Assembly: GCA_044229845.1 (NCBI GenBank)
Contig: JBGASG010000005.1
Span: 320,001 to 384,000 of the forward strand
Direction of reading: 5' to 3'
Source of the DNA: Candidatus Obscuribacteraceae bacterium
Lineage (GTDB): Bacteria > Cyanobacteriota > Vampirovibrionia > Obscuribacterales > Obscuribacteraceae
DNA length: 64,000 bases
This document shows, in pieces, positions 1 to 64,000 of the stretch. The translations under genes were made by a program, and so were the position numbers. The notes below the pieces were generated by a model that was given only the letters and a program-made list of their open reading frames with translations, was not told the DNA's origin and did no database searches. Within the stretch, counting starts at the first letter, position 1. The number at the start of each line of letters is the position of its first letter.

Positions 1-778
1 CAAGAAAATCGCAGCCGGAGCCAATCTGATTATTCTGGATGTGAAATGCGGAAGTGGTGCCTTCATGCAGACCGAGGAGCAAGCCATCGAACTGGCTCGC
101 ACCATGGTCGAGGTAGGGCGGCGTTTGAAGCGTCCTGTCATCGCCGTAGTCACCGACATGGAGCAACCGCTCGGCAATGCAGTCGGGCACACCGTCGAAG
201 TGATCGAAGCGATTCAAACCTTGTCCGGCGACGGACCGGAAGATCTCCGCGAACTGTGCTTGTCCCTCGGTGCCGTGGCGTTGACCACCGCCGGCAAGTT
301 CAAAGAAGAAAAAGCCGCGCGTGCGCACCTGGAAGAATTGCTATCCAACGGTGAAGCGCTCAAGAAACTCAAAGAACTGATCAAGGCTCAGGGCGGAGAT
401 CCCAAAGCCGTCGACGAGCACAAGTTGATGCCGCATTCGAAGATGACAGTTGAGTTTAAGGTGCCTGGCACCGGCAAGAAATGGGTGAAAGAGTTGCACG
501 GACGCACCGTCGCTGAAGCCTGCAAGCTGATGGGTGCCGGACGAGCGAAGAAAGGTGACCCTATCAACATGGCTGTCGGCATCGTGCTCAAAGCTAAAGT
601 GGGCAGCACCGTCAATGGTGGCGATACGGTCGCCGTGGTTCATGCCGACACCCAAGATCACGCCGACAAGGCTTTGAAGAAACTGGAAGAAGCCTTCAGC
701 TTCAGCGACAAACCCGTCGAGAAACCGCCTGTGATCAAGGCGCGAGTGAGTGAGGCCGATGCACTGGCGCGTACTTAG
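1..778 (+). CDS. pdp: Pyrimidine-nucleoside/thymidine phosphorylase, 5'-truncated by window edge
   Basis: LDVKCGSGAFM, TDMEQPLGNAVG and GAGR..KGD motifs of the PyNP family; reading frame is open to the window start. Confidence 0.9.
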   Translation, partial: KKIAAGANLIILDVKCGSGAFMQTEEQAIELARTMVEVGRRLKRPVIAVVTDMEQPLGNAVGHTVEVIEAIQTLSGDGPEDLRELCLSLGAVALTTAGKFKEEKAARAHLEELLSNGEALKKLKELIKAQGGDPKAVDEHKLMPHSKMTVEFKVPGTGKKWVKELHGRTVAEACKLMGAGRAKKGDPINMAVGIVLKAKVGSTVNGGDTVAVVHADTQDHADKALKKLEEAFSFSDKPVEKPPVIKARVSEADALART

Positions 779-1514
779 ATTTCGGAATCACTCGGCTGCC
801 GAAAACATGGCCATCGATGAGGCCATACTAGAATCGCATCTGCGCGGATTGACTCCGCCGACCTTGCGCTTTTACGGGTGGACACCGCCGGCAGTATCGT
901 ATGGCTACAACCAGGTGTTGCCGGAAGAAACGATCGCGCGCATCAAAGCCGAGGGACTGGACGTGGTGCGCCGCCCCACGGGTGGGCGCGCCGTGCTGCA
1001 CATGGGTGAATTCACCTATTCGTTTGTGGGCAGTTCGTCGACCCAGGAGTTTCAAAAAGGTTTCTTAAGCAGCACAATATCGGAAGCCTATCGGCAAATC
1101 TGCAATGGATTGCAGGGTGGTCTGGCTCGATTAGGTGTCGAGGTAGAACTCGGCAAGGCCCAAGCCGCGTACCGGCAACAGCAAGATTGTTTCCTCGCCA
1201 CCACCGGCGCTGATTTGCACTACAATGGCAAAAAACTTGTTGGCAGCGCGCAATTGCGTCGCAAGCATGCCGTGCTGCAGCATGGGTCGTTGTTGCTCAA
1301 TCAGCCGCAAGAGTTGATGCCGCGCTTGCTGGGAGTGGTACCCGGCAGCGATGCCGCTAAGGCCGAGCGTCACGCCAATCTGTTCGAGATTATCGATCCC
1401 TGTGCTGTTGAAAAAATAGAAATCGCGATGATTGCCGGTTTCTCTGATGCTTTCGGCGTCGAGTTTGAAGAGGGCGAAATCTCGTTCGCAGAATTGGCTT
1501 CGGCGCAGGTGTAG
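750..1514 (+). CDS. lipM: Lipoate-protein ligase A family / octanoyltransferase LipM-like
   Basis: NMAIDEAIL, VVRRPTGGRAVLH, KKLVGSAQ and LQHGS motifs. Confidence 0.85.
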   Translation: MRPMHWRVLRFRNHSAAENMAIDEAILESHLRGLTPPTLRFYGWTPPAVSYGYNQVLPEETIARIKAEGLDVVRRPTGGRAVLHMGEFTYSFVGSSSTQEFQKGFLSSTISEAYRQICNGLQGGLARLGVEVELGKAQAAYRQQQDCFLATTGADLHYNGKKLVGSAQLRRKHAVLQHGSLLLNQPQELMPRLLGVVPGSDAAKAERHANLFEIIDPCAVEKIEIAMIAGFSDAFGVEFEEGEISFAELASAQV

Positions 1515-1534
1515 TTCAGAACTGCCGTTCCGTT

Positions 1535-1978
1535 CTATTCCTCGTCGGAATCTTCGTCGTCATCGACTGGCTCTGGTTTCTTCTTGCTCTTCTTCTTCGG
1601 CTTCGCTTCAGCTTCTTCTTCATCGTCAGAGTCCGCAACTTCGGCATCGACGACATCGCTCCCGCCTTCGTTGCGCATTTCGGATTGCAACGTAGAAATC
1701 TCATCCTGGATTTCGACGGTGCGATTATCGATGCGCTCGATCAAGTTGAGCTCGTTTTTCACTTCGTTGGTGACTGTATCCACATCCAGATTTTTGTCTT
1801 TCTGGTAAATGGCATAGACTTTGGTGCCAATGGTTTTCAGATGGCGTTCGCGCTCGGTCTTCTGCGTAGCCATCTCGACGCGCAACTTGGCGATTTTCGC
1901 CGCCTTGCTCATTTGAGACGCAGTTGACTTTGCTCCGCTCTTAATTTGATCGAAGAAGTTGCCGAATGAACCAGACAT
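1535..1978 (-). CDS. Hypothetical coiled-coil protein with acidic/Lys-rich tail
   Basis: 147-aa ORF directly downstream of lysC, with a GGAG RBS. Confidence 0.7.
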   Translation of the reverse strand: MSGSFGNFFDQIKSGAKSTASQMSKAAKIAKLRVEMATQKTERERHLKTIGTKVYAIYQKDKNLDVDTVTNEVKNELNLIERIDNRTVEIQDEISTLQSEMRNEGGSDVVDAEVADSDDEEEAEAKPKKKSKKKPEPVDDDEDSDEE

Positions 1979-1987
1979 CTGGTGCTC

Positions 1988-3268
1988 CTAGCTGAATACC
2001 CTGGCGTCAACCGGTGGATATATGCAGAATTTCTCGTGAATGTGGTTCACAGCTTCTTTTCTGAATTGCTCGGGCACCAGGGCGGTGACCCGAATATCCC
2101 CTGTGGTGAGCATACGAATTGGAATCGATGCGTTGCACAGGGTATCAAATATAGCTGCTACCAGGCCTCGGCGGCAACTTAATCCGCTGCCGATCACCGA
2201 AATTCGAGCCAGGTCGCTGTCAACAACAATTTCCGGTTTGCCCAGGTCTTCGTCCATGCTTTCAATCACTGCCTGCACGCGGCGAGCGCTGCGCTTTTCG
2301 CATGTAAACAGCAGTTCCGGAGCCGCGCCGTTTTCTTTCCCGATCAAAGTGACGTTGTCAGTCGTGACGCCCATGTCGTGCAGTTGCTGGAACAGGCGTC
2401 CGACGGATTCTAAGTAATGCACGGGCGTTCTCGACCCATCAGGATTGGGCTGTAGGGGTCTGGTCACCTTGACGCGGAAAGACGTGTGGTTGGTATCACA
2501 AGCGATACCGCAGACCGTGTATTCAGGGGCCAAAAACTTATGAGTGACGAGAGTCCCTTCGTCGTCGGGCTCGAAGGTCGAACGCAACCGAATCGGCACC
2601 TGTGTGTTCATCGCCAGTTCAACGGCACGTGCATTCAACACCTGAGCACCAGCGGCGCTCAGCTCGAGCATCTCTTCATAAGAAACGGCTTCCAGCCGCC
2701 GTGCTTGCTGCACCGCCCGCGGATCAGCCGTATAGACGCCGTTTACATCAGTGTAGATATCGCACCACTCAGCTTTGAGGGCTGCCGCCAGGGCGACCGC
2801 CGTGGTGTCGGAGCCGCCCCGACCGAGCGTGGTGATGTCGCCCGTTTCGGTTATACCTTGAAATCCTGCAACGACCGCGATTTCGCCATTTTTCAGGCAT
2901 TTTTCGAGAGCTTCGGCGCGTACTTCTTTTATACGGGCGCTGCCGTGAATCCCATCCGTGATGATGCCCGCCTGGGCGCCTGTGAAGGAGCGGGCTCTGC
3001 CGCCCAGGCTCTGGATGGCCATGGTCAAAAGCGCAATAGAGACCTGTTCGCCCGTGGCGAGCAACATGTCCATCTCACGATTTGATTGCTCGTCGGCAAC
3101 ACTGTCGGCCAGCGATATCAGCTGGTCCGTGGTGTGCCCCATTGCCGAAACGACAACGGCTACCTGATTTCCAGCGGCGGCTTCCTTGACTACTATTTCT
3201 GCGACGTGGCGGAGCTTTTTAGCATCCCCGACTGATGTCCCGCCAAATTTCTGGACCAAGCGCCCCAT
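1988..3268 (-). CDS. lysC: Aspartate kinase
   Basis: VQKFGGTSV, VVVSAMG, TTLGRGGSDTTA and YTDVNGVYTADPR motifs plus C-terminal ACT domains; start taken at MGRLVQK. Confidence 0.95.
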   Translation of the reverse strand: MGRLVQKFGGTSVGDAKKLRHVAEIVVKEAAAGNQVAVVVSAMGHTTDQLISLADSVADEQSNREMDMLLATGEQVSIALLTMAIQSLGGRARSFTGAQAGIITDGIHGSARIKEVRAEALEKCLKNGEIAVVAGFQGITETGDITTLGRGGSDTTAVALAAALKAEWCDIYTDVNGVYTADPRAVQQARRLEAVSYEEMLELSAAGAQVLNARAVELAMNTQVPIRLRSTFEPDDEGTLVTHKFLAPEYTVCGIACDTNHTSFRVKVTRPLQPNPDGSRTPVHYLESVGRLFQQLHDMGVTTDNVTLIGKENGAAPELLFTCEKRSARRVQAVIESMDEDLGKPEIVVDSDLARISVIGSGLSCRRGLVAAIFDTLCNASIPIRMLTTGDIRVTALVPEQFRKEAVNHIHEKFCIYPPVDARVFS

Positions 3269-3624
3269 ATTAGTCTTCCGTCTTTGTTGATGCCCTCGTG
3301 GCACCTCAAAACCGCAGTAAGTTGCTGCCTTCACTGTTGTGAAGAGCAAATTTGCGAAATTATGATAGCACCGTTCAGAAACCTAGACTGTGGCACTGCG
3401 TTAAAGTTCCCCTTCATGGGTGTTGCCAGTATGCGCCGCATATCGATTAGCCTCGCTGTTCTGAAACCTGCGCAGCTTGGGCTTTTCGGAATTCTGCCCA
3501 GGACCAAGGCAAGGACCGACCTGGGACTCTGATGCATCTCTTGGCATGCATAGGCTTGCCGACCGGGGGGCGAGCAACTGCCACCATATATGGTATCGAG
3601 GTTCATTGCCGTCAGCGCCTCGCC

Positions 3625-3661
3625 AAAAGAAGAGGGCACGTCGAGTGTTCAACGTGCCCTC
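3625..3661 (-). terminator. Rho-independent terminator of the TROVE-like vWA gene
   Basis: 10-bp stem GAGGGCACGT/ACGTGCCCTC followed on the minus strand by TTCTTTT, about 20 nt after the stop at 3683. Confidence 0.8.
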
Positions 3662-3682
3662 CGGCTTCCTGTTAGTCGTCGA

Positions 3683-5263
3683 TCAACCTGGCGCGCCGGC
3701 CAGTTGACGGTCTTTTCGCACCGGCAGCGGATACGCGAGGATATCCATCAGCAGCTCCAACCGAGTCCCGCCTGCCAGCATTGGCAGCAAGCTGGGCAGA
3801 CTGTAGTAGTCACCGCTAAACGTATAGGTGTCAACCTCGATATTGTTTCGCGTCAGAGCCGCCTCCAGATGGTTGGAGAATTGCCCGCAGTTGAGAATCA
3901 TGACCGTAGGCAGGGTGCCCAGTTCTTGTTGATATTGCAGCATTGCATCAGCCAGGTAGGGCTTGCCGTTTTCACCTTGATCGGTGATCACGATCACTTG
4001 TTCGACGAGCTGCTTCTTGCGGCGCATCATATCTAATGCCACGCCGCACGAGGTGCCGCCGTCGGCCTTGATGCCTTTGAAAGCCTTTTCCCAGTCGGAG
4101 AGTTCGTTGCCTTTCGCTTCGATTGCGTAAGCGAGGGTGTCGAACGCGTAGACGTAGAGATTGGCCTGGCATATTGGGGCTACGATGGCGCAGAGCTGTT
4201 TTCCAATTTCAATTGCTTGTTGCATGGAACCACTCTTATCGACAAAGATTGCGGTCGGACGCTTGATCTTGGCTTTGGATTTGATCTGCTTGTCGCCGAC
4301 CTTCTCCACCTTTTGGGCCATTTCGGCATCGATGTCGGCAGCTTGCAGGGCTTGCCGCGTCTTGAGCGCGGATACGCGCTTATCGCCTTCGGCTTCCTTC
4401 AGTTTTGCTTCGATCATGCGGCGCAGATCTTTGTTGTCCATGGCACCACGCTTCTTGAGTGAAGCAAGGTTGTTGATCACTTCCTGCGGAGTCATGGCGT
4501 CGACCAGTGCCACCAGCAATGCCGGCGTGACTTGCTTGATCGCCGAGACAGCAACCCGATAGGGAATCTTGTTCTGCACGATCAGTCTTGCCTGTTCGCC
4601 TGAGTTGTTGGTCTTAGCCAGTTGCTTCAAGACGTACAGTCGACTGCCTTCCGGCGGATCGTTGTCGAAGAGCACACGCTGTGCGTATTCGCCGGGCTTG
4701 ATGCGCAGCGACGCATAGAGTGTCTTCAACGAGGAACGCGCGTGCAGCACAACATTGTCGAACTGCTCGTGATTCTTCTCGCGTTGATGCAGGTAGTCTT
4801 CGATGGCGGTGCGTACAGATCGCGGGACGGAACCCGCGACACCAGGAATGAACTTGCCGCCTTCTTCATGACCCTTGATCAAACCGATCACGCGCTCTAC
4901 CTGATAAGGAGGCAGTTCGGTGATCATCGCGATGCCGGCGTTACGGTATTCGTCGGAAAACTTTGATGTGGCCATGTACGCCGCAAACAATTGCTTCAAG
5001 TCATGCACGCTGCCGTTCTTGAAGTACCAGGCGGCGAGCGGACCGAAAAAGCGCGGATCGCGTTCGTGCACGTGTTCGAAAAGTGGCATGTGCGGTGCGA
5101 CCGCACGGTGCGGCGTGCGCAGCAGTGCGTTCAGGATCGCCAGACGAAAGTCTTGCTCGCCGGCGTTGCGTGTGCGAGCCATGAGTTCGGTGAAGTTAGG
5201 CGCAGGGGTGGTCGCCGCTTGATTGGCTCGCGCCGGTCGTCGTCCCCCTCGTCGTGTAGTCAT
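3683..5263 (-). CDS. Ro60/TROVE-like protein: helical N-terminal region plus C-terminal vWA domain
   Basis: MIDAS motif FVDKSGSM...GGTS...ITDQGEN; ~330-aa helical basic N-terminus; 526 aa, the size and architecture of Ro/Rsr; neighbouring Y-RNA-like elements. vWA is firm, the TROVE relationship is inferred. Confidence 0.75.
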   Translation of the reverse strand: MTTRRGGRRPARANQAATTPAPNFTELMARTRNAGEQDFRLAILNALLRTPHRAVAPHMPLFEHVHERDPRFFGPLAAWYFKNGSVHDLKQLFAAYMATSKFSDEYRNAGIAMITELPPYQVERVIGLIKGHEEGGKFIPGVAGSVPRSVRTAIEDYLHQREKNHEQFDNVVLHARSSLKTLYASLRIKPGEYAQRVLFDNDPPEGSRLYVLKQLAKTNNSGEQARLIVQNKIPYRVAVSAIKQVTPALLVALVDAMTPQEVINNLASLKKRGAMDNKDLRRMIEAKLKEAEGDKRVSALKTRQALQAADIDAEMAQKVEKVGDKQIKSKAKIKRPTAIFVDKSGSMQQAIEIGKQLCAIVAPICQANLYVYAFDTLAYAIEAKGNELSDWEKAFKGIKADGGTSCGVALDMMRRKKQLVEQVIVITDQGENGKPYLADAMLQYQQELGTLPTVMILNCGQFSNHLEAALTRNNIEVDTYTFSGDYYSLPSLLPMLAGGTRLELLMDILAYPLPVRKDRQLAGAPG

Positions 5264-5400
5264 GGTGTTGTTCCTATACCTTTAATGTTGGTGTCCTTCG
5301 GGATACCGACATCCACTATGTTGCCAACGGCAATGCGGCACCTTTATATGGTGTCCGCCTGGATAAAACGCGCGCCGGGACAGTGGACAGAGAGGTCTGG

Positions 5401-5473
5401 TCCTGTACAAGTCGGGAGAGCTTTTGAGTTACGTTTGCAGACGTGTGTAGGCTCTTCCTGTTGGAGCACAGGG
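5401..5473 (-). ncRNA. Y-RNA-like element Y1 (minimal scaffold, upstream of the TROVE-like gene)
   Basis: CCUGUGC-UCCAACA-GGAA-GAGC-CUACA...GCUC-UC-CCGACU-U-GUACAGG, the same scaffold as Y2-Y7; extended -10 (TGcTAAAGT) at 5482-5490. Confidence 0.7.
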
Positions 5474-5712
5474 TAAGGGTCACTTTAGCACTTGTCCGCA
5501 AAAATCGCCACGATTTTTGGCTGGCTGTTCTACCAGCCGAGACTGGCTCTGGAAGCGCGTCGACGGTGTTTTATACACGTTTTCGCTAATACGATTCGGA
5601 GAATTTACACCCATGCTGGAGCGGGTTAATGTGGTGACATAGCCCAATTGCCGGAACCACTGACGGCAGCGGGCGATGCGCTCCCACCGACCACACCCGC
5701 GAGGCTACCGCC

Positions 5713-6486
5713 ATGATGCTCACCGCTTTGCTTACCAACATCAAAGAAATTGCGAAGAACTCCAAGCCCACGTACTTCACCAAGGATACGTTCTTCGACA
5801 AGCAGTGGGGGCAGAACACAGCTTTCAACAAAACTCTGGACAAGTCTGTGTATGACCATGAGGACTGCGATGAAGATCAAGAGTCTCAACTGCGCGACGA
5901 GATTCTCGTCAGACTGAAAGCCAAGGGCGGTAGCGGCAGTTTTGTCTCCGGCATTGCGGGCGAATCGATTACATTTCTCGAGTCGTTGAAAAATCGCAAG
6001 GATGCGAAGGCCAAACAACAGCGCCTCTGCAACCAGTCGATGAACGAGCTGCTGGCGCTGATTTTCGAAATGCTCAAATCCTACGCTTACGACTACAACC
6101 ATGCCGTCGGTTACGGACCTCTGCACATCGCCATTACCGATCCGCAAATGGTGACCGAGGTGTTGCGCTTCGATCGTCAGCGCAATCCGCTCGAGTCGGT
6201 GACTTACTTCCGTGCGCGGCTCTCGACCTCGTCGCATTCGCTGGTATTGCGTGGGCAAGACGACGGCATTGTGTTTTTCATATTGCCGGTGGCGCGCGCA
6301 CTAGGATTGACCAAGCAAGAAACGAACTATGAGCCGGCGACTTTGCTGCGCATCAAGGCGGAGAACAATCTTGTCCATTGGGAAACCAAGATCGGAACAC
6401 CCTTGACACCGTCTTCGGTAGAAGCGATCTGCATGGCTGTTTTCCAGTGGTTGATTGAAGAAACCAAAGCGCACATCGCCGAATAG
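5713..6486 (+). CDS. Hypothetical protein, paralogue of the next gene
   Basis: Shares Y..xYN.AVG.GP, RA.L.TS.HSL.L and WETK.G.PLT...FQWLIE.T blocks with 6520..7281. Confidence 0.75.
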   Translation: MMLTALLTNIKEIAKNSKPTYFTKDTFFDKQWGQNTAFNKTLDKSVYDHEDCDEDQESQLRDEILVRLKAKGGSGSFVSGIAGESITFLESLKNRKDAKAKQQRLCNQSMNELLALIFEMLKSYAYDYNHAVGYGPLHIAITDPQMVTEVLRFDRQRNPLESVTYFRARLSTSSHSLVLRGQDDGIVFFILPVARALGLTKQETNYEPATLLRIKAENNLVHWETKIGTPLTPSSVEAICMAVFQWLIEETKAHIAE

Positions 6487-6519
6487 TTTTTGATTTTGAT
6501 ACAGGAGGTCGATTCGACC

Positions 6520-7281
6520 ATGCTTAACGGAATGTTCTCAGGCAACAATAAAGAGCGCAATCGCCCGACGCCGAAACCATTTTCGCAAAACAGTCGCTTC
6601 GACTGCAATTGGGGAAAGGCGTCGCCGGTTGAAAAGGCGCCGCCGCGAGCGGTCGAATCTTCGTCTTCGTCCCGGCGCACCGGCATCTATCCGCAAGTGA
6701 TCACGGGTGAGCATCCGATCGCGCTCGATGCCCGCAGCGTATCGCAAAGACTCAAGGAAACACTCGATACCGGAAACAATAGCGACGGGCATCAGCAGAT
6801 CATTTCCGACCTGGCGCCGCGCGACTTGCTGACCATTATGTATGAGCTGCTGAAGGTTTACGCCGTGGAATACAACTCGGCGGTAGGACTGGGTCCATTC
6901 TATTTAGAACTGACCAGACCGCACGAAGTGTCGGGTCCGCTGCGCCTGCAAAAGGATAGCCGTCCCTCCTCGTGGCTCACAAGAATACGAGCGGCACTGG
7001 CGACATCAACTCATTCGCTTTTGCTTTGTGCAGACGAGGGAGTGGTCACCTTCTATGTCATACCTCTGGAGCAGTTGCATGGCAGCAATGCTCTCGGCAA
7101 AGACGCGGTCGAGGGTCACGAACCGCAGACCTATTTACAGTTGAACAAAATGAGAGGCGGCGTTTTCTACTGGGAGACGAAGGCGGGGTTGCCCCTCACC
7201 ATGTCGCGTGTCGATGCCACGTGCCGTGCGCTATTTCAATGGCTCATTGAAAGAACCGCGGACCGGGTCGCTGGAGACTGA
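6520..7281 (+). CDS. Hypothetical protein, paralogue of the previous gene
   Basis: AGGAGG RBS near 6503; same conserved blocks as 5713..6486. Confidence 0.75.
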   Translation: MLNGMFSGNNKERNRPTPKPFSQNSRFDCNWGKASPVEKAPPRAVESSSSSRRTGIYPQVITGEHPIALDARSVSQRLKETLDTGNNSDGHQQIISDLAPRDLLTIMYELLKVYAVEYNSAVGLGPFYLELTRPHEVSGPLRLQKDSRPSSWLTRIRAALATSTHSLLLCADEGVVTFYVIPLEQLHGSNALGKDAVEGHEPQTYLQLNKMRGGVFYWETKAGLPLTMSRVDATCRALFQWLIERTADRVAGD

Positions 7282-7359
7282 GTTTGGGACGAGCACGCGA
7301 CATTACTCGACTGGTCGATCTGCCCCCCAGGTCGGCCAGTTTTATGTTGGAACTCCGAT

Positions 7360-7435
7360 TGGAGTGATCGACGGTAATCGAAACCGTACCTTGTCGGTTC
7401 ACAGCCGACGGCTCTGCCACTTAAGCTACGACCAC
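7360..7435 (-). tRNA. tRNA-His(GUG), atypical
   Basis: Cloverleaf GTGGTCG/CGATCAC, anticodon arm GTCGG-CTGTGAA-CCGAC, T-loop TTCGATT, encoded CCA; U73, no genomic G-1, U53:A61. Confidence 0.85.
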
Positions 7436-7439
7436 AGCT

Positions 7440-7510
7440 CTCGGGGAATTGGATTCGAACCAATATTGCAACGTTCAAAGCGTTGTGACCTACCATTAGT
7501 CGATCCCCGA
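7440..7510 (-). tRNA. tRNA-Gln(UUG)
   Basis: Acceptor TCGGGGA/TCCCCGA (U1:A72, G73), anticodon arm CAACG-CTTTGAA-CGTTG, T-arm ATTGG-TTCGAAT-CCAAT; CCA not encoded. Confidence 0.9.
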
Positions 7511-7680
7511 TCATCTGCTGCGCTCGGGGAGGAAACGATCTGGTCACTCCGGCACCGGCACTGCAATAGATCCCGACGGAACTGACACCAGTTGGTTTAC
7601 TGGTGTCGCGGGGTCTGTTGCTGGTGCTGGAGTCTCTTCATTGAAGTATGTCTCTGAATGTTGAACTGAATTGATTAGGT

Positions 7681-7755
7681 TGGCCGGAGCGGTTGGAATC
7701 GAACCAACTACCTTCTGCTTCCAAGGCAGACATGCCACCAATGCACTACGCCCCG
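7681..7755 (-). tRNA. tRNA-Pro(UGG), G73 discriminator
   Basis: Acceptor CGGGGCG/CGCTCCG, anticodon arm TCTGC-CTTGGAA-GCAGA, T-arm GTTGG-TTCGATT-CCAAC, ends G-CCA. Confidence 0.85.
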
Positions 7756-7861
7756 AGATGTCTCGCTTTTACTGCGGGCGTCTCGGGTTGGGGCGCAATT
7801 GATGTTGGCGTCTATTCATTGGAGAGGGATCGAGTTAATTGGAGAGGGGGGACTACGTTTG

Positions 7862-7993
7862 ATTGCGACCTGCGCAAGTTATGGGAGCTGTTTTTTTGCT
7901 TTGGCGAGGAATCTCTCCTCAGGGTGGATTCGAACCACGGGCTTTCGCCTTTACCAGTTTGTAAGCTCACATTGTTGGAGCGCAGAACGCAAT
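7862..7993 (-). ncRNA. Y-RNA-like element Y2 (T-arm payload)
   Basis: CUGCGC-UCCAACA-AUGU-GAGC-UUACA...GCUC-CC-AUAACU-U-GCGCAG scaffold; payload CUGGUAA, GGC-GAAA-GCC, T-arm GUGG-UUCGAAU-CCAC and a GAGGA/UCCUC hairpin. Confidence 0.75.
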
Positions 7994-7997
7994 AATT

Positions 7998-8047
7998 ATA
8001 GTAGCACACTTTATCGGAAGCGATCAACTTTATAAACCATATATGGT
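7998..8047 (-). promoter_or_regulatory. Promoter of Y2 and tRNA cluster with ACCATATATGGT palindrome
   Basis: TGcTACTAT extended -10 (7998-8006), TTGATC -35 (8022-8027, 18-bp spacer), palindrome at 8036-8047. Confidence 0.55.
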
Positions 8048-8512
8048 GCCTGGTGTTTACACCACCAGTGGTGCCTTGCGTTCGGTTTCCTCTCCAAAGG
8101 GAATGACGGGCACCAGCACTTGGCTGAGCCCGTTGTTGAAGTAATGATCGCAGCTGTGCGCGGTTTTTCTGCCGCTTTCAATGCTTCTCCCATATGTACG
8201 CATATCTGAGTGAAATCGAAAACTCGTATGCGATTGTGGTGGTGTGTGGTTCCAGTGGGGGAGCGGGCCTCGGCAGCATGGCCGGACCCGTGAGAATAAC
8301 TTCGAATTTGTGATATGTGCGGAGTCGGTCACTGACGAAGTTCCCCCTATGTTCACCGCGTCCGGGGTCAATAGCCCTGTTCATCGCATACGCCCGCTCG
8401 GAGATGAATTGGGGATTCATTCCGCACTTATTATTGCCAGCCGCGGAAATGAAGAGCCTTCATTTCCATGATTGGACAATCCCGAGTTGCAATGGGACGT
8501 GGTCCAAAGGTC

Positions 8513-8633
8513 TTGCCTGTACGAGTCGAGAGAGCCACTTTGAACACCTCCATGGCGGAGGTTTTCGGATTCGAACCGATTCCTTGAAAGGGAATTACCA
8601 GATTGTATGCTCTTCCTGTTGGGGTACAGGCGA
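8513..8633 (-). ncRNA. Y-RNA-like element Y3
   Basis: CCUGUAC-CCCAACA-GGAA-GAGC-AUACA...GCUC-UC-UCGACU-C-GUACAGG; payload CUGGUAA, UUCC-CUUUCAA-GGAA, T-arm UCGG-UUCGAAU-CCGA and ACCUCC/GGAGGU. Confidence 0.8.
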
Positions 8634-8640
8634 TACTATT

Positions 8641-8697
8641 AAAGTAACACGCAAAATGCGTGGTGTCAATAGCCGTGCGATACTAAATATGGTGGCA
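8641..8697 (-). promoter_or_regulatory. Sigma70 promoter plus operator of Y3
   Basis: TTGACA (8664-8669), 17 bp, TACTTT (8641-8646) with extended TG; upstream TGCCACCATATTTAGTATCG. Confidence 0.75.
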
Positions 8698-8857
8698 CTA
8701 CTAAAACAAACGGAGATACGGGCAGCGGCTAGCTATGCCGTGCCCGTGATGATCACTGCGGAGAGCTACTCCGACTGGACCAACCTTTTTCTGTCGATAG
8801 TTTATGAAGCCTTGGCGACAAAAACGATCTCCTTTCTTTCTCTCAGTTCGCGTACTT

Positions 8858-8991
8858 TCTGTACAAGTCGAAGGAGCAGAGTTTTGGTGCTCTACCACTG
8901 AGCTATGAGGGCATAAAGCCCCCAGTAGGATTCGAACCTACGCCCACCCGCTTCGAAAGGCGATTGTATGCTCTAAATGTTAGAGTACAGA
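8858..8991 (-). ncRNA. YrlA-like RNA Y4 (permuted tRNA-like domain)
   Basis: Scaffold plus T-arm GUAGG-UUCGAAU-CCUAC, closed acceptor UGGGGGC-UUUAU-GCCCUCA, UA, D-arm GCUC-AGUGGUA-GAGC. Confidence 0.85.
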
Positions 8992-9012
8992 TCGTCCGCG
9001 GACTTTGAGCAA

Positions 9013-9155
9013 TGTATTCCGTATGAGTCGCAAGAGCGTAAACGCGGTCTCGAATTGCTCTTCCTTTGAGCTACACAGGCATGTTGCCCGCGGCAGGTTT
9101 CGAGTCTGCATACTATCGGGGTTGTCGCGTTTGTATGCTCGGGGACTTGAATACA
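9013..9155 (-). ncRNA. YrlA-like RNA Y5 (more divergent)
   Basis: GAGC-AUACA...GCUC..GCGACU scaffold; degenerate T-arm GCAGA-CUCGAAA-CCUGC, closed acceptor CGCGGGC/GCCUGUG, D-arm GCUC-AAAGGAA-GAGC. Confidence 0.7.
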
Positions 9156-9167
9156 GTTACAAGGAAC

Positions 9168-9223
9168 AATGTAGCAGATAAAGTTAGTGGTGTCAATAGT
9201 GGTGCGCACCATAGGTGGTGGCT
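9168..9223 (-). promoter_or_regulatory. Sigma70 promoter plus operator of Y5/Y4
   Basis: TTGACA (9191-9196), 17 bp, TACATT (9168-9173); TGGTGCGCACCA palindrome at 9200-9211. Confidence 0.8.
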
Positions 9224-9367
9224 TATCGAGACCAACGGAGAAACGGGCAACAGCTAGCAAGGCTGAGCCCGTTATGACCATCGCGAACAGCTAATCCGCT
9301 TAGATCACACACTTCTTGTCGGTTGTTGCACCAAGGCGACAATGAAGATCTCCTTACCTTGATGAAT

Positions 9368-9534
9368 TGATGCGGCTGTATGAGTCGATGGAGCGGAGTA
9401 CAAAATCGAATGCTCTACTAATGAGCTACGAAGGAAAGTTCCTTAGGCAGGATTCGCACCTGCTACCGTTCGAGTGAGACAGTTTTTCAAACTGATTGTA
9501 TGTATGCTCAACCTGTTAGGTTACAGTTGCATCA
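9368..9534 (-). ncRNA. YrlA-like RNA Y6
   Basis: Scaffold plus UCGAA/UUCGA stem, T-arm GCAGG-UGCGAAU-CCUGC, closed acceptor (AAGGA/UCCUU), D-arm GCUC-AUUAGUA-GAGC; extra CAGU-UUGAAAA-ACUG hairpin. Confidence 0.85.
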
Positions 9535-9540
9535 GTCATC

Positions 9541-9596
9541 AATGTAGCAAAGACCGATAATGGTGTCAAGGGCGGTGCGCACCATAGATAGTGGCA
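9541..9596 (-). promoter_or_regulatory. Sigma70 promoter plus operator of Y6
   Basis: TTGACA (9564-9569), 17 bp, TACATT (9541-9546); GGTGCGCACC palindrome at 9574-9583. Confidence 0.8.
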
Positions 9597-9737
9597 CGCG
9601 ACAAACCAGCGGAGAGACGGACAGCAGCCTGGGAAGCTGAGCCCGTCGCGATGCTCGCGAACGCCAGGTCGCGAGACAAGCTTGCTTGTTGTCGGTGATA
9701 GCACCAGGGCAACGAAGTTCTCCTTACCTTGATGAAT

Positions 9738-9888
9738 TGATGCGGCTGTAAGAGTCGATTGAGCTTAGATCAACTATTCGCATGCTCTTACCATCTGAGC
9801 TACAAAAGCCGAAGCCTCTGGCAGGAATCGAACCTGCGACCAAGCGGTTACGTGTGTATGCTCTACCTGTTAGATTACAGTTGCATCA
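9738..9888 (-). ncRNA. YrlA-like RNA Y7
   Basis: Scaffold plus T-arm GCAGG-UUCGAUU-CCUGC, closed acceptor CAGAGGC-UUCG-GCUUUUG, D-arm GCUC-AGAUGGUAA-GAGC. Confidence 0.85.
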
Positions 9889-9894
9889 GTCACT

Positions 9895-9950
9895 AATCTA
9901 GCAAAGCCTAGAAGTGGTGTCAAGTATGGTGCGCACCATAGGTGGTGGCA
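9895..9950 (-). promoter_or_regulatory. Sigma70 promoter plus operator of Y7
   Basis: TTGACA (9918-9923), 17 bp, TAGATT (9895-9900); perfect 16-bp palindrome TATGGTGCGCACCATA at 9925-9940. Confidence 0.8.
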
Positions 9951-10340
9951 GTATTTAGTAAAGCGCTGCGCGGGCAGCGACCTGATTGTCGAGCCCGAAA
10001 TATGCATCTACGCCAACGGCGGTGCTGGTTGTATGGACGGAAAATGACGTCTGCATTTGCTGCATCTGTGAGGACAGGGTCGGTCGAGCCGAGCCGCAAT
10101 TCTCACGGCGATAACCGCCGGCTATGACGCCGTGGTTAAACTGCCATTTTCCTAGTGGTGTTCTGATGTCCTTCACGGACCGAACCTCCATCTCCCCTGC
10201 ACTTCGCGAAAACAAAATTCGCGCGCTGCTATACAAACAACCTGGCAGGCGGAAATTCCATCTTAGGGCCGGCTTGAGAATCCTGTCAATAGGATTTTCG
10301 CCTCTGCATACCTTTAATTCGCTGAACCTACGCTGGACCT

Positions 10341-10985
10341 TTATAAATCCAGCTCTCTATTAATAGATAGATCGCCCACCGTTACGGAATAGTTCCGCTT
10401 CTCCCCGGTGAGGATATGGCGCACCAGCACCTCCGCTGCGACAGACACCACCAGGGTGACCAGATTGCGGGCCAGCGGATAGTCGCAGATGTCGATGCCC
10501 ACGTCGCTTGGCACACGATACTTCTCGTTCCAGATGACTTCGCCGTATCCGTCGTTCATTCCGGCATGCAGGCAAGCGATGGCGTTATCGCGGCAATAAT
10601 CGGCGACCAGCCGGCGAGAAGCCGTATTGTCGAAGACATCAACCACCAGGGTTGCCCCCTTCAGAAATTTTGCCGCATTTTTCTCAGTTAATTCCTGCGC
10701 TCGCGCGGTGATTTCAACTCCCACCTCGCGATACAAAAGATTGCGCAACAACTCTGCTTTTTGCCCACCGACATCGTCCAGCGAATAGACCTGGGTACTG
10801 ACATTGTGCTCTTCCACGCGGTCCTTATCGATCACCGTCATGTTCGTCACACCCATGCGCGCCAGGGTTTCGGCAAGATTCGAGCCGAGCGCCCCCGCGC
10901 CGCAAATCAAAATGCCGGCAGCGGCAATTTTGCGCATCGCCTGTTGTCCGCGGAAAATCTGTTCGTGATGAAATCGATGGCTCAT
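10341..10985 (-). CDS. ThiF/E1-like adenylyltransferase
   Basis: ICGAGALGS, IDKDRVEEHNVSTQ, KAE and VVDVFDN motifs; no CxxC zinc motifs; candidate thiol in DICDYP. Confidence 0.9.
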   Translation of the reverse strand: MSHRFHHEQIFRGQQAMRKIAAAGILICGAGALGSNLAETLARMGVTNMTVIDKDRVEEHNVSTQVYSLDDVGGQKAELLRNLLYREVGVEITARAQELTEKNAAKFLKGATLVVDVFDNTASRRLVADYCRDNAIACLHAGMNDGYGEVIWNEKYRVPSDVGIDICDYPLARNLVTLVVSVAAEVLVRHILTGEKRNYSVTVGDLSINRELDL

Positions 10986-11001
10986 CTAATAATTCCTTGC
11001 A

Positions 11002-11442
11002 CTACTCGACAGCAACCAGAACTAGTCCTTTGAATCGCTGCACGCGGGCGACCGCCCGCGGTTTCTTCTCGTATTCATAAATCCATCCGCGCGCGCCGGC
11101 GCTCGTTTCGATCACACATAAAATCGGCTTCCCAAAACAAAAGCACCACGCATCCAAAGTACGGTCGTCGCGCCCGGAAGGACCAGTGAAACCCTCAGGG
11201 TGCGTGTGATAGAAGCCAATCACATCGCCCTCCGCTTCTTCTCGCGCCAGGACACGTTTGCCGTCAAACCGCACTGAGGTCTCCGAGCCCTTTGTGCGCC
11301 AACGCATCTTGGCGTGCCAGACACCATTGAGGCATTCACCCGTCAACACATAGGCAATTTCCTTGCCGCCTGGAAATTCTCCACCATCGGCAAACTTCAC
11401 TGGTCCGGAGGCGGCGGCGTCCTGCTTACCCGAGGTAGTCAT
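11002..11442 (-). CDS. JAB/MPN (Mov34) metallopeptidase
   Basis: Upstream E (KEIAY) and JAMM motif GFYHTHP-x5-S-x2-D. Confidence 0.85.
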   Translation of the reverse strand: MTTSGKQDAAASGPVKFADGGEFPGGKEIAYVLTGECLNGVWHAKMRWRTKGSETSVRFDGKRVLAREEAEGDVIGFYHTHPEGFTGPSGRDDRTLDAWCFCFGKPILCVIETSAGARGWIYEYEKKPRAVARVQRFKGLVLVAVE

Positions 11443-12295
11443 AATAGTTGCCCGCTTCGCGCAATACTCCGACGACGCTGGTCAGGTCGAATTGCTGATC
11501 TTCCCCGCTCAAGCAAACTCCAGCACTTTGCAGTGTCAGGTCGCCGACTGCCACGTTGACCACGTGATCGCGACCGTCCATTTCAAACCGAACGGTTGCG
11601 TACTGTTGATGCTGATCAGTGTAACGAAAACTTTCCAACGTCGCGCCGGCGTGCCGCAATGCATCGCTGATGCGCGTCCGATCGTCCAGCATCGTCTCGG
11701 TCGGATCGTTACGATGCTTATGTAGATACATCATGCGGTAAGCGAGGCGCTCGCTTGGCACCATTCCGCGAGCACGCACTTCACCAGGTTTGATATCGGC
11801 TTCCAACGACCGGCGCAGAGTTCGCGAAACTGCCGGGTCTCGTTTTCGATCTACAGAATCAAACCAGAAGGCTGCGCCATCGAAGCGCGCATGAATGGTA
11901 TCGAAATTGGTGCAGCCCAGAACCAGCTGCACGGGCACCGGACCAGATAACCGCAAGCGTGTGTCAGCTTCGGAATATGCCAGCGCCCACCATGTTTTAT
12001 CTAATTGATCGACGAGCACCAGACGCACGCGAGGAAACAACGCCAGATATTTTGAGACAAGCGAAAGCGGCGCCGTTTCCACGACTTCTGCCACGCCTTC
12101 CTCTACCATGCGCAAGATACAAAATCCTGTTTCTCTCGTGCGCACTTTCATTTCATAGACAATGCCCGCCACGCGAACGCGCACCTTACCGCCTGCAACG
12201 ATCGGAGCAAGAAACGTTGTCTGCGACAACTTCTTTTCTTCCTCTTCCATTTTGGCAATCATCGCCAGCGGATCGGGCCGCTCACGTTCTGTCAT
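11426..12295 (-). CDS. Conserved hypothetical protein of the Ubl operon; candidate E2-like (SAGVCLS)
   Basis: Lies between Ubl and JAB and overlaps the JAB start; C-terminal G-V-C-L resembles the UBC active-site G-x-I-C-L. Function is inferred. Confidence 0.6.
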   Translation of the reverse strand: MTERERPDPLAMIAKMEEEEKKLSQTTFLAPIVAGGKVRVRVAGIVYEMKVRTRETGFCILRMVEEGVAEVVETAPLSLVSKYLALFPRVRLVLVDQLDKTWWALAYSEADTRLRLSGPVPVQLVLGCTNFDTIHARFDGAAFWFDSVDRKRDPAVSRTLRRSLEADIKPGEVRARGMVPSERLAYRMMYLHKHRNDPTETMLDDRTRISDALRHAGATLESFRYTDQHQQYATVRFEMDGRDHVVNVAVGDLTLQSAGVCLSGEDQQFDLTSVVGVLREAGNYYDYLG

Positions 12296-12320
12296 GATGG
12301 AGCACCGCGCACCCGGCTGA

Positions 12321-12593
12321 TTAACCGAATACGGCTTCTGGGCGCACAGTAATGTTGCCATTTTCGTGGCGTTCGATCACCGTGCTGCTCAGATGTTGGG
12401 GCGGTACTTCCATAAAACGTGCCACAGCGGCGCGAATGTCTGCATCGCTGGAACCCGGGGTCAGCTCGAGCAAATCAAGTGCGATGTCGCGGCTGCGACC
12501 TTGAATGCGTACGTGCACGACCGGACCGGTTTGCGTTTGCGGCTCGGTACCAGTGGCGCGGTTGTACAGGTTGTTGATGTCATCGTTTGCCAT
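12321..12593 (-). CDS. Small ubiquitin-like candidate ending in ...PEAVFG
   Basis: 90 aa with beta-beta-alpha-beta-beta pattern and C-terminal Gly; AAGGAGGG RBS; first gene of an operon with JAB and ThiF. Confidence 0.7.
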   Translation of the reverse strand: MANDDINNLYNRATGTEPQTQTGPVVHVRIQGRSRDIALDLLELTPGSSDADIRAAVARFMEVPPQHLSSTVIERHENGNITVRPEAVFG

Positions 12594-12607
12594 GTGGGAG
12601 CCCTCCT

Positions 12608-13705
12608 TTATCTAAAGGAATGTCGGGGAGAAGTTCCAATCATAGCAGACAATATATATTGCCAAGGACGCTTCAATGCGCCGATGTTTTGCCGCCGGCC
12701 GATTTTAATTTCATCGTACATTTTCTTGCCTTCGAAACAGAGACCACGCTGCATCAACGCCCAGGTTGCATTCGGGTCCAATTTCAGAACGCGGTCGTAA
12801 TCTTCTATCGCCGGATCAAATTTATTCTGGTCCTGAAACATCTTCGCCCGCTGCCCAATTACTTCAGTGTCCTGCGGGTTGGCTGCGATGGAACTATTAA
12901 AATCAGCCATTGCCTCGGCATTCTTTTTGATGCCCTGATAATAGATGCCGCGCAAAAACAGCGCTTTAGCCTGCTTTGGATTTAGCTTGATCGCCTTATC
13001 GAGATCCTGCTTCTCGTGCACTCGATCTTCCATGAATGAGTAGGCATCGGCGCGTCCGGTCAGAGCATCGGCAGAAGATGCATCCCAACCGACGGCTTTG
13101 TTGTAGGCCATCAGTGCACGGCTATATTGATCGCGCAGCATGTAGGTGTTGCCGATCTCAATAGCTTTCACCGACATCTCAGCATTTTTCAAGCCTTTCT
13201 GCGCGGTCAGTGCCACCAGTTCTTTCGGAGGCTGCGTGCGCTGCTTTTCGATAAATGCAATACGCTTCGTCATCTTCACGGCGTCAGCGGTTTTGCCGGT
13301 GCGCTTCAAAAAGGCAGCATATTCTTGAATCGGAAAAATCACCGTCGGGCCGTCGTCGCCGTCTTGCGCTTCGCGTCCAGCAATAGCGTCGCGATGAAAC
13401 TGGTCTGCTTTGTCCAGCTGTTTCATCTTTTCGTACACATCGGCGATTGCGATTTGCTGAACCATCAAGTCCAACCCTAAAGCTTTTCGCTGCTCAAGAA
13501 TCGCATTGTATTTCTGCAATGCAATTTCAAACTTGCGATTCTTAATTGCGGTCTCCGCATCGCGCCCCATCACCATCCATTCGCCGCTGCCTTTCTGGAT
13601 GGCCGCAGCCGTCTTTGGATCCCGCGATGCAGCAAATGCATTCGCACCCACGATCGAAGCGATGGCGATTGCCACCAGTGTCGCGCGCGCTATTTGAGTT
13701 TTCAT
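12608..13705 (-). CDS. Secreted TPR-repeat protein, C-terminus apparently truncated
   Basis: Signal peptide (AFA-A); TPR consensus (A..YNKA, A...RG..Y, AI.DY...L.LDP). Confidence 0.75.
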   Translation of the reverse strand: MKTQIARATLVAIAIASIVGANAFAASRDPKTAAAIQKGSGEWMVMGRDAETAIKNRKFEIALQKYNAILEQRKALGLDLMVQQIAIADVYEKMKQLDKADQFHRDAIAGREAQDGDDGPTVIFPIQEYAAFLKRTGKTADAVKMTKRIAFIEKQRTQPPKELVALTAQKGLKNAEMSVKAIEIGNTYMLRDQYSRALMAYNKAVGWDASSADALTGRADAYSFMEDRVHEKQDLDKAIKLNPKQAKALFLRGIYYQGIKKNAEAMADFNSSIAANPQDTEVIGQRAKMFQDQNKFDPAIEDYDRVLKLDPNATWALMQRGLCFEGKKMYDEIKIGRRQNIGALKRPWQYILSAMIGTSPRHSFR

Positions 13706-13799
13706 GTTCCCTGCCTGTTGTCCTGTCCTAACCTGACTGAGCCGGCCTGCGCCAACCTAATTGACTCAACGAGAGCTAATGGAAATTTAGGCTGCGCCC

Positions 13800-15518
13800 C
13801 TAGACTTCTTCCATCGGGATGCGCACTTTCTTCTTCTTAGCGAAATCAATCGCCTCTTCATAACCGGCATCAGCGTGGCGTATCACGCCCATGCCGGGGT
13901 CGGTCGTCAAAACGCGTTCAAGGCGTTTCGCGGCTGCTTCGGTACCGTCGGCGACAATCACCTGCCCGGCGTGCTGGGAATAACCGATGCCGACTCCGCC
14001 ACCATGGTGCACCGACACCCAGCTGGCACCACCGACGGCGTTGATCATGGCATTCAGAAACACCCAGTCAGCGACCGCATCAGTACCATCCTTCATGGCT
14101 TCGGTTTCTCTATTTGGTGAAGCTACTGATCCGGCATCCAGATGGTCGCGTCCGATCACGACGGGCGCCTTCACCTTGCCCTGTGCCACCAGGTCGTTGA
14201 TTATCAGTCCCAACTTGGCACGGTCGCCGTAACCCAACCAGCAAATTCGCGCCGGCAGTCCCTGGAAAGCCACGCGCTTGGAGGCCATTTCAATCCAGCG
14301 AGCCAGCGCCTTGTCCTCGGGGAAGTTTTTCAAGATCGCCTCGTCGATGGTGGCGATGTCTTTTGGATCGCCCGACAGGACTGCCCATCTAAAAGGACCT
14401 TTGCCTTCACAGAACAATGGGCGAATGAACGCCGGCACAAAGCCCGGGAAGTCGAAGGCATTCGCGACGCCATGATCTTTTGCAACTTGTCGGATGTTGT
14501 TGCCATAATCAAATGTGATGGCGCCGGCTTTCTGCAGATCGAGCATCGCCTTTACGTGGGTGACGATCGACGCGCAAGACTGCTTCAGATAGTCTTGCGG
14601 ATCGCGCGCGCGCAGTTCAGCGGCCTTCTCCAGGGAGAAACCGATGGGCACATATCCATTCAACGGATCGTGCGCCGAAGTTTGATCCGTCAGTGCATCG
14701 GGTTTGAACCCGCGCCGCACCAGTTCAGGCAAAATTTCCGCGGCATTGCCGAGCAACGCAATTGATACGGCCTCGCCTTTTGCCGCCGCATCCTGAGCAA
14801 GTTTAATTGCGTCGTCCAGATCCTTCGCTTGCTTATCGCAATAGCGCGTTTCCACCCGGCGATCGATTCTAGTTTGATCGACTTCGATGCAGATTGCGAC
14901 GCCTTCGTTCATCGTAATAGCGAGCGGCTGAGCACCACCCATGCCACCAAGACCGGCGGTGACGGTGATGCGTCCCTTGAGAGTGCCACCAAAATGTTTC
15001 TTCGCGAGTGCAGCAAAGGTCTCATACGTACCTTGCAAAATGCCTTGCGTGCCGATGTAGATCCATGAACCCGCAGTCATCTGTCCAAACATGATCAGAC
15101 CTTTGCGTTCCAACTCTCTGAAATGCTCCCAATCAGACCACTTGCCGACCAGGTTGGAGTTGGCGATCAAGACACGCGGCGCATCGACATGGCTTTTGAA
15201 GACGCCGACCGGCTTACCGGACGCCACAAGCAGGGTTTCGTCGTTCTCCAACTCGACCAGAGCTTTGACTATCGCCTTGAAGCAATCCCAGTTGCGGGCT
15301 GCCTTGCCCGAACCGCCATAGACCACCAGGTCGTGCGGACGCTCAGCGACTGCCGGGTCCAGATTGTTGAGCAGCATGCGGAAGGCGGCTTCTTGCAGCC
15401 AGCCCTTGCAGGTGAGCTCGGTCCCGTGCGGAGCCCGAACGTCAATCGGGGCTTTGCTTTTCAGGATCGCCGTTACCAGTTCGGACGCAGATTTGGTTGG
15501 CATAGCAGTTGATGTCAT
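13800..15518 (-). CDS. hutU: Urocanate hydratase
   Basis: [34 protein letters not shown] and [18 protein letters not shown] motifs. Confidence 0.97.
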
Positions 15519-15663
15519 GGTTTGTCTCTTGTGGCTGGCTCTTGAGAATCTGGGGGCTGAATATAAGGAAGCAATTAGGATACGCGGAGAACTACAATAA
15601 CTGGTATAAGCTGGCTAACCAGTGAAGGCATATCATAGCCTAAGCACGCCACGGGAGTGAGTC

Positions 15664-17280
15664 ATGGTCAAGGAACTGTCGAAGCCGAAGACGGGCGAAA
15701 TCAAATACAGCCTCTCTGATATTCCGCTTAAGTCGGTCTATACGGCTGACGATTTGAAGGGCTGGAATTACGACGAGAAGCTGGCCGACCCGGGTCAGTT
15801 CCCCTATACCCGCGGCATCCACGAAAACATGTATCGCGGCAAAGTCTGGACAATGCGCCAGTTTGCCGGCTTTGGCGGTCCGGAAGAGACCAACGAGCGC
15901 TTCAAATATCTGCTCGCTCAGGGGCAAACCGGCTTGTCGACTGCATTCGATCTGCCGACACTGATGGGCTACGACTCCGACCATCCCAAGTCGCTCGGCG
16001 AAGTGGGCGTCTGCGGCGTCGCCATCGACAGTCTCAAGGACATGGAGATTCTCTACAAAGACCTGCCGCTCGATAAAGTTTCGACCTCGATGACTATCAA
16101 CGGTCCTGCGGTGATCATCTACAGCATGTTTCTCGCCAATGCCGAGAAGCAGGGCTTTGACTGGAAGAAACTGAACGGCACCCTGCAAAACGACATCTTC
16201 AAAGAGTACATCGCTCAGAAGACTTACCTGATTCCGCCGCGTCCGGCACTGAAATTGATCCAGGACATGATCGTCTTCACGACTATGAATGTCCCGCGCT
16301 GGAACTTCATTTCCGTCAGCGGATATCACATTCGCGAAGCCGGTGCTACTGCCATTCAAGAGCTGGCGTTTACGCTCGCCGATGGGTTTGCCTATGTGGA
16401 CGCCGGTATCGAAGCCGGTCTCAAGGTCGACGAGTTTGTGCCACGTCTGTCATTCTTCTTCAACGCGCACATCGATTTCTTCGAAGAGATCGCCAAATAT
16501 CGCGCCGCTCGCCGCATCTGGGCAAAACGCATGCGCGACCACTACGGCGCCAAAGATGAGCGCTCGCTCAAGTTGCGTTTCCATACTCAGACCGCCGGCT
16601 GCAGCTTGACCGGTCCACAACCGGAAAACAACATCGTGCGCACCGCCATCGAGGCGCTCGCCGGAGTGCTGGGCGGAACGCAATCTCTGCACACAAACTC
16701 CATGGACGAAGTGCTGGGTCTGCCGACACAAAAGGCAGCGCACATCGCGTTGCGCACGCAGCAGATCATCGCCCACGAAACCGGTGTCACCAATGTCGTC
16801 GATCCGCTAGCCGGCTCGTATTACATCGAATGGCTGACAGATCAGATGGAAGCCGGTGCCAACGAATACTTCAAGCGCATCGAGGAAGAAGGCGGAGTGC
16901 TGGCGGGCATTGAAAAAGGTTTCTTCATGAAAGAGATCGCTGACGCTGCCTATCGATTCCAACAAAAGCTCGACTCTGATGAGTTTATCTTCGTCGGCTT
17001 AAACGGCTTTACCGAAGAGGCACCAGGTTCGAAGATCGAAATCTTGAAGATCGGCAAAGAGTTTGGCGAACGTCAGACGCAACGTCTGCAAGAGCTGCGC
17101 AGCACCCGCGACAATGAGAAAGTCGCCCAGACTCTGAGCAACCTGGAAGCCGGCCTGCGACGGGGCGAAAACTCCTTCCCGCTTCTTCTGGAAGCCTGCA
17201 AGGCATACGCCACTCTGGGCGAGATTTGCGACGTGATGCGCAGCATCTGGGGTCAATATCGCGAGAGCTCGATTATCTAA
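15664..17280 (+). CDS. B12-dependent acyl-CoA mutase large subunit, isobutyryl-CoA-mutase-type residues
   Basis: WTMRQFAGF, STAFDLPT, ISVSGYHIREAG and GGTQSLHTN motifs; no B12-binding domain. Confidence 0.88.
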   Translation: MVKELSKPKTGEIKYSLSDIPLKSVYTADDLKGWNYDEKLADPGQFPYTRGIHENMYRGKVWTMRQFAGFGGPEETNERFKYLLAQGQTGLSTAFDLPTLMGYDSDHPKSLGEVGVCGVAIDSLKDMEILYKDLPLDKVSTSMTINGPAVIIYSMFLANAEKQGFDWKKLNGTLQNDIFKEYIAQKTYLIPPRPALKLIQDMIVFTTMNVPRWNFISVSGYHIREAGATAIQELAFTLADGFAYVDAGIEAGLKVDEFVPRLSFFFNAHIDFFEEIAKYRAARRIWAKRMRDHYGAKDERSLKLRFHTQTAGCSLTGPQPENNIVRTAIEALAGVLGGTQSLHTNSMDEVLGLPTQKAAHIALRTQQIIAHETGVTNVVDPLAGSYYIEWLTDQMEAGANEYFKRIEEEGGVLAGIEKGFFMKEIADAAYRFQQKLDSDEFIFVGLNGFTEEAPGSKIEILKIGKEFGERQTQRLQELRSTRDNEKVAQTLSNLEAGLRRGENSFPLLLEACKAYATLGEICDVMRSIWGQYRESSII

Positions 17281-17330
17281 GTCGCTTGCAGCCAGAAGCA
17301 CCTAAGCAAGAATCTGAAAAACGACGCATC

Positions 17331-17810
17331 ATGATGAGTCGAGCCACCGACTCGTCGATGAAACTGGCGCGCAAATGCGCGGCGCCGCTATTGGCACGTC
17401 AATTGGAGGCGTCCGACGCCGAGGCGCTTGGGCGCCTGCTCCACGATGCATATAAGGGAACCGTCGATGATGACGGACAGACTTTCGAGCAAGCAGTTCA
17501 AGAAGTGAAGGAAACTTTTTTCGGGCGCTACGGGGCCATGATCTGGACTGCATCACATGTGGTGCTGGACGGCGGCACCATAGTCTGTTGTTCGGTGGTC
17601 ACTAATTACCAGCACAATCCATTGATTGCATTTGCGGCCACCCTGCCCGAGTATCAAGGTAAGGGGCTGTGCACGCAGGTAATGACGGAAAGCATTCGGG
17701 CGCTGGCGCGCATGGGGCGACCGCTGGTCAAACTTGTGGTTACCGAAAAGAACGAGCGTGCGCTATCGTTATATCATCACCTGGGATTCAAACCTGTTGA
17801 CAAGAAATGA
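17331..17810 (+). CDS. GNAT acetyltransferase
   Basis: PEYQGKGL motif A and N..A..LY..LGF motif. Confidence 0.8.
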   Translation: MMSRATDSSMKLARKCAAPLLARQLEASDAEALGRLLHDAYKGTVDDDGQTFEQAVQEVKETFFGRYGAMIWTASHVVLDGGTIVCCSVVTNYQHNPLIAFAATLPEYQGKGLCTQVMTESIRALARMGRPLVKLVVTEKNERALSLYHHLGFKPVDKK

Positions 17811-17842
17811 CATGAGCTGCGAAGCGCTAACTGAGGAAGACC

Positions 17843-18526
17843 ATGGACAATCGTGAAATCGGACGCCTGTTGTCGATTATGTTTCAAGCGCATCCCTGGC
17901 ATGGCATTTCGCCCGGCGAAAGCTGTCCCGAGAAGGTGCAAGCATTTATCGAGATCGTGCCCACCGATACGGTCAAGTACGAAGTGCACAAACCCTCCGG
18001 TCACCTGCACATCGATCGTCCGCAATCTTTTTCATCGATGTGCCCGACGCTCTATGGTTTTATCCCGCAGACGTATTGCGGACCGCATGTCGCCGATGTT
18101 TGCGAGCGGCGCGTCAATCGACAAAACATCGTCGGCGACGGCGACCCGCTGGACATCTGCGTGATCACCGAACGCCCGATCAACCAGGGCAATATATTAT
18201 TAAACGCCCGTCCGATCGGTGGCATGCGCATGATCGATCACAACGAAGCTGATGACAAAATCATCGCGGTGCTCGACGACGATCTGGCGTATGGCAAATT
18301 CAAAGACATCAGCGATTGCCCGAAACCAATCATTGATCGCCTCAAGCACTATTTCCTCAGTTACAAGCAATTGCCGGACGAGCCTGAGCACCTCGTGACC
18401 ATCGCTGAAGTGTACGACATCGTCTCGGCGCACGAAGTCATCGATGCCAGCATCAAAGACTATGTCGAGAAGTATGGTGCACCAGGTGAACGCATGGGAC
18501 AACTTCAGGAGTTGCTGACCCGCTAG
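17843..18526 (+). CDS. ppa: Inorganic pyrophosphatase (family I)
   Basis: HPWHG, VKYE, YGFIPQT, GDGDPLD and EADDKIIAV motifs. Confidence 0.93.
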   Translation: MDNREIGRLLSIMFQAHPWHGISPGESCPEKVQAFIEIVPTDTVKYEVHKPSGHLHIDRPQSFSSMCPTLYGFIPQTYCGPHVADVCERRVNRQNIVGDGDPLDICVITERPINQGNILLNARPIGGMRMIDHNEADDKIIAVLDDDLAYGKFKDISDCPKPIIDRLKHYFLSYKQLPDEPEHLVTIAEVYDIVSAHEVIDASIKDYVEKYGAPGERMGQLQELLTR

Positions 18527-18527
18527 T

Positions 18528-18770
18528 ATGGAATTCACCCCAGAGAAAAAGAAGTTCTTGATCATCGCCTGCAGTGTCGGTGCGTTGATCGGCTGCGTGT
18601 GGGCTTGTTTCGTCCCGCTGCCGGGCGCACCAAAATTGTCCAGCGGCATTGCGCCGGTGATGAGCTACTCCTATTCAACGTTCAGCTACATCTTCATGGC
18701 AGGATTGGGCGGCGCCATACTTGCCGCCATGCTGGTCTTCTTCGTGTTTTTCATCTCATCACAAGATTGA
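18528..18770 (+). CDS. Small two-TM membrane protein
   Basis: Two hydrophobic segments; abuts ppa. Confidence 0.55.
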   Translation: MEFTPEKKKFLIIACSVGALIGCVWACFVPLPGAPKLSSGIAPVMSYSYSTFSYIFMAGLGGAILAAMLVFFVFFISSQD

Positions 18771-18774
18771 ACCA

Positions 18775-20169
18775 TCAGGATTGGCGAGTGGGCTGATAAT
18801 CTTCTTCGCGCATCCCAAACGACCAGGCAACGCCGGCGCGCGCAGTACGTGTTCGCGGTGGCACTCGAAGATGATACGTTCTGAACGAACCATCCGCTTC
18901 TGGCGTGCTGTTGGTGACTTGCACCACAACTAGTGGCTCGTCGTTCTTCTGCTGAATCTCATACAGAACACCGCACTCATCGCGATGTAGTTCTTTAGCG
19001 TCGCTGGCGGTAACGAATTTACTCAGTCCGAAGCGGTCGATCATAACTCGACGCACTTCGACGTTTCTCTCGTTGATAATGTCTTCCATCGTAAATGCAT
19101 CGCGAATGACGTTTTCGGATACTCGCACCCCGTTCACTGCATGCATTCCCCAATCTCCGAATGCGACTGCATGATCACTGTCGTGGTGCGGTAGACCATT
19201 TTGCAAATGCAGCTTCGATGGACCTTCAGAAACTACGCAAACATCATCCATCGGCCACCACCAGCCACCGGCATCGAGCGCATCGAAGTAGAACTCGTGT
19301 TTTGTGGGGTGGAGGCGTTTCATAAGCTCGCACAGGCGCACCAGCATCAAGCTGCTGCCATCACTGAGCGGTGAATGGCAAGTTTGCAAATGGCGCATGC
19401 GCCACGGAACTGAGCGACAAACCTGATCGGGATCTGTCACCTCCTGTCCCAGATTAGGCACAGGCACCACAGTCGTAGCCCATGAAAAACGCGCAGCGGC
19501 TGTAGGCTCTTCGTTTTCCTTCCACTCTTTATTCTGGAACGGGACCCTCGCCTTCATCTCTTGTTGTGCCAGGATTTTCTGGACGTCTCGATGCGCGAAC
19601 AGCTCAGTTGCGTCGGCGAGGTCTGCATTAGCTAGCTGTTCGGTCATCAACGCTGCAGCGCTGTACAACGTGTCAATGCGCCACACATGGCCGGACAATC
19701 GTTCGGCATCGACTTGGAGCCCATGCCGAAGTGAGGCCTGGACGAAGTCGTTTACTGAGGTTGGGTCGACCAGAGTGAGCTTGTCACTGAATGCGGAACC
19801 GAACCAGCCTCGCAAGTCAGGCGTTCGCAATCCGCGATGGCTGGCAGCACCGAGCAAGTCCGGCACCAGAGGCATTTCGCTTGGTTCCGGTCTGAATTGC
19901 GTGTGGACGCGCTGCTCATAAAGCTGGGCAAGCAGATGCACCACTGCAATAGCTTGAAGAGGCGAGTCAATCCAGAGGAAGAAAACCGGGCGCTTTTGCT
20001 TGCGAAACTGATAGATGCGGCGAACGGCAGATTCCAGTTTCTCCCTGTCACAAGGCACGGCGCGCTCGATGCGCGGCAGCATTTCCGCCCGCAAGTCCGG
20101 TATCACCTTGAGGTAGTCGCTAAATTGTTTCTGAGAACTAGCCATTATCGCAACCCGTTGCCGTGCCAA
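18775..20169 (-). CDS. DUF6745-like protein (copy 3)
   Basis: GWWW...VSE.P, NVEVRRVMI and V.NSTPE.DG...Y.LRVPP...AR..VAWSF motifs. Confidence 0.75.
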   Translation of the reverse strand: MARQRVAIMASSQKQFSDYLKVIPDLRAEMLPRIERAVPCDREKLESAVRRIYQFRKQKRPVFFLWIDSPLQAIAVVHLLAQLYEQRVHTQFRPEPSEMPLVPDLLGAASHRGLRTPDLRGWFGSAFSDKLTLVDPTSVNDFVQASLRHGLQVDAERLSGHVWRIDTLYSAAALMTEQLANADLADATELFAHRDVQKILAQQEMKARVPFQNKEWKENEEPTAAARFSWATTVVPVPNLGQEVTDPDQVCRSVPWRMRHLQTCHSPLSDGSSLMLVRLCELMKRLHPTKHEFYFDALDAGGWWWPMDDVCVVSEGPSKLHLQNGLPHHDSDHAVAFGDWGMHAVNGVRVSENVIRDAFTMEDIINERNVEVRRVMIDRFGLSKFVTASDAKELHRDECGVLYEIQQKNDEPLVVVQVTNSTPEADGSFRTYHLRVPPRTRTARAGVAWSFGMREEDYQPTRQS

Positions 20170-20183
20170 GCCTATCCCGCATG

Positions 20184-21503
20184 TCAGGTTTCAACAAGAG
20201 GTTCATATTCATTCTCATCCAAGTTGAACGACCAGGCGACTGCCTGCCTGGCTGTTTGCACGTCTGGTGGCACACGCAGGTGGTACATTTTGTATGAACC
20301 GTCCGGCTCCGGGGTTTTATTTGTGACCTGAACAACGGTCACAGGCTCGTCTGCTACCATCTCGATTCTATACAAGATGCCGCATTCGTCGCTCTGCAAC
20401 TGGCGAGCACCACTTTCACGAATGAAGTTGCCTAATCCAAACCGGTCAATCATCAACCGTCGCAATTCAACGTTTCGTTCGTTGTGAATGTCCTTTATGG
20501 TGAATGTCCTTGTGACCACGCTCTCGGGAACGCGTCTGCCGCCCAGAGCCCAAATGTCCCAATCGGCGAAGCTAATCGCCGGTTCGCTTTCGTGTCCAGG
20601 ATTATTGCCATCCAGGTGCATCACCAGGGGATTCTCTGAAACCACACAAATTTTGTCGAGTGCGAACCACCAGCCACCAGCCTCGAAGGCGTCGATGTAG
20701 TCATTGACTCGGGCATCTGCCTTGTTCAGCAAACGAGCAATCTGGTGATACAGCAGATAGCCCGATGTGAGCGGTGAATGAATTTCTTCCAGAACCTTTC
20801 TGCTCCATAGGATGCGGCGCGATACTTCCACCGAGACTTGGGAAACCATCGTTTCGGTCGGCGTACTATTAGCTCGTTGGAACTTCAACCTGGCTCGACG
20901 TTCTTCCGACCAGAGTTTCTTTTCGATCTCGAGCTCTAAATCCGGATCGAATAAACTGTTGCTGTGTGCCGAAAGCGTATCTGAAAGCAGAGAAGCTACA
21001 TTGCTCAAACGCTCCATCCTGAGGACTGTTCCTGTGACTCGGTCCAGATCTAGGTCTTCAGCCGCTGCCTTGATCGCGGCAAGTTCAGTCCACCACCTCC
21101 GATATGCATCGGCTGCTTCAGGGTCTTGCACGGTAAGTTCGTCCTGAATAGCAAATCGAAAGAGTTGCTGCAGGTCTAACGTAGATGGTGGTCTTCTGGA
21201 TGTCAGCGACACCACAGGCTGCGCAACGCGTGGCACTGGCATACGATGAAGGTTGAGTCCGCACAATTGACGTAAGAGCAACACTGCAACTACGGCACTA
21301 GCAGGCGAGTCAAAGTAGACGAAGACGACCGGAGCCTGCAATCCCCAGTGACCATAGATACGACTGACGGCCCGCTCCAACTCGTCTCTTTGCACTGGAC
21401 TGGTGCTCGCAGCCTTCTCAGCGAAGTCACGCTCAAGCTGGCGAATTTGTTCTTTGCTTTGCGCGTAAAGAGCTTCGTCAAACGGCTCGGTGTGTCGTGT
21501 CAT
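20184..21503 (-). CDS. DUF6745-like protein (copy 2)
   Basis: Same C-terminal motifs (NVELRRLMI, TNKTPEPDGS, LRVPP, AVAWSF). Confidence 0.75.
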   Translation of the reverse strand: MTRHTEPFDEALYAQSKEQIRQLERDFAEKAASTSPVQRDELERAVSRIYGHWGLQAPVVFVYFDSPASAVVAVLLLRQLCGLNLHRMPVPRVAQPVVSLTSRRPPSTLDLQQLFRFAIQDELTVQDPEAADAYRRWWTELAAIKAAAEDLDLDRVTGTVLRMERLSNVASLLSDTLSAHSNSLFDPDLELEIEKKLWSEERRARLKFQRANSTPTETMVSQVSVEVSRRILWSRKVLEEIHSPLTSGYLLYHQIARLLNKADARVNDYIDAFEAGGWWFALDKICVVSENPLVMHLDGNNPGHESEPAISFADWDIWALGGRRVPESVVTRTFTIKDIHNERNVELRRLMIDRFGLGNFIRESGARQLQSDECGILYRIEMVADEPVTVVQVTNKTPEPDGSYKMYHLRVPPDVQTARQAVAWSFNLDENEYEPLVET

Positions 21504-21518
21504 AATTGCTGCACCGCA

Positions 21519-22643
21519 TTATGTTTCATGCAAAGGTTGGTATTCGCTTTCACGCAAATCGAACGACCAGGCAACCGCCTGGCGCGCCGAGCTCATTGTC
21601 GGCGGCACCCGCAGATAGTACTTGCGGAAGGTGCCATCAGGTTCCGGCGAACTATTGGTGACCTCAACAAGGCACATGAAAGGCTCGACTTCCAGCGGCG
21701 TCTCTACGTGATACAAAACACCGTAATCATCGCTGCTGATTACATGCGAATTGGATTGCTTGATGTAATTATCCAGCCCCAGTCTATTTAACAGGATGGC
21801 GCGAATCTCGGCGTTTTCTTCGAATTGCACATCGGCTGCCGTCACCGGCTCGCAGATGATACGCGCTGGAACTATCCTGCCATTAACCGCAAACACATCC
21901 CACTTGCCGGCAAAGCTGACGGCGGGTCCGTCCAGGCAGTGCGGCATATTGTTAGTCACATTGAAAACAGTCGGGTTGTCGCACCAGACCACGATATCGT
22001 CGAGGGTCCACCACCAGCCTCCGGCTTGGAAAGCCTCGAAGAAGCCGCGGTACTCCTCGGCACCAAACAGTCCAATACTCTGAAAGAAACTGACTAACAG
22101 CAAATCCGCCGCATCGACTGCCGGTGCATGATAGTGAGCCGGCAAGAAGGCTGAGTGACGTACGGATGCCATGCCGCCGCCCGCTTCTTTTATCTCCGGA
22201 ATGCGCTTCTTCAGCGATTCGGCTTCCTGTCGGCCGATTTCCTCGATGATTGAGTGAGCGATGTCTGGCGGGTTTCCTTCGCCTTTCTTGGGAATCGCCG
22301 CATCAAACCAGGAACGCAAACTGATCATCTCGAGCCAGCGGCTGGCGGGAGCCTCGGTGCGACCGACCACTATCGGCAGCTGGCTGCGACTGGGCAGGGA
22401 GAACGCAAACCCGCGTATCCCGCAACGATTGGTGAGAAAGTTTACTGTCGCCATGGCTTCTGCCGGCGACGCGCAGCGCAGAAACAGCGACGGAACCTCA
22501 CTGGACCACTGCGTGTAGACCTGGTCGACAGCCGCTCGCAACCGCTCGAAATCGACAGAAGCTGTGGTCAGTGCCTGTTGCGTGAACTCGGCTTTCGCTT
22601 TGAGGACGTGCTCAGCGAGCAGTTCATGGAGTTGTGAGGACAT
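21519..22643 (-). CDS. DUF6745-like protein (copy 1)
   Basis: Same C-terminal motifs (NAEIRAIL, TNSSPEPDGT, LRVPP, AVAWSF). Confidence 0.75.
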   Translation of the reverse strand: MSSQLHELLAEHVLKAKAEFTQQALTTASVDFERLRAAVDQVYTQWSSEVPSLFLRCASPAEAMATVNFLTNRCGIRGFAFSLPSRSQLPIVVGRTEAPASRWLEMISLRSWFDAAIPKKGEGNPPDIAHSIIEEIGRQEAESLKKRIPEIKEAGGGMASVRHSAFLPAHYHAPAVDAADLLLVSFFQSIGLFGAEEYRGFFEAFQAGGWWWTLDDIVVWCDNPTVFNVTNNMPHCLDGPAVSFAGKWDVFAVNGRIVPARIICEPVTAADVQFEENAEIRAILLNRLGLDNYIKQSNSHVISSDDYGVLYHVETPLEVEPFMCLVEVTNSSPEPDGTFRKYYLRVPPTMSSARQAVAWSFDLRESEYQPLHET

Positions 22644-22838
22644 GTCTCACCTCCGGTTTAACTGACGGCGGGTCTGAGTTCTATCTTAATATGATTGGGC
22701 GTCGTGCGCCCGGGGTTGTAAGTGGCGTCCCATACATTGTGGCAAATCCAGCGGGACGAGCGCCGGCCAGCCTGCTAGAATGCCGATAACGTAACTTATT
22801 GGTCCGCACGCTAGCGCGTCTGCGCTGCAAGGCTTCTC

Positions 22839-24590
22839 ATGTCGCTTGTCATTTCCGACGAAACAGAGCTTAAATACGACCGCCTGTCACTGATTCCGCT
22901 GGGCGGTCAGAGCGAAATCGGACAATCCCTGTGGGCTCTGTCATATGGCGGCGAGATTCTCCTGGTCGATGCGGGCGTCTGCTACCCCGGCACCGACCTA
23001 CCCGGCGTCGATCTTTTGCTGCCAAACATCAACTTTCTGGTCGCCAATCAACAGCGCATTACCGCCCTGGTCCTGACCAACGGCCACGAAGAACATAGCG
23101 GCGCCATCGGCTATCTCCTCAGTCACCTGAAAATACCGCGTATTCTGGCGCCCCGATTTGTATCGGCGCTGGTGTCGCAAAATCTGATGGGTCGCGGTTA
23201 CGATTCGTCCGGCACCATTCTTGATACCATCGAAACCCGCTATCCGTATCAAATCGGTCCCTTCGAAGTGGAATGGATTCAGGTCAACGATGCGATTGCC
23301 GACGCGACTGCGCTGCGTATCAATACGCCGGAAGGCGCGATTGTTTATACATCCAGCTTCAAGGTCGACCAGACGCCCGTGGATGGGCGGCACATAGATA
23401 TCTCCCGGCTGGCGCAAGTCGGCGAGTCCGGCGTCGCGCTTTTAATCAGCAACTCGGCCGGAGTCGAAAATGCCGGCTACACACCCTCCGAGCGCGCTGT
23501 GCAACCAGCTTTCGAAAAGGCGCTGGAGACGGCGGAGAGTCGCATATTCTTCCTCATGCACGGCACCAACACGCATCGCCTGCAGATGCTGTTTGATCTG
23601 GCGAAAAAATATGAGCGCAAGGTGGTGCTCTACGGAGACACTTTGATTCAATCGGCTGTGGCAGCAGTGATTACCGGCAACCTTGTTTATGATCGCAGCA
23701 TCGAAGCGAGTCTGGATCAATTCGGCAAACTCAAGGACGATGAAGTCTTGATTGTCGCCACCGGCGATGACGATGATGCTTTGAGCATGATGTGGGATCT
23801 GGCTCACGGCAAGTGCCGCGACCTCACTTTGAAGAAACACGACGTGCTCGTCTTCAGCGCCGAGATCTATCCGGGACGTTCGCGCCGGGTGGCTATGATT
23901 CTCGACCAGCTGTTGTCGCTGGGCGTCCAGGTGTTCAACAGTATGCGCGATGGTGTGCACGTGTCGAAGCACGCCAGCCAGGAAGAGTTGAAGTTGATGC
24001 TGTCGATTACCAGACCGCGTTATTTTGTGCCGTCGATTGGAGAGGGGCGGCATATCATGCACCACGCGCAACTGGCGATCGACTTCGGCATTCCCACCGA
24101 GAGTGTTTTTCCTTTGAGAAACGGCGAGGTGCTCGAACTCGCCAACGGCGGCGCCAACGTAATCGGCTCTGTCGAGGCGCAAGCGGTCTTGTACAACCGG
24201 GATCAGGGTGAAAGCGTCACCAGCTTTTCGGTCAACGAGCGCCGCGCCCTCAGCAACGAAGGCGTGCTGACGATCGCTGTCTTGCTGACTCCCGCCGGAG
24301 ACATTTTGCAGCCGCCGCATCTGGAGTATGCCGCGCTCGGATTTACAAACACTCCCGAATGGGAGACGGTGCGCGCCGACATGCTTACGGCCATTGAGGA
24401 AGTAGTGGCGCGATTTAAGTCAGCGCAAGAGCAGGCGGCCGGTGAAGAAGCTACAGATGCCGAGCCGCCGTCGTTGCGCGGCTCGATTCGCGAAGTAGTG
24501 AGCAAACTTCTGCGCTCACGCTTTCAAGCGAAACCGACTGTGCAAATTGTCGTGCACGAAGTGGCGCCTGAGAAAGCTAAAGCCAAATAA
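22839..24590 (+). CDS. rnj: Ribonuclease J family protein with degenerate active site
   Basis: IPLGGQSEIG, PGVDLLLP, KVDQTPVDG and HASQEELKLM motifs; metal ligands are substituted. Confidence 0.85.
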   Translation: MSLVISDETELKYDRLSLIPLGGQSEIGQSLWALSYGGEILLVDAGVCYPGTDLPGVDLLLPNINFLVANQQRITALVLTNGHEEHSGAIGYLLSHLKIPRILAPRFVSALVSQNLMGRGYDSSGTILDTIETRYPYQIGPFEVEWIQVNDAIADATALRINTPEGAIVYTSSFKVDQTPVDGRHIDISRLAQVGESGVALLISNSAGVENAGYTPSERAVQPAFEKALETAESRIFFLMHGTNTHRLQMLFDLAKKYERKVVLYGDTLIQSAVAAVITGNLVYDRSIEASLDQFGKLKDDEVLIVATGDDDDALSMMWDLAHGKCRDLTLKKHDVLVFSAEIYPGRSRRVAMILDQLLSLGVQVFNSMRDGVHVSKHASQEELKLMLSITRPRYFVPSIGEGRHIMHHAQLAIDFGIPTESVFPLRNGEVLELANGGANVIGSVEAQAVLYNRDQGESVTSFSVNERRALSNEGVLTIAVLLTPAGDILQPPHLEYAALGFTNTPEWETVRADMLTAIEEVVARFKSAQEQAAGEEATDAEPPSLRGSIREVVSKLLRSRFQAKPTVQIVVHEVAPEKAKAK

Positions 24591-25113
24591 CCGAGTCAGC
24601 GTCCAGCTAGAATTTGCAACCCTGGGCAACTCACGTTTGGCTCAGGAAGCGACTGCACACGCGGGTTTCGAAAGTGATCGATCACTCGGCCGTCTTCGAG
24701 AGCCTGGAGAGTTTCGCGTTGCATGAACAGATCGGCGTTTGCGCCACTTAGTTTTAGTTTCCGAGCAGCCGAACCGATTTTTCGACCACTCGCATTGTTT
24801 GCCAGATCCTTTTTCGTGTCCAACCAATTGTCCGGCAATGCCCTCTGGCTTCCGAAAATAAATTCTGCATACTCGTTGCACCGAAAAAGGTAGTCGGCAG
24901 CCTTGCTGCCTATGAATCAGGCGTTGGGGGTTCGTTCAATGCCTGTTTGTGCAAGGAGAGCGGTATCAACCTGCTGCTGCCAAAATGCTTTTGCTCGGCG
25001 ATGCTGACGCGCCACATGATACTCAGGACGTACAACCCCAGGCAACCGGCGCAGGCAAGCACGACAAGCCCAACAAGTTTGTGCTTTGGAATTCCGAATG
25101 AGCGCATCAGCCT

Positions 25114-26343
25114 TTACCAGGCGCCTTTGATGACCAGCGCGTTGCGTTCGTTGAGCACGACGTTCGTCGATGAACCTGGTGGCACGCTCACCGGCATGTT
25201 CCAGTAATACGTCAGACCTGGAACTTTATGTGTGCCGACTACCCACCAATTGCCCGGCGGCAGATTCGTGGAGGCACCAAAGTTGCTCAGGCGCTTCATC
25301 TTCAGAGGGAAGAGACCATCACGCACTGATTGCATTTCGATGTCGACGCGCTTTTCGTTGTATTCGGTATTGACACCCTGGTAGCGCTCCCAGCGTTCGT
25401 CTTCCTGCGCGTTGATGCGGCGGCACTCAGGCAACACCCACTTCACCATTTCGGAAGACCACGGGTAATACGTCGCGAATGTGTGCGGCTCGCCCATGCC
25501 GACCTTGGCGGCGGCATGCCGCAAACCTGCGTTGTAGGCTTCTTCCCAGCGCCAACCGAAAGTCGGAATCGGCTTGATACCTGATTGTCGGTTCAGGTAG
25601 CCGGTTTCTACTATGCGACCCTTGATGAGCTTGAATGAGGTGGGCAACCCATCCGGCTGCTTCACTACCGGCGGTTTCACCGGATATGGATAGACCATGA
25701 ATGAATCGATCGCTTGTTTGTTGTGAGGCACCACCACGCGCAGACGCAATAGCGCCGTGCCGCTGCGGAACAGCGTCGACCGCCCCGTCAGGTCGGCAAA
25801 CAAAGAAGTGTCCTCGGGACCCGCGTTGGGCTGCGGCGGAGGCACTGCACCGACAGGCAGTTGTTTGGTTGTGACCGTGGAGGCAGGCGCCGGAACCTTC
25901 GGATAGGGTGGTAGCGGTTGTCCGGGTTTGACCCGTGGAATCAGAACTGCACCGCGTCCCGATGCCGGCACGATGGGCACCTGGGCAAGTTTTTTATTGG
26001 GAGTAGGAGTTGCAGGTGCAGCTGACGTTGCCGGTGCTGCCGGCTGCGCCGCGGGTACCGTTTCTACGGTCTCTGAAGACGCCGCTGACCCACCAGGCAA
26101 GGGCGCCAGGCTGGCGGCTGCTGGTTTCTTCCCGCGTCCGGCGCTGGGACTGATCTGCACCTGCTGCACAACAGTCTGCTCGACTTCGGCACCGGCTTTC
26201 GGCGCGTACGAAGTGGGAGCGTCAAGCAGCTGTTCGTCACCACCAACGGTGGCATCGTCGCCGGTCTGTCCAAAGCTCGGCGCTTGTATCGAGATCAGTA
26301 GGGCGGCGCTCAAAAAGACTGTTCGGTATTTGACCGAAAACAT
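25114..26343 (-). CDS. Secreted hypothetical protein with Pro/Ala-rich linker
   Basis: Signal peptide, low-complexity linker, globular C-terminal part. Confidence 0.65.
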   Translation of the reverse strand: MFSVKYRTVFLSAALLISIQAPSFGQTGDDATVGGDEQLLDAPTSYAPKAGAEVEQTVVQQVQISPSAGRGKKPAAASLAPLPGGSAASSETVETVPAAQPAAPATSAAPATPTPNKKLAQVPIVPASGRGAVLIPRVKPGQPLPPYPKVPAPASTVTTKQLPVGAVPPPQPNAGPEDTSLFADLTGRSTLFRSGTALLRLRVVVPHNKQAIDSFMVYPYPVKPPVVKQPDGLPTSFKLIKGRIVETGYLNRQSGIKPIPTFGWRWEEAYNAGLRHAAAKVGMGEPHTFATYYPWSSEMVKWVLPECRRINAQEDERWERYQGVNTEYNEKRVDIEMQSVRDGLFPLKMKRLSNFGASTNLPPGNWWVVGTHKVPGLTYYWNMPVSVPPGSSTNVVLNERNALVIKGAW

Positions 26344-26498
26344 CACTGGTGCTCTCTCTGGTGGTTTCAAAGCGTCACAGTATTGTAGGCGGTCAGCCTA
26401 TCTCCATGGCTGGAGAAATCGTTCATGTTAATATTTCAGGGCTGCCGGACACAGCTGAGCCCGCAGCGGACGCCGCCTGATGAAGGATAACCACCAAG

Positions 26499-26711
26499 AT
26501 GATTTGCCCGCGCTGTACTGGAGAGATGAAGCAGGTGGAGATTCAAGACGTACCCGTCGAGCAATGCCTCGGGTGCGAAGGTGTCTGGCTCGATGCAGGT
26601 GAACTGGAACTAATCGCCCAGCGCGAATGCCACGCCATGCGCGAAAGCTGGATAGTCAAGTTGTGGAATGCCTGCCAGCCCCGCAAAAAGAAGTCGGTAG
26701 ACAACGGTTGA
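26499..26711 (+). CDS. zf-TFIIB-type zinc-ribbon protein
   Basis: CPRC...CLGCEGVWLDAGELE motif; AAGGA RBS. Confidence 0.8.
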   Translation: MICPRCTGEMKQVEIQDVPVEQCLGCEGVWLDAGELELIAQRECHAMRESWIVKLWNACQPRKKKSVDNG

Positions 26712-26735
26712 TATTGCGGGCGGCCGCCGGCAACG

Positions 26736-26837
26736 CTATTTATTCTTTTTCTTCTCGGCCTTGGCTGCTTTCTTCTCTTTTTGAGACTTGGCAGGTTTTT
26801 TCTTGGTTTCTTTTTTGGCGTCTTGCGCTTTTCCCAT
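26736..26837 (-). CDS. 33-aa Lys-rich small protein (MGKAQDAKKETKKKPAKSQKEKKAAKAEKKKNK)
   Basis: Manual translation (below the ORF-track cutoff); GGTGGTG upstream of the ATG. Confidence 0.6.
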   Translation of the reverse strand: MGKAQDAKKETKKKPAKSQKEKKAAKAEKKKNK

Positions 26838-26867
26838 GGTTCACCACCTAGAAGTATTGTTTACGAC

Positions 26868-27239
26868 TTAAGACCTGTAGTGTCCAAATTTCTCGATCAG
26901 GATACCGATGGCATCCTTCACTTCTAACTCTTTTCCATCTTTATAGGTTAGTTTATCGATGTCTTCTCCCGGAGCCAGCTCTTTCATCGCTTTCTGCGCT
27001 TCCGTGCGCACCCAGTTGTTGGCGTGCATGCGGTAAACGAAGTAGAGCGGCGGGATTGCTTGCGGTTTCTTTTCCTTCACCAGCTGGTGCATCGTATCCA
27101 CTACTGATTCTGCATCGGGCGACTTGAGATTGTCCACCAGCATCTTGAAGGTGAAGTGGTCGATCTTCGACATAACAGATTTTGCCGAGTTGCGAATGAA
27201 CTCGTCAATTTGAGCAAACTGCGTAACGAAGTCCGACAA
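26868..27239 (-). CDS. Hypothetical helical (HEAT-like) protein
   Basis: 123-aa ORF downstream of the HD-GYP gene. Confidence 0.6.
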   Translation of the reverse strand: MSDFVTQFAQIDEFIRNSAKSVMSKIDHFTFKMLVDNLKSPDAESVVDTMHQLVKEKKPQAIPPLYFVYRMHANNWVRTEAQKAMKELAPGEDIDKLTYKDGKELEVKDAIGILIEKFGHYRS

Positions 27240-27269
27240 GGTGTGCCGCTTTCCGCTGCTTTTGCGTTG

Positions 27270-28781
27270 CTAGTCCAGTTCCTGATAATCGGCCGGCAGG
27301 TTGGCGTTGTAGATGCGCCAGAACGCTTCCTTCAAGCCATCTTCATGCGGTTTTGGTTTGGAACCCTGACACAGTTCGACCAGGCGCAACCAGCTGATGT
27401 TGCGGAACAGATCCAGTTCTGCCGGAATAGTGGTGCCGCGCTCCGACTCCATGACCTTGAGCACTTTGTCGCAAGGCAGAGCATAGAACGCATCCACGAC
27501 TTCCGGGTCGAAATGGTTTTCGCGACCGGCTTCCATAATCTCGAAGACCTTGGTCACCGACATTCTGTTGCGGTAGTGACGCACTGAGGTCAATGCGTCG
27601 AATACATCAGATACGGTAATCACACGGGAGAGAAACGGAATTTCGTGTCCGCGCAGTCCGCGATAATAGCCGGTGCCATCCAGTTTTTCGTGGTGGCAAC
27701 TGGCTACGAAGGGTACCTGAGCCAGTCGGCTCGTAAACGGCAAGTTGGAGAGCAGTTCGTACGTGATGCGCGCGTGCGTTTGCACTTGCGCGTACTCTTC
27801 CGGAGTCAGGCGGCCGTTCTTCCAGAGAATGTTCTCGGGAACGCCGATCTTGCCGTAGTCATGCATCATCGCCGAATAGCGCAGCACATCTTTTTCGTCG
27901 GCCGACACATTCATGTGTTCGCCGATCAAGAGGCTGTACCAGGTGACGCGCATGGAGTGACCTGCTGTGAGCGGGTCGCGTTTATCAATTGTTTGTGCCA
28001 ACGTCTCCAGGGTCTTATCTACGAAGTGTTCGATCTCCGTATAGGCTTGCGCCTGTTCGATCAACCCGGCTGCCACCGCAGCCAGTGCTTGCAGCCATTC
28101 TTCATCGACATCGGTGAAGCCGCCGCCGTACTCTTTGTTCATTACTTCGAACACGCCGATCACCGCGCCGTTGCGGTTGGTCATCGGCACGCACAAAATG
28201 TTGTTGGTCCGGTAGCCGGTGCTCTTATCCACTTCGGCATCGAAGCGCGGATCGGCATAGGCATCGGGAATGTTGATGATGCGACCGGTGCGGGCGCACA
28301 AACTAACGATCGAAGTGCCCGCTAACGGAACGCGAATCGTCTTCGAATCTTCGAGACCCTGCGCGACTTGCGTCCACAGCTCGCCCTGACGATTGTCCAG
28401 CACAAATACGCTGCAACGATCGCACTTGAGCATTTGCGTCGTCTCTCGCGTGATTACATCGAGCAACGATTCGAGCTTGCGCTCGGTGGCCATCGCTTTA
28501 ACGACACGGAACAACCCGGTCAGCGGCCGTAAGCGGTCGACTTCTTTTTGTAATCCCAAGACTTTTATCTCCCGCTCAATCAAACCTATTTCGCGTTGGC
28601 TGAGGTCCGACTCCAGTTTGCGAAGATCTTCCTTCTTCGCAGGCCCATTGTCCTTTGCGTCCTTCGCCTTGGACGATGATATGCGAGAGTCGTCGTTACT
28701 GTCTACCTGTGGCTCCGTCTTTGTCTTTGTGGTCGCTGCCGCGCCGTTCTTCTTTGATGCCTTCATGTCTCCCTTAGCCAT
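27270..28781 (-). CDS. GAF + HD-GYP phosphodiesterase
   Basis: GAF (DAYADPRF, ILCVPM, NK) followed by HS.RV, MHDYGKIG, HHEKLDGTGYY and VSDVFDAL motifs. Confidence 0.9.
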   Translation of the reverse strand: MAKGDMKASKKNGAAATTKTKTEPQVDSNDDSRISSSKAKDAKDNGPAKKEDLRKLESDLSQREIGLIEREIKVLGLQKEVDRLRPLTGLFRVVKAMATERKLESLLDVITRETTQMLKCDRCSVFVLDNRQGELWTQVAQGLEDSKTIRVPLAGTSIVSLCARTGRIINIPDAYADPRFDAEVDKSTGYRTNNILCVPMTNRNGAVIGVFEVMNKEYGGGFTDVDEEWLQALAAVAAGLIEQAQAYTEIEHFVDKTLETLAQTIDKRDPLTAGHSMRVTWYSLLIGEHMNVSADEKDVLRYSAMMHDYGKIGVPENILWKNGRLTPEEYAQVQTHARITYELLSNLPFTSRLAQVPFVASCHHEKLDGTGYYRGLRGHEIPFLSRVITVSDVFDALTSVRHYRNRMSVTKVFEIMEAGRENHFDPEVVDAFYALPCDKVLKVMESERGTTIPAELDLFRNISWLRLVELCQGSKPKPHEDGLKEAFWRIYNANLPADYQELD

Positions 28782-29011
28782 TTGCGAAGTGTCTCCAATC
28801 AGATCGGCAAGGCATGCCAAAGATAGTTATACCCAGTAAGAGAGCAATTTCCGTAATGAAACATAAAATCAAGGGGTCTGACAGCGTGGCACAAAAGCTC
28901 AGCTGGTAGCAGTTTTCGAGCATCGACGCGGAATTGACTGAAACCAGACAGGGGCTTGTCAAGGCGGATGATTTGTACTAGGAAGTGCCGCTGCGCATGA
29001 GCCTCGACCGT

Positions 29012-29884
29012 TCACTGTCCGGCCGGCGTCTGCACTTCCTGACGCTGGCGATTGATGATCTCCGAGTACCGGGGCGGATCCAGCTTCCTCCAGAAGAGCA
29101 AACACGCCCGCCCGATCACGCGCTTTTCATCTAAGAAGCCCCACACATGCGAGTCTTCGCTGTTATTACGATTGTCGCCCAGCATGAATACCATGCCGGG
29201 AGGCACAATAATCGGCTCGTCGGCGCGATCTTTGTACGGCCGCTTGTCGTCGCCGATGGTGGCATGACCGATGTCGCCCAGCTTGATAAGGTCGTAGGCG
29301 GGTGGATCCTTTATGTAGGAGGTCTCATTGAGAAACTTCTCGTCAACGAAAACGCCGACCCCGCGCTTGATTTTGATTTTTTCGCCGGGCAACCCGACAA
29401 CGCGCTTGATAAACGCAGGCTCGTAGGGAAGAAACGGCAAGCCGGTCAACCGTCCCAGTACTGTGGCGGGATCGTTGCTCAGGTCCTTGCCGCCAGGCAG
29501 TTGCGAGGCAGGTGGATAAAAGACGAGGATATCGCCACGCTTCGCTTCCTTACCCAGGTTCTTCGATATCTTTTCGACGAGTATGCGATCTTCGGCTTGC
29601 AGAGTCGGTTCCATCGAGCCGGATGGGATGTAGCGCGGCTCGACCAGTAATCCGCGAATGACAATCAGGATCAGGAGCGTAACCACAACCAGCTCGGTGA
29701 TTTCTTTGACGACGCCGAACGCGCTCATTTTTTCTTGCTTTGACTCGTCCTCTATGCCCAAGTCCGAGCCCGCAACAGCATTCCCGCCTGCGTCACCTGC
29801 GTCTGCGGCGCGCAGCACTTTCGCCTCCGCATGGGCATTGGCGGATTCGCTGGCAGAGACAATTTTTTCGCTCGAGTCAGTCAC
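29012..29884 (-). CDS. lepB: Signal peptidase I
   Basis: IPSGSMEPTL, FIKRVVGLPG and GDNRNNSEDS motifs. Confidence 0.93.
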   Translation of the reverse strand: MTDSSEKIVSASESANAHAEAKVLRAADAGDAGGNAVAGSDLGIEDESKQEKMSAFGVVKEITELVVVTLLILIVIRGLLVEPRYIPSGSMEPTLQAEDRILVEKISKNLGKEAKRGDILVFYPPASQLPGGKDLSNDPATVLGRLTGLPFLPYEPAFIKRVVGLPGEKIKIKRGVGVFVDEKFLNETSYIKDPPAYDLIKLGDIGHATIGDDKRPYKDRADEPIIVPPGMVFMLGDNRNNSEDSHVWGFLDEKRVIGRACLLFWRKLDPPRYSEIINRQRQEVQTPAGQ

Positions 29885-29929
29885 AAGTCACGACGAAATC
29901 TGAAGTTCCATCAGATCACGGGGCCTATT

Positions 29930-30685
29930 CTATTCGACTCGTTCGATTATCTGCTTGGAGAGAGAAGGGGGTATCTGGAGCTGGCGCCAGAAGAGCAACC
30001 AGGCGCGACCAATGACACGATTTTGGTCGAGAAAACCCCAGGCGTGGCTGTCCTGGCTGTTATTGCGATTGTCGCCCATCATAAACAGGTGACCTGCCGG
30101 CACTTTAATCTCGTTGTTGGCAATTTTGGGGTCGCCGTAGGGGCGGGTGCCGCCGCCGAATGGGTCGACACCGATGTCGCCCATCACCTTCAGGTCGTAA
30201 TTCGGAGCATCCGGCGCGTAGCCGTCTTCGGTCAGCAGTTGACCGTTGACGAAAACACCCACACCCTTCTGGATGCGAATCACATCCCCGGGCAGTCCAA
30301 TAATTCGTTTAATGTAGGCGGTTTCAGAGGGAAGAAACGGCAAGCCGGTCAGCCTGCCCAGAATGCTGAGCGGATCATTACTCAGGTCTTTGCCGCCGGT
30401 TTGGGAGGGTGGCGGATAGAAAACCAGTATCTCGCCGCGCTGATACGGGCGATGCAGGTGTCCGGAGATTTTCTCAACCAGCAGTCGATCTTCGATCTGC
30501 AAGGTCGGCTCCATAGAGCTGGACGGAATGTAGCGAGCCTCGGCAATCGCCCAGCGAATGGCAATCAGCAAGACAAGCACCATGACGACCAGTTCTACGA
30601 CTTCGCGCACGAACCCCAATGGTCCGCTGGGCTTGCCTTTTTCCGGCGATTTCTTTTCTGAGGTCATTTCTTCGGTTGCGGTCAT
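29930..30685 (-). CDS. lepB: Signal peptidase I (tandem paralogue)
   Basis: IPSSSMEPTL, YIKRIIGLPG and GDNRNNSQDS motifs. Confidence 0.93.
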   Translation of the reverse strand: MTATEEMTSEKKSPEKGKPSGPLGFVREVVELVVMVLVLLIAIRWAIAEARYIPSSSMEPTLQIEDRLLVEKISGHLHRPYQRGEILVFYPPPSQTGGKDLSNDPLSILGRLTGLPFLPSETAYIKRIIGLPGDVIRIQKGVGVFVNGQLLTEDGYAPDAPNYDLKVMGDIGVDPFGGGTRPYGDPKIANNEIKVPAGHLFMMGDNRNNSQDSHAWGFLDQNRVIGRAWLLFWRQLQIPPSLSKQIIERVE

Positions 30686-30708
30686 AGCAGAATTGATTTT
30701 CTCACTAA

Positions 30709-32133
30709 CTAACGTTTGTGCGCCAGCGCCGACTCGGCTTTGGCGGAACGGTCCTTGGCGCCCTGTCCGCCTGCGATTTGCGCGACGGCTTCTGCATAAC
30801 GCTCCAGTTCTGCCGGAGAATTTGTTTCCGTGACAGCAACCAACAAGCAATCTTTGTAGTCAGGCAAGAAACGGCCGAGTTCGATGCCGCCGAGAATGTT
30901 CTGTTCTTTCAATTCGTCGAGCAGCTGTGCGACCGGCACCGGCGACTGCAAAACGAACTCGTTGACGAAGGGCTGATTGAAACGCAATTTCATTCCGCCT
31001 TTGCTGGTGAGAAGTTCAGCGAGATGATGGGCGCGGCGCACGCTGATTTCGGCGGCATCGCGCAAACCCTGCGGTCCGAGCAAAGTCAGGTAGACGAGCA
31101 TGGCCAGCGCATTGAGCGCCTGGTTTGTGCAGATGTTCGACGTGGCGTTTTGCCGGCGAATATGTTGTTCGCGCGTCTGCAGTGTGAGCGTGAAAGCACG
31201 CTGTCCGCGGTTGTCCAGCGTCTGTCCGGCAAGCCTGCCCGGCAACTGACGCACAAATTTAGTGCGTGTTGCCATAAATCCAGCAGTCGGTCCACCGAAC
31301 GAGAGGTTGTTGCCGCATTGCTGCGCGTCACCAACGACGATATCAGCTCCAAAGGTTCCGGGCGGAGTCAAAAGACCCATGGCGATTGGGTCGGTGACCA
31401 CGACCAGGAGGGTGCCGGTGGCTTCGGTCTGTTTCTTGATCGCTTCCAGATCTTCCAGGCAGCCGAAGTAGTTCGGATATTGCACGACGAACGCCGCCGT
31501 TGCGTCATCGAATTTCAAAGCGGCCGCATCGACCACACCGTCGGCGGTCGGCACTGAGGTGTGCGCTACACCGGCGGTATCGAGCATGGTCCGCGTCACC
31601 AGCGCGTATTCGGGGTTGACCGATTGGGCGATCACTACTTTCTTGCGATCAGTCAGACGGCAAGCCATCATCGCCGCTTCGGCACAGGCAGTTTGTCCGT
31701 CGTACATGGATGCGTTTGCTACTTCCATGTCGGTGAGAAGGCATATGGCGGTCTGAAATTCATAGATGGCTTGCAGGCTGCCCTGGCTGACTTCAGGCTG
31801 GTAGGGCGTGTAGGCAGTGGCGAACTCACTGCGCGAAATAATGCTGCCCACCGATGCCGGCACAAATCTTCTGTATGAGCCGCCACCCAGGAAGCATGCT
31901 TGCTGCGAAGCCGGCTTATTCTTACGCGAGAGCTCCGCAACTTTCTGCGTCAACTCCAGCTCATTCAGTCCTGGAGCCAGGTTTAGCTCTTTGACGCGGA
32001 TGTCTTTAGGGATGTGGGAGAGCAAGTCTTCAAACGTGCGGACGCCGATGGCTTTCAGCATCGCGTCGCGATCAGCCTGCGTATGAGGCAGGTAGGGGAA
32101 GTGGCTCTCATGCGTTTTGTTGCTTTCGCTCAT
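30709..32133 (-). CDS. gcvPA: Glycine dehydrogenase subunit 1
   Basis: TAYTPYQPEVSQG, NASMYDG and QTREQHIRR..ATSNICTNQ motifs. Confidence 0.95.
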   Translation of the reverse strand: MSESNKTHESHFPYLPHTQADRDAMLKAIGVRTFEDLLSHIPKDIRVKELNLAPGLNELELTQKVAELSRKNKPASQQACFLGGGSYRRFVPASVGSIISRSEFATAYTPYQPEVSQGSLQAIYEFQTAICLLTDMEVANASMYDGQTACAEAAMMACRLTDRKKVVIAQSVNPEYALVTRTMLDTAGVAHTSVPTADGVVDAAALKFDDATAAFVVQYPNYFGCLEDLEAIKKQTEATGTLLVVVTDPIAMGLLTPPGTFGADIVVGDAQQCGNNLSFGGPTAGFMATRTKFVRQLPGRLAGQTLDNRGQRAFTLTLQTREQHIRRQNATSNICTNQALNALAMLVYLTLLGPQGLRDAAEISVRRAHHLAELLTSKGGMKLRFNQPFVNEFVLQSPVPVAQLLDELKEQNILGGIELGRFLPDYKDCLLVAVTETNSPAELERYAEAVAQIAGGQGAKDRSAKAESALAHKR

Positions 32134-32349
32134 GCTGAAGAATCCTGGCTGAAACCTGTGTGGGCGCGCAAACTCGCGCTATTACGGTCTTATGAAGGTT
32201 CAATTTAGCACGATTAGCCTTTCAACTCATGCGAAGATCTCAGGGCGTGTAGCGTGGCAACATATAAAATTACACTCAGTTAGAGAGTGCGCGCGCATCC
32301 GTCGTTGTTGCTCACCCCGTCCCCTGACAGTCCGCGCGGCATCCGGCAC

Positions 32350-33102
32350 ATGACACAAGAAACAAGCAAACTCAAACTCATAGTAGGGCTTGGCAATCCC
32401 GAACCTCGCTATTGGGAAACTCGCCACAACGCCGGTTTCTGGATTGTCGATCGCATAGCCACCAAATATAGTATCAATCTGCAACACAAAAAGGACCTGT
32501 TCGCCGATACGACAAAAGTCAACATAGGGCGGCAGGAAGTGGTCCTGGCCAAACCTACTACATATATGAATCTGTCCGGCCGCTCGATCGCCGCGTTTTT
32601 GCACTGGTACAAAATCGACGCCGCAGACCTGCTGATTATTCACGACGAGGTGGCTTTGCCGCTCGGCAAGATTCGCATGCAGCACGGCGGCGGTGCCGGC
32701 GGGCACCACGGCATCGAGTCGACGTTCGAGTCGATCGGCAAAGATAAGGTTTTCGACCGTCTACGCATCGGTGTCGGACCCGATCCGGGCGGGGATATCC
32801 GCGGACATTTTGTGCTTTCGCCGATTGCCGAGGAAGACCGCGAGTTGAAAGAGAAATCGCTGGCAATGGCTACCGATGCGGTTTACATGTGGCTCGCGCG
32901 CGGCCATAAAGATGTGGCGAACAAATTCAACGGCATGGACCTGCGTCCCAAACCGCCGGAACCGGAACCGCCCGCCCCCGAGCCCCAGGGTCCAGCGGAC
33001 GAGCCGCCACCGGCCGCACCAAATTCAGAGGTGCCACCACCGCCGACACCGCAATCGAAAGACGAACCACCCCACCGCACAGACGAATCACCGCCGCCGT
33101 AG
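32350..33102 (+). CDS. pth: Peptidyl-tRNA hydrolase with Pro-rich tail
   Basis: IVGLGNP, TRHNAGF, KPTTYMNLSG and RLRIGVG motifs. Confidence 0.93.
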   Translation: MTQETSKLKLIVGLGNPEPRYWETRHNAGFWIVDRIATKYSINLQHKKDLFADTTKVNIGRQEVVLAKPTTYMNLSGRSIAAFLHWYKIDAADLLIIHDEVALPLGKIRMQHGGGAGGHHGIESTFESIGKDKVFDRLRIGVGPDPGGDIRGHFVLSPIAEEDRELKEKSLAMATDAVYMWLARGHKDVANKFNGMDLRPKPPEPEPPAPEPQGPADEPPPAAPNSEVPPPPTPQSKDEPPHRTDESPPP

Positions 33103-33115
33103 GGCATTCATTGGC

Positions 33116-33220
33116 ATACCATATACGTATGCCAAAACCGATTTAGGATACGTATATGGTATCTTCGGCCGGCATACCAAATACGTATCTCAAACCCAAA
33201 ATTGCATACGTATATGGTAT
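33116..33220. repeat. Four alternating-orientation 15-bp repeats (ATACCATATACGTAT)
   Basis: Copies at 33116-33130 (+), 33148-33162 (-), 33174-33188 (+) and 33206-33220 (-); 17-bp spacers within each pair; 58-bp period. Confidence 0.85.
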
Positions 33221-33790
33221 CTTGCGAAACCAGCGCTGTTTCACCACCCCAAGCAGGTCTGAAAAGACGCGGAGATGTGATTTCCGATTACTTTTGCACG
33301 GTCGCTACAGATAGTGGTGGCACATGGCGCAAGTTGGTCGAGCTTGCTGGCATGCCGTGGTGGCGCCTGCGGTATCAAAGTGACATCGACAACCACACGT
33401 TGGCAACGGATTTTGTCGGCTCAAATGCCTACTGAAAACGCGGTTGAAAATAGTTTCAAATCCAAGCCGGGACATCCGATGCGTATGCTTTCGGCAACAG
33501 TTGGGATTACACGTGCTCAAGGTTAAACGAAAGACATCTTTCGTCAGCGCTGACTGACATCTGCAATTTGCCGGAATCCCGCATGAATACGAGCATTTAA
33601 CGCGTTACGCATTGTTTCGAAAAATGGGTTAGGTATCAGAATATGCGAGTTCAGCGCTGAAATAATATCTACGACGAAAAAGAAGCGGCAGCATGCGGAT
33701 TCCCAAGACAACACGAATTTTCACTGTGACACCAACCGTGCGTGCCTGGGTTTATTGACCCGGGCATTTCTGTGAGATAGGAAGCAAAGT

Positions 33791-35179
33791 ATGTATTTGA
33801 CAGACAGGCTGATTAGCACCCAAGAAGGAAGTGCATCGCGCAATTTCTTCATTTCGGCTGTTTTCTGGTCGCTGATTGGCATGGGCGCCGGATTGTTTGC
33901 CGCATTGGAATTCTCATTCCCAGACCTCGTGCACAACGTACCGCAGCTCTCGATGCCACACCTGCGGATGCTGCACGTCAATGCTGTCGCCATCGGCTGG
34001 CTGTCGATGGCTTATATCGGTTCGATGTTCTACATGATTCCGTCTCTGACCAAAACCAAACTGTGGAGCGAGCGTCTGGGCAACATGACCATGTGGGCCT
34101 GGAATTTGCTCATGATCGGCGCATTTTGCACCCTGCTCAATGGTTACACGGAAGGTCGCGAGTATGCCGAGCTTGGAGCAGTTCTGGATACAGTGGCAGT
34201 GATCGGACTGATCTGTGTCGCTCTCAACTGCTACATGACCGTGATCAACCGCCGTGTCAAAAAGCTCTATGTCAGTCTCTGGTACTTCTTGGGCGCGCTC
34301 TTCTGGTTCCCGCTCGTCTACATCATTGGACAGCGCACCTTCGTGCAATTGAATGGCTTGAACGATGCCATCATCGGTTGGTTCTACGGACACAACATTC
34401 TTGGTATGTGGTTCACCACTGTCGGTGTCGGCATGATGTATTACCTCTTGCCACGTTTGACCAACAACCCGCTTTACAGCCACGGTCTCTCTATGCTGGG
34501 CTTCTGGGGCATCGCCCTTTTCTATGCACCAACCGGCACGCACCACATCACCCAGTCGCCCGTCCCGGAGTGGCTGAAAGCAATCGCTATCATCTCGTCC
34601 ATATTTCTCCTCGTTCCTGTTTTCACTGTCCTTACTAACTTCTTCATGACTATGAAGGGCAAGTGGCAGCTGATGGTGTCTGACATGACGCTGAGGTTCA
34701 CCATCACATCAGCGATTTTCTATTACATTACTTGCGTGCAGGGACCTTTCCAGGCAACACGCTGGGTCAACTGGTATCTGCACTTCACTCAGTGGGTTGT
34801 AGGACATGCTCACTTGGCGTTGCTGGGGACGTTCTCGTTTATCAGTGTGGCGGCCATCTACTACGGGTTGCCACGTCTGACCGGAAGACCCTGGTACAGC
34901 CAGGGTCTGATTCGTGCCCACTACTGGCTGAAGACATTGGGGTTCGGAGCGATGATGACCGTACTGACAATTGCCGGACTCATCCAGTCGGCTGGTTGGC
35001 AGATGGGCATTCCGGTTGACCAATGGGGACTGCAGATTCGCCCTTACTGGTGGCTGAGATCCATAAGCGGCATCATGATCTTCACTGGACAGTGCCTCTT
35101 TGCCTACAACATCTACCGCACACTCTACACACCGACCGCCGTCGCGTCGGTGAAGAAAGGTCAGGAGGTTAAGGCGTAA
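33791..35179 (+). CDS. ccoN: cbb3-type (C-family) heme-copper oxidase subunit I
   Basis: LRMLHVN, WFYGHN, GTHH and WVVGHAHL motifs; many TM helices. Confidence 0.92.
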   Translation: MYLTDRLISTQEGSASRNFFISAVFWSLIGMGAGLFAALEFSFPDLVHNVPQLSMPHLRMLHVNAVAIGWLSMAYIGSMFYMIPSLTKTKLWSERLGNMTMWAWNLLMIGAFCTLLNGYTEGREYAELGAVLDTVAVIGLICVALNCYMTVINRRVKKLYVSLWYFLGALFWFPLVYIIGQRTFVQLNGLNDAIIGWFYGHNILGMWFTTVGVGMMYYLLPRLTNNPLYSHGLSMLGFWGIALFYAPTGTHHITQSPVPEWLKAIAIISSIFLLVPVFTVLTNFFMTMKGKWQLMVSDMTLRFTITSAIFYYITCVQGPFQATRWVNWYLHFTQWVVGHAHLALLGTFSFISVAAIYYGLPRLTGRPWYSQGLIRAHYWLKTLGFGAMMTVLTIAGLIQSAGWQMGIPVDQWGLQIRPYWWLRSISGIMIFTGQCLFAYNIYRTLYTPTAVASVKKGQEVKA

Positions 35180-36117
35180 TGAACGGCTATCGCCTGGGCG
35201 CATCAGGAATCATCATTACTTTCTTCACTATTATCACCGCCACCGTGCTACTGCCGATGGTGCTGTTCAATCCGAAGCCTTCCGGTCATGGCAACGACTA
35301 TACTTCGGCAGCGGTGACCAAAGTTGCCGATCCGGTACGCGGACGGCAGATCTATGTGAGAGAAGGCTGCGTTTATTGCCACACTCAGTTCACACGCTTA
35401 CAGGATCGTGGCTACGGACCGTTGGTGAAGGCCGGGGACTTCACCCAGGAAACTCCACACCAGCTTGGCACCGCACGGACCGGTCCGGATCTAACGAATG
35501 AGGGCGGAAGATTTCCATCCGAGTGGCAAAAAGCCCACCTGATTCAACCTCGGGCCGTGAAGCCTGGATCTATTATGCCGAGCTTCAGCTATTTGTCGGA
35601 CCGAGATATGAATGACTTGGTGGCATATATTCAGACTCTTGGGAACATGCGGGTAGTCAATCACTTCGTGGAGGCGCCGGAGGAATACAAGGCATACCTG
35701 GCAAAGAAAACAGTTGATACTAATGCCGATGCCTCAGCTAACGCCGGTCGTGGCATCTACACGCAGAACTGCGCTGCCTGTCACGGACTGGAAGGATACG
35801 GCAACGGTCCCAACGCCATCTCGCTCGAGAAGAAGCCAGCCAACTTTACCCGTCCTTTTTATAAGCAGTATCCGGATGACTTCTGGTTCTACCGCATAAG
35901 TGAAGGTGTAGCAGGCACACGTATGCCGCGTTTCGGTGAAGTGCTCTCCCCTGAGCAGCGCTGGTATCTGGTTGCATACCTCAAGACTCTGCCTCGCGAT
36001 CAGGAAGTGGTGATTGACAAGCTTGATCAACTCAACCCGGTCGATGCAGTCAAGCTGCCGAAACTCTCCAAGCAATTGTGGGAACCAGCTTCCGGCGGAG
36101 ACGAGGAGGGTCACTAA
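35179..36117 (+). CDS. ccoO: cbb3 oxidase subunit II fused to an extra cytochrome c
   Basis: EGCVYCHTQ, RTGPDL and PGSIMP motifs; second CAACH. Confidence 0.88.
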   Translation: MNGYRLGASGIIITFFTIITATVLLPMVLFNPKPSGHGNDYTSAAVTKVADPVRGRQIYVREGCVYCHTQFTRLQDRGYGPLVKAGDFTQETPHQLGTARTGPDLTNEGGRFPSEWQKAHLIQPRAVKPGSIMPSFSYLSDRDMNDLVAYIQTLGNMRVVNHFVEAPEEYKAYLAKKTVDTNADASANAGRGIYTQNCAACHGLEGYGNGPNAISLEKKPANFTRPFYKQYPDDFWFYRISEGVAGTRMPRFGEVLSPEQRWYLVAYLKTLPRDQEVVIDKLDQLNPVDAVKLPKLSKQLWEPASGGDEEGH

Positions 36118-36471
36118 ATGTGTCCAAATTGCATTCTTAACCAGGTTGGTCTTCAGTCGGGCATCTATGTTGCCTTCTTCGTTTGCGGGGTTTTCTTCTT
36201 AGCCGCCATGGGCGCCATGTGGTTTGCTTTCAAGAATGGTGATTTTGAAGACATGGAGGGTTCGAAATTCGACATGCTCGATGATGTTGAAGATGGAACG
36301 GAAGCAGCCCACGCCCGCGCGCGTTTCGAACGCGCCCGCCGCGAAAGAGCCGATGCGCGCGCTGAGTTCGGCGGAAATGGTAGCGATGACATCAGTCACG
36401 CATCGACGGCATCATCAGCATCAGAATCATCAAGTTCAGACCGGGAGGAAGTAGAAAGTGCCAGACGATAA
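36118..36471 (+). CDS. ccoS: CcoS/FixS-like maturation protein
   Basis: TM helix followed by W.FKNGDFED.EG...ML.D. Confidence 0.65.
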   Translation: MCPNCILNQVGLQSGIYVAFFVCGVFFLAAMGAMWFAFKNGDFEDMEGSKFDMLDDVEDGTEAAHARARFERARRERADARAEFGGNGSDDISHASTASSASESSSSDREEVESARR

Positions 36472-36700
36472 CGAATCGCTAGCCAAAGGTTCCGGATCGG
36501 CCGCAGGCGAAGTGGCCAAGAGCACCAAAGCCGCTGCCACCACAGCCGGTGCCTCCACTGAACCGGCCGAGGAAGGCCACTACGAAGTGGTCGCCGAATA
36601 TCGCATCGGCGAAGGGCCACCGCCGATTGCATTGGTCGTTATGTTCGCCCTGATCGTCTTGTGGGCATCCGTCTCATGGGTGCCATTCTTCGGTTATTAG
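36458..36700 (+). CDS. Small membrane protein in the oxidase operon
   Basis: C-terminal TM helix; overlaps ccoS. Confidence 0.55.
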   Translation: MPDDNESLAKGSGSAAGEVAKSTKAAATTAGASTEPAEEGHYEVVAEYRIGEGPPPIALVVMFALIVLWASVSWVPFFGY

Positions 36701-36745
36701 GCTCCGTATTTATACTAGTTAGAGCGCTGAAAGTATCCAACCAAA

Positions 36746-37783
36746 ATGAAACTCAAGAAGACCCTAGCTCCGATGACTATCCTGCCGGCAATAGCGGCAT
36801 CGTTTCTCGCAGGCTGCGGCGGCGATAACGGCGTAGTGACGCTGAAGGGCGATCAAGCCGCTCAGTTTGGCGACACCAAATTGACCCAGGCTCCGGTCGG
36901 TACCGTCCTCTATCCGGATGACAGACCGTCGGAAGACGACGGCAAAGCGCTCTACCAGGCGCAAAACTGCGCTTCCTGTCACGGCGCCGACGGCAGCTCG
37001 ATAGCGCCCGGTGCCAAGGCAGCCCTGTCCGACCCTCTCTGGGCCGGCAAGAAACGCCCCGTCGAGGAGTTCATCTTCCTTACTTATGGCGACAAAAATA
37101 TCAAAGGCCACGAGAAACCGCTGCGCGACACTCTCAGCCGCCGCGAAATCTGGAACCTGGTTGCTTACAGCCGCGCTCTGGCGGCGCCGCTTCTGACCAA
37201 AGAAGAGATGGATGCAGTACTGCCGGTCTTCGGTGCCAACTGCGCAGTCTGCCACGGCACCAAAGGCGATGGCGACGGACCGCTTATGCGTAACCTCGAG
37301 CCCGCCCCGGCTAACTTCCAGGTCTTCGCCCGCTTCTACGACCGCGATGACGATACGCTCTACGACCACATCGCCAACGGCATTCGCTGGGAAGGCATGC
37401 CTAACTTCCTCGGCAAGAAAGATCCTCGCAACAAAGTAGAATTCGATCAAAAATATATTCGTAAGCTGGTTGCTTACGTCCGCGCTTTCCACTTCAGCAC
37501 TGCGCCGACACTAACGGCAAATTCCAAGCCCAGCACTGTGGGCGGCACTGATTCTTTACCGCCGACTCCGCCTACAGGCTCTGACCTCGGGCACAAAGAC
37601 CAGACACAACCTGAACAAAGCAAAACTCCGGCCAGCGCAGGACAGCATGAAGTCCCCAGCTCTCCAGCCGAGTCAGCATCTCCGAGTTCGGGATCGGCCA
37701 CGGGTACTGAACCTATTAATTCACCGTCGTCTCCGTCGAGCAACGCAACGCCCGCCGGCGGAACGACAAATCCACAGCATTGA
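36746..37783 (+). CDS. Di-heme cytochrome c lipoprotein
   Basis: Lipobox LAGC; CASCH and CAVCH. Confidence 0.85.
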   Translation: MKLKKTLAPMTILPAIAASFLAGCGGDNGVVTLKGDQAAQFGDTKLTQAPVGTVLYPDDRPSEDDGKALYQAQNCASCHGADGSSIAPGAKAALSDPLWAGKKRPVEEFIFLTYGDKNIKGHEKPLRDTLSRREIWNLVAYSRALAAPLLTKEEMDAVLPVFGANCAVCHGTKGDGDGPLMRNLEPAPANFQVFARFYDRDDDTLYDHIANGIRWEGMPNFLGKKDPRNKVEFDQKYIRKLVAYVRAFHFSTAPTLTANSKPSTVGGTDSLPPTPPTGSDLGHKDQTQPEQSKTPASAGQHEVPSSPAESASPSSGSATGTEPINSPSSPSSNATPAGGTTNPQH

Positions 37784-37793
37784 GGACAGGACA

Positions 37794-38360
37794 ATGGCAG
37801 AGGGAACATCTAGAAGATTACTTTTGAAGACGCTGGCGGCGGTGCCCCTGGCGCTCACGTTCGGTCTGGTGGCGTCACCGATGGTGCGCTTCTTGCTGCC
37901 GACCCGCAAACCGCTCGACCTGCTGGGACCATCGGATCAGCCGTCGGCTATGAAGGACGTTTCCTTCAATCAGAGTGACTTCGCCGAACCGTGGACCTGC
38001 CTGCCGTTCACCTTCGAGCAGAAATACTTAGAATACAATCCGGAAGGCATGGAAGTCCGCAAAGTGCCGGGCTTCGCAGTCAAACTGCCCTCCGGCGAAG
38101 TGGTCGCGTACAGCCGCATTTGCCCGCACCTGGGCTGCATCTTCAACTTCGTCAAAGATCCGGAAGAGTGTGCCAAAGGCTACAACTTCAAACCGAACGG
38201 ACCGGTATTTGCCTGTCCGTGTCACTTGAGCGTGTATGACATCGCTCAAGCCGGCAAGGTCGTCAGTGGACCGGCTCCGCGTCCGCCACGCCAGTTTACG
38301 ACCAAGACCGAAGGCGACAAGATCTCTATCGTTTCATTGGAGGCTGGGGGCATTGCCTGA
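37794..38360 (+). CDS. Rieske 2Fe-2S protein
   Basis: Tat motif SRRLLLK; CPHLGC and CPCH. Confidence 0.92.
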   Translation: MAEGTSRRLLLKTLAAVPLALTFGLVASPMVRFLLPTRKPLDLLGPSDQPSAMKDVSFNQSDFAEPWTCLPFTFEQKYLEYNPEGMEVRKVPGFAVKLPSGEVVAYSRICPHLGCIFNFVKDPEECAKGYNFKPNGPVFACPCHLSVYDIAQAGKVVSGPAPRPPRQFTTKTEGDKISIVSLEAGGIA

Positions 38361-40167
38361 TACATCAACCACTGCAAATTCCTTTGGCAGCCGCCTATCG
38401 GGAGCACTGGTCAAGACCAATGACTGGTTGAAGACTCGCTTCAACGGTATTGATCTCTTCGATGAGCACTATGGGCTGGAAGCCAAAACGAACCCCTTCT
38501 ATTCGTTGGGCTCGATTTTCTACCTGGTCTGGTTCATAGTCATGTTCACGGGACTCGTATTGATCATGTGGTACGTGCCGACGAAAGCTCAGGCCTTCGA
38601 CTCGATTCTCCATATTCAGCACGGCATTCCGCTGGGCAACTTGATGCGCGGATGCCACAAGTACGGCGCGGACGCCATGATCATCGCCGCCACCATGCGG
38701 CTTTTCCGCATGTTTCTTGCCGCCGACTACAAACCCGGCAAAGAGTTCAACATCGCTATTGCGCTTGTCACGCTCTTGCTCTCGATGTATTCCGGTCTGA
38801 CCGGATATCTGCTCATCTGGAACCAGCGTGCATTTTGGGCGACCAAGGTGTTTGCCACCTTCCCGACTTATATGGATCAGTTCCCGGTGATGGGCGACTT
38901 CTACATGCCGCTGGTCAAATCCGTGCACATGGGCTGGAATACAGCCGAGTTTCTGCTCGGAGCCGGCGGCGCCATCACGCAGGAGACGATTACGCGTTTC
39001 TTCTCATTGCACCTGGCGTTCTCTCTGATACCACTGATTTTCGTCGAACTGTATTTCTACAAGACAGGCTTCAAGCGCGTTCCGCTCAACTGGATCAAGC
39101 GCTCGGTGATCATCCTCATGCTGATCATCGTTTCGATCATCATGCCGGCTGCGCTCGGACACCGCTCCAACCCGGACGTAACGCCGCTGCCGATTTTGTC
39201 CGACTGGTACTTCCTCGGCTTGTATCAGATGTACAAATATCTGGAGCCGGTGGTGGCAACCGAAATCACGATGGTGATTCCGCTCACCGTCGTCCTCCTT
39301 CCTTTCATCGATGTCTGGGTGACCGGACCGGAAAAAGATATCTGGAAGCGCCCGCTGATCTTTATGACCAGCATCATGGGCTTCGTCTGCTGGATCGTCT
39401 TCTCGATTTTGATCATCGTCAACATCGCCAACATCCACAACGATCCGCCCTACTGGCGCTCGTTCCTCTGGTGCCTGCCTAACATCGGCATGCTCTGGCA
39501 ACTGGTTGTTTACTTCGGTGAAAAGAACCCGGTTCTCAAAGCCAAGTTTGCGGTCGGCGCCATGGCGATGGCGATTGTCGCCGGCATTCAGACCATACTC
39601 GCCGTGTTCTACTACTACATGGCTCTCACGGAGATGTTCTTCTCACCGATCACTCAGTCGCTCACTTACTGGATGCTCCGTCCTTTCGTACCGGATGCCT
39701 CCCAGCTCGAGCAAGCAATGAAGACGGTGCAGCCTCTGTCGACCTACACCGCCTCGACCTACACCGCAACCTGGCAAGCCACTGTGCTGTCCAACTTCGT
39801 GGAGAAGGGCGGACCCGCGCAGAAAGCTGCTTACGACACAGTTTTGCAACTGTGCCAGAAAACATCGCCGCTCGATTTCATCTTCAAGGCGATTCCCACC
39901 TTCGATCCTAACCACCCTGTCTATGCCAGCATGACCGACTTCCTGGTCACCAACCGCTATGCATACGACTATGTGGTCTTCTGCGGGCGCATGAACGGCG
40001 ATGTGAAACCGTACCCGCTTTATGTTCCGGAAGTTGACTGGTTCTGGATGGTGGGCGGTTTCGTGACCATGGTCGCCTGCTTGATCGTCTGGAACAAACT
40101 GCGCAATCTGCCGAAGACGGCTCCGGCAGCTCAAACGCAGACCGCACCGGCCACCAACCCGTCATAG
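38353..40167 (+). CDS. Cytochrome b (bc complex) with C-terminal extension
   Basis: RGCHKYGA, TGYLL.WNQ..FWA, RFFSLH and DWYF motifs; TTG start overlapping the Rieske stop (inferred). Confidence 0.88.
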   Translation: MPDTSTTANSFGSRLSGALVKTNDWLKTRFNGIDLFDEHYGLEAKTNPFYSLGSIFYLVWFIVMFTGLVLIMWYVPTKAQAFDSILHIQHGIPLGNLMRGCHKYGADAMIIAATMRLFRMFLAADYKPGKEFNIAIALVTLLLSMYSGLTGYLLIWNQRAFWATKVFATFPTYMDQFPVMGDFYMPLVKSVHMGWNTAEFLLGAGGAITQETITRFFSLHLAFSLIPLIFVELYFYKTGFKRVPLNWIKRSVIILMLIIVSIIMPAALGHRSNPDVTPLPILSDWYFLGLYQMYKYLEPVVATEITMVIPLTVVLLPFIDVWVTGPEKDIWKRPLIFMTSIMGFVCWIVFSILIIVNIANIHNDPPYWRSFLWCLPNIGMLWQLVVYFGEKNPVLKAKFAVGAMAMAIVAGIQTILAVFYYYMALTEMFFSPITQSLTYWMLRPFVPDASQLEQAMKTVQPLSTYTASTYTATWQATVLSNFVEKGGPAQKAAYDTVLQLCQKTSPLDFIFKAIPTFDPNHPVYASMTDFLVTNRYAYDYVVFCGRMNGDVKPYPLYVPEVDWFWMVGGFVTMVACLIVWNKLRNLPKTAPAAQTQTAPATNPS

Positions 40168-40175
40168 GAGAGCCC

Positions 40176-40487
40176 ATGAAAAAGCACTGGTCTCTACGCT
40201 ACTCGATGTTCATTTTCTCGGTCATCTCGCTTTCATGGTTTTTTGCGGGATGGCGGGGTATTAACGAACACGGTGCCGTTGCTGACTGGGCACTGCTTGT
40301 CGGTGCAACGCTTTTGACGGGCGGGCTCCTGGCTGTGCAGGGTTACTGGATCTATATAGAGGAACTGGCAAAGGGCAGTTTGAAACGGCGCATCGGAATT
40401 TTCGATCGCATCCACGCCAAGATGTCAGCTGGTACTGCGGCCGGTGCCTTGCAGGGCGCCACCACCCACAAGAAAGGGGAACTATAA
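40176..40487 (+). CDS. Two-TM hypothetical protein (respiratory operon)
   Basis: AGGAG RBS; hydrophobic segments. Confidence 0.65.
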   Translation: MKKHWSLRYSMFIFSVISLSWFFAGWRGINEHGAVADWALLVGATLLTGGLLAVQGYWIYIEELAKGSLKRRIGIFDRIHAKMSAGTAAGALQGATTHKKGEL

Positions 40488-40874
40488 ATGGACCTCAACT
40501 CAAAGCCAGTCACCATGACCACCATCATAGTCTGCCTTGCTTTCGTCGGGCTGACATTCGTTGGTGCTTTGATGCTGCCGTCTTCCGAGTTGCTCGGGTG
40601 GGAAGTGATCACCCACAAACCCCAAGCCGGCGACTCACCGGTTTTGACATTCGAGCCAGCCAAGCACATAGCCACAGCCCTGACGAATCTGGGCGATGAC
40701 GCCTGCAAAGCCATCTGGCACAAAGACTTCAAAACTCTGGCAGCAGAGGATCCCAACGTCCAATACTACGCATACTCTCTCTTCCTCGCGGCGGCACTAT
40801 TAGCCGCGGGGGTGGCTTTCGCCGTTGTCGGACGGCTGGAGTCCGAAGAGCGTACTCTCATTCCAACCAAGTAA
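40488..40874 (+). CDS. Two-TM hypothetical protein (respiratory operon)
   Basis: Translationally coupled to the previous gene; N- and C-terminal TM helices. Confidence 0.65.
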   Translation: MDLNSKPVTMTTIIVCLAFVGLTFVGALMLPSSELLGWEVITHKPQAGDSPVLTFEPAKHIATALTNLGDDACKAIWHKDFKTLAAEDPNVQYYAYSLFLAAALLAAGVAFAVVGRLESEERTLIPTK

Positions 40875-40902
40875 GAACTGAAGGCAAGGGAAATCAATCC
40901 AA

Positions 40903-42072
40903 ATGGCGTTATACACCGAACCCTTAAACCGAGCTAGCCAGCGTGTTGAACACTGGATCAATGCTGTGTCGACCAGCAAGTACAACCCCTTCTATTATCA
41001 CGGCGCACTGCCGCAGTTTTTCCTGTGGGTGCTCTTCCTCTCGGGTCTGTTGCTGTTTGCCTATTACATCCCGACCATCGATAACGCTTATTCATCGCCG
41101 CGGTTGATCAACGCCTACACCTCGGTCGAATACATCACCAAGACAATTCCTTTTGGTGTCGTGGTGCGCGCCATGCACCGTTATGCAGGCGACGCGATGG
41201 TAATCACGATCATCCTGCACGCGTTGCGCGTGTGGTTCACCGATCGTTATCGTCAGTACCGCATTATTCAATGGCTCTCCGGTATCGTGCTGTTCCTTTT
41301 GGTGCTGGTCATCGGTCAGACCGGTTATTACCTGGTCTGGGATGAGCGCTCCTTGCTGCTCACCCGCATGACGGTAACCGCGTTCGATTCATTGCCCATT
41401 ATCGGCGAACCGCTCAAACTGTGGTTCCTCAACGGCAAAGACATCACCAACTTGACGCTGGCCAACTTCCTGTTCATCCACATTGGTCTGTCATTCTCAC
41501 TCTTGTTCGGCCTCTGGATTCACTACGTGCGCATGCAGCGCCCGGTGGTGACGCCACCGCCCGCGATGAACTACATTCTGATGGCTTTGATCATCGTGGC
41601 TGTATTCGCGTTTCCGATCACGACCGGCGGCCGAATGGAATTTCCGGCAGCCGACCTGACGAAACCGGCAACGCAACTGTCCATCGACTGGTTCTTCCTC
41701 TTCCCGTACTGGATGATGCTGCACATGCCGATGGCGGCATTCTGGGGTGTGACCATTGTTGTCACCGCCCTCCTGTGCTACATCCCCTATCTCGTGAAGA
41801 CTCCTCCCGTTCAAGCGGCGGAAGTGGTCGACACCAAGTGCACCGGCTGCTCGCTGTGCGCCAAAGACTGCCCGTACGCCGCCATCGAAATGGTGCCCGC
41901 ACCAGCCGGCAGCCGTTTCAAACTGCTGGCGACGATCATGCCCTATCGCTGCTCGGGCTGCGGAGTCTGTGTCGGTGCCTGCGCCTTCGACGCGGTCGAC
42001 CTGCCCAACCTTCTCGATACTGATGTGACCACGAAGATCAAAGAGCTTGCCTCTTCCGGATCAACTACATAG
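40903..42072 (+). CDS. Second cytochrome b fused to a 2x[4Fe-4S] ferredoxin domain
   Basis: RAMHRYAG, LHALR, TGYYLVWD and FIHI motifs; CTGCSLCAKDCP and CSGCGVCVGAC. Confidence 0.87.
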   Translation: MALYTEPLNRASQRVEHWINAVSTSKYNPFYYHGALPQFFLWVLFLSGLLLFAYYIPTIDNAYSSPRLINAYTSVEYITKTIPFGVVVRAMHRYAGDAMVITIILHALRVWFTDRYRQYRIIQWLSGIVLFLLVLVIGQTGYYLVWDERSLLLTRMTVTAFDSLPIIGEPLKLWFLNGKDITNLTLANFLFIHIGLSFSLLFGLWIHYVRMQRPVVTPPPAMNYILMALIIVAVFAFPITTGGRMEFPAADLTKPATQLSIDWFFLFPYWMMLHMPMAAFWGVTIVVTALLCYIPYLVKTPPVQAAEVVDTKCTGCSLCAKDCPYAAIEMVPAPAGSRFKLLATIMPYRCSGCGVCVGACAFDAVDLPNLLDTDVTTKIKELASSGSTT

Positions 42073-42091
42073 ATAAGGGAAACGAAACCAC

Positions 42092-42529
42092 ATGGCTGGC
42101 AAAGTTATCACTCTCATTTGTGAACGCTCGTGCGAACTGACCGCAGAGCACCTCAACGGCAACGAACTGAAAGGCGTGCCGGGAGTCAACGTGGTCAAGT
42201 ATCCGTGCTCCGGCATGATTCAACCGCTGATGATCGAAGCGGCACTGAAAGCCGGCGCCGACGGTGTCGTAGTCACCGGTTGCGAGATCGGCGATTGCTA
42301 CTACCGCGAAGGCAATCGCATGATTCGCGAGCGCTTGCTCGGCGACCGTCCGCCGACGTTGAAAAAGGGAACGGACCGTCGTCGCGTCATGGGTCTCTGG
42401 CTCTCCCGCGTTCAAACAGACCGCCTGATCAACGAAGTGAAGGAATTCCGCGCCAGCCTAGATAAGCTGCCGCCGCCCACACCAGAGGCAAAGAAACCTG
42501 CTGCTGCGCCCCCGAAAGCACAATCGTGA
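42092..42529 (+). CDS. MvhD/FlpD-family [2Fe-2S] subunit
   Basis: YPCSGMI..., GADGVVVTGC..GDCYY..GN motifs. Confidence 0.85.
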   Translation: MAGKVITLICERSCELTAEHLNGNELKGVPGVNVVKYPCSGMIQPLMIEAALKAGADGVVVTGCEIGDCYYREGNRMIRERLLGDRPPTLKKGTDRRRVMGLWLSRVQTDRLINEVKEFRASLDKLPPPTPEAKKPAAAPPKAQS

Positions 42530-42538
42530 GAATGAAAA

Positions 42539-42661
42539 ATGGCCGCTAAAGAACCCAAACTAACCGACATTCAATACATCACCCGCTGGACCTGGTTCTT
42601 CCTTTTGTACTTCGCCTGCATTTTGCTGATCGCCTCGTTCGGTCTGGTAGCTGAATTCTAG
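42539..42661 (+). CDS. 40-aa single-TM peptide (MAAKEPKLTDIQYITRWTWFFLLYFACILLIASFGLVAEF)
   Basis: Manual translation; follows the MvhD-like gene by 9 nt. Confidence 0.55.
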   Translation: MAAKEPKLTDIQYITRWTWFFLLYFACILLIASFGLVAEF

Positions 42662-42717
42662 AATCTAGTCCAGGCATCCCGGCAACCCGGCGTCGTACAA
42701 CAGCACTCTTTGAGGTC

Positions 42718-43413
42718 ATGCAGATGAAACTTCAGGAAGTGACGTCGCAGCTGCGTGCGCTCGGCACCACCCAGAACATCAAAACGTACCGCAGACACGG
42801 TGCTGATGACAACGTGTACGGCGTCAGCTTCGCCGATCTGAAAACGATGGCGAAGAAGATCAAAGTCGACCATCAGTTGGCGCTCGATCTGTGGGAGACC
42901 CAAATCGTCGACGCACGCTGTCTGGCTACCATGATCATCGATTGCGAACGGATTGATGAAACGCTGGCGCACCGCATGCTCTCAGACCTGCGCATGTCCA
43001 TGCTGATCGACTTACTCGGCGGCTGCGTAGCTAAAAGTCCTGTCGCCATGACTTTGATCGAAGACTGGATCAAGTCTGACCAGGACTCAGTTCGGCAATG
43101 CGGATATGTCGCGCTGTCCGTTTGTTTGAAGAACGGATCGATTTCTGACGAAACAGCATCGGCGTTTCTGCAGAAGATCGAGAAAGAGATTCATGAATCT
43201 CCCAATCGCTCGAAACATGCGATGAATGCCGCCGTCATCGCAATCGGCGTTCACAAGCCGAAGTTGACCGATGTCGCCATTCAAACTGCCATCAATATAG
43301 GCACCGTGAAAGTCGATCATGGCGACACCGCCTGCAAAACTCCAAATGCGGCCGCCTACATCAAAAAGTCAGTGGCGGCGAAGAAACCGAAACTGAAAAC
43401 CAACGTTACCTGA
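42718..43413 (+). CDS. DNA alkylation repair (AlkD-like HEAT) protein
   Basis: YGVSFADL..LAKKIK.DH.LA.DLW and VDHGDTACKTP motifs. Confidence 0.8.
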   Translation: MQMKLQEVTSQLRALGTTQNIKTYRRHGADDNVYGVSFADLKTMAKKIKVDHQLALDLWETQIVDARCLATMIIDCERIDETLAHRMLSDLRMSMLIDLLGGCVAKSPVAMTLIEDWIKSDQDSVRQCGYVALSVCLKNGSISDETASAFLQKIEKEIHESPNRSKHAMNAAVIAIGVHKPKLTDVAIQTAINIGTVKVDHGDTACKTPNAAAYIKKSVAAKKPKLKTNVT

Positions 43414-44270
43414 TGGATGATTTGCTCGCGGCGCTGCTCGCTAAATTCGATGACAGCGAGCGTTATCGCGCTGTTCTATTGGCAGGCAGTGCCGCCCGCG
43501 GTGACCTCACCACATACAGTGACATCGATTTAGTTTTCTTTTGCGACAATTTGCATGCGCTTGCCGGCGCAAGCGCGGCTGAGCGTCGTCGGCTCGCCTA
43601 TCAGTTGAAGTACTTTGATGATGGAGAATCCACTGCCCTGCCGAGACTGGTAAGTCTTTCCGTACGATCCTTCGGCGATTCAGCAAAGTCCATGTGGGAC
43701 CCGGTAGAAGCGATTCGCTACGTTCAGGGCTTGCGCGATGGGCGCGTGTTGCGTGACACCGACGATCGGCTGGCGCAATTGAAACAGGCTGCCGATGCGT
43801 TCGTGTGGGACAGCGAGATGCAGTCCGACGCCTGCCGGCGAGCCAGTTATGAACTGGCGGGTTGCGCAGAGGAGGTGCACAAGATTTTGCGCGGTCTGTC
43901 CACCGGCGATCAAGGCGCCATGTTCAACGGCGCCCTGGGGATTATTTTGAACATGCCGACGGTGGTGGCGCTTGCCCGAGGTGTCTTGTCAGGCGGGGAA
44001 AACGTCTTCAACTTTCAGGTAAGAGAGAGCATGGGAGAGCATTCTCGCTGGTCGCGCTGCCTGCAGCTGGCTTCCGGATCCTTTCCGATGGCCTTGCCGC
44101 CTGGGATGCCCAACTTCCCGCCGATCGCTTTGCAAGCCATTGCAGCCTTCTGGCTGTTTGACGAGACCGCGGTCGTCATAGACGATATCCTGCTTGCTGA
44201 AGACAGAGAAGTAGTGCAGGGTGCACTGGGTATAGCAAAAGCATCGATGCTCATCCCCAGCATCATTTAG
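43413..44270 (+). CDS. Nucleotidyltransferase-domain protein
   Basis: GS.ARGD...YSDID motif. Confidence 0.75.
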   Translation: MDDLLAALLAKFDDSERYRAVLLAGSAARGDLTTYSDIDLVFFCDNLHALAGASAAERRRLAYQLKYFDDGESTALPRLVSLSVRSFGDSAKSMWDPVEAIRYVQGLRDGRVLRDTDDRLAQLKQAADAFVWDSEMQSDACRRASYELAGCAEEVHKILRGLSTGDQGAMFNGALGIILNMPTVVALARGVLSGGENVFNFQVRESMGEHSRWSRCLQLASGSFPMALPPGMPNFPPIALQAIAAFWLFDETAVVIDDILLAEDREVVQGALGIAKASMLIPSII

Positions 44271-44311
44271 TTTAGTCGTGTAGCGATCGCCGATCTTCTC
44301 CGGAGAATGAT

Positions 44312-45142
44312 ATGGAAAATGCCATCAGCCTACAGGTGCTCTTCAAGGAACTCCCTCAGCTGAGTCCGCCGATGTTGACCGGTATGGGAGCACGCGCTTC
44401 TAAAGCTTTCAAGGAAGTGACTTACGATTTTCCTGCCGACACCACGGTGGCGGGAGCGGGATACGCATCATTCGGACCGCACAAAGTGAAGTTCGATTTT
44501 GTGCAACATCCGCTGCCCGACAAGTACCGCGCGACTATCGTCGATCACATTCACACCTCGGCCGAAATAGCCGGACTGGTCGAAGACCACAAGGCGTACA
44601 TCGAACTTTCGTACGAAGGTGAAGAAACCGACCCGGTTGCTAAGTACTGCATATTGACCGTCCTCGGCTCGATGCTTGCCACCCAGGATGCGCTCATTCT
44701 CGCAAACTGCAATTCTCACTGCGCACTAAACGCCGCCAAATTGTTGTGCATGTTCGCCGGCAAAGACTGGATGGAGAGCATTCAACAATTGCCGCTCGTT
44801 TATTTGTTCTGCGGTGCAGCAGCGTATGATGTGCCCAATGACGACTCGAAAGTGTGGCTGCGCACGCACGGCAACCACATGTTGAACATTCCTGATATCG
44901 GCGCGGAGTTCGACGTCAGTCAGCACGAAGAACTTGTGCCCCAGGCTCTCGAGACTTTCGAAACTCTGATGGGCTACATGAATGCGCTCGGCGTTCCAAT
45001 CGCGCCCGGGCATACGGTCGAAGGCTCGACGATGATGATTACTGTCAAAGAGAAACCGGAGGCCACCGGCGAAATCTACGACGCTCCGTCGGGACTCCTG
45101 ACGCTGGCGTTCTCGCCGAAACCGGTGAGCACGGCAACCTGA
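44312..45142 (+). CDS. Hypothetical protein (DUF4261-like C-terminus)
   Basis: WLRTHG....IPD and PGHTV motifs. Confidence 0.55.
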   Translation: MENAISLQVLFKELPQLSPPMLTGMGARASKAFKEVTYDFPADTTVAGAGYASFGPHKVKFDFVQHPLPDKYRATIVDHIHTSAEIAGLVEDHKAYIELSYEGEETDPVAKYCILTVLGSMLATQDALILANCNSHCALNAAKLLCMFAGKDWMESIQQLPLVYLFCGAAAYDVPNDDSKVWLRTHGNHMLNIPDIGAEFDVSQHEELVPQALETFETLMGYMNALGVPIAPGHTVEGSTMMITVKEKPEATGEIYDAPSGLLTLAFSPKPVSTAT

Positions 45143-45354
45143 TCAACCGCGCCGCCACTGCCGAAACGCGTTGCCTGCCGCCCGCCGTAAACTTCGCAGA
45201 CGCTGGCCCAGCACTGGGCCAAAACCTTTTCCGTTGGCCCGGTGGGTGGACAAACTGAACCCGCATTGCAAAAACCGAAGGCTGACTGGCCATGTACCGG
45301 GCCACTTGTCGCGCAACAGATTCGAAAAAGGGCTGCCCAGACGAAATCAACTAC

Positions 45355-47097
45355 TCATGCACTTGCCGGATGGCAAGTTTTGTCCGTGGTTGGTTCCAGG
45401 ACGAGCACGCGGTGCGGTACGCGTTGCAGTTCCTGGAACAAGACACTGATGCGATCGTAATCTGCAATCGTTTTTCCGACCCAGACCGCCTGACGCATCC
45501 AGCCTTCAGTTTCGTGTCCATACGGGGCTTCGTCTCCGTGTGGACACGAGATGCTGTTGTTGTTTCTTTCCGTAGTCTGCAACTCCCGCTGCGACGCCGG
45601 TTTTGGCGCGAGCATTCCATCGTTGACGACAATTAGCTTGTCGCCGTCTTCTGCTTGCACATAAATGAGGCAATTGAGAAGGCGCGTCAATCGGCGCGAG
45701 CGCAAATAGTTTTGCGCCACCCGAGAAAGTAGACGAGCGATTTTCCAGGAAACCTCCTCCGCATCGACTTCTTTTTCGATAGCCACTCGCTCAGGTTTGA
45801 TGATCACAGAGGTCTGAGTGCGCAGAGACTCGATGTGCAACTGTCCGTACGAACGCTCGATGAACTGCTCAGTTTCAAGCTGCACGTTTCCACGTTGAGA
45901 GGCGCGCAGCAGGCGAGCACCCATCGCAATCGTGAAGCGCGGGTCAGCAAATTGTTCGCGGGTCACCGACCAGCGTCGGCAAAAAACATCGACACCCGCC
46001 TCTAAAAGATGCGGATCGAGCGACTCCATAAAAATGCGAGCATCGAAGTCTCCGGTCGAAGCGCACCGACACAGTCGCAGCAGTCTGTCGAGCGACCAGG
46101 CGCTGGTGAATGGTCCGAGTGTGTGCGTTGCATCCGGACGCTCTGATTTGCTGCCGAAGTCACGCGAGCAAAAGAATATCTGTCGCCCTGTTTCCTTCAA
46201 TGCCGCATTGTAGGGAGGATTGTGCAGCTTAATCAGATCAGACTCCATCACGGCGGCTTCAATCACGGTGTCGCAGGTGGTGACATCAATGTCACTGACC
46301 TGCGTGAGCATTTCCAGAAGTTCCGGATCGCGTTTCTTCTGACCTCGAAAATAGCTGTTGACGCGGCTCTTCAATGATGTGGCTTTGCCGACGTAGAGTA
46401 TGTCGCCATGGCGATCCAGCATGCGGTACACACCCGGCTTGTTCGGCAGCCCAAGGCGCTTATCGCGACTGATGGGATATTCGTACTTGCCGCGTTTGCT
46501 TTTGAATGGCTGCGTCAGGAAGCGCACCAATTCTTCATCTGTTGTGATGTTGTTTTCGGCCAGAACCTCGACCAGATACTTCCAGATGATCCAGGTGGCA
46601 TGCACATGAGAAGATGCCCGCTTCAGCGGTGGCAACCGCTTACCGAAAAATCCTGCGATGGCGCGAATGCCGCGCGCCGGAAAGTTCGGGTAAATGCGCC
46701 GCGCGATCTCGTGAGTGCAGTAAACCGAGAAATTGATCGGTGCGTTGTCGCGATAATTCACCAGTGGATCAAACATGAGACTGCGCAGAAACGGCATCTC
46801 GAATTTCGCATAGTGAATAACGCTGTATGGCGTAGCTGTCAGCGCTTGCCGCAGTGCGCGCGACACGTCTCGCTGAGAAACCGCTTCGTCAAGATCGTCG
46901 ACCGTAATGCCGGTGAGTTCGGCAATTCTGTCCGGGATGAGATTATATGGCTGTTTAACGATGCAATATGTGATCTCCGGCAACTCGGTGCGCGCTGAGG
47001 CGCGGGCAAATGCTAGTTCCAATAGTCCGCCGGTCGTCGGGCTGGAACCCGTCGTCTGGCAGTCAACAAAAATCACTTCTCGATCAGCTAAATTCAT
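45355..47097 (-). CDS. Degenerate DEDDh exonuclease fused to GIY-YIG (UvrC/Cho-like) nuclease
   Basis: PGVYRM...ILYVGKA.SL..RV.SYF, E..LI...P.YN motifs; N-terminal FVDCQTTG. Confidence 0.8.
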   Translation of the reverse strand: MNLADREVIFVDCQTTGSSPTTGGLLELAFARASARTELPEITYCIVKQPYNLIPDRIAELTGITVDDLDEAVSQRDVSRALRQALTATPYSVIHYAKFEMPFLRSLMFDPLVNYRDNAPINFSVYCTHEIARRIYPNFPARGIRAIAGFFGKRLPPLKRASSHVHATWIIWKYLVEVLAENNITTDEELVRFLTQPFKSKRGKYEYPISRDKRLGLPNKPGVYRMLDRHGDILYVGKATSLKSRVNSYFRGQKKRDPELLEMLTQVSDIDVTTCDTVIEAAVMESDLIKLHNPPYNAALKETGRQIFFCSRDFGSKSERPDATHTLGPFTSAWSLDRLLRLCRCASTGDFDARIFMESLDPHLLEAGVDVFCRRWSVTREQFADPRFTIAMGARLLRASQRGNVQLETEQFIERSYGQLHIESLRTQTSVIIKPERVAIEKEVDAEEVSWKIARLLSRVAQNYLRSRRLTRLLNCLIYVQAEDGDKLIVVNDGMLAPKPASQRELQTTERNNNSISCPHGDEAPYGHETEGWMRQAVWVGKTIADYDRISVLFQELQRVPHRVLVLEPTTDKTCHPASA

Positions 47098-47278
47098 AAA
47101 GCTCCCCCAGCTGGTTATACACCAGTTGAGCGGCCGTGCCAATGTATAATCTGAACCGGTTAGGCGACGCATCGAAATACGTTGGCGATGTAGTCGAAGA
47201 TATTCTACGCAATACAACCGAAATCACTGAGTTGCAGGCCGGGTGAGAAACGATTTGCGTGACGCCGAGCGCTGCGGT

Positions 47279-47821
47279 TTAGAGTGGTGGTTCCTGGGTC
47301 AACAGAAGCTTGGCGCGTGTGCGTGCCACGGAGGCTTCCTCATCCTTGCCGAGCGCCGCCAACGCGTCGGACATCCCAATCCAGGCTTCTGCGTGTGACG
47401 GATCTATTTCCGCAGCGCGGGAAAACAGGTTTCTTGCCTGAGCAAACATGCCGGCATTAAAACGGTCGCGCGCCTTGCGGCAAACCATCAAGGCTCCGTC
47501 GCGCTTCATCTTGTCTTCGCTGACCGGCTGTTCCGGCGAATTGGCATTGAACCATTCGGTGAGCGCATCGTGCTTCGATAGAAACTCCTGCAAACGCGCG
47601 TCGGTTGGTTTCACCTGATCGATGGTGGCATTTGGATCTCGCTTACGCGCCTCAGCCAGCCCCTCCATCAGTGCTTCTCGCAACGCGCCGGCAATCAAAT
47701 CGAGCACGAAGTCCGGCATGCCCAGGAGGTTCTCCAGTCCCTCGGGTTCCATATGTTCCGCAAATCTGGCGCGGGCATCTGGATTGTCTCGCAGTTCCAT
47801 GAGAATTTCGCGGTACGACAT
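47279..47821 (-). CDS. Hypothetical protein with C-terminal TPR
   Basis: A.EIDP..AEAW.G...AL..LG...EA motif. Confidence 0.65.
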   Translation of the reverse strand: MSYREILMELRDNPDARARFAEHMEPEGLENLLGMPDFVLDLIAGALREALMEGLAEARKRDPNATIDQVKPTDARLQEFLSKHDALTEWFNANSPEQPVSEDKMKRDGALMVCRKARDRFNAGMFAQARNLFSRAAEIDPSHAEAWIGMSDALAALGKDEEASVARTRAKLLLTQEPPL

Positions 47822-47910
47822 CCGCTGTCGCTTAACGAAGTAATAGCGCGAGGGTGATGGACTGAGATAACGACCGATAGGGGTAGAATTAGCCATAGAG
47901 GAATCATGCC

Positions 47911-48342
47911 ATGTCTGACGAAAACAATGCCGGAATAACAGGCTCCTGGTGGGGCAACTATTATTATTCCTCGGCTACGAAAGCTTACGGCTTTGAGGCG
48001 GTGTTTGTCGACAGCAACGGCGCCCTCTCCGGCAACATCCTCGACATGGGCACGCTGGGTGAGGCAACCGTCACGGGGACGTTTTCGAGCCCGGTAGTCG
48101 GATTCACGAAGGTTTATTACAAGGGCGGTAACGCGCCTGTTAAGTACGACGGGACCATGTCCAGCGACGGCAAATCTATGACGGGTACCTGGCAAATTCC
48201 GCCGACTGCACGCGGTAGCTGGATCGCCTGGCGTATCGATGAAGAAGAGGGTCCCGAAGACCTGACACTCGACGAATCTGTTGATGAAGAAAAAGAGCGC
48301 GAGAAACAGCCCGTACGGCCGATGACCATGCCTGGACGCTAG
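47911..48342 (+). CDS. Hypothetical beta-barrel-like protein
   Basis: GAGGA RBS; G.W.G.Y, FTK.Y and Y.G.......G.W pattern. Confidence 0.65.
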   Translation: MSDENNAGITGSWWGNYYYSSATKAYGFEAVFVDSNGALSGNILDMGTLGEATVTGTFSSPVVGFTKVYYKGGNAPVKYDGTMSSDGKSMTGTWQIPPTARGSWIAWRIDEEEGPEDLTLDESVDEEKEREKQPVRPMTMPGR

Positions 48343-48433
48343 CCGAGCGCAGGGCGGCGGTGGGTAGTCCTCTTCCAGGTCTTATCGTATAGATCAACAT
48401 TGTCGCTGCCTGTGAATTATCAGCACTGGCTAG

Positions 48434-49021
48434 TTAGCAGGTCTGTGGGATGCTTTCGAGCAATTCTTTGGTGGCTTGCGCGTCGGTTATGCCGCGCAGC
48501 GCGTAAGACTTATCGCTGGTTGAGAGGCGCAAATACAGATCGGTGGTGCCATCTTTCTCTTCAACGAGATGGACCGACGTTAGTTTCTTCAAATCGATCG
48601 AACCGATGACACCATTAGCCGGCAACGATACGCAAATCAAGCGCTGATTAGTGACCGCATACGCACGGCCATCCAGCGCTCTGAACATCGTCAGGTATGA
48701 AACAACCATGGCGACCAAAAAGAAAACTACAGTCACCAGCGGATGCGTATCACGGATTACCATAACTGTGGCGACTCCCAGAAGCAAGATAGCCAGCACC
48801 ATCAAACCCACACCCGCCCACGACTTCTTAGCAAACTGCTCGCCATCCTGAACCAATCGCGTTATGCAGAGCCCAACGCGGCTTGGCCAGAAGAGCTGGA
48901 TGAACGGCAGACGCCTGCGATGTTCTTTGAACGTTGCCGACACCGTCTCGTCTGGTGCCAATGTGGTGGCAACCAGTTGATCGACTTTCGATTGTTCGAC
49001 CGGTGTCAAGTCTGTTTGCAT
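48434..49021 (-). CDS. Membrane protein with PH-like C-terminus
   Basis: Two TM helices; YAVTNQRL motif; GAGG RBS. Confidence 0.65.
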   Translation of the reverse strand: MQTDLTPVEQSKVDQLVATTLAPDETVSATFKEHRRRLPFIQLFWPSRVGLCITRLVQDGEQFAKKSWAGVGLMVLAILLLGVATVMVIRDTHPLVTVVFFLVAMVVSYLTMFRALDGRAYAVTNQRLICVSLPANGVIGSIDLKKLTSVHLVEEKDGTTDLYLRLSTSDKSYALRGITDAQATKELLESIPQTC

Positions 49022-49033
49022 AAAACCTCGTAT

Positions 49034-49663
49034 TCAGACAACCAAGTCTACTACGACTGCGGGATTGGCCAAGTGATACCAGATGTCTACCGAAGCGGCA
49101 TTCACAAATAATGTGTCGCCGTGCTGTTCCTGTCCATAGGCTTCATGAATATGCCCGAAGCAGTGAACGCGAGGCTGCACCTTGTCGACCCGCTCGCGCA
49201 GGTGTTCGCAGCCTACACGCGTCCCGAACTTCACCCGATCGAGAATGCCATGCGGTGGGCCATGGGTGATCAAAACATCGACATCGTCAGGAATCCGGCG
49301 CCATTTGTCAGCTAGCTCGGCAGACTTGCGCGGCAAATTAAATGCCCATCGTCCGAAGGCGGGCTGCCAGGGACTGCCGTAGAGTTTTAAACCATCCACC
49401 TCAGTTCCTTCATCTTCCAGATAGGTGAATTGATTGAGAGCCTGGCGGGCAGCGTCTTGTTCGCGCTGAAACGGCCAGTCGTGGTTGCCGGCGACGACGA
49501 TCTTGTGTTTGTGCGGCAGAGCCTGGAAGTCCTTGCGAAACTGCTCCACTTCAGGCATCGTGCCCGCACTGCAGAAATCGCCGCAGTGAATCAGAATGTC
49601 GCCGTCCGGAACATCCATGCGGGACAAGAGATTGTGCGTGTCGCTGATGATTACCAGTCGCAT
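49034..49663 (-). CDS. Metallophosphoesterase
   Basis: SDTH, HCGD, GNHD, THGPP and GHIHE motifs. Confidence 0.9.
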   Translation of the reverse strand: MRLVIISDTHNLLSRMDVPDGDILIHCGDFCSAGTMPEVEQFRKDFQALPHKHKIVVAGNHDWPFQREQDAARQALNQFTYLEDEGTEVDGLKLYGSPWQPAFGRWAFNLPRKSAELADKWRRIPDDVDVLITHGPPHGILDRVKFGTRVGCEHLRERVDKVQPRVHCFGHIHEAYGQEQHGDTLFVNAASVDIWYHLANPAVVVDLVV

Positions 49664-49678
49664 TGCAAGTTTGTCGCA

Positions 49679-50323
49679 TCAAAGCGAATCGTGGGTGTGT
49701 CGCAACTTGCGCAGCAACTGCGGCAAGCAGCAAATGATGGCACGGGCGGCCGGCGAAAGCGACTGGTGCAGCACCACGTAATAAAGCTCGCTGGCGCCTT
49801 TCGGATGAATCTGCACGCTGCAGGTTTCTTTATTACGCTTGACGTCGCCGGAAATCTCAGAGTAGTGAAGTTTTCCGTCGGGGAGGGTGAATTCCAGGTC
49901 GACGCCATCGAGAAAAAACGTGGTGATCAGTCCTTCGTCCGAACGGAAGTCCCAGCCTTTGCGTTTGCCGGCGGCGGTCACTTCGGTAGTTTTCTCCAAC
50001 CAGGTGCGGCGCTTGAGGTATTTGCAGTTGAAGACGATTTCGTAGCCGGCGCCGTAGAATATCGTTCCCGCTGCTTCTCCGTCTTCGGTGAGAGCGAGTG
50101 TATTCCATTCTGCTTCCGCAGGCAAAATCATGACGGTCAGGCAACTCTGCCGGTCGAGCCCGCCACGCCGCGACGCACCCCAGACATCGTCAAGGCTGCG
50201 AGATGCCAGAAACCGATCGACTGCCTGGGCATGCCTTTGCCGGCGCAGCACATGCGCCACTCCCACCACCGCAAATCCGGTGAAGAGGGCGAAGACAATG
50301 ATGATTATGTAGGCGCCTGTCAT
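49679..50323 (-). CDS. Hypothetical protein with N-terminal TM
   Basis: Overlaps the VOC gene stop; hydrophobic N-terminus. Confidence 0.55.
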   Translation of the reverse strand: MTGAYIIIIVFALFTGFAVVGVAHVLRRQRHAQAVDRFLASRSLDDVWGASRRGGLDRQSCLTVMILPAEAEWNTLALTEDGEAAGTIFYGAGYEIVFNCKYLKRRTWLEKTTEVTAAGKRKGWDFRSDEGLITTFFLDGVDLEFTLPDGKLHYSEISGDVKRNKETCSVQIHPKGASELYYVVLHQSLSPAARAIICCLPQLLRKLRHTHDSL

Positions 50324-50682
50324 TCTTCTGGCGATTGACTGATCCGCAAAATGTGACCATCAGGGTGCTGAATGTGCATTTCGCGCACACCCCACGGCTC
50401 GTCGGTGGGTGGCCATGTAATCTTGATACCCATCTTCAAGCAATGTGCGTAAATGGGATCGACGGCATCGACCCAGATACTCATCCAGACGCCGTTTTCC
50501 CCACGTCCGCCCTGGTCGCCGTCGCAGAGGAAAATTTCGGCGCCGTCTTCAGCGCACACGGCTCCGAATGTCGGCGGCTCGCCCCAGTCGAATCCTCGCT
50601 TCCAACCCCATTTTTCAAACCAGGCAAAACTTTCTAAGACGCTGGAGACATTCAAAATCGGGGTGATGTGGCTTACTTTCAT
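50320..50682 (-). CDS. VOC/glyoxalase/bleomycin-resistance family protein
   Basis: PTDEPWGVREM...PDGH.LR motif. Confidence 0.85.
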   Translation of the reverse strand: MKVSHITPILNVSSVLESFAWFEKWGWKRGFDWGEPPTFGAVCAEDGAEIFLCDGDQGGRGENGVWMSIWVDAVDPIYAHCLKMGIKITWPPTDEPWGVREMHIQHPDGHILRISQSPEE

Positions 50683-50867
50683 GGTTCAGTTAGATTCCTC
50701 CGGGCGGCGATCGGCGCCTCTGGCACCGGATGTGGTGGCATCTGCGAGTATGTCGGGCGCAGTCTATAGTTTTTGCTTGCCAAGGGCAAATTTTATGTTT
50801 GGAGCGATACGAACCCCATAGTTGGCTGGGCACGTATAAGTCTAGAACTTCCGGAGTAACGTTACCG

Positions 50868-51821
50868 ATGACAAAATCCCCCGATGTCGCCCAGAAGACT
50901 GGTTGCAGGCTGGTAACCCGCAGCGACTTTGACGGTCTGGTGTGCGCTGTGCTGCTCAAGCACCTCAATATGATTGACAACATCCTGTTTGTGCACCCGA
51001 AAGACATGCAGGACGGCAAAATCGAAATTACCGACAACGACATTACTACCAACTTGCCGTATGTCGATGGAGTGCATCTGGCCTTCGACCACCACTCCAG
51101 TGAGATGTCTCGCAACAAGGATCACAAATCGAACCACATCATCGACCCGAAAGCCATGTCTGCTGCGCGCGTCGTGCATGATTACTTCGGGGGAACCAGC
51201 GTATTTCCGACCCGCTGGAACGACATGATGGTCGCCGTGGATAAGGCTGATGCCGCGCAGTTTTCCAAGGAAGAGATACTCGAACCCAAAGACTGGGTGC
51301 TACTCAATTACTTGATGGACCCCCGCACCGGTCTGGGTCGTTTCCGCAATTTCCGCGTCTCGAACTACCAGCTGATGATGGATCTCATCGATTACTGCAA
51401 AGACCACGACATCGGCGACATCATGAAAATGCCCGATGTGCAGGAGCGCGTCGATCTCTACTTCGAGCAAGCCGAGAAGTTCAAAGAGCAAGTGAAGCGC
51501 TGTTCGCAGATTCACAAGAACTTGATTGTACTGAAGCTCAAAGATGAAGAAACGATCCATGCCGGCAACCGCTTCATGATTTATGCCCTCTATCCTGATA
51601 TCAACATCTCCATCCACGAAATGTGGGGACTGAAGAATCAGAACACCGTCTACGCGATCGGTAAGTCGATCGTCAATCGCAGTTCTAAAACCAACATCGG
51701 CGAACTGTGCCTGAAGTACGGCGGCGGCGGTCACGAAAATGCCGGCACCTGCCAGATCGACAACGATAAGGCTGACGGTGTGCTCAAAGAACTGATTGAA
51801 AAGATCACTGCCGACGGCTAA
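50868..51821 (+). CDS. DHH-family phosphoesterase (exopolyphosphatase/nanoRNase-like)
   Basis: RSDFDG, FDHH and GGGGHENAG motifs. Confidence 0.85.
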   Translation: MTKSPDVAQKTGCRLVTRSDFDGLVCAVLLKHLNMIDNILFVHPKDMQDGKIEITDNDITTNLPYVDGVHLAFDHHSSEMSRNKDHKSNHIIDPKAMSAARVVHDYFGGTSVFPTRWNDMMVAVDKADAAQFSKEEILEPKDWVLLNYLMDPRTGLGRFRNFRVSNYQLMMDLIDYCKDHDIGDIMKMPDVQERVDLYFEQAEKFKEQVKRCSQIHKNLIVLKLKDEETIHAGNRFMIYALYPDINISIHEMWGLKNQNTVYAIGKSIVNRSSKTNIGELCLKYGGGGHENAGTCQIDNDKADGVLKELIEKITADG

Positions 51822-51832
51822 GACGAGCGGCG

Positions 51833-52780
51833 ATGACATTTGATCAATCAAACACTCTTAAAAGGAAAGCGGCTCTTGGAGCCGCTTTCCTGTACTTTTT
51901 GCTGGTCTGCACACCAGCACTGGCAGCTGAGAGTTTCGAAGAATTGATGGCAGGCGCTGACGCTGCATACTCGAAGGGAAAGTATGTCGACGCGATCAAT
52001 GGCTATCGCAAGGCGTTGGCGGAAGCAGAGAAATCAGGGGACAAGCAGAATATCGGGTTAGTGCTGTCAGACATCTCCTATGTCTCGGTGCTGGTCGGCA
52101 CTTATTCAGAAGGTGTCACTGCTGCCGAGCGCGGCATAGCGATCAGCAAGGAAACTAAAGACGAGAAACGGCAAGCTACCTTTCTGGTCAACCTGGCCAA
52201 TCTTGTCGGCGCACAGGGAGATTTGAACTCTGCCCTCAATTACGCCAAGGAGGCGGTTGAGATACGCGAGCGCATCTTGAAGCCGAACGATGCGTCTCTG
52301 GCGCAGGCGTACAACGACTTGGCGGGCAACTACATGCATCTGCGCAAAGTCACAGAGGCTGAAACCAACTACAAGCGCGCCTTGAAGATCTACGAGGACA
52401 ACGGCGACCCTCGTGCCGCGGCATGTTATTCCAATCTCTCGTTAGTGTGCGTTGAACAGGGCAAAGGAGACGAAGCCGAGCAACTGGCGCAGAAAGCGCT
52501 GGCAATCGATGAGAAGAACAAGGGACCAGATCATCCGTGGGTAGCTGCGGACGCAGCGGCACTGGCAACTATCTATTTTGCGCAGGGCAAGTATACTCAG
52601 GTTGAACCCCTGATCAAACGTGCGCTCGCCATTGAAGAAAAGGCAGCTGGACCACAGAGCGAAGGTCTAGCAGAGATGCTCGATATCTACTCTCAAACAC
52701 TCGCCAAGCTGGGGCGGCAGAACGAGTCTAAAGAGTGTGCGGTGCGTGCCAATTCAATTCGGACAAATCTGCAGCATTGA
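51833..52780 (+). CDS. Secreted TPR protein
   Basis: Signal peptide; kinesin-light-chain-type TPRs (RAL.I.E...GP). Confidence 0.8.
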   Translation: MTFDQSNTLKRKAALGAAFLYFLLVCTPALAAESFEELMAGADAAYSKGKYVDAINGYRKALAEAEKSGDKQNIGLVLSDISYVSVLVGTYSEGVTAAERGIAISKETKDEKRQATFLVNLANLVGAQGDLNSALNYAKEAVEIRERILKPNDASLAQAYNDLAGNYMHLRKVTEAETNYKRALKIYEDNGDPRAAACYSNLSLVCVEQGKGDEAEQLAQKALAIDEKNKGPDHPWVAADAAALATIYFAQGKYTQVEPLIKRALAIEEKAAGPQSEGLAEMLDIYSQTLAKLGRQNESKECAVRANSIRTNLQH

Positions 52781-53416
52781 AGCTGTTTCTTCCTGCAACT
52801 CATATGACGCAATGACGCGGTGCAGCCCGTCGAAAATCAACACATAGCTGATTCCCTGCAGCAAGTATTGCCACATTGGTGCCATCGCGTCCGACGACAA
52901 AGTGTCGGAGGACATGGCGGTTACAAGCTGCGATGCAAATATAAACAACACACTGCAGACTACCGGCATCAGCAGTCCGACGGAGAATTCGAAGCCGGAC
53001 AGCAGCGCATTTCGAACGTGGTGGCGCGGTCCGGAGATATTAAATGCAAGCAGTATGCAGGCTGGCAACCCGGCAAGGAACGGCATCAGAATACCCAACT
53101 CGCCCAGGAAGTGCATCTGGTGGAACGCGATAGTCGGCAGCAGCGCGATTCCCAGCCCGCTGGCTAAGATCAAGCACAGCGATAACCAGATGGTGACTGT
53201 GCGGACGGGATTCGGGATAAGAGACTTTCGCTGCTGCGACAGCTTAACGACCAGTCCAGCCCAATAGACCAGCGGCAAGAACGAACAGAATGACGCAATC
53301 GACGCCCAGACCGCGACCAACAGCAAACTCGCCAGTTGTGCAACGATGACACGATAGCGCAGGGACCGCAACCCTGCTCTATCGAGCGAGCCTGTGACTT
53401 GTGTGAACTGCATCAT
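52754..53416 (-). CDS. Multi-TM hypothetical protein
   Basis: About six hydrophobic segments. Confidence 0.55.
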   Translation of the reverse strand: MMQFTQVTGSLDRAGLRSLRYRVIVAQLASLLLVAVWASIASFCSFLPLVYWAGLVVKLSQQRKSLIPNPVRTVTIWLSLCLILASGLGIALLPTIAFHQMHFLGELGILMPFLAGLPACILLAFNISGPRHHVRNALLSGFEFSVGLLMPVVCSVLFIFASQLVTAMSSDTLSSDAMAPMWQYLLQGISYVLIFDGLHRVIASYELQEETASMLQICPN

Positions 53417-53457
53417 GTAGTTCCACTATACCCCCTCCACCGATTTAATGAAGAGTC

Positions 53458-55221
53458 TTAAACGGAACGCGGACGTTCGAACTGTGCGGCCAGAAGGCGC
53501 GAGTAGGACCCGTCGGCGGCTGACAGTTCATCGTGGGACCCCGTCTCGACGATGGAGCCATTTTCGAGAACGATGATTTGATCGGCGTGGCGGACGGTGG
53601 AGAGACGGTGAGCGATGACGATCACGGTACGTCCTTCCATCAGTTTATTGAGCGCGGACTGCACCATGGCCTCCGATTCGTTATCTAGAGAGCTGGTGGC
53701 TTCATCGAGAATGATCACCGGTGCGTTTTTCAAGAAAGCGCGCGCGATAGACAATCTTTGTTGCTGTCCGCCAGACAGGCGAATGCCGCGCTCACCGATA
53801 ACGGTTTGATAGCCGGCAGGAAACTCTTGAATAAAGTCATGGCAGTAAGCTGCCTTCGCCGCTTCTTCGATTTCGGCGCGGGTGGCTCCCAGTTTGCCCA
53901 GAGCGATGTTCTCTTGAATGGTGGTATTGAAGAGGAAATTATCCTGCGTGACCATGGCGATCTGATCGCGCAGCGATGCCAGTGTGAAGTCGCGCACCGG
54001 CGATCCGTCTATTTGCACTGCACCGCCGGTGACGTCGTAGAAACGCGGAATCAGGTGAATCATCGTGCTCTTGCCGGAGCCGGACAAGCCAACCAGTGCC
54101 ACCATGCGCCCGGCGGGAATGTCAAAACTGATATCGCGCAGCACCATTTGCGGTGCACGTTCGTCACCGACCGTCGGATAGTGGAAGAACACGTTTTTGA
54201 ACGCAATCGAATGCGAGCCGGGCGCCAATTCGCGGGCGCCGGGCAGATCAGTCAGTTCCGCCTGCCGATCGAGAACGTCGAACACTCGATTGGCGGCAGC
54301 CAGGGCCGGCTGAATGACACCATTGATGCGACCGATGTTTTTGATCGGCGAGTAGAGCAGCAGCAGGGCGATGACGAATGAGGTCAGTGAACCGACGGTC
54401 ATCTGGTGATGTGTCACCTGATAGCCGGCCACCCAGATCACAGCCGCTATACCGATAGCGCCAATCATGGCCAATATCGGTGAGAGCATGGCTTCGTGGC
54501 GGATTGCCTTGGTCGTATTTGCAAAAAATGCCTGGTTGGTCTTCATGAAACGGTCGATCTGAAAACCTTGCAAGTTGAACGATTGAACGACCTTGGCGCC
54601 CTGGATCGATTCAGAAATCACCGCCACCAGATCGCCGACATTTTCCTGGCTGCTGCGGCTCGACTTGCGAATCTTCTTGCCGAAGATACTGACGGGAATG
54701 ACGATCAACGAAAGGATTGCCACCGCGATCAAACTCAGTTTCCAGCTGAATGTCTGCGAAATGGCGTTTTCGATGATGCCGATATCGTTAATCATGCGCC
54801 CGATCAAAATGCCGGATGACTGCGACTGGAAGAAGAGCAGCGGCTGTTTCTCAATGTGCTGGAAGACTTCATTGCGTAAATCGCGGATGGCAGCGCCGCC
54901 GACATAGCGCACGGTGAATGCTTCTAAGAAACGGAAGAAACCTTGCAGTGCCGCAATTGCCAGCACCACCAGCGGAACATAGTAGATCAGCCCCTGGTTT
55001 CCCTCTATAAAAATCCATTGCAAGCCGCGACCGGCAAGCCAGGCAATCGCCGCGTCCATGCCTCCGGAAGGCAAAGCGGCGAGCATACCGACAGCGAACG
55101 GCACCCAATATGGCTTGATGTATTGGAGCAAACGTCCATACAACTGCCACTGAGTCGCCTGCGGTTTGCTGTCCGCTGTTGCGACTTCATCACGTGGTAG
55201 CGTCTTTGGTGCCACTGTCAA
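53458..55221 (-). CDS. msbA: ABC transporter, MsbA-like (TMD+NBD)
   Basis: Walker A GLSGSGKS, LSGGQQQR, LDEATS and AHRLST motifs; adjacent to lpxB. Confidence 0.8.
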   Translation of the reverse strand: MTVAPKTLPRDEVATADSKPQATQWQLYGRLLQYIKPYWVPFAVGMLAALPSGGMDAAIAWLAGRGLQWIFIEGNQGLIYYVPLVVLAIAALQGFFRFLEAFTVRYVGGAAIRDLRNEVFQHIEKQPLLFFQSQSSGILIGRMINDIGIIENAISQTFSWKLSLIAVAILSLIVIPVSIFGKKIRKSSRSSQENVGDLVAVISESIQGAKVVQSFNLQGFQIDRFMKTNQAFFANTTKAIRHEAMLSPILAMIGAIGIAAVIWVAGYQVTHHQMTVGSLTSFVIALLLLYSPIKNIGRINGVIQPALAAANRVFDVLDRQAELTDLPGARELAPGSHSIAFKNVFFHYPTVGDERAPQMVLRDISFDIPAGRMVALVGLSGSGKSTMIHLIPRFYDVTGGAVQIDGSPVRDFTLASLRDQIAMVTQDNFLFNTTIQENIALGKLGATRAEIEEAAKAAYCHDFIQEFPAGYQTVIGERGIRLSGGQQQRLSIARAFLKNAPVIILDEATSSLDNESEAMVQSALNKLMEGRTVIVIAHRLSTVRHADQIIVLENGSIVETGSHDELSAADGSYSRLLAAQFERPRSV

Positions 55222-56459
55222 ACCGTTGTCTTCGCTCCTGCTTCGGCTCCGTTAATCACAGCCAGGACTTCCTGCGCCGCGACATCATCGAATTTGGTAG
55301 AACCTAATTGCTCGTGGATTTTGCCGAGTTTCTCCACGGTCGATTGGCGCGCCCCGGGCACTTCCAGCCAGTCGCGGGTATATTTTACGAACAGTTCCGC
55401 TCGACAATCCAGTTGGAAAAGTTCAGGAACCACGCCGCCTGTGAGCAAATTCGGCAAGCCAATCCAGCGCACCCTCTTGAAAAGCAGCACCAGCAGATAG
55501 CTGGGCCAGTCGGCGCGATAGAAGATCAGCATCGGCTTCTTCATTAAACCGGCTTCAAGTGTCGTGGTTCCGGACTTTGCCCAGACGATGTCCGCTGCCG
55601 CCATCAGGTCGCTGCTGTCGCCAACATGCGCCACCTTGAGTTGCGAGCCGCTGCGCGGTCCGTACTTAATAATCAGTTCTGTGAGGCGTTCAGAAAATTT
55701 GTCGTTGGCTTGCGATATCACAAACTGCACATCAGGAAGGTCGCGAGACAACCAGCTGATCGCCTGCATGGCGGGCGGCACGTTGTCTTCAATCTCTCGC
55801 CTGCGACTGCCGGGAAAAACGCCGACCAGAGGTTTCGTCTGGTCGAGATGGTACTTCTCGCAGATCTGTTCACGTTTCTTCTGATAGTCGATGGAGTCGA
55901 ATTGGCTGGCCAACGGGTGTCCGACAAACTTGGCGGGAATGCCGCGCGTCTTGTACCAGGTTTCTTCGAACGGAAAAATGACCAGCATCCTGTCGATTAC
56001 TTTGCCGATGGTCTTAGCGCGCCAGGGGCGAGAACCCCATACTTGGGGCGAAATCAAGAAAATGATTTGCATCTTGGGCAAACGTTTTTTGATCATCTTC
56101 GCCAGCGAGAGATGAAATCCGCCGTAGTCTATTAAAAGCACGGCATCCGGTTGGCGCTCGGCGATTAGATCAACGAGAGCCTTGCGCAATGCCGCCAGAC
56201 GCGGGAGATGCTTGATCACATTGGCGATGCCGAACGTGGAGTAGTTCTCAAAATTGACTTCGACACGCATGCCTGCATCTTCCATCCTCTGGCTGCCCAT
56301 GCCCCAGATGTCGATGCCCGGTTCTAATTGACGCAACTTGCCGATCACGCGCGTAGCGTGAATGGAAGCTGAATGATCGCCCACGGAGAGAAACAGCTGC
56401 TTGCCGCGAACAGGCAGCGCCGTCTTTTCGCCACTATCTGTTGATGACGGTACCGACAT
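55218..56459 (-). CDS. lpxB: Lipid-A-disaccharide synthase
   Basis: SPQVW, IFPFE, FVGHPL, PGSRRREI and SGTTTLE motifs. Confidence 0.9.
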   Translation of the reverse strand: MSVPSSTDSGEKTALPVRGKQLFLSVGDHSASIHATRVIGKLRQLEPGIDIWGMGSQRMEDAGMRVEVNFENYSTFGIANVIKHLPRLAALRKALVDLIAERQPDAVLLIDYGGFHLSLAKMIKKRLPKMQIIFLISPQVWGSRPWRAKTIGKVIDRMLVIFPFEETWYKTRGIPAKFVGHPLASQFDSIDYQKKREQICEKYHLDQTKPLVGVFPGSRRREIEDNVPPAMQAISWLSRDLPDVQFVISQANDKFSERLTELIIKYGPRSGSQLKVAHVGDSSDLMAAADIVWAKSGTTTLEAGLMKKPMLIFYRADWPSYLLVLLFKRVRWIGLPNLLTGGVVPELFQLDCRAELFVKYTRDWLEVPGARQSTVEKLGKIHEQLGSTKFDDVAAQEVLAVINGAEAGAKTTV

Positions 56460-57189
56460 GCAGTGCAACCGAACCGAGAGCCAGCGGAATATGCCGTACA
56501 TTGCTAAGCCCTGCCTGTTCGAACATGGCGGTCAACTTAGCGGGTGTGGGATATGTGTTCAATGATTCAGGCAAATAGGTATAGGCGCTGCGGTCGTTTT
56601 GCAAAACCGAGCCGATCATCGGCACTACATGCCTGAAATAAAGTTTGAATGCGGGCGCGAACACAGGCGTGGTGCTGTGCCCGAGATCAAGGTTGATTAC
56701 CAGACCACCGGGTTTGACGACGCGCGCCATCTCATTCAGTCCGGCTTGCAAATCGGTGAGATTGCGCAGACCGAAACTGATTACTGCACCATCGAAAGTG
56801 GCATCGACGAAAGGCAGTGCCTGCGCATCGCCCTGAATGAAATCGACGCCACAGCTGAAGTCGTTGCGCGTTTTAGCTTGTTGCAGGCGGCGCTCCGCCA
56901 CCTCCAGCATGCCGCTCGAAAAGTCCAGGCCGACCACTTCGGCTTTCTCCGTCAGGCGCGCCGCCAGCGAAAGTGCCAGGTCGCCGGTGCCGCAGCAAAC
57001 ATCCAGATATTTGCCGTCAGCACCAGATGTGGTGCGCATCAATTCGGTGAGCGTGCGCGACTTCCAGCTGCGATGCATGCCCATGCTGATCGCGTCGTTG
57101 GTCAGGTCGTATCCGCGCGCGATGCGATCAAACTGTTTCTCGACGTAAGCAGCTTTGTCTTCGCGTGTGGGCAATTGAAATGATGGCAT
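56434..57189 (-). CDS. ubiE: Demethylmenaquinone/ubiquinone methyltransferase
   Basis: FDRIARGYDLTN, LDVCCGTGD, SFGLRN and AYTYLPES motifs. Confidence 0.9.
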   Translation of the reverse strand: MPSFQLPTREDKAAYVEKQFDRIARGYDLTNDAISMGMHRSWKSRTLTELMRTTSGADGKYLDVCCGTGDLALSLAARLTEKAEVVGLDFSSGMLEVAERRLQQAKTRNDFSCGVDFIQGDAQALPFVDATFDGAVISFGLRNLTDLQAGLNEMARVVKPGGLVINLDLGHSTTPVFAPAFKLYFRHVVPMIGSVLQNDRSAYTYLPESLNTYPTPAKLTAMFEQAGLSNVRHIPLALGSVALHVGTVINR

Positions 57190-57190
57190 A

Positions 57191-57427
57191 TCAGGGTCTG
57201 ACGAAGCCGAATCCAAGAATCGTGCAGACGGTGAGGAAGAGCCCCACTATCGTCCAGGTGAGCTTGTCGAGCCCGGCTTCGGCGCCGCGCTTGCCGGAAA
57301 ACATGACGGCCATGCCGCCGATACCGCCCATGCCTTCGGCTTTGGGAGCATGCAACAAAATCATGCCGATCAGCACCAGTCCGAGCAGGCAGGTGACGAT
57401 GAGCAGAGCTATGTAAACCGGGTTCAT
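57191..57427 (-). CDS. secG: Preprotein translocase SecG
   Basis: ILLHAPKAEGMGG..G...F....GAE..LDKLTW motif. Confidence 0.88.
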   Translation of the reverse strand: MNPVYIALLIVTCLLGLVLIGMILLHAPKAEGMGGIGGMAVMFSGKRGAEAGLDKLTWTIVGLFLTVCTILGFGFVRP

Positions 57428-57542
57428 TGATGCCTCGATGCAAAGGTCGCAAAACAGGCATTATATCGCGTATTCATAATCTGCCTGCGCCCTCTGAGTA
57501 GCCTTTAAAGATTGATGTCCTCTTTCCCATCAAATTCGCGAA

Positions 57543-58154
57543 TTAGCGCCGTCCACCCGCTACTGGTTGGCGCGCCGGAGCCGTTATGGGCGGACGATTT
57601 CCCAGTCCCATGCGGTGCATGCCGCGCAGGTCTGCTCTGGAAGGCTTGCAAACTTTGCCGAGAACGTAGTCAGCCAGCGGCAGAACGACGTTGTAGTTGG
57701 TATTGCCATGCACATGGTGCAGGTAATGGTGTCTGGCCAGGTATTTGAAGACCGGGTAATCGGCAAAGAAACGTTGCTCCGGCTTATGCATCTCCAGGTG
57801 AATCAAGTTCCACAGCTTGTGGTGGAGGCAGACAACAGCAACGAAAGTGACTGCACAGGGCCAGGAGAATATGGAAATCAGAGCGGCCACCGGCAGTGCT
57901 TCAAAAAATCCTTCCCGTACACTCAGCTTCAGACCGCGCTCCATGCCACGCGGCACCGGTTCATCGCGAAACTGTTTGTGGTACTGCCCGTGATGCAAAA
58001 TCGCATGGTGATCGAAAACTTTCTTGATCACTGGAAACCGGCAGAGCCAACTTTTGCGATGCATCAAATACCTGTGCACACCGTGCTCGATGAAAGACAT
58101 CAGCACTGTCGACACTATTAAAGCCAACAAAAATTGGACGATCAGATTGAACAT
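57543..58154 (-). CDS. Fatty-acid hydroxylase/sterol desaturase-like membrane protein
   Basis: His boxes HRYLMH, HAILHH, H..MH, HYLHH and NYNV motif. Confidence 0.7.
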   Translation of the reverse strand: MFNLIVQFLLALIVSTVLMSFIEHGVHRYLMHRKSWLCRFPVIKKVFDHHAILHHGQYHKQFRDEPVPRGMERGLKLSVREGFFEALPVAALISIFSWPCAVTFVAVVCLHHKLWNLIHLEMHKPEQRFFADYPVFKYLARHHYLHHVHGNTNYNVVLPLADYVLGKVCKPSRADLRGMHRMGLGNRPPITAPARQPVAGGRR

Positions 58155-58294
58155 CGAGAGTCTCAATAGGATTCCAGACCAACGGTACCACGAACAGTGG
58201 CAATAGCCAGCAGTCAGGCGGCATTAATTAAGCCGCTGGACCACTGTATTAAATGCATTATCCGATGGTTCAGCCGGCATTGCGGCATCTCAAA

Positions 58295-58855
58295 TCAGGC
58301 AGTGGGCGAGGATGACGGGCCCTTACGATCGAGATATTTTTGCAGGATAATCGCTGCCGCCTGCCGATCGACCAGTTCCTTTTCATGTCCGGTCTTGATG
58401 CCCTGAGCAGTCAAAGTACGGATAGCGGACACCGTGGACAAGCGTTCGTCCTCGTAAACAATCGGCAGACCGCATTCACGAGCCAGTTTAGCGCCGAATG
58501 CCTGCACTTTCTGGGCTTGCTCGCCGATGGTGTTGTCCATGTTTTTCGGCAAACCTATGACGATTTCGACAGCGCCGTGTCGCTTAGCCAGTTCCGCAAC
58601 TGCCTTCAAGTCTGTGGCCATGTTCTTGCGTGTGATCGTGTCCAGACCGGCGGCAGTAATGCCGAGCGGATCGGAGATGGCGACGCCGATGCGCCGGTCG
58701 CCTACGTCCAGTCCCAATAATCTCGGTTTCAATCGGACCTCCCGATATTTGCCGCTGTCAGAGCTCTCGTTCATCTCCGCGTCAGCGGACGCCTTGTCTT
58801 TCGCACCGTCTGTGGTGCGCACTACTTGTAGGTCTGGCCGTTGAGTAGAATCCAT
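58295..58855 (-). CDS. ruvX: RuvX/YqgF pre-16S maturation nuclease
   Basis: LGLDVGDRRIGVAISD, IGLP, DERLST and VD..AA..ILQ motifs; start uncertain. Confidence 0.9.
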   Translation of the reverse strand: MDSTQRPDLQVVRTTDGAKDKASADAEMNESSDSGKYREVRLKPRLLGLDVGDRRIGVAISDPLGITAAGLDTITRKNMATDLKAVAELAKRHGAVEIVIGLPKNMDNTIGEQAQKVQAFGAKLARECGLPIVYEDERLSTVSAIRTLTAQGIKTGHEKELVDRQAAAIILQKYLDRKGPSSSPTA

Positions 58856-59358
58856 CCGCCCTCTTCTGTTCCCTGGGGATCGTGATGCGTCCAGTGCAGC
58901 ACGCCGCCTTTTTCGTTCCAGATATATTCGCCGCGAATAAGGACGACATTTCCTGGAGATACCGGTACTCTCGGCGCCAAATCAGTATTATGCGCTACCA
59001 GGACCGTACTGCCATTATCAAGTTTAAGGAGAAACCTCTGATGACAGGGGGGACGGCGATCGTCCTCGAGGCTCCTGAGAACCGCAGCCTGCACTGTCAG
59101 CCAGACTTTGCGGGCATGATCCTGCTGGGCTTTTAGAATCTGTCCCTGGGCAACACTGACTGAATTGCCATTGCGTCCGGCGACGGCGGTCCCGCCGACC
59201 GGCGCTCCGAAGTCGGACTGGTAGCCGGGCGTGTTGGCGTAGCGCGTGTCCCCGATAGCGTTTGCAGCTGGCTGGGGCGGCGAAGCGACGCACCCGGACA
59301 GCGCCACCGAAAGGCACAGGGCAACAGTTGTCCGTACATAGAAAGTAATTGACAGCAT
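58822..59358 (-). CDS. DUF3465-like lipoprotein
   Basis: LSGC lipobox; HQRF, AHNTDLAPR, GEY.WN.KGG..HWTHHDP motifs. Confidence 0.8.
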   Translation of the reverse strand: MLSITFYVRTTVALCLSVALSGCVASPPQPAANAIGDTRYANTPGYQSDFGAPVGGTAVAGRNGNSVSVAQGQILKAQQDHARKVWLTVQAAVLRSLEDDRRPPCHQRFLLKLDNGSTVLVAHNTDLAPRVPVSPGNVVLIRGEYIWNEKGGVLHWTHHDPQGTEEGGWILLNGQTYK

Positions 59359-59585
59359 CGCTTTGTTTTGATATTTCCAATACTGGTGCGGCTTGACGCC
59401 CTGCGGGAACGTTTATCGCTGGCGATAATCTTTAGATATTGGCTTGAGATACCGACTGACTGCGTTCAATTATCCCTTAAGCCCGCCAAAGCCACGACAA
59501 AAGCCACAGAACCCTCCATCCCGTGAGGTTTTGAGAGCCCGCAAGGGTATATATACATGAGGCAACAAAGGTTTCTTCCCAGGAT

Positions 59586-60704
59586 ATGAGTTCGATTTAC
59601 CTAACCGGCGATGCATTAGAAGCTCCAGAAATTAATATGCTGGTCGCCGAACAGCAACCCGACTGGCGCGCCGTTGCCATGAACAGACTGCAGCGTTATG
59701 GACTGCGCGTGGTCAATCCGATCGTGGAGATGATTTCATCCGCCCCCTCCTCTGAAGAATCGGGTGTCGATAAGAGTGTGCGCCGGGCGCTGGATTTAAT
59801 CGACCAGTGCGACGCGCTGCTCGCCAATTTAACTTCGGCAAACGGTCCCGGAGCAGCCGGCTACGGCGGTCCCGGGTACGGTCCCGGCTACGGCACGGCG
59901 ATGGAAATTTTCTACGCGCACCGGCGCGGCAAAATGGTGACGGTCGTCGGGCAGTCGCCCTTCAATCCCTGGGTTCTGTCGCACTCGCAAGCGCGTTTCC
60001 CGAACATAGACTACGCGCTCGAATATCTGATCGGCGAACAGCCGCACGTCGACCCTTTGAGCTGGGCTCTGCAACACGAAGCTGTGGTTTCGGAACGACA
60101 TGAGCAGCTGCCTCCGCACGGTGAGCCCGATTACCAGTTTCTGGGCGGCGACTTCCCGGTGCTGGTTTTAGCGCCGCACTCATCGGCGTTTTTCCGCGAA
60201 AGCGACTTCCAGGAGCCTGACGCTTTTACAGGTACTCTGGCGGCGCTGATGCATCGATTTGCCCGCTCGCACGCGTTGCAAACCAGCTACTGCTCGGTGG
60301 CAGATCCATGCTTGCATCTGGAAACGCCCATGGTGCGTGCCCTGGCTGACATCGTCAAAACCGGGCGCATGGGTCTGGTGGTTGTGCTCCTGGGCTCGCC
60401 CTGGCACGAATCACACGGACTGATGTTGGAGACCGCCGGTCCACCCAGCGTTCAGGAGTTCGCCAGCCGGTTGCGCCTGTCACTCGGTTCACTGGAACCC
60501 GTGGCCGAAGCTCAGCCGGACAGTCAGATTGCGCCTCTGACACATTTTATCGCCGAGACTCTCAACATGCCGACGCTGGTTTTGAAAACGCACCGGCGCT
60601 ACCGCATGCCTAAACTACAGCCGGAACCATTCGTGCAACTGGTATCACGGCTGGCCGAATTCGTCGCCGACAGTGGTGTTGAACTTTTGAGAAACCGCAG
60701 CTGA
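59586..60704 (+). CDS. Nucleoside 2-deoxyribosyltransferase-like domain fused to an uncharacterised alpha/beta domain
   Basis: IYLTG, VVNP, I..CD.LLA.L and GTAMEI.YA...GK motifs; C-terminal VLAPHS. Confidence 0.6.
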   Translation: MSSIYLTGDALEAPEINMLVAEQQPDWRAVAMNRLQRYGLRVVNPIVEMISSAPSSEESGVDKSVRRALDLIDQCDALLANLTSANGPGAAGYGGPGYGPGYGTAMEIFYAHRRGKMVTVVGQSPFNPWVLSHSQARFPNIDYALEYLIGEQPHVDPLSWALQHEAVVSERHEQLPPHGEPDYQFLGGDFPVLVLAPHSSAFFRESDFQEPDAFTGTLAALMHRFARSHALQTSYCSVADPCLHLETPMVRALADIVKTGRMGLVVVLLGSPWHESHGLMLETAGPPSVQEFASRLRLSLGSLEPVAEAQPDSQIAPLTHFIAETLNMPTLVLKTHRRYRMPKLQPEPFVQLVSRLAEFVADSGVELLRNRS

Positions 60705-61024
60705 TGGGCGGCGAAATCATTGTCTTGGTGACCAGCCCGCAGCAGGATCTCAGCGAGGCGATTGCCCATCGCTTAGTTGAAGAAGGTCTGGCTGCCTGCG
60801 TCAATGTCGTGCCCGGTATCACTTCGATATACAAATGGCAGGACGAAGTACAAAAAGAGACCGAGCAACTGCTCGTCATCAAGTCACATGAGCGGCTCTG
60901 GGAGAGCCTCGAGAAGCGCATCAAGGAATTGCACTCCTATGACGTTCCGGAAATTGTGAGCATACCTTTGAAGAGCGGATTTCCACCATATCTCGAATGG
61001 ATGAATGCAAATCTGCGTACTTAA
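60704..61024 (+). CDS. cutA: Divalent-cation tolerance protein CutA
   Basis: LAACVN, SIYKW and HSYDVPEI motifs. Confidence 0.93.
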   Translation: MGGEIIVLVTSPQQDLSEAIAHRLVEEGLAACVNVVPGITSIYKWQDEVQKETEQLLVIKSHERLWESLEKRIKELHSYDVPEIVSIPLKSGFPPYLEWMNANLRT

Positions 61025-61039
61025 ACTAGAATGTAATTA

Positions 61040-62893
61040 GTGAAGCAAGAAACTGTTATTCATGTCTTCTGGGAGCGGGTCGAACAGACTCCGCATCGGC
61101 CTGCGATATTGCACAAAGTAACCGGCGAATATCGTCCGGTAGTCTGGGGTGAGTGTGGACGCATAGTCAAATTCATCGCCGCCGGTCTGCTCAAACATGG
61201 TGTCAAAAGCGGTGACAAGGTCGCCATCCTCTCCAACAGCCGATCGCAGTGGTCGTGGGCAGACATCGCCATTCTCTCGGCGCAGGGCGTGACGGTTCCC
61301 ATTTACCCGACATTGACGGCCGGTGAAGTCGACTACTTGCTCAAACACTCGGAAGCGACAGCCATTTTTCTGGAGAATGCGCGTCAACTGCAAAAGGTGA
61401 TTGCTGCCGGTGAGAAACTCTCAGAAGACCTGCGCTTCGCCGTCTTGATGGAAGGCGAGCCGCCGGAAGACTGTCCGATCAAAGTTATGAGCTGGGAGGA
61501 ATTTGCCAGAGAGGGTCAGTCTTATCTGGAACAGCATCCCGACTCAGTCAAAGAACGCATCGACGCAATTCTGGCCGGTGACGTCGCCACCATCGTCTAC
61601 ACGTCAGGCACCACCGGCATTCCCAAAGGCGTCATGCTTTTGCATCGCAACATCTATTTTGTTTGCCAGACAATCAGTCTGAACGTCGGGTTTCATCCCG
61701 ACGACATCGCACTGTCTTTCCTCCCTCTGTCGCACATCTTCGAACGCGTCGGCGGGCAGTTTCTCTGCATCTACGAAGGCATGCTGATGGCATACGCGGA
61801 GGCTATGGAGACCGTGCCGCAAAACATGATGGAGGTCAGACCGACCATCATGAATGCGGTGCCTCGATTTTACGAGAAGGCCTACAACCGCATCACCGCT
61901 GAGGTGCGCAAGATGCCGCAAGCCCAGCAATATCTGGTGCGCTGGGCACTTTCGCTTGGTCGGCGCGCCGCCAAGTTTAAAGAGCAGAGCTCGGAGAACG
62001 AACTGGACGTCGTCCACAACATCTACAAAACCGAGTTGCGCGTCGCCGACCGCATCGTCTTCTCCCGCATCAGAAGACGGTTTGGAGGCAGACTACGATT
62101 TCTGGTATCGGGCGCGGCACCACTTTCGCCGGAAGTGCAATCATTTTTCGAGTGCATCGGACTGCCGATTATCGAAGGCTATGGTTTGACAGAAACGGCT
62201 GCGCCGGTGGCCTGCAATAAGCCCACAGACGTTCGCAAGGGCACCGTCGGTAAACCGCTTCCCGGGCTGGAAGTAAAGATCGCCGAGGACGGCGAAATTC
62301 TTGTTAAAGGACCAAGCATCTTTGCCGGTTACTACAAAAATCCCGAGGCGACGGCGGAAGCGTTGACAGCGGACGGCTGGTTCCGCACCGGCGACATCGG
62401 CGAAATAGACTCTGAGGGCTACTTGCGCATTAAAGATCGCAAGAAAGACATCATCATTACATCCGGCGGCAAGCATGTGGCACCGCAATTCATCGAAAAT
62501 CTCTTCGCGGGCGAGCGCCTGGTGAGCCGCATCCTAGCCTATGGGGACAAACGCCGGTTTATTTCTGCATTGCTCACACTCAACCCGGACGGGGCGCAGC
62601 AGTTTGCGCAGCAGCACGGCATCTCGTTCTCCAGCGTCGAAGAACTGGCGCACCACCCGCTGGTGCTCGCGGAAGTGCAGGCGATTATCAACCGCAAAAA
62701 CGAGCGGCTGGCGTCCTTCGAGCAAATCAAAAAACATATCGTGTTGGAAAACGACTTCTCCATCGAAGCCGACGAGCTGACTCCCACCTTGAAGATGAAA
62801 CGCAAGTTCATCGTCGAGAAGTATCAGAAGGTACTCGATGAGCTCTACAGCGAAGAAGACGACGCGCGATTCAATACGAAAGAAGCCAGCTGA
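61040..62893 (+). CDS. Long-chain fatty acid-CoA ligase (AMP-binding)
   Basis: YTSGTTGIPKG, EGYGLTE, TGDIG and ELTPTLKMKR motifs. Confidence 0.92.
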   Translation: MKQETVIHVFWERVEQTPHRPAILHKVTGEYRPVVWGECGRIVKFIAAGLLKHGVKSGDKVAILSNSRSQWSWADIAILSAQGVTVPIYPTLTAGEVDYLLKHSEATAIFLENARQLQKVIAAGEKLSEDLRFAVLMEGEPPEDCPIKVMSWEEFAREGQSYLEQHPDSVKERIDAILAGDVATIVYTSGTTGIPKGVMLLHRNIYFVCQTISLNVGFHPDDIALSFLPLSHIFERVGGQFLCIYEGMLMAYAEAMETVPQNMMEVRPTIMNAVPRFYEKAYNRITAEVRKMPQAQQYLVRWALSLGRRAAKFKEQSSENELDVVHNIYKTELRVADRIVFSRIRRRFGGRLRFLVSGAAPLSPEVQSFFECIGLPIIEGYGLTETAAPVACNKPTDVRKGTVGKPLPGLEVKIAEDGEILVKGPSIFAGYYKNPEATAEALTADGWFRTGDIGEIDSEGYLRIKDRKKDIIITSGGKHVAPQFIENLFAGERLVSRILAYGDKRRFISALLTLNPDGAQQFAQQHGISFSSVEELAHHPLVLAEVQAIINRKNERLASFEQIKKHIVLENDFSIEADELTPTLKMKRKFIVEKYQKVLDELYSEEDDARFNTKEAS

Positions 62894-62906
62894 CGAAAAG
62901 TGGGTC

Positions 62907-63018
62907 GTGAGCAAAACTGCTCACTTCAGACCTGTCCCAGGTAGCAATTTTGCTCACGAGCATCCGATTTAATGTGATTTCGAACTTGAGCGACCCCTGA
63001 ATGAGCAATTTTGCTCAC
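62907..63018. repeat. Three palindromic GTGAGCAA(N2)TTGCTCAC-like sites
   Basis: Copies at 62907-62924, 62941-62957 and 63002-63018. Confidence 0.7.
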
Positions 63019-63214
63019 GGCGGGAGGAAACCTCGGTGGACCGCCACGAAAGAGACTCTCCTGGGATAATAAAAAGTGCTTTACATATCCTTGGCAACTA
63101 TATAAAATATAGTCGACTATTAGTCATCTCAGGCCTCATGGCCGAGAGCGCCCTCTCCCCTTACTAAGTACTCGCAACCTATGCAATTCACGCCCCCCAG
63201 AGGCTTCGCCGTTT

Positions 63215-64000
63215 ATGTTTGAATCGTTTTCGCGCGGTTTCCGGATGATCATGGCCAGCGTCAAAATGGGCTGGCAAGACAAACGCCTACTGATTCCGTC
63301 CATTCTGACCGTCTTTACCAACCTGTTCTTCGGCGTCTTGCTGTTCGCTCAAGAAGCGCAACGCATGCAACACCACGGACAAAACCTCGTCCGCCAGACT
63401 GCCGCCTTCAATCAGTCGGCCAGTGGCGGCGTCCAGGGCATGCAGAACATGCTCAATATGACGCAGCTGAATGGACCCGGCGACCAGAGCGGCTTCGACG
63501 CGCTGGGCGGTCTGTTCACCGCCGACAACGGGCTTCTGGTCACCTCGCTGGTCATGGTCTGGTGGCTGACTAACCGCTTTCTCGAAGGCGTCACCACTGC
63601 GCTCGTCTACTCCCATCTGACCGAAGGACGGGGCTCCGGCAAGTTCTCCACGGCTGTGTCCGCCGTCGTCTCCAGTCTGCCCGCCATCGTCATGCTGGGC
63701 GTCATCACCTTCATCGCTCGCCGCGCCGCCGGCTGGATGCGCAACAAGCGCAATTCAGGCGTTCTGGGCATGGGCTTTAACTTTCTGGCAGGCGTCGTCG
63801 AGGTTTTCTGGACCCTCGCCGGACACCTGATTTTGCCTGCCATCGTGATTGAGGGGACATCCTTCTGGGGCGGCATGAAGCGCGCCGATAAAATTGCCCA
63901 GGGCAACCTTTTGACCATCGGTGTCGGCGAAGTCGGCGTAGACATTATCTGCCGCCTCTCCACCTGGGGTCTCTATGGCATAGGCGCAGGCTGTTTCGCC
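63215..64000 (+). CDS. DUF6159-like membrane protein, 3'-truncated by window edge
   Basis: Manual translation MFESFSRGFRMIMASVKMGWQDKRLL...; LPAIVIEG motif; no stop before the window end. Confidence 0.65.
   Translation, partial: MFESFSRGFRMIMASVKMGWQDKRLLIPSILTVFTNLFFGVLLFAQEAQRMQHHGQNLVRQTAAFNQSASGGVQGMQNMLNMTQLNGPGDQSGFDALGGLFTADNGLLVTSLVMVWWLTNRFLEGVTTALVYSHLTEGRGSGKFSTAVSAVVSSLPAIVMLGVITFIARRAAGWMRNKRNSGVLGMGFNFLAGVVEVFWTLAGHLILPAIVIEGTSFWGGMKRADKIAQGNLLTIGVGEVGVDIICRLSTWGLYGIGAGCFA

Follow-up and report, generated by a model that had tools for sequence, protein, structure and literature searches.

A divergent Ro60-like gene, an array of Y-like RNAs and a ubiquitin-like (Ubl) conjugation cassette form one conserved system in Candidatus Obscuribacteraceae bacterium (GCA_044229845.1; GTDB lineage Bacteria; Cyanobacteriota; Vampirovibrionia; Obscuribacterales; Obscuribacteraceae). 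The locus is real and occupies positions 3683..12593 of the window, the 64,000-nt stretch that was analysed (contig JBGASG010000005.1, 320,001–384,000 of the forward strand), with all system genes and RNAs on the minus strand. Its new property, as read from sequence comparison, is that one RNA handle carries exchangeable cargo that imitates parts of the translation machinery. The reading that we favor, with a probability of roughly 0.45, is that Ro-borne RNA baits capture toxins directed at translation, which an E1–E2 relay then tags.

Gene content and co-inheritance

The gene order and coordinates of the first-pass annotation (Ubl, Cys protein, JAB, ThiF, RNAs, tRNAs, 526-aa gene, terminator) hold, and the features are listed below in window coordinates.

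12321..12593, minus: ubiquitin-like protein (Ubl), 90 aa, ending RPEAVFG
11426..12295, minus: Cys protein, 289 aa; a helix followed by two OB-like folds and a C-terminal alpha/beta domain that bears GxCL
11002..11442, minus: JAB/MPN peptidase; Prok-JAB above cut-off, E 2.5e-7
10341..10985, minus: minimal ThiF/E1 adenylating enzyme, single domain, 214 aa; ThiF E 7e-33
9744..9882, minus: RNA unit 1; handle and permuted tRNA (T arm, closed acceptor, D arm), anticodon loop opened
9374..9528, minus: RNA unit 2; permuted tRNA and extra anticodon stem-loop (UUGAAAA, GAA); YrlA 31.1 bits
9017..9158, minus: RNA unit 3; permuted tRNA, T loop degenerate; YrlA 24.0 bits, z -2.7
8857..8992, minus: RNA unit 4; permuted tRNA, 8-nt anticodon-like loop; YrlA 35.2 bits, z -3.4
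8515..8631, minus: RNA unit 5; handle, D-loop GG, anticodon stem-loop (UUC), T arm, hairpin; from sequence reading
7868..7987, minus: RNA unit 6; topology of unit 5, GAAA tetraloop hairpin replacing the anticodon arm; z -2.5
7360..7755, minus: tRNA-Pro(UGG), tRNA-Gln(UUG), tRNA-His(GUG), spare copies
5713..7281, plus: two paralogous ORFs, 257 and 263 aa, family unrecognised; 30% mutual identity, further homologue on C8
5401..5473, minus: RNA unit 7; only handle and short hairpin, immediately 5' of the Ro gene; z -3.0
3683..5263, minus: divergent Ro60/Rsr-like protein, 526 aa, helical ring and vWA with DxSxS
3631..3662, minus: intrinsic terminator 3' of the 526-aa gene, from a computed scan

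The description of the locus as wholly co-oriented on the minus strand stands only in part, as tRNA-His and unit 7 are separated by two plus-strand ORFs (5713-6486 and 6490-7281). This pair is present in 1 of 22 related loci, has no Pfam, NCBIfam or PHROG match and is probably an insertion and not a system part. Each of the three tRNA anticodons has another gene elsewhere in the genome. The window lacks rtcB, as had been stated, yet the genome carries two copies elsewhere.

Among 80 cyanobacteria, the Cys protein is found in 31 of 32 Ro-positive genomes and in 0 of 48 Ro-negative ones, and the RNA handle in 29/32 and 1/48, respectively; the presence/absence match also holds inside genera g48, g59 and g74. 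A single system had been proposed from the window, and the neighborhoods of homologues bear this out, with the linkage of Ubl genes, vWA gene and RNAs kept in Obscuribacterales, oxygenic cyanobacteria, a Pirellulaceae, a Desulfobacterales, a KSB1 genome and phages. The distribution is patchy, with 33 strong matches among 107 genomes of the order. Gene order is variable and the Cys–E1 pair is sometimes on a separate contig or distant, as would be seen if the Ro–RNA array and the Ubl operon were independent island modules that are neighbors by chance. That explanation is hardly credible given the near-perfect presence/absence match and the interleaving of Ubl, RNAs, Ro, Cys, JAB and E1 in phages and four bacterial lineages, and co-occurrence already largely refutes it. 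Among 43 viral Ro loci, 26 have the cassette and 17 have none within 8 kb, indicating that a sister clade, in which Ro is accompanied in some loci by handle RNAs, works without it.

The Ro60-like protein and the Ubl cassette

The 526-aa protein is, by its structure model (pLDDT 86), a divergent Ro60 homologue that falls outside Pfam family membership. A profile search gave seven matches, of which ranks 1–4 and 7 are Ro60/TROVE proteins (best E 1.3e-5), and the best 11 Foldseek matches listed are all Ro60/Rsr (E 3.5e-11 to 1.6e-8), aligned over the whole chain (TMq 0.52–0.62, ~490–540 columns). These checks show the Ro-like helical ring plus vWA that had been suggested for this gene. The MIDAS residues Asp-342, Ser-344, Ser-346 and Asp-428 are present in 102/102 homologues and Thr-404 in 100/102. 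Pfam TROVE gave nothing at E<=0.1, vWA_Ro60 scored 15.9 bits, below its cut-off of 27.7, and identity to solved Ro60s is only 12–16%. By analogy with Ro60–Y RNA biology the protein would bind the handle RNA, the linkage here being one of co-occurrence.

The Ubl has no Pfam match and no PDB sequence match, and its nearest named Atlas models (Prok_Ub, PB1, Ufm1 and ubiquitin; TM 0.45–0.53) belong to beta-grasp families but are all below the naming bar; its terminal Gly is invariant in 69/69 homologues. Eight Ubls have a C-terminal extension, and JAB is found in six of their loci, the other two ending before or near the E1 gene. The JAB residues Glu-28, His-79, His-81, Ser-89 and Asp-92 are each conserved in 29/29 homologues, and JAB was found in 0/33 cyanobacterial loci. 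The E1 scores below every NCBIfam cut-off and has an invariant Cys-167 (62/62). For the Cys protein a 289-aa start was set, as the 311-aa start of the ORF list overlaps the Ubl and homologues are ~280–310 aa. In its AlphaFold model (pLDDT 91), residues 25–180 match OB folds by structure comparison, and the C-terminal domain runs helix, four strands, Cys-261, helix. Residues 202–286, compared from the whole-chain model, match Ctf19–Mcm21 (RWD/UBC-type; Z 5.0, rmsd 3.6, 68 aligned) and FANCL (Z 4.7, rmsd 3.5, 76 aligned), both tied with unrelated folds, and sequence-profile searches of the protein found no E2. Cys-261 is invariant (64/64), and GxCL, which we take to resemble an E2 active site, occurs in 147/149 distant matches. 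Judged from the model, the Cys protein is a probable E2-like carrier, and its OB folds, of RNA-binding type, appear to point to RNA-directed Ubl placement. The two invariant cysteines in series (Cys-167, Cys-261), together with the invariant Ubl Gly, count for an E1–E2 relay.

The short, ThiF-type E1 would also suit a Ubl that is a sulfur carrier (ThiS/Urm1-like) or is joined to RNA ends in the Ro cavity, the product being modified RNA and not tagged protein. JAB also trims sulfur carriers, and the OB folds and Ro suggest an RNA ligand. We regard this as improbable, since no rhodanese, cysteine desulfurase or PP-loop thiolase recurs among the 45 largest neighboring ORF clusters (judged from sequence starts), the E1 is far under the ThiF/MoeB cut-offs, and a thioester relay would account for a second protein with an invariant Cys.

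Handle RNAs and their cargo

All seven RNAs exist, and alignment indicates that their handle is YrlA-related and covarying. One common handle pattern recovers 7/7 units with only two other matches in the 5.16-Mb genome. Rfam YrlA matches four units at 24–38 bits, the best at 38.3, under the 69-bit gathering cut-off. Five of the seven fold better than shuffled sequences (z -2.5 to -3.4), and units 1 and 2 fold no better (z -1.1 and -0.8, unit 2 folded minus its last 7 nt). In an alignment of 32 permuted-type RNAs, 93.8% of cells pair, a level reached by 0/500 shuffles and compared with 31–48% in slid registers, with compensatory change at 26 of 30 pairs. The 5' consensus of 190 RNAs is YGYRCYC.., replacing the YrlA motif GNCGAAN0-1G, of which none was seen by eye in the seven window units.

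Of the seven tRNA-mimic Y-like RNAs described in the first-pass annotation, units 1–4 are YrlA-like, units 5 and 6 have another topology, and unit 7 has no tRNA part. Promoters of their own, claimed for the first six units, are found by the scan (sigma-70-like) before units 1–3 only; unit 4, 25 nt behind unit 3, has none, and those of units 5–7 are weaker and recognised by eye. Unit 1 (YrlA 38.3 bits, promoter 9923-9895) is included in alignment A4, unit 4 is opened at the 5' strand of the anticodon stem, and unit 6 is recovered via its handle by model R1 (E 7e-6). Arrays differ between near relatives: in L001, the sister of unit 2 has GUU at the GAA anticodon place, and UCA replaces UUC in the counterpart of unit 5. 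The place of unit 7, directly before the Ro gene, is the commonest position of a handle RNA in relatives. The window array holds tRNA-type and empty units only, with no rRNA mimic.

"Interchangeable tRNA-mimic RNAs" was a correct but too narrow description, as the cargo extends to 23S rRNA mimics and to anticodon loops with a wide range of identities. The tRNA cargo is linear or circularly permuted in several ways, opened at the acceptor end, anticodon stem, anticodon loop, variable loop or D arm. A 7-nt anticodon loop at tRNA spacing is present in 61 of 120 T-arm RNAs; these loops carry 28 anticodons, stop-reading ones included, and keep U33 in 56/61 and purine 37 in 58/61. Among scaffold pairs at least 85% identical, which are not independent, 82/107 differ in anticodon and none in U33. 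In 37 pairs, likewise not independent, the rate of difference is 0.39 at anticodon positions, 0.27 at flanking loop positions and 0.24 at fourfold sites in the neighboring Ro gene. Because of this non-independence, an excess over fourfold sites of only ~1.6-fold, the varying flanks and one orthologous RNA class that retains its CUUAAAA loop unchanged, the anticodon variation may reflect relaxed constraint.

Intact anticodon arms, the closed 7-bp acceptor stems of permuted units and a vestigial NCCA in some linear units would fit unusual tRNA precursors that Ro chaperones and that mature into functional spare or suppressor tRNAs. M. smegmatis YrlA, in the accessible part of PMC4201824, is processed by RNase P and acquires CCA, and algae have permuted pre-tRNAs according to the corresponding part of 10.1101/312249. 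This origin is nevertheless very improbable: it leaves rRNA mimics and handle-only and elbow-only units without explanation, a changed anticodon on an unchanged scaffold would lead to misreading of the code, the acceptor end of many linear units has only 4–5 bp, and real spare tRNA genes adjoin.

The rRNA cargo of relatives consists of compact 23S mimics, one combining the sarcin-ricin loop and GTPase centre (helices 43-44) and another comprising helices 69-71. Ten helix 69-71 RNAs and five GTPase-centre RNAs match 23S rRNA at E 1e-9 to 1e-3, with 0/3980 shuffles below 1e-3, and a model trained on the mimics alone recovers the real 23S helix 43-44 region. In the sarcin-ricin and GTPase-centre RNA the helices covary (22/45 pairs), and the rRNA-mimic families have no match in Rfam. 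The mimicked sites are targets of known ribotoxins; housekeeping factors (EF-G, EF-Tu, uL11, RRF, modifying enzymes) bind at the same sites as well. The mimics could serve translation control or RNA quality control, bringing endogenous factors (elongation factors, uL11, synthetases, tRNA-modifying enzymes, exonucleases, RtcB) onto Ro, where the Ubl would switch them off or route them in dormancy, in recovery from stress or when a phage takes over the cell. Joining the sarcin-ricin loop and GTPase centre in one RNA rebuilds a factor-binding surface and not a single cleavage loop, this class is highly conserved (75% column identity), two rtcB genes are present, and Y RNAs tether PNPase to Rsr in the part of PMC4201824 consulted. 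We rate this role as rather unlikely, because housekeeping partners would not favor fast anticodon turnover, stop-reading anticodons or differing arrays in near relatives, and because the distribution is patchy.

Proposed mechanism and relation to known systems

In the preferred bait-and-tag reading, Ro would bind the rigid handle, protecting and presenting the cargo as in Ro60–Y RNA biology, and E1 would adenylate the Ubl Gly and hand the Ubl via Cys-167 to Cys-261 of the Cys protein. The OB folds of the latter may dock onto the RNA or Ro, comparable to the Y RNA-tethered PNPase on Deinococcus Rsr. A bait-engaging protein, likeliest an anticodon nuclease or an rRNA-cleaving or -modifying toxin, would be held beside the loaded E2, tagged and so inactivated, which is the weakest step. 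The RNA would act as the E3 specificity module, and JAB, an optional member, would trim Ubl precursors and reverse the tag. Cells would deploy the system against incoming or self toxins, and phages against host abortive-infection nucleases. Co-inheritance, the invariant Cys and Gly residues, JAB with extended Ubls, anticodon turnover and the 23S mimics count for this reading. Counted against it are an E2 identity resting on topology, GxCL and matches of Z 4.7–5.0 not above unrelated folds, as well as housekeeping factors at the same sites, the cassette-less viral clade, the lack of an rRNA mimic in the window and Salmonella YrlA, which the available text of PMC7790460 reports as uncut by an SOS-induced anticodon nuclease. 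Hughes et al., in the same text, propose that YrlA may competitively inhibit an anticodon nuclease. More doubtful is the proposal of an RNA-programmed Ubl ligase, in which Ro and handle RNA would form a modular E3 with its specificity in the exchangeable tRNA or ribosomal-site mimic, each genome holding an editable library of baits that records the ribotoxins met and tags what bites.

The same linkage and anticodon data also count for a passive decoy or guard, in which Ro-protected RNAs absorb toxins or are cut by them and the target of the Ubl cascade is Ro or the whole RNP (for assembly or turnover, or as an alarm once a bait is cut) instead of the captured protein. No E3, protease or effector gene recurs in the locus neighborhoods, and the sister viral clade does without the cassette. 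We consider such a decoy unlikely, as a three-enzyme relay kept in 31/32 Ro-positive genomes is costly for a sponge and the OB folds point to RNA-directed Ubl placement.

Compared with Ro60/Rsr–YrlA loci (RF02553; accessible parts of PMC4201824 and 10.1101/312249), the Ro60 fold, same-strand RNAs within a few kb, and several RNAs per locus with a short hairpin type among them are shared. A long terminal stem with a bulge is shared too, ACUUG on the 3' strand is as in the Rfam consensus, and units 1–4, not 5–7, share the T arm 5' of the D arm and a closed acceptor stem inside the terminal stem. In contrast to YrlA, which is without an anticodon loop, many RNAs of this system keep one, linear and several permuted topologies and 23S mimics share one handle, and the partner genes are Ubl, E1, E2-like and JAB instead of rtcB/rtcA. 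Deinococcus RYPER (Rsr–Yrn1–PNPase) likewise has a Y RNA that tethers the Ro ring to an effector with OB/S1-type RNA-binding domains, and Yrn1 has the same linear D–anticodon–T order; the effector there is a nuclease, whereas here it would be the Ubl-carrying Cys protein, with a large and variable RNA repertoire. Ubl, E1, E2-like protein and JAB without E3, and a conflict-type patchy distribution, are shared with Bil (BilABCD), Bub I/II and type II CBASS (PMC11601596) and operon 6d/PRTRC-like loci (PMC1779556), as far as the consulted sections describe them. BilD has IAD-AAD-CYS in those sections of PMC11601596, in contrast to the single 214-aa domain here, and Bub is described as using Tyr/Ser oxyesters and BubE, whereas Cys-167 and Cys-261 are kept here and none of the seven locus proteins matches DUF6527 (BubE). 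TIGR03736 (PRTRC/operon 6d) scores 47.2 bits against a cut-off of 144.75, the locus proteins have no Prok_Ub or Prok-E2 Pfam match, and the words "TROVE" and "vWA" are absent from PMC1779556 (2006). Unlike in bacterial Ubl operons, two OB folds precede the E2-like domain in the same chain, and the cassette is tied to Ro60 and RNAs and carried by phages as well as cells. Spare tRNA genes also occur in the Anabaena translation-stress L-arrays, for which the authors raise a toxin-sponge role; these are ordinary tRNAs under TrcR, and the accessible text of neither PMC8421152 nor PMC10272220 mentions Rsr or Y RNA.

The novelty lies in the assembled system, its parts being from known families, and holds unless Burroughs and Aravind 2016 describe it. 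The system joins Ro60–Y RNA particles with ubiquitin-like conjugation, machineries not known to cooperate in bacteria, and makes Y-like RNAs a modular display platform with cargo from anticodon loops to folded 23S rRNA pieces. Because cargo is swappable on one handle, the function of the tRNA-like domain in bacterial Y RNAs becomes directly testable. The rRNA-mimic RNAs are new RNA families even if the Ubl target differs. If the RNA does set the target of the tag, this would be a novel form of RNA-guided protein modification and would give large phages a counter-defence of a new kind.

Layout of the locus and its presence in RNA libraries

The order described in the first-pass annotation, a minus-strand locus running from Ubl through the Cys protein, JAB and ThiF (E1) genes, six RNA units, three tRNAs and unit 7 to the 526-aa (Ro) gene and a terminator, was recovered, with a Ubl of 90 aa ending in EAVFG, a Cys protein of 289 aa and a ThiF of 214 aa. 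The source organism is grouped with the Obscuribacterales by its relatives. The observation as a whole is borne out with small corrections. Co-orientation holds for the remaining parts of the locus, all on the minus strand, but not for two + strand ORFs at 5713-7281 that break it up and were seen in just one of the 22 related loci. The individual promoters attributed to the RNA units were seen in a promoter scan for units 1-3 only; unit 4 starts 25 nt behind unit 3. The scan is weak taken alone (6 sites versus 5.6 in shuffles); three of the scanned promoters stand at the same spacing ahead of repeats. The anticodons of the tRNA trio are each also present elsewhere in the genome, which has two rtcB genes, on other contigs than the window's. 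No conserved frame was found among small ORFs in the inter-unit spacers, and nine proteins gave 0 matches in PHROGs.

Further features of the locus
5713-6486 and 6490-7281, + strand: two tandem paralogous ORFs without a family match; third homologue at G000:C8:28573-29211
10289-10260: fourth TTGACA promoter, behind the E1 gene
8030-8055, 8678-8697, 9205-9222, 9578-9595, 9932-9949, 3577-3598 and genome-wide: CACCATATATGGTG-type palindrome, ahead of RNA promoters

A repeated hairpin (family D2/D5) lies ahead of each promoter (8095-8117, 8706-8763, 9231-9288 and 9605-9662), and the array grew by duplication of a hairpin, palindrome, promoter and RNA module. The CACCATATATGGTG-type palindrome resembles the NrdR box and may be this lineage's own iterated palindrome; a role as a TrcR-like locus operator was dropped because a loose search pattern matches 113 sites across the genome, a count made without a shuffle control. 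The fourth TTGACA promoter is followed by about 300 nt of structured, handle-less sequence (9951-10289) that is 89% identical in the closely related locus L001 and covered by an RNA contig of run X11.

Four metatranscriptomes, each from a different study, have contigs spanning units 1-4 and 6, Ubl and sections of the Ro gene, indicating presence in RNA libraries only, without strand, ends or level and with DNA carry-over possible. The E1 and JAB genes are uncovered by these contigs, a gap from which nothing follows. A structured, handle-less stretch between units 5 and 6 (8255-8485), 98% identical in L001, lies on the locus's deepest contigs by far in three RNA runs (478 in X3, 283 in X9), a depth unfit for ranking genes. 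It has no match in Rfam and is possibly a separate abundant small RNA; that it is 6S-like is a guess.

The Ro60-like protein and the putative conjugation genes

The vWA protein was proposed to be a divergent Ro60, and profile and structure comparisons agree on this. Pfam gives only vWA_Ro60, below threshold. With a profile of 48 sequences, however, the top-ranking chains are Ro60/TROVE (best E 1.3e-5), and an AlphaFold model of pLDDT 86 aligns end to end with Ro60 of human, Xenopus, Deinococcus and a Thermus phage, with TMq 0.52-0.62 at 12-16% identity. The MIDAS residues do not change across 102 homologues, and the gene is also found in a 595-kb phage record. A sister viral clade of Ro-like proteins (L098-L112, L115; 26-30% identity) is without the Ubl cassette and has a conserved 113-aa gene after the Ro-like gene in 13 loci; handle RNAs are present in L102-L104 of this clade despite the absent cassette.

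The residues expected of a Ubl relay are conserved: the terminal Gly of Ubl in 69/69 homologues, Cys167 of E1 in 62/62 and Cys261 of the Cys protein in 64/64, with GxCL in 147 of 149 more distant matches. Eight Ubl homologues have a short extension past the Gly, and JAB was found in six of their eight loci. The Cys protein, whose large family comprises 1077 representatives at 50% identity, is modeled (pLDDT 91) as two OB-like folds followed by a helix-four strands-Cys-helix domain, which matches RWD/UBC-type domains weakly (Z 4.7-5.0); it is probably an E2-like carrier. The Foldseek and VIA match lists for the Cys protein were taken up by OB folds, no Atlas feature of its Cys domain scored above 0.81, the Ubl fold has only sub-threshold structural neighbours behind it, and sequence-profile searches for E2 or Ubl relatives returned nothing. 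That these genes serve sulfur or RNA transfer is a weak alternative, which we regard as improbable.

The RNA handle and its cargo

In the handle, an outer stem (about 8 bp) leads into an internal loop with RACUY at its end, and an inner stem is followed by CNUACA. The outer stem is the finder's selection criterion, so the evidence comes from the inner stem and the fixed spacing only. In 189 of 190 RNAs, 8 nt separate the end of the inner stem from RACUY. Among 32 permuted-type RNAs, 26/30 pairs have compensatory changes, with shuffles and slid registers nowhere near. The finder returned 354 distinct RNAs in 2.74 Mb of loci and recovers 6/7 window units; with 16 off-array matches in the window's own 5.16-Mb genome, about 8 of the 354 are therefore expected to be false. 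Judged by sequence, the handle RNAs are relatives of YrlA and not members, because the YrlA matches of four window units fall under the cut-off, the 3' ACUUG is common to the handle and the Rfam YrlA consensus, and the motif GNCGAAN0-1G described by Chen et al. (PMC4201824) is absent.

Read from the sequences, tRNA-type cargo is joined to the handle at varying points. Window units 1-4 are permuted tRNAs whose opening falls within the anticodon loop or stem, units 5 and 6 are attached at the D arm, phage loci L091, L097, L104 and L114 have a tRNA opened in the variable loop, and linear tRNAs with a vestigial NCCA occur in cyanobacteria and phages. The window array has tRNA-type and empty units only. 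A 7-nt loop at tRNA spacing is present in 61 of 120 T-arm RNAs (U33 in 56, purine 37 in 58), with 28 anticodons covering 18 amino acids and stop; S. Typhimurium YrlA has no such loop. In 107 pairs with scaffolds at least 85% identical, the anticodon differs in 82 and U33 in none, and in 37 pairs the proportion of differing sites is 0.39 for the anticodon, 0.27 for flanking loop bases, 0.24 for fourfold sites of the adjacent Ro and 0.07 for the scaffold. By this measure anticodon change is at least of neutral speed, and diversifying selection is suggested. L001, whose Ro is 99.6% identical, has eight units versus seven; the first-half units differ, and the unit 5 loop reads UCA in L001 versus UUC in the window. 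That these RNAs are simply tRNA precursors is weak as an explanation and very unlikely.

Stop-reading anticodons (CUA, UUA, UCA) were seen in bait loops at L056:8579, L058:12450, L070:13196, L060:7851, L141:3394 and L001:6630; they would fit interactions of the release-factor or suppressor type, or plain drift. Another cargo class carries a conserved CAU anticodon stem-loop (L120:3846-3983, L124:12208-12350, L126:7110-7253, L129:7804-7946), likely with a pseudoknot CUGAG/CUCAG.

Two further classes resemble 23S rRNA. In cyanobacteria, a 180-nt class reproduces helices 67-71 as a permuted miniature, with the handle placed in the helix 69 loop; a 205-nt class combines helices 43-44 with the sarcin-ricin loop. 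The genome's own 23S is matched by ten RNAs of the first class and five of the second (E 1e-9 to 1e-3), versus 0/3980 shuffles at 1e-3; neither class matches Rfam. A metagenome scan for a handle end and the sarcin-ricin loop yielded 99 distinct matches; 86 have a 5' handle, and 76 of these 86 the GTPase-centre motif as well. Of 24 handle-bearing metagenome loci of at least 8 kb, 12 contain a gene for Ro, Cys or Ubl. In the sarcin-ricin/GTPase-centre class 22/45 pairs covary, and a model built from these mimics alone recovers the region of helices 43-44 in genuine 23S rRNA. It also finds four RNAs of full length in Obscuribacterales that have Ro, at sites distant from the cassette. The sarcin-ricin pattern had one match in viral contigs, without a handle, so by that pattern the class was not found in phages.

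Handle-less phage intergenic RNAs with the 23S GTPase-centre motif adjoin the Ro gene at L113:9920-10200 and L108:7500-7560, neither matching Rfam; in L113 a sarcin-ricin-like motif follows some 250 nt later. Class labels from the finder are rough, many linear units being binned as "T-arm other" or "elbow", and leftover classes gave no significant match to 16S/23S rRNA. Three recurrent classes without a tRNA or rRNA match are at L061:8228, L062:10259, L063:10707, L065:2462, L069:7948 and L143:5009; at L086:6352, L088:6877 and L113 near 6526; and at L279-L282 near 1800. Loci L279-L282 (genomes G344, G347, G350, G343) have second handle-RNA arrays distant from the Ro gene, beside tRNA-Arg, with a variant inner stem and one sarcin-ricin/GTPase-centre unit.

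Co-inheritance and proposed role

The proposed linkage is upheld by a neighbourhood comparison, in which the Ubl operon, Ro gene and RNA handle co-occur in many homologous cyanobacterial and viral loci. Within at most 10 kb, the Cys gene is present in 14 and Ubl in 11 of 22 genome loci, several contigs ending early; 43 viral loci (some duplicates) have Cys in 25, Ubl in 23, E1 in 22 and JAB in 20, and JAB is found in 0 of 33 cyanobacterial loci. The Cys protein occurs in 31/32 Ro-positive versus 0/48 Ro-negative cyanobacteria. A 27-nt handle pattern occurs in 29/32 versus 1/48 (reversed control, one match), with only the negative side independent, the pattern having been built from RNAs of the same positive genomes. 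Related genomes are not independent in these comparisons. Chance linkage is a weak account of these counts and highly improbable. Strong Ro family matches are found in 33/301 genomes of the phylum (35 including two weak), 33/107 of the order (43 including ten weak) and 3/201 and 1/201 of two other phyla, and genomes with and without Ro occur inside genera g48, g59 and g74; the distribution is patchy. At sequence level, the first two steps of our model, a co-inherited unit and interchangeable cargo, are shown.

The sites copied in the cargo, from anticodon loops and the tRNA elbow to the sarcin-ricin loop and helices 69-71, are all cut or modified by translation-targeting toxins and bound by translation factors. 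RNA bait cargo held on Ro would draw a translation-targeting protein, and the Ubl-carrying Cys protein would tag it; binding, conjugation and the target are what we infer here. Given a putative Ubl carrier with RNA-binding-type folds, this bait-and-tag model is the simplest whole, at a probability of about 0.45. There are two serious rivals: capture of housekeeping factors is unlikely, and a passive decoy or guard slightly less so. Hughes et al. (PMC7790460) bring up the idea that YrlA competitively inhibits an anticodon nuclease.

In its proposed working mode the locus is likened to Rsr-Y RNA tethering (PMC4201824) joined to an E3-less bacterial Ubl relay such as that of Bil or Bub (PMC11601596); it does not belong to YrlA, Bil, Bub or PRTRC. 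The consulted sections of PMC1779556, PMC7159879 and PMC7824862 hold no link between TROVE and a Ubl cassette. No description of the system was found in full-text literature searches, which did not extend to Burroughs and Aravind 2016 or to supplements; some cyanobacterial units may already be present in Chen 2014's supplementary YrlA tables. As assembled, it is apparently undescribed and made of known parts. The original interpretation, a stress or conflict-response ribonucleoprotein system, is supported and is extended by the anticodon-loop and 23S-mimic cargo, and a conflict role is favoured because of the fast anticodon turnover, the strain-level reshuffling, the patchy spread and the presence in large phages beside tRNA arrays.

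Follow-up and report, generated by a model that had tools for sequence, protein, structure and literature searches.

This locus bears on the question of why Y RNAs of bacteria resemble tRNA and which molecules their tRNA-like heads bind; Chen et al. 2014 described the interactors of these heads as unknown (PMC4201824). The window, the whole stretch of DNA that we analysed (64,000 nt of Candidatus Obscuribacteraceae bacterium, JBGASG010000005.1, positions 320,001 to 384,000 of the forward strand), carries an array of seven elements that lies 0.1-4.5 kb upstream of a gene for a predicted Ro60-like protein, on the same strand (Table 1). The elements and their relatives combine a covarying two-helix stalk and tRNA-derived heads with tight genomic coupling to a Ro60-like protein clade. 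Because of the shared stalk, the tRNA-like heads and the place upstream of a predicted Ro60-fold gene, we propose that they are probably an undescribed, YrlA-related subfamily of bacterial Y RNAs, in which the stalk likely binds the Ro60-like ring and the head would serve as an exchangeable adaptor.

Table 1. Features of the array and the adjacent operon, in window positions, with bit scores for model R1 and Rfam YrlA
Feature	Position	Strand	Description	R1	YrlA
Divergent Ro60/Rsr-like protein	3683..5263	(-)	526 aa; predicted helical ring + vWA domain with DxSxS		
Y-like RNA 7	5398..5475	(-)	Bare scaffold, 24-nt loop	63.1	
tRNA-His(GUG)	7360-7435	(-)			
tRNA-Gln(UUG)	7440-7510	(-)			
tRNA-Pro(UGG)	7681..7755	(-)	Inside array		
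Y-like RNA 6	7862..7993	(-)	Payload of small hairpin, T arm, hairpin	61.9	
RNA-like element, 231 nt	8255..8485	(-)	Behind RNA 5; terminates in shared trailer hairpin 8263-8291		
Y-like RNA 5	8512..8633	(-)	Anticodon-like arm (loop CUUUCAA, UUC), T arm + hairpin	65.2	
Y-like RNA 4	8854..8994	(-)	T-stem-D payload	55.6	35.2
Y-like RNA 3	9014..9160	(-)	T-stem-D payload, imperfect T arm; 5' strand divergent	30	24
Y-like RNA 2	9371..9530	(-)	Scaffold + 106-nt T-stem-D payload	52	31.1
Trailer element, second repeated family	9605..9725	(-)	Behind RNA 1, hairpin 9617-9646; repeat families D2, D5		
Further trailer hairpins	9243-9272, 8718-8747, 8106-8133, 9971-9998				
Y-like RNA 1	9741..9884	(-)	Scaffold + YrlA-type permuted payload: T arm, closed acceptor-like hairpin, D arm	55.7	38.3 (E 6e-6; < gathering 69)
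Sigma-70-like promoter site	9895..9923	(-)	TTGACA, extended -10; before RNA 1; consensus match only		
Similar promoter-like sites	9541-9569, 9168-9196, 8641-8669, 7998-8027		Extended -10 also at 5482-5490		
ThiF/E1-like adenylating enzyme	10341..10985	(-)	PF00899 E 7e-33; conserved DxCxYP cysteine		
Prok-JAB peptidase	11002..11442	(-)	PF14464 E 2.5e-7; in only 5/81 sequences		
Cysteine protein	11426..12361	(-)	Invariant G-x-C-L-x-G motif, invariant C261		
Small ubiquitin-like candidate	12321..12593	(-)	C-terminus PEAVFG		

An earlier, sequence-only reading had placed seven minus-strand copies here, and all of them were found. Its 5' motif has 6 exact matches in 64 kb, all in the array stretch, versus 0 in 100 Markov-1 resamples, and its 3' motif has 5 in the window; the copy that it called divergent on the 5' side (9013-9155) scores 30 bits with model R1 versus 52-65 for the others. 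The scaffold consists of two helices around the loop strands YCYAAC and RACUY. The closing-helix variants named in that reading (CUGCGC/GCGCAG, CUGUAC/GUACAG, CUGUAA/UUACAG) are all present. Across species the 3' loop strand reads RACUY instead of CGACU (copy 7862-7993 has AACUU), and most of the N4 and N2-NC segments belongs to the inner helix, which they lengthen to about 8 bp. At each of 4 positions of this extension, Watson-Crick pairs form in 28-31 of 49 cases in register versus 7-16 off register. Cognate partners in the closing helix pair at 6.69 of 8 versus 4.41 +- 0.19 when shuffled (49 unique pairs), and the inner helix changes from GAGC/GCUC to GAAC/GUUC in 7/72. A MAFFT alignment of 44 copies has 88.3% of cells paired (73.7 shuffled, 24-48 slid) and 125 double changes versus 47.9 in the control; the number of pairs with a double change, 12 versus 10.3, was reached in 31/500 shuffles, which ignore relatedness, and is not above the control. 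The covariation expected across genomes is found in Melainabacteria, Cyanobacteria and Planctomycetota. Fold z-scores run from -2.3 to -3.5 in five of the six window copies folded (a set without copy 9368-9534), among them RNA 6 (-3.46), which has an additional outer helix AUUGCG/CGCAAU, and RNA 7 (-3.03); copy 9746-9880 reaches only -0.87.

Judged by its sequence, the scaffold is a relative of YrlA in which the 5' strand has been rewritten, because YUAC after the inner helix and ACUUG before the closing helix are shared. HUACA follows the inner helix in 283/301 copies (YUAY in 234/301) and ACUUG precedes the closing helix in 243/301, both in agreement with the YrlA consensus. The Rsr-binding motif of YrlA, GNCGAAN0-1G close to the 5' end, is present in the canonical-TROVE neighbour L098, and GNCGAR occurs in the first 30 nt of just 2/301 copies. 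The Rfam YrlA model (RF02553), suggested as a check, does match 4/7 payloads, but all below its gathering score of 69 bits; canonical cyanobacterial candidates also reach only 55 bits, and the cut-off is a strict one.

That the payloads vary was correctly seen by the sequence-only reading; they are not arbitrary cargo, however, but tRNA-derived modules, which it missed. A T arm of tRNA type is present in six of the seven window payloads; four of these follow the permuted T-stem-D order of YrlA, and the other three copies have a T arm only or no head. Payloads of the six long copies are 47-66% alike, one of the seven heads has an anticodon-like loop, and ARAGORN and Rfam find a normal-order tRNA in none of the copies; all the tRNA genes that they report for the window, three in number, are separate from them. 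RNA 4 stands directly behind RNA 3 without a promoter-like site of its own, RNA 7 lies 135 bases upstream of the Ro60-like gene, and an eighth copy (75 nt, G000:C8:227053-227127) sits on another contig, away from the vWA gene. The family reaches 9-10 copies in a locus or genome, and relatives include 77 normal-order heads at 43 loci; these are full cloverleaves with 23 different anticodons, U33 in 73/77, a purine at position 37 in 76/77 and CCA near the expected place in 24/77, and one 25-copy stem family alone shows 12 anticodons. ARAGORN at a relaxed threshold reports a tRNA inside 95/301 copies, several above Rfam's tRNA cut-off, and 92/301 copies of relatives have the Yrn1-like orientation (D, anticodon arm, T).

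The Ro-like identity proposed earlier for the neighbour is supported by structure prediction and by a profile match. The protein is predicted to adopt a full-length Ro60 fold, ring and vWA domain together (pLDDT 88.7). In searches with residues 29-526, the best 11 of the Foldseek matches listed are all Ro60, with TM 0.54-0.64 over about 490 columns, and hhalign to canonical TROVE gives a profile match over 423 columns (96.8%, E 2.6e-10). Pfam TROVE (PF05731) has no match in this protein or anywhere in the 88%-complete genome; two close homologues match vWA_Ro60 just below cut-off. The HRD-x-LRL-x-H helix of Ro60/Rsr has a role in Y RNA contact. Its R182, D183, L187 and H189 are invariant in 8 canonical proteins and align with LKTLYASLR in the Ro60-like protein, which thus lacks the conserved motif of this helix. 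Stalk binding by the ring is argued from co-divergence only, because GNCGAA is absent and the canonical helix residues are changed. An RNA motif and a protein helix that changed together offer a direct test of Ro recognition.

The RNA and the Ro60-like protein occur in the same 5/121 genomes. The RNA is present in 22/23 genomes with the Ro60-like clade versus 2/25 with only canonical Ro60 (one copy each), and model R1 has no match in 15 short canonical TROVE or YrlA loci. In related loci 266/293 copies lie upstream on the gene's strand and 250/293 within 4 kb. Exceptions to the tie between motif and vWA gene are the solitary off-gene copy, which sits in a genome that has the gene, and the single copies in 2/25 genomes that lack it; covariation, and co-occurrence with the Ro60-like clade rather than canonical Ro60, uphold the suggestion of a distinct Y RNA class. 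This clade is separate from, and paralogous to, canonical Ro60: in the sampled phylum it is found in 24/201 genomes versus 31/201, and both in 6/201. In that phylum the family is about as frequent as canonical Ro60, yet it escapes Pfam TROVE and Rfam YrlA; Chen et al. 2014 gathered genomes by TROVE annotation (PMC4201824). Its distribution is patchy even inside a genus, includes cultured, non-pathogenic cyanobacteria among others, and extends to a 595-kb phage with the Ro60-like gene and 8 RNA copies.

RNA-library contigs from four studies, of ordinary sludge samples, span the array and in three are far deeper than the protein genes of the same query stretch. They bridge several elements (8702-9380, 9351-9750), carry no strand, ends or level and possibly include some DNA. 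RNA contig depth at the locus peaks at the 231-nt element rather than in any of the seven copies; the element is seen in three studies (8255-8485 at depth 478, 8255-8495, and 8312-8487 at depth 283) and has no Rfam match at E<=10. The trailer alignment has 97.5% of cells paired and 4 double changes. Promoter-like sites lie just 5' of 6/7 copies, and this position is their support; the 6 sites that the scan totals do not exceed chance (4.6 +- 1.9 shuffled). Duplication has copied promoter, RNA and trailer as a unit, with 72-88% identity among upstream units, and for each of the three tRNA genes another copy lies elsewhere in the genome. The sequence-only reading overlooked both the features shared with YrlA and the second repeated RNA element behind the copies.

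The adjacent operon was followed through 81 sequences, many of them truncated. Homologues of the ubiquitin-like candidate occur in 55/81, and 54/55 end in F/Y-G; it has no Pfam match, and we infer a beta-grasp fold. The E1 is present in 37/81, with the nucleotide-binding motif GxGxxG in 37/37 and the cysteine motif in 35/37; in NCBIfam it comes closest to ThiF/MoeB sulfur-carrier adenylyltransferases, every match being under cut-off. The cysteine protein, present in 40/81, has no clear fold match, E2 included (best Z 6.0, whole model), and shows weak OB/cold-shock-like barrels. Its complex score with the Ro60-like ring is 0.62 versus 0.00 for the best of 3 controls (the mark for this score is reached by 116/157 solved and 2/215 mismatched pairs), docking runs share at least 46% of contacts, and partner pLDDT is at least 70. 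It is predicted to dock on ring helices 191-258 via its N-terminal helix, a first physical hypothesis linking Ro RNPs to ubiquitin-like chemistry. A Tpt1 gene neighbours the locus in 13/81 sequences, and no PNPase or RtcB gene cluster is among the 45 commonest neighbours.

We hypothesize that the array promoters would give rise to precursors that are trimmed to RNAs of 70-170 nt. YCYAAC and RACUY would replace GNCGAA as the recognition site, with the change from HRDALRLAH to LKTLYASLR as the protein counterpart. Once loaded, each RNA would display the elbow of a tRNA, whether or not it also has an anticodon loop, and its head may thereby recruit a nuclease, ligase or other tRNA-binding factor to the ring, much as PNPase is tethered through YrlA and Yrn1. 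In other words, the tRNA-derived head could be an adaptor for tRNA-handling enzymes in RNA damage or translational stress, and the RNAs would supply the ring with interchangeable adaptors, perhaps coupled to the ubiquitin-like module nearby. In the weakest step of this scheme, the E1 would activate the small G-ending protein for transfer to the ring-bound cysteine protein and on to an RNA-captured target. The locus would then perform RNA-programmed ubiquitin-like tagging, the ring holding a cysteine transfer protein on one of its faces and, on another, an exchangeable tRNA-mimic bait that selects the modified protein, an extension that we consider rather doubtful. Its targets would be tRNA-binding proteins, such as an anticodon nuclease, a phage or toxin effector or a stalled-ribosome factor, and, if true, the RNA array would act as a set of E3 substrate adaptors.

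The RNAs might instead be Ro-stabilised decoys, whose main task in conflicts with phages or between bacteria would be to sequester or report anticodon nucleases and other toxins that target tRNA, the many heads broadening the range of trapped enzymes. Heads that keep U33 and purine 37 yet carry 23 anticodons would suit such a role, as would the patchiness within a genus and the phage with its own gene and copies. However, the anticodon variety equally fits neutral drift in a non-decoding RNA, just one of seven window heads has an anticodon-like loop and ordinary sludge samples yield RNA-library coverage of the array; we regard decoys as unlikely, and they overlap with the adaptor reading, from which only the client differs. 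That the elements are precursors of reserve tRNAs, from which stalk removal would free tRNAs, working or suppressor ones, in the manner of the stress-induced tRNA arrays of cyanobacteria, seems very improbable: the window copies are never in normal order (in four the arms are permuted and the acceptor stem is closed, and one is headless), and anticodons vary freely on an unchanged body, although ARAGORN and Rfam recognise tRNAs in relatives, some with CCA, and M. smegmatis YrlA is cleaved by RNase P and gains CCA (PMC4201824).

The operon could also be read as a ThiS/Urm1-like sulfur relay from the E1 and the small G-ending protein, with ring and RNA as a platform that thiolates or repairs tRNA and no protein tagging. 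The sub-cut-off ThiF/MoeB matches, a cysteine protein with barrels rather than a clear E2 fold, the spare tRNA genes and the Tpt1 neighbour would accord with it; we judge it quite unlikely, given the JAB peptidase in the operon, the cysteine kept in nearly all E1 proteins and a set of commonest neighbours that includes no cluster of a cysteine desulfurase, rhodanese or thiouridylase. Finally, joint copying of promoter, RNA and trailer is what DNA-level by-products of local promoter-unit duplication, without RNA function, would leave behind, but compensatory changes in four phyla, dissimilar payloads and strict coupling to the Ro60-like clade largely refute this, and we give it almost no credence. 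The family offers a natural series in which a constant handle bears permuted, normal-order, partial or absent tRNA heads in a single genome.

Among known systems, the prokaryotic Ubl/E1/JAB operons (Iyer et al. 2006, PMC1779556, types 4b, 6a-6e) resemble the adjacent operon in uniting a ThiF/E1, a JAB and a small G-ending protein; here, however, an uncharacterised cysteine protein stands in place of a recognisable E2, and a Ro60-like gene and RNA array are coupled to the module, a coupling undescribed in the parts of that survey that treat these types. The predicted protein shares ring, vWA domain, TM range and invariant DxSxS motif with Ro60/Rsr (PDB 1YVP, 2NVO, 9KOP, 9NEN), but at 13-16% identity and without a PF05731 match, and where canonical cyanobacterial Ro60 has the invariant R-D-x-x-x-L-x-H, the alignment gives it K-T-x-x-x-L-R. 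A long terminal stem and, as in some copies here, a GACU 3' strand also occur in Deinococcus Yrn1/Yrn2 and metazoan Y RNAs; the D, anticodon arm, T order recalls Yrn1, and minimal hairpin forms recall Yrn2 and YrlB. Unlike Deinococcus and metazoan Y RNAs, the family has GGUCCGA in 0/301 copies, as the sequence-only reading had remarked for this array, and its two loop strands cannot form the bulged GGUCCGA/UUGACU helix. YrlA, which binds Rsr together with PNPase and whose tRNA domain is permuted (PMC4201824), has the same two modules, a terminal stalk with internal loop and a tRNA-like domain, with the T arm 5' of the D arm (and a closed acceptor-like stem in 4/7 copies here), YUAY after the inner helix, 3' ACUUG, and several RNAs per locus near a Ro60-fold gene on the same strand. 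The array differs from YrlA in having YCYAAC in place of GNCGAA (best 38 bits versus gathering 69), a partner without a Pfam TROVE match, larger copy numbers, and one scaffold that bears permuted, normal-order and non-tRNA heads.

The scaffold RNAs are real, conserved and well delimited. Seven minus-strand elements had been proposed by the sequence-only reading, and all were found where it placed them; 6 matches to the 5' motif lie in the window, versus 0 in 100 Markov resamples. A covariance model of the scaffold (R1), trained on 44 copies, has exactly eight matches in the organism's own genome (5.16 Mb, 88% complete), namely these seven and a solitary minimal copy, and their scores are not independent because all eight belong to the training set. 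The solitary copy is intergenic, with a small gene on one side and a dipeptidase-like ORF on the other, far from the Ro60-like gene, and is possibly a trans-encoded ligand. A sigma-70-like or extended -10 site lies just 5' of 6 of the 7 window copies, the exception being 8854-8994, which sits directly behind the neighbouring copy. Two ORFs on the opposite strand interrupt the array and, when compared by eye, look alike in a central part; they have no Pfam match and are absent from the common neighbours in related loci. In related loci, six scaffold copies and the Ro60-like gene are on opposite strands and divergently transcribed.

Copies were collected from the window and 81 loci by sequence-only anchors that did not require pairing, and of the resulting 73 one (row L020, with a wrong 3' partner) was removed before helix pairs were counted. 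The covariation claimed for the closing helix is supported: for 49 unique helix pairs, 6.69 of 8 positions are Watson-Crick when cognate 5' and 3' strands are matched, versus 4.41 +- 0.19 for shuffled partners, whose maximum in 10,000 shuffles was 5.12. In 7 of 72 copies GAAC/GUUC replaces GAGC/GCUC in the inner helix; four further covarying pairs extend this helix. In an unfitted MAFFT alignment of 44 copies, 88.3% of cells are paired, against 73.7 when shuffled and 24-48 when slid. With kinship ignored, this alignment holds 125 double changes versus 47.9 shuffled, a count reached in 0 of 500 shuffles; pairs that have at least one double change are not in excess over control. The scaffold is modelled as a closing helix of 7-8 bp, an internal loop with YCYAAC-N opposite RACUY, an inner helix of ~8 bp, then YUACA and a payload of 22-167 nt.

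That a constant scaffold carries variable payloads also held, as these range from none recognised to permuted and normal-order tRNA-like heads. The payloads are tRNA-derived. A T loop is present in all six long window copies. In four it is followed by a closed acceptor-like hairpin and D arm, and the same four match Rfam YrlA at 24-38 bits, under the cut-off of 69; the others comprise one with an anticodon-like arm (UUC) 5' of the T arm, one with a small hairpin and one headless copy. Rough motifs divide a set of 301 copies (294 non-window rows among the 300 listed of 320, plus the seven from the window) into four groups: 92 have a normal-order head running from D to T, 46 a permuted head and 31 a single arm, and in the other 132 no head was recognised. 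Among 77 normal-order heads, U33 and purine 37 are retained in the anticodon loop, yet 23 anticodons occur. Nostoc-type copies bear tRNA-like heads whose anticodon is CUA (13 of 77), UCA or UUA (loci L044, L047, L052, L056, L063, L067, L068, L070, L077 and L079), some with CCA right behind the acceptor-like strand; if these heads were ever freed and charged, they would decode stop codons. Conserved non-tRNA payloads sit on the identical scaffold: one class of 205 nt, which in several loci lies directly 5' of the cysteine-protein gene, another of 190 nt, and a third containing TGCAAGCC...AGCAGGC, with no Rfam match for any in the loci scanned.

Positions of features in the window and in related loci (L-numbers)
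Feature	Sequence	Position	Strand
Ro60-like (vWA) gene	window	3683-5263	-
Interrupting ORF	window	5713-6486	+
Interrupting ORF	window	6490-7281	+
Trailer	window	8095-8191	-
Trailer	window	8255-8485	-
Trailer	window	8700-8834	-
Trailer	window	9231-9355	-
Trailer	window	9605-9725	-
Trailer	window	9960-10196	-
Trailer	L094	8160-8275
Trailer	L094	8480-8592
Trailer	L005	8690-8810
CACCAYMTATRGTG	window	9934-9947
CACCAYMTATRGTG	window	9207-9220
CACCAYMTATRGTG variants	window	near 8690, 8040, 3590
Solitary minimal scaffold copy, 75 nt (R1 match)	own genome	G000:C8:227053-227127 (= L081 6054-6128)
Divergent scaffold copies	L008	9295-9717
Divergent scaffold copies	L009	4180-4586
Divergent scaffold copies	L010	6051-6184
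Divergent scaffold copies	L005	9701-9785
Nostoc-type tRNA-like head	L044	7745-7870
Non-tRNA payload	L063	12598-12808
Non-tRNA payload	L046	7735-7922
Non-tRNA payload	L045	9628-9778
Extra L7/L12, EF-Ts or Tpt1 gene	L041	113-505
Extra L7/L12, EF-Ts or Tpt1 gene	L035	11661-12266
Extra L7/L12, EF-Ts or Tpt1 gene	L048	9197-9754
Phage Ro60-like locus	L104	4135-7288

RNA libraries made up 21 of the 24 runs listed, and four RNA runs from four studies were mapped; runs with a small word share were left out, except two of those mapped. Contig depth over bins 7201-10000 spans 8-175 in one run, with maxima of 175 and 63 in two more, and protein-gene depth is 0-4 in the same runs, including genes at 5700-7300 within the same query; these contigs span several elements, may include DNA and leave strand, ends and level unreadable. 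The fourth run is shallow, and a lack of contigs over some stretches (most of 10400-11600) does not imply that these are silent. The deepest contig of the locus recurs in three studies and lies outside the seven Y-like copies: it is the 231-nt member (8255-8485) of a second repeated family, the trailers, found behind them. Trailers have a purine-rich 5' end, GGAGA, often paired with a 3' UCUCC, and their terminal hairpin ACGGGC-U-CAGC...GCUG-NN-GCCCGU covaries in another genus (8 sequences only). A conserved peptide in small ORFs behind the trailer AAGGAGA motif was rejected, as frames and lengths differ by eye among copies.

Upstream of two array promoters lies the near-palindrome CACCAYMTATRGTG, which has 45 sites genome-wide versus 0.26 expected. 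It was rejected as a regulon site because the sites are scattered in and between genes and a functional theme is absent. Although it resembles an NrdR box, it looks more like a chromosome-wide binding site.

The vWA protein beside the array had been called Ro-like, an identity now supported by predicted fold and profile match. It has no Pfam match, and NCBIfam gave only weak partial matches, far under cut-off, for it and for the Ubl-like and cysteine proteins. Since a single-sequence search of solved structures reached E 0.06 at best, profile and fold are both needed for the assignment. Its alignment gave E 1e-5 to 1e-4 against phage and human Ro60 sequences, and in a fold search with the predicted model (pLDDT 88.7) Ro60 structures were the best 11 rows among the matches listed, over ~490 columns. 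Profile alignment to canonical cyanobacterial TROVE proteins (96.8% probability) sets the canonical HRDALRLAH helix, which contacts Y RNA, opposite LKTLYASLR. The closest named homologues come from Ca. Obscuribacterales, a hint at the window's lineage.

Genome searches indicated that the RNA tracks this protein clade (Ro60-like proteins without a Pfam TROVE match) rather than canonical Ro60. The counts are tallies and not tests, because the genomes include kin and are not independent: in 121 genomes of the class, the same 5 (the organism's own among them) hold both RNA and protein, and searches of the remaining 116 turned up neither; among 201 genomes of the phylum, Pfam TROVE is in 31, the clade in 24 and both in 6; and an R1 search of 48 phylum genomes found the RNA in 22 of 23 with the clade versus 2 of 25 with canonical Ro60 alone. 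The single clade genome without the RNA carries only part of the gene. The motif is mostly tied to the vWA gene, with those two canonical-only genomes and the solitary copy as exceptions. R1 had no match in 15 short canonical loci. Listed R1 matches cover 77 of 80 related loci; in one of the remaining three a copy was identified by pattern, and the other two contain no upstream sequence. In a 595-kb uncultured phage (LR756511.1), eight scaffold RNAs lie upstream of the Ro60-like gene (46% identity).

Neighbours were tallied across 81 sequences (the 80 loci, many of which end early, and the window): 55 encode a small protein with F/Y-G at its C-terminus, 40 a protein of 280-310 aa that has an invariant cysteine, 37 ThiF/E1 and 5 JAB; rarer neighbours, translation- or repair-related, are L7/L12 (15), Tpt1 (13) and EF-Ts (8). 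In cyanobacteria, extra copies of these last three genes are repeatedly found next to the locus, which points to a context of translation stress. Pfam has nothing for the Ubl-like and cysteine proteins. The latter has no usable Atlas match and no clear fold by Foldseek (best E 2.5e-3) or VIA-align (best Z 6.0), and could still be an E2 or belong to another family. Its predicted complex with the Ro60-like ring scored 0.62, versus 0.00 for the best of 3 controls, with at least 46% of contacts shared by runs and a partner pLDDT of at least 70; the score mark is reached by 116 of 157 solved versus 2 of 215 mismatched pairs, counts that are only rough with the alignments used here. The modelling supports a putative interaction between the cysteine protein and the ring.

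We propose a Ro60-type RNP as the core of the system, and consider it a probable one. The ring would bind the constant stalk of each scaffold RNA, and the tRNA-derived head would serve as an exchangeable adaptor during RNA damage or translational stress. The Ubl module likely acts at the ring; that it performs RNA-directed tagging there is a more speculative step, which we think rather unlikely. Rivals to the core reading, each less probable, take the RNAs as decoys or reserve tRNAs, the system as a sulfur relay, or the repeats as functionless.

No description of the scaffold or of a Ro60-Ubl operon was found in the literature, including the accessible portions of PMC4201824, 10.1101/312249, PMC12135203, PMC1779556, PMC7159879, PMC7824862, PMC10272220 and PMC8421152, and work on Anabaena TrcR and tRNA arrays leaves Ro60, TROVE and Y RNA unmentioned. 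Archaeal viruses carry Ro60 and ThiF genes, with no link drawn between them in the accessible text of 10.1101/2021.07.29.454249. The novelty of scaffold and Ro60 clade is provisional, because divergent ROT/TROVE clades may already appear in Sim et al. 2020, Boccitto and Wolin 2019 or Burroughs and Aravind 2016. Loci with several copies are not new in themselves: the accessible part of PMC4201824 gives up to four YrlA candidates per locus. The cyanobacterial Ro60 entries in that part are 531-536 aa long, versus roughly 480 aa for the clade here.

At the Rfam gathering score, the window and eight related loci yield only tRNAs, and scaffold and trailers are therefore explained by no catalogued RNA family. 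Like the YrlA consensus, the scaffold has CUAc behind the inner helix (283 of 301 copies) and AcUuG ahead of the closing helix (243 of 301). Unlike YrlA, only 2 of 301 contain GNCGAR, and GGUCCGA, present in other Y RNAs, occurs in 0 of 301. In anatomy the scaffold RNAs are YrlA-like, and by its defining motif they fall outside YrlA. We judge the distinct Y-RNA class suggested by the sequence-only reading to be a variant form of bacterial Y RNA that has a Ro60 clade of its own.
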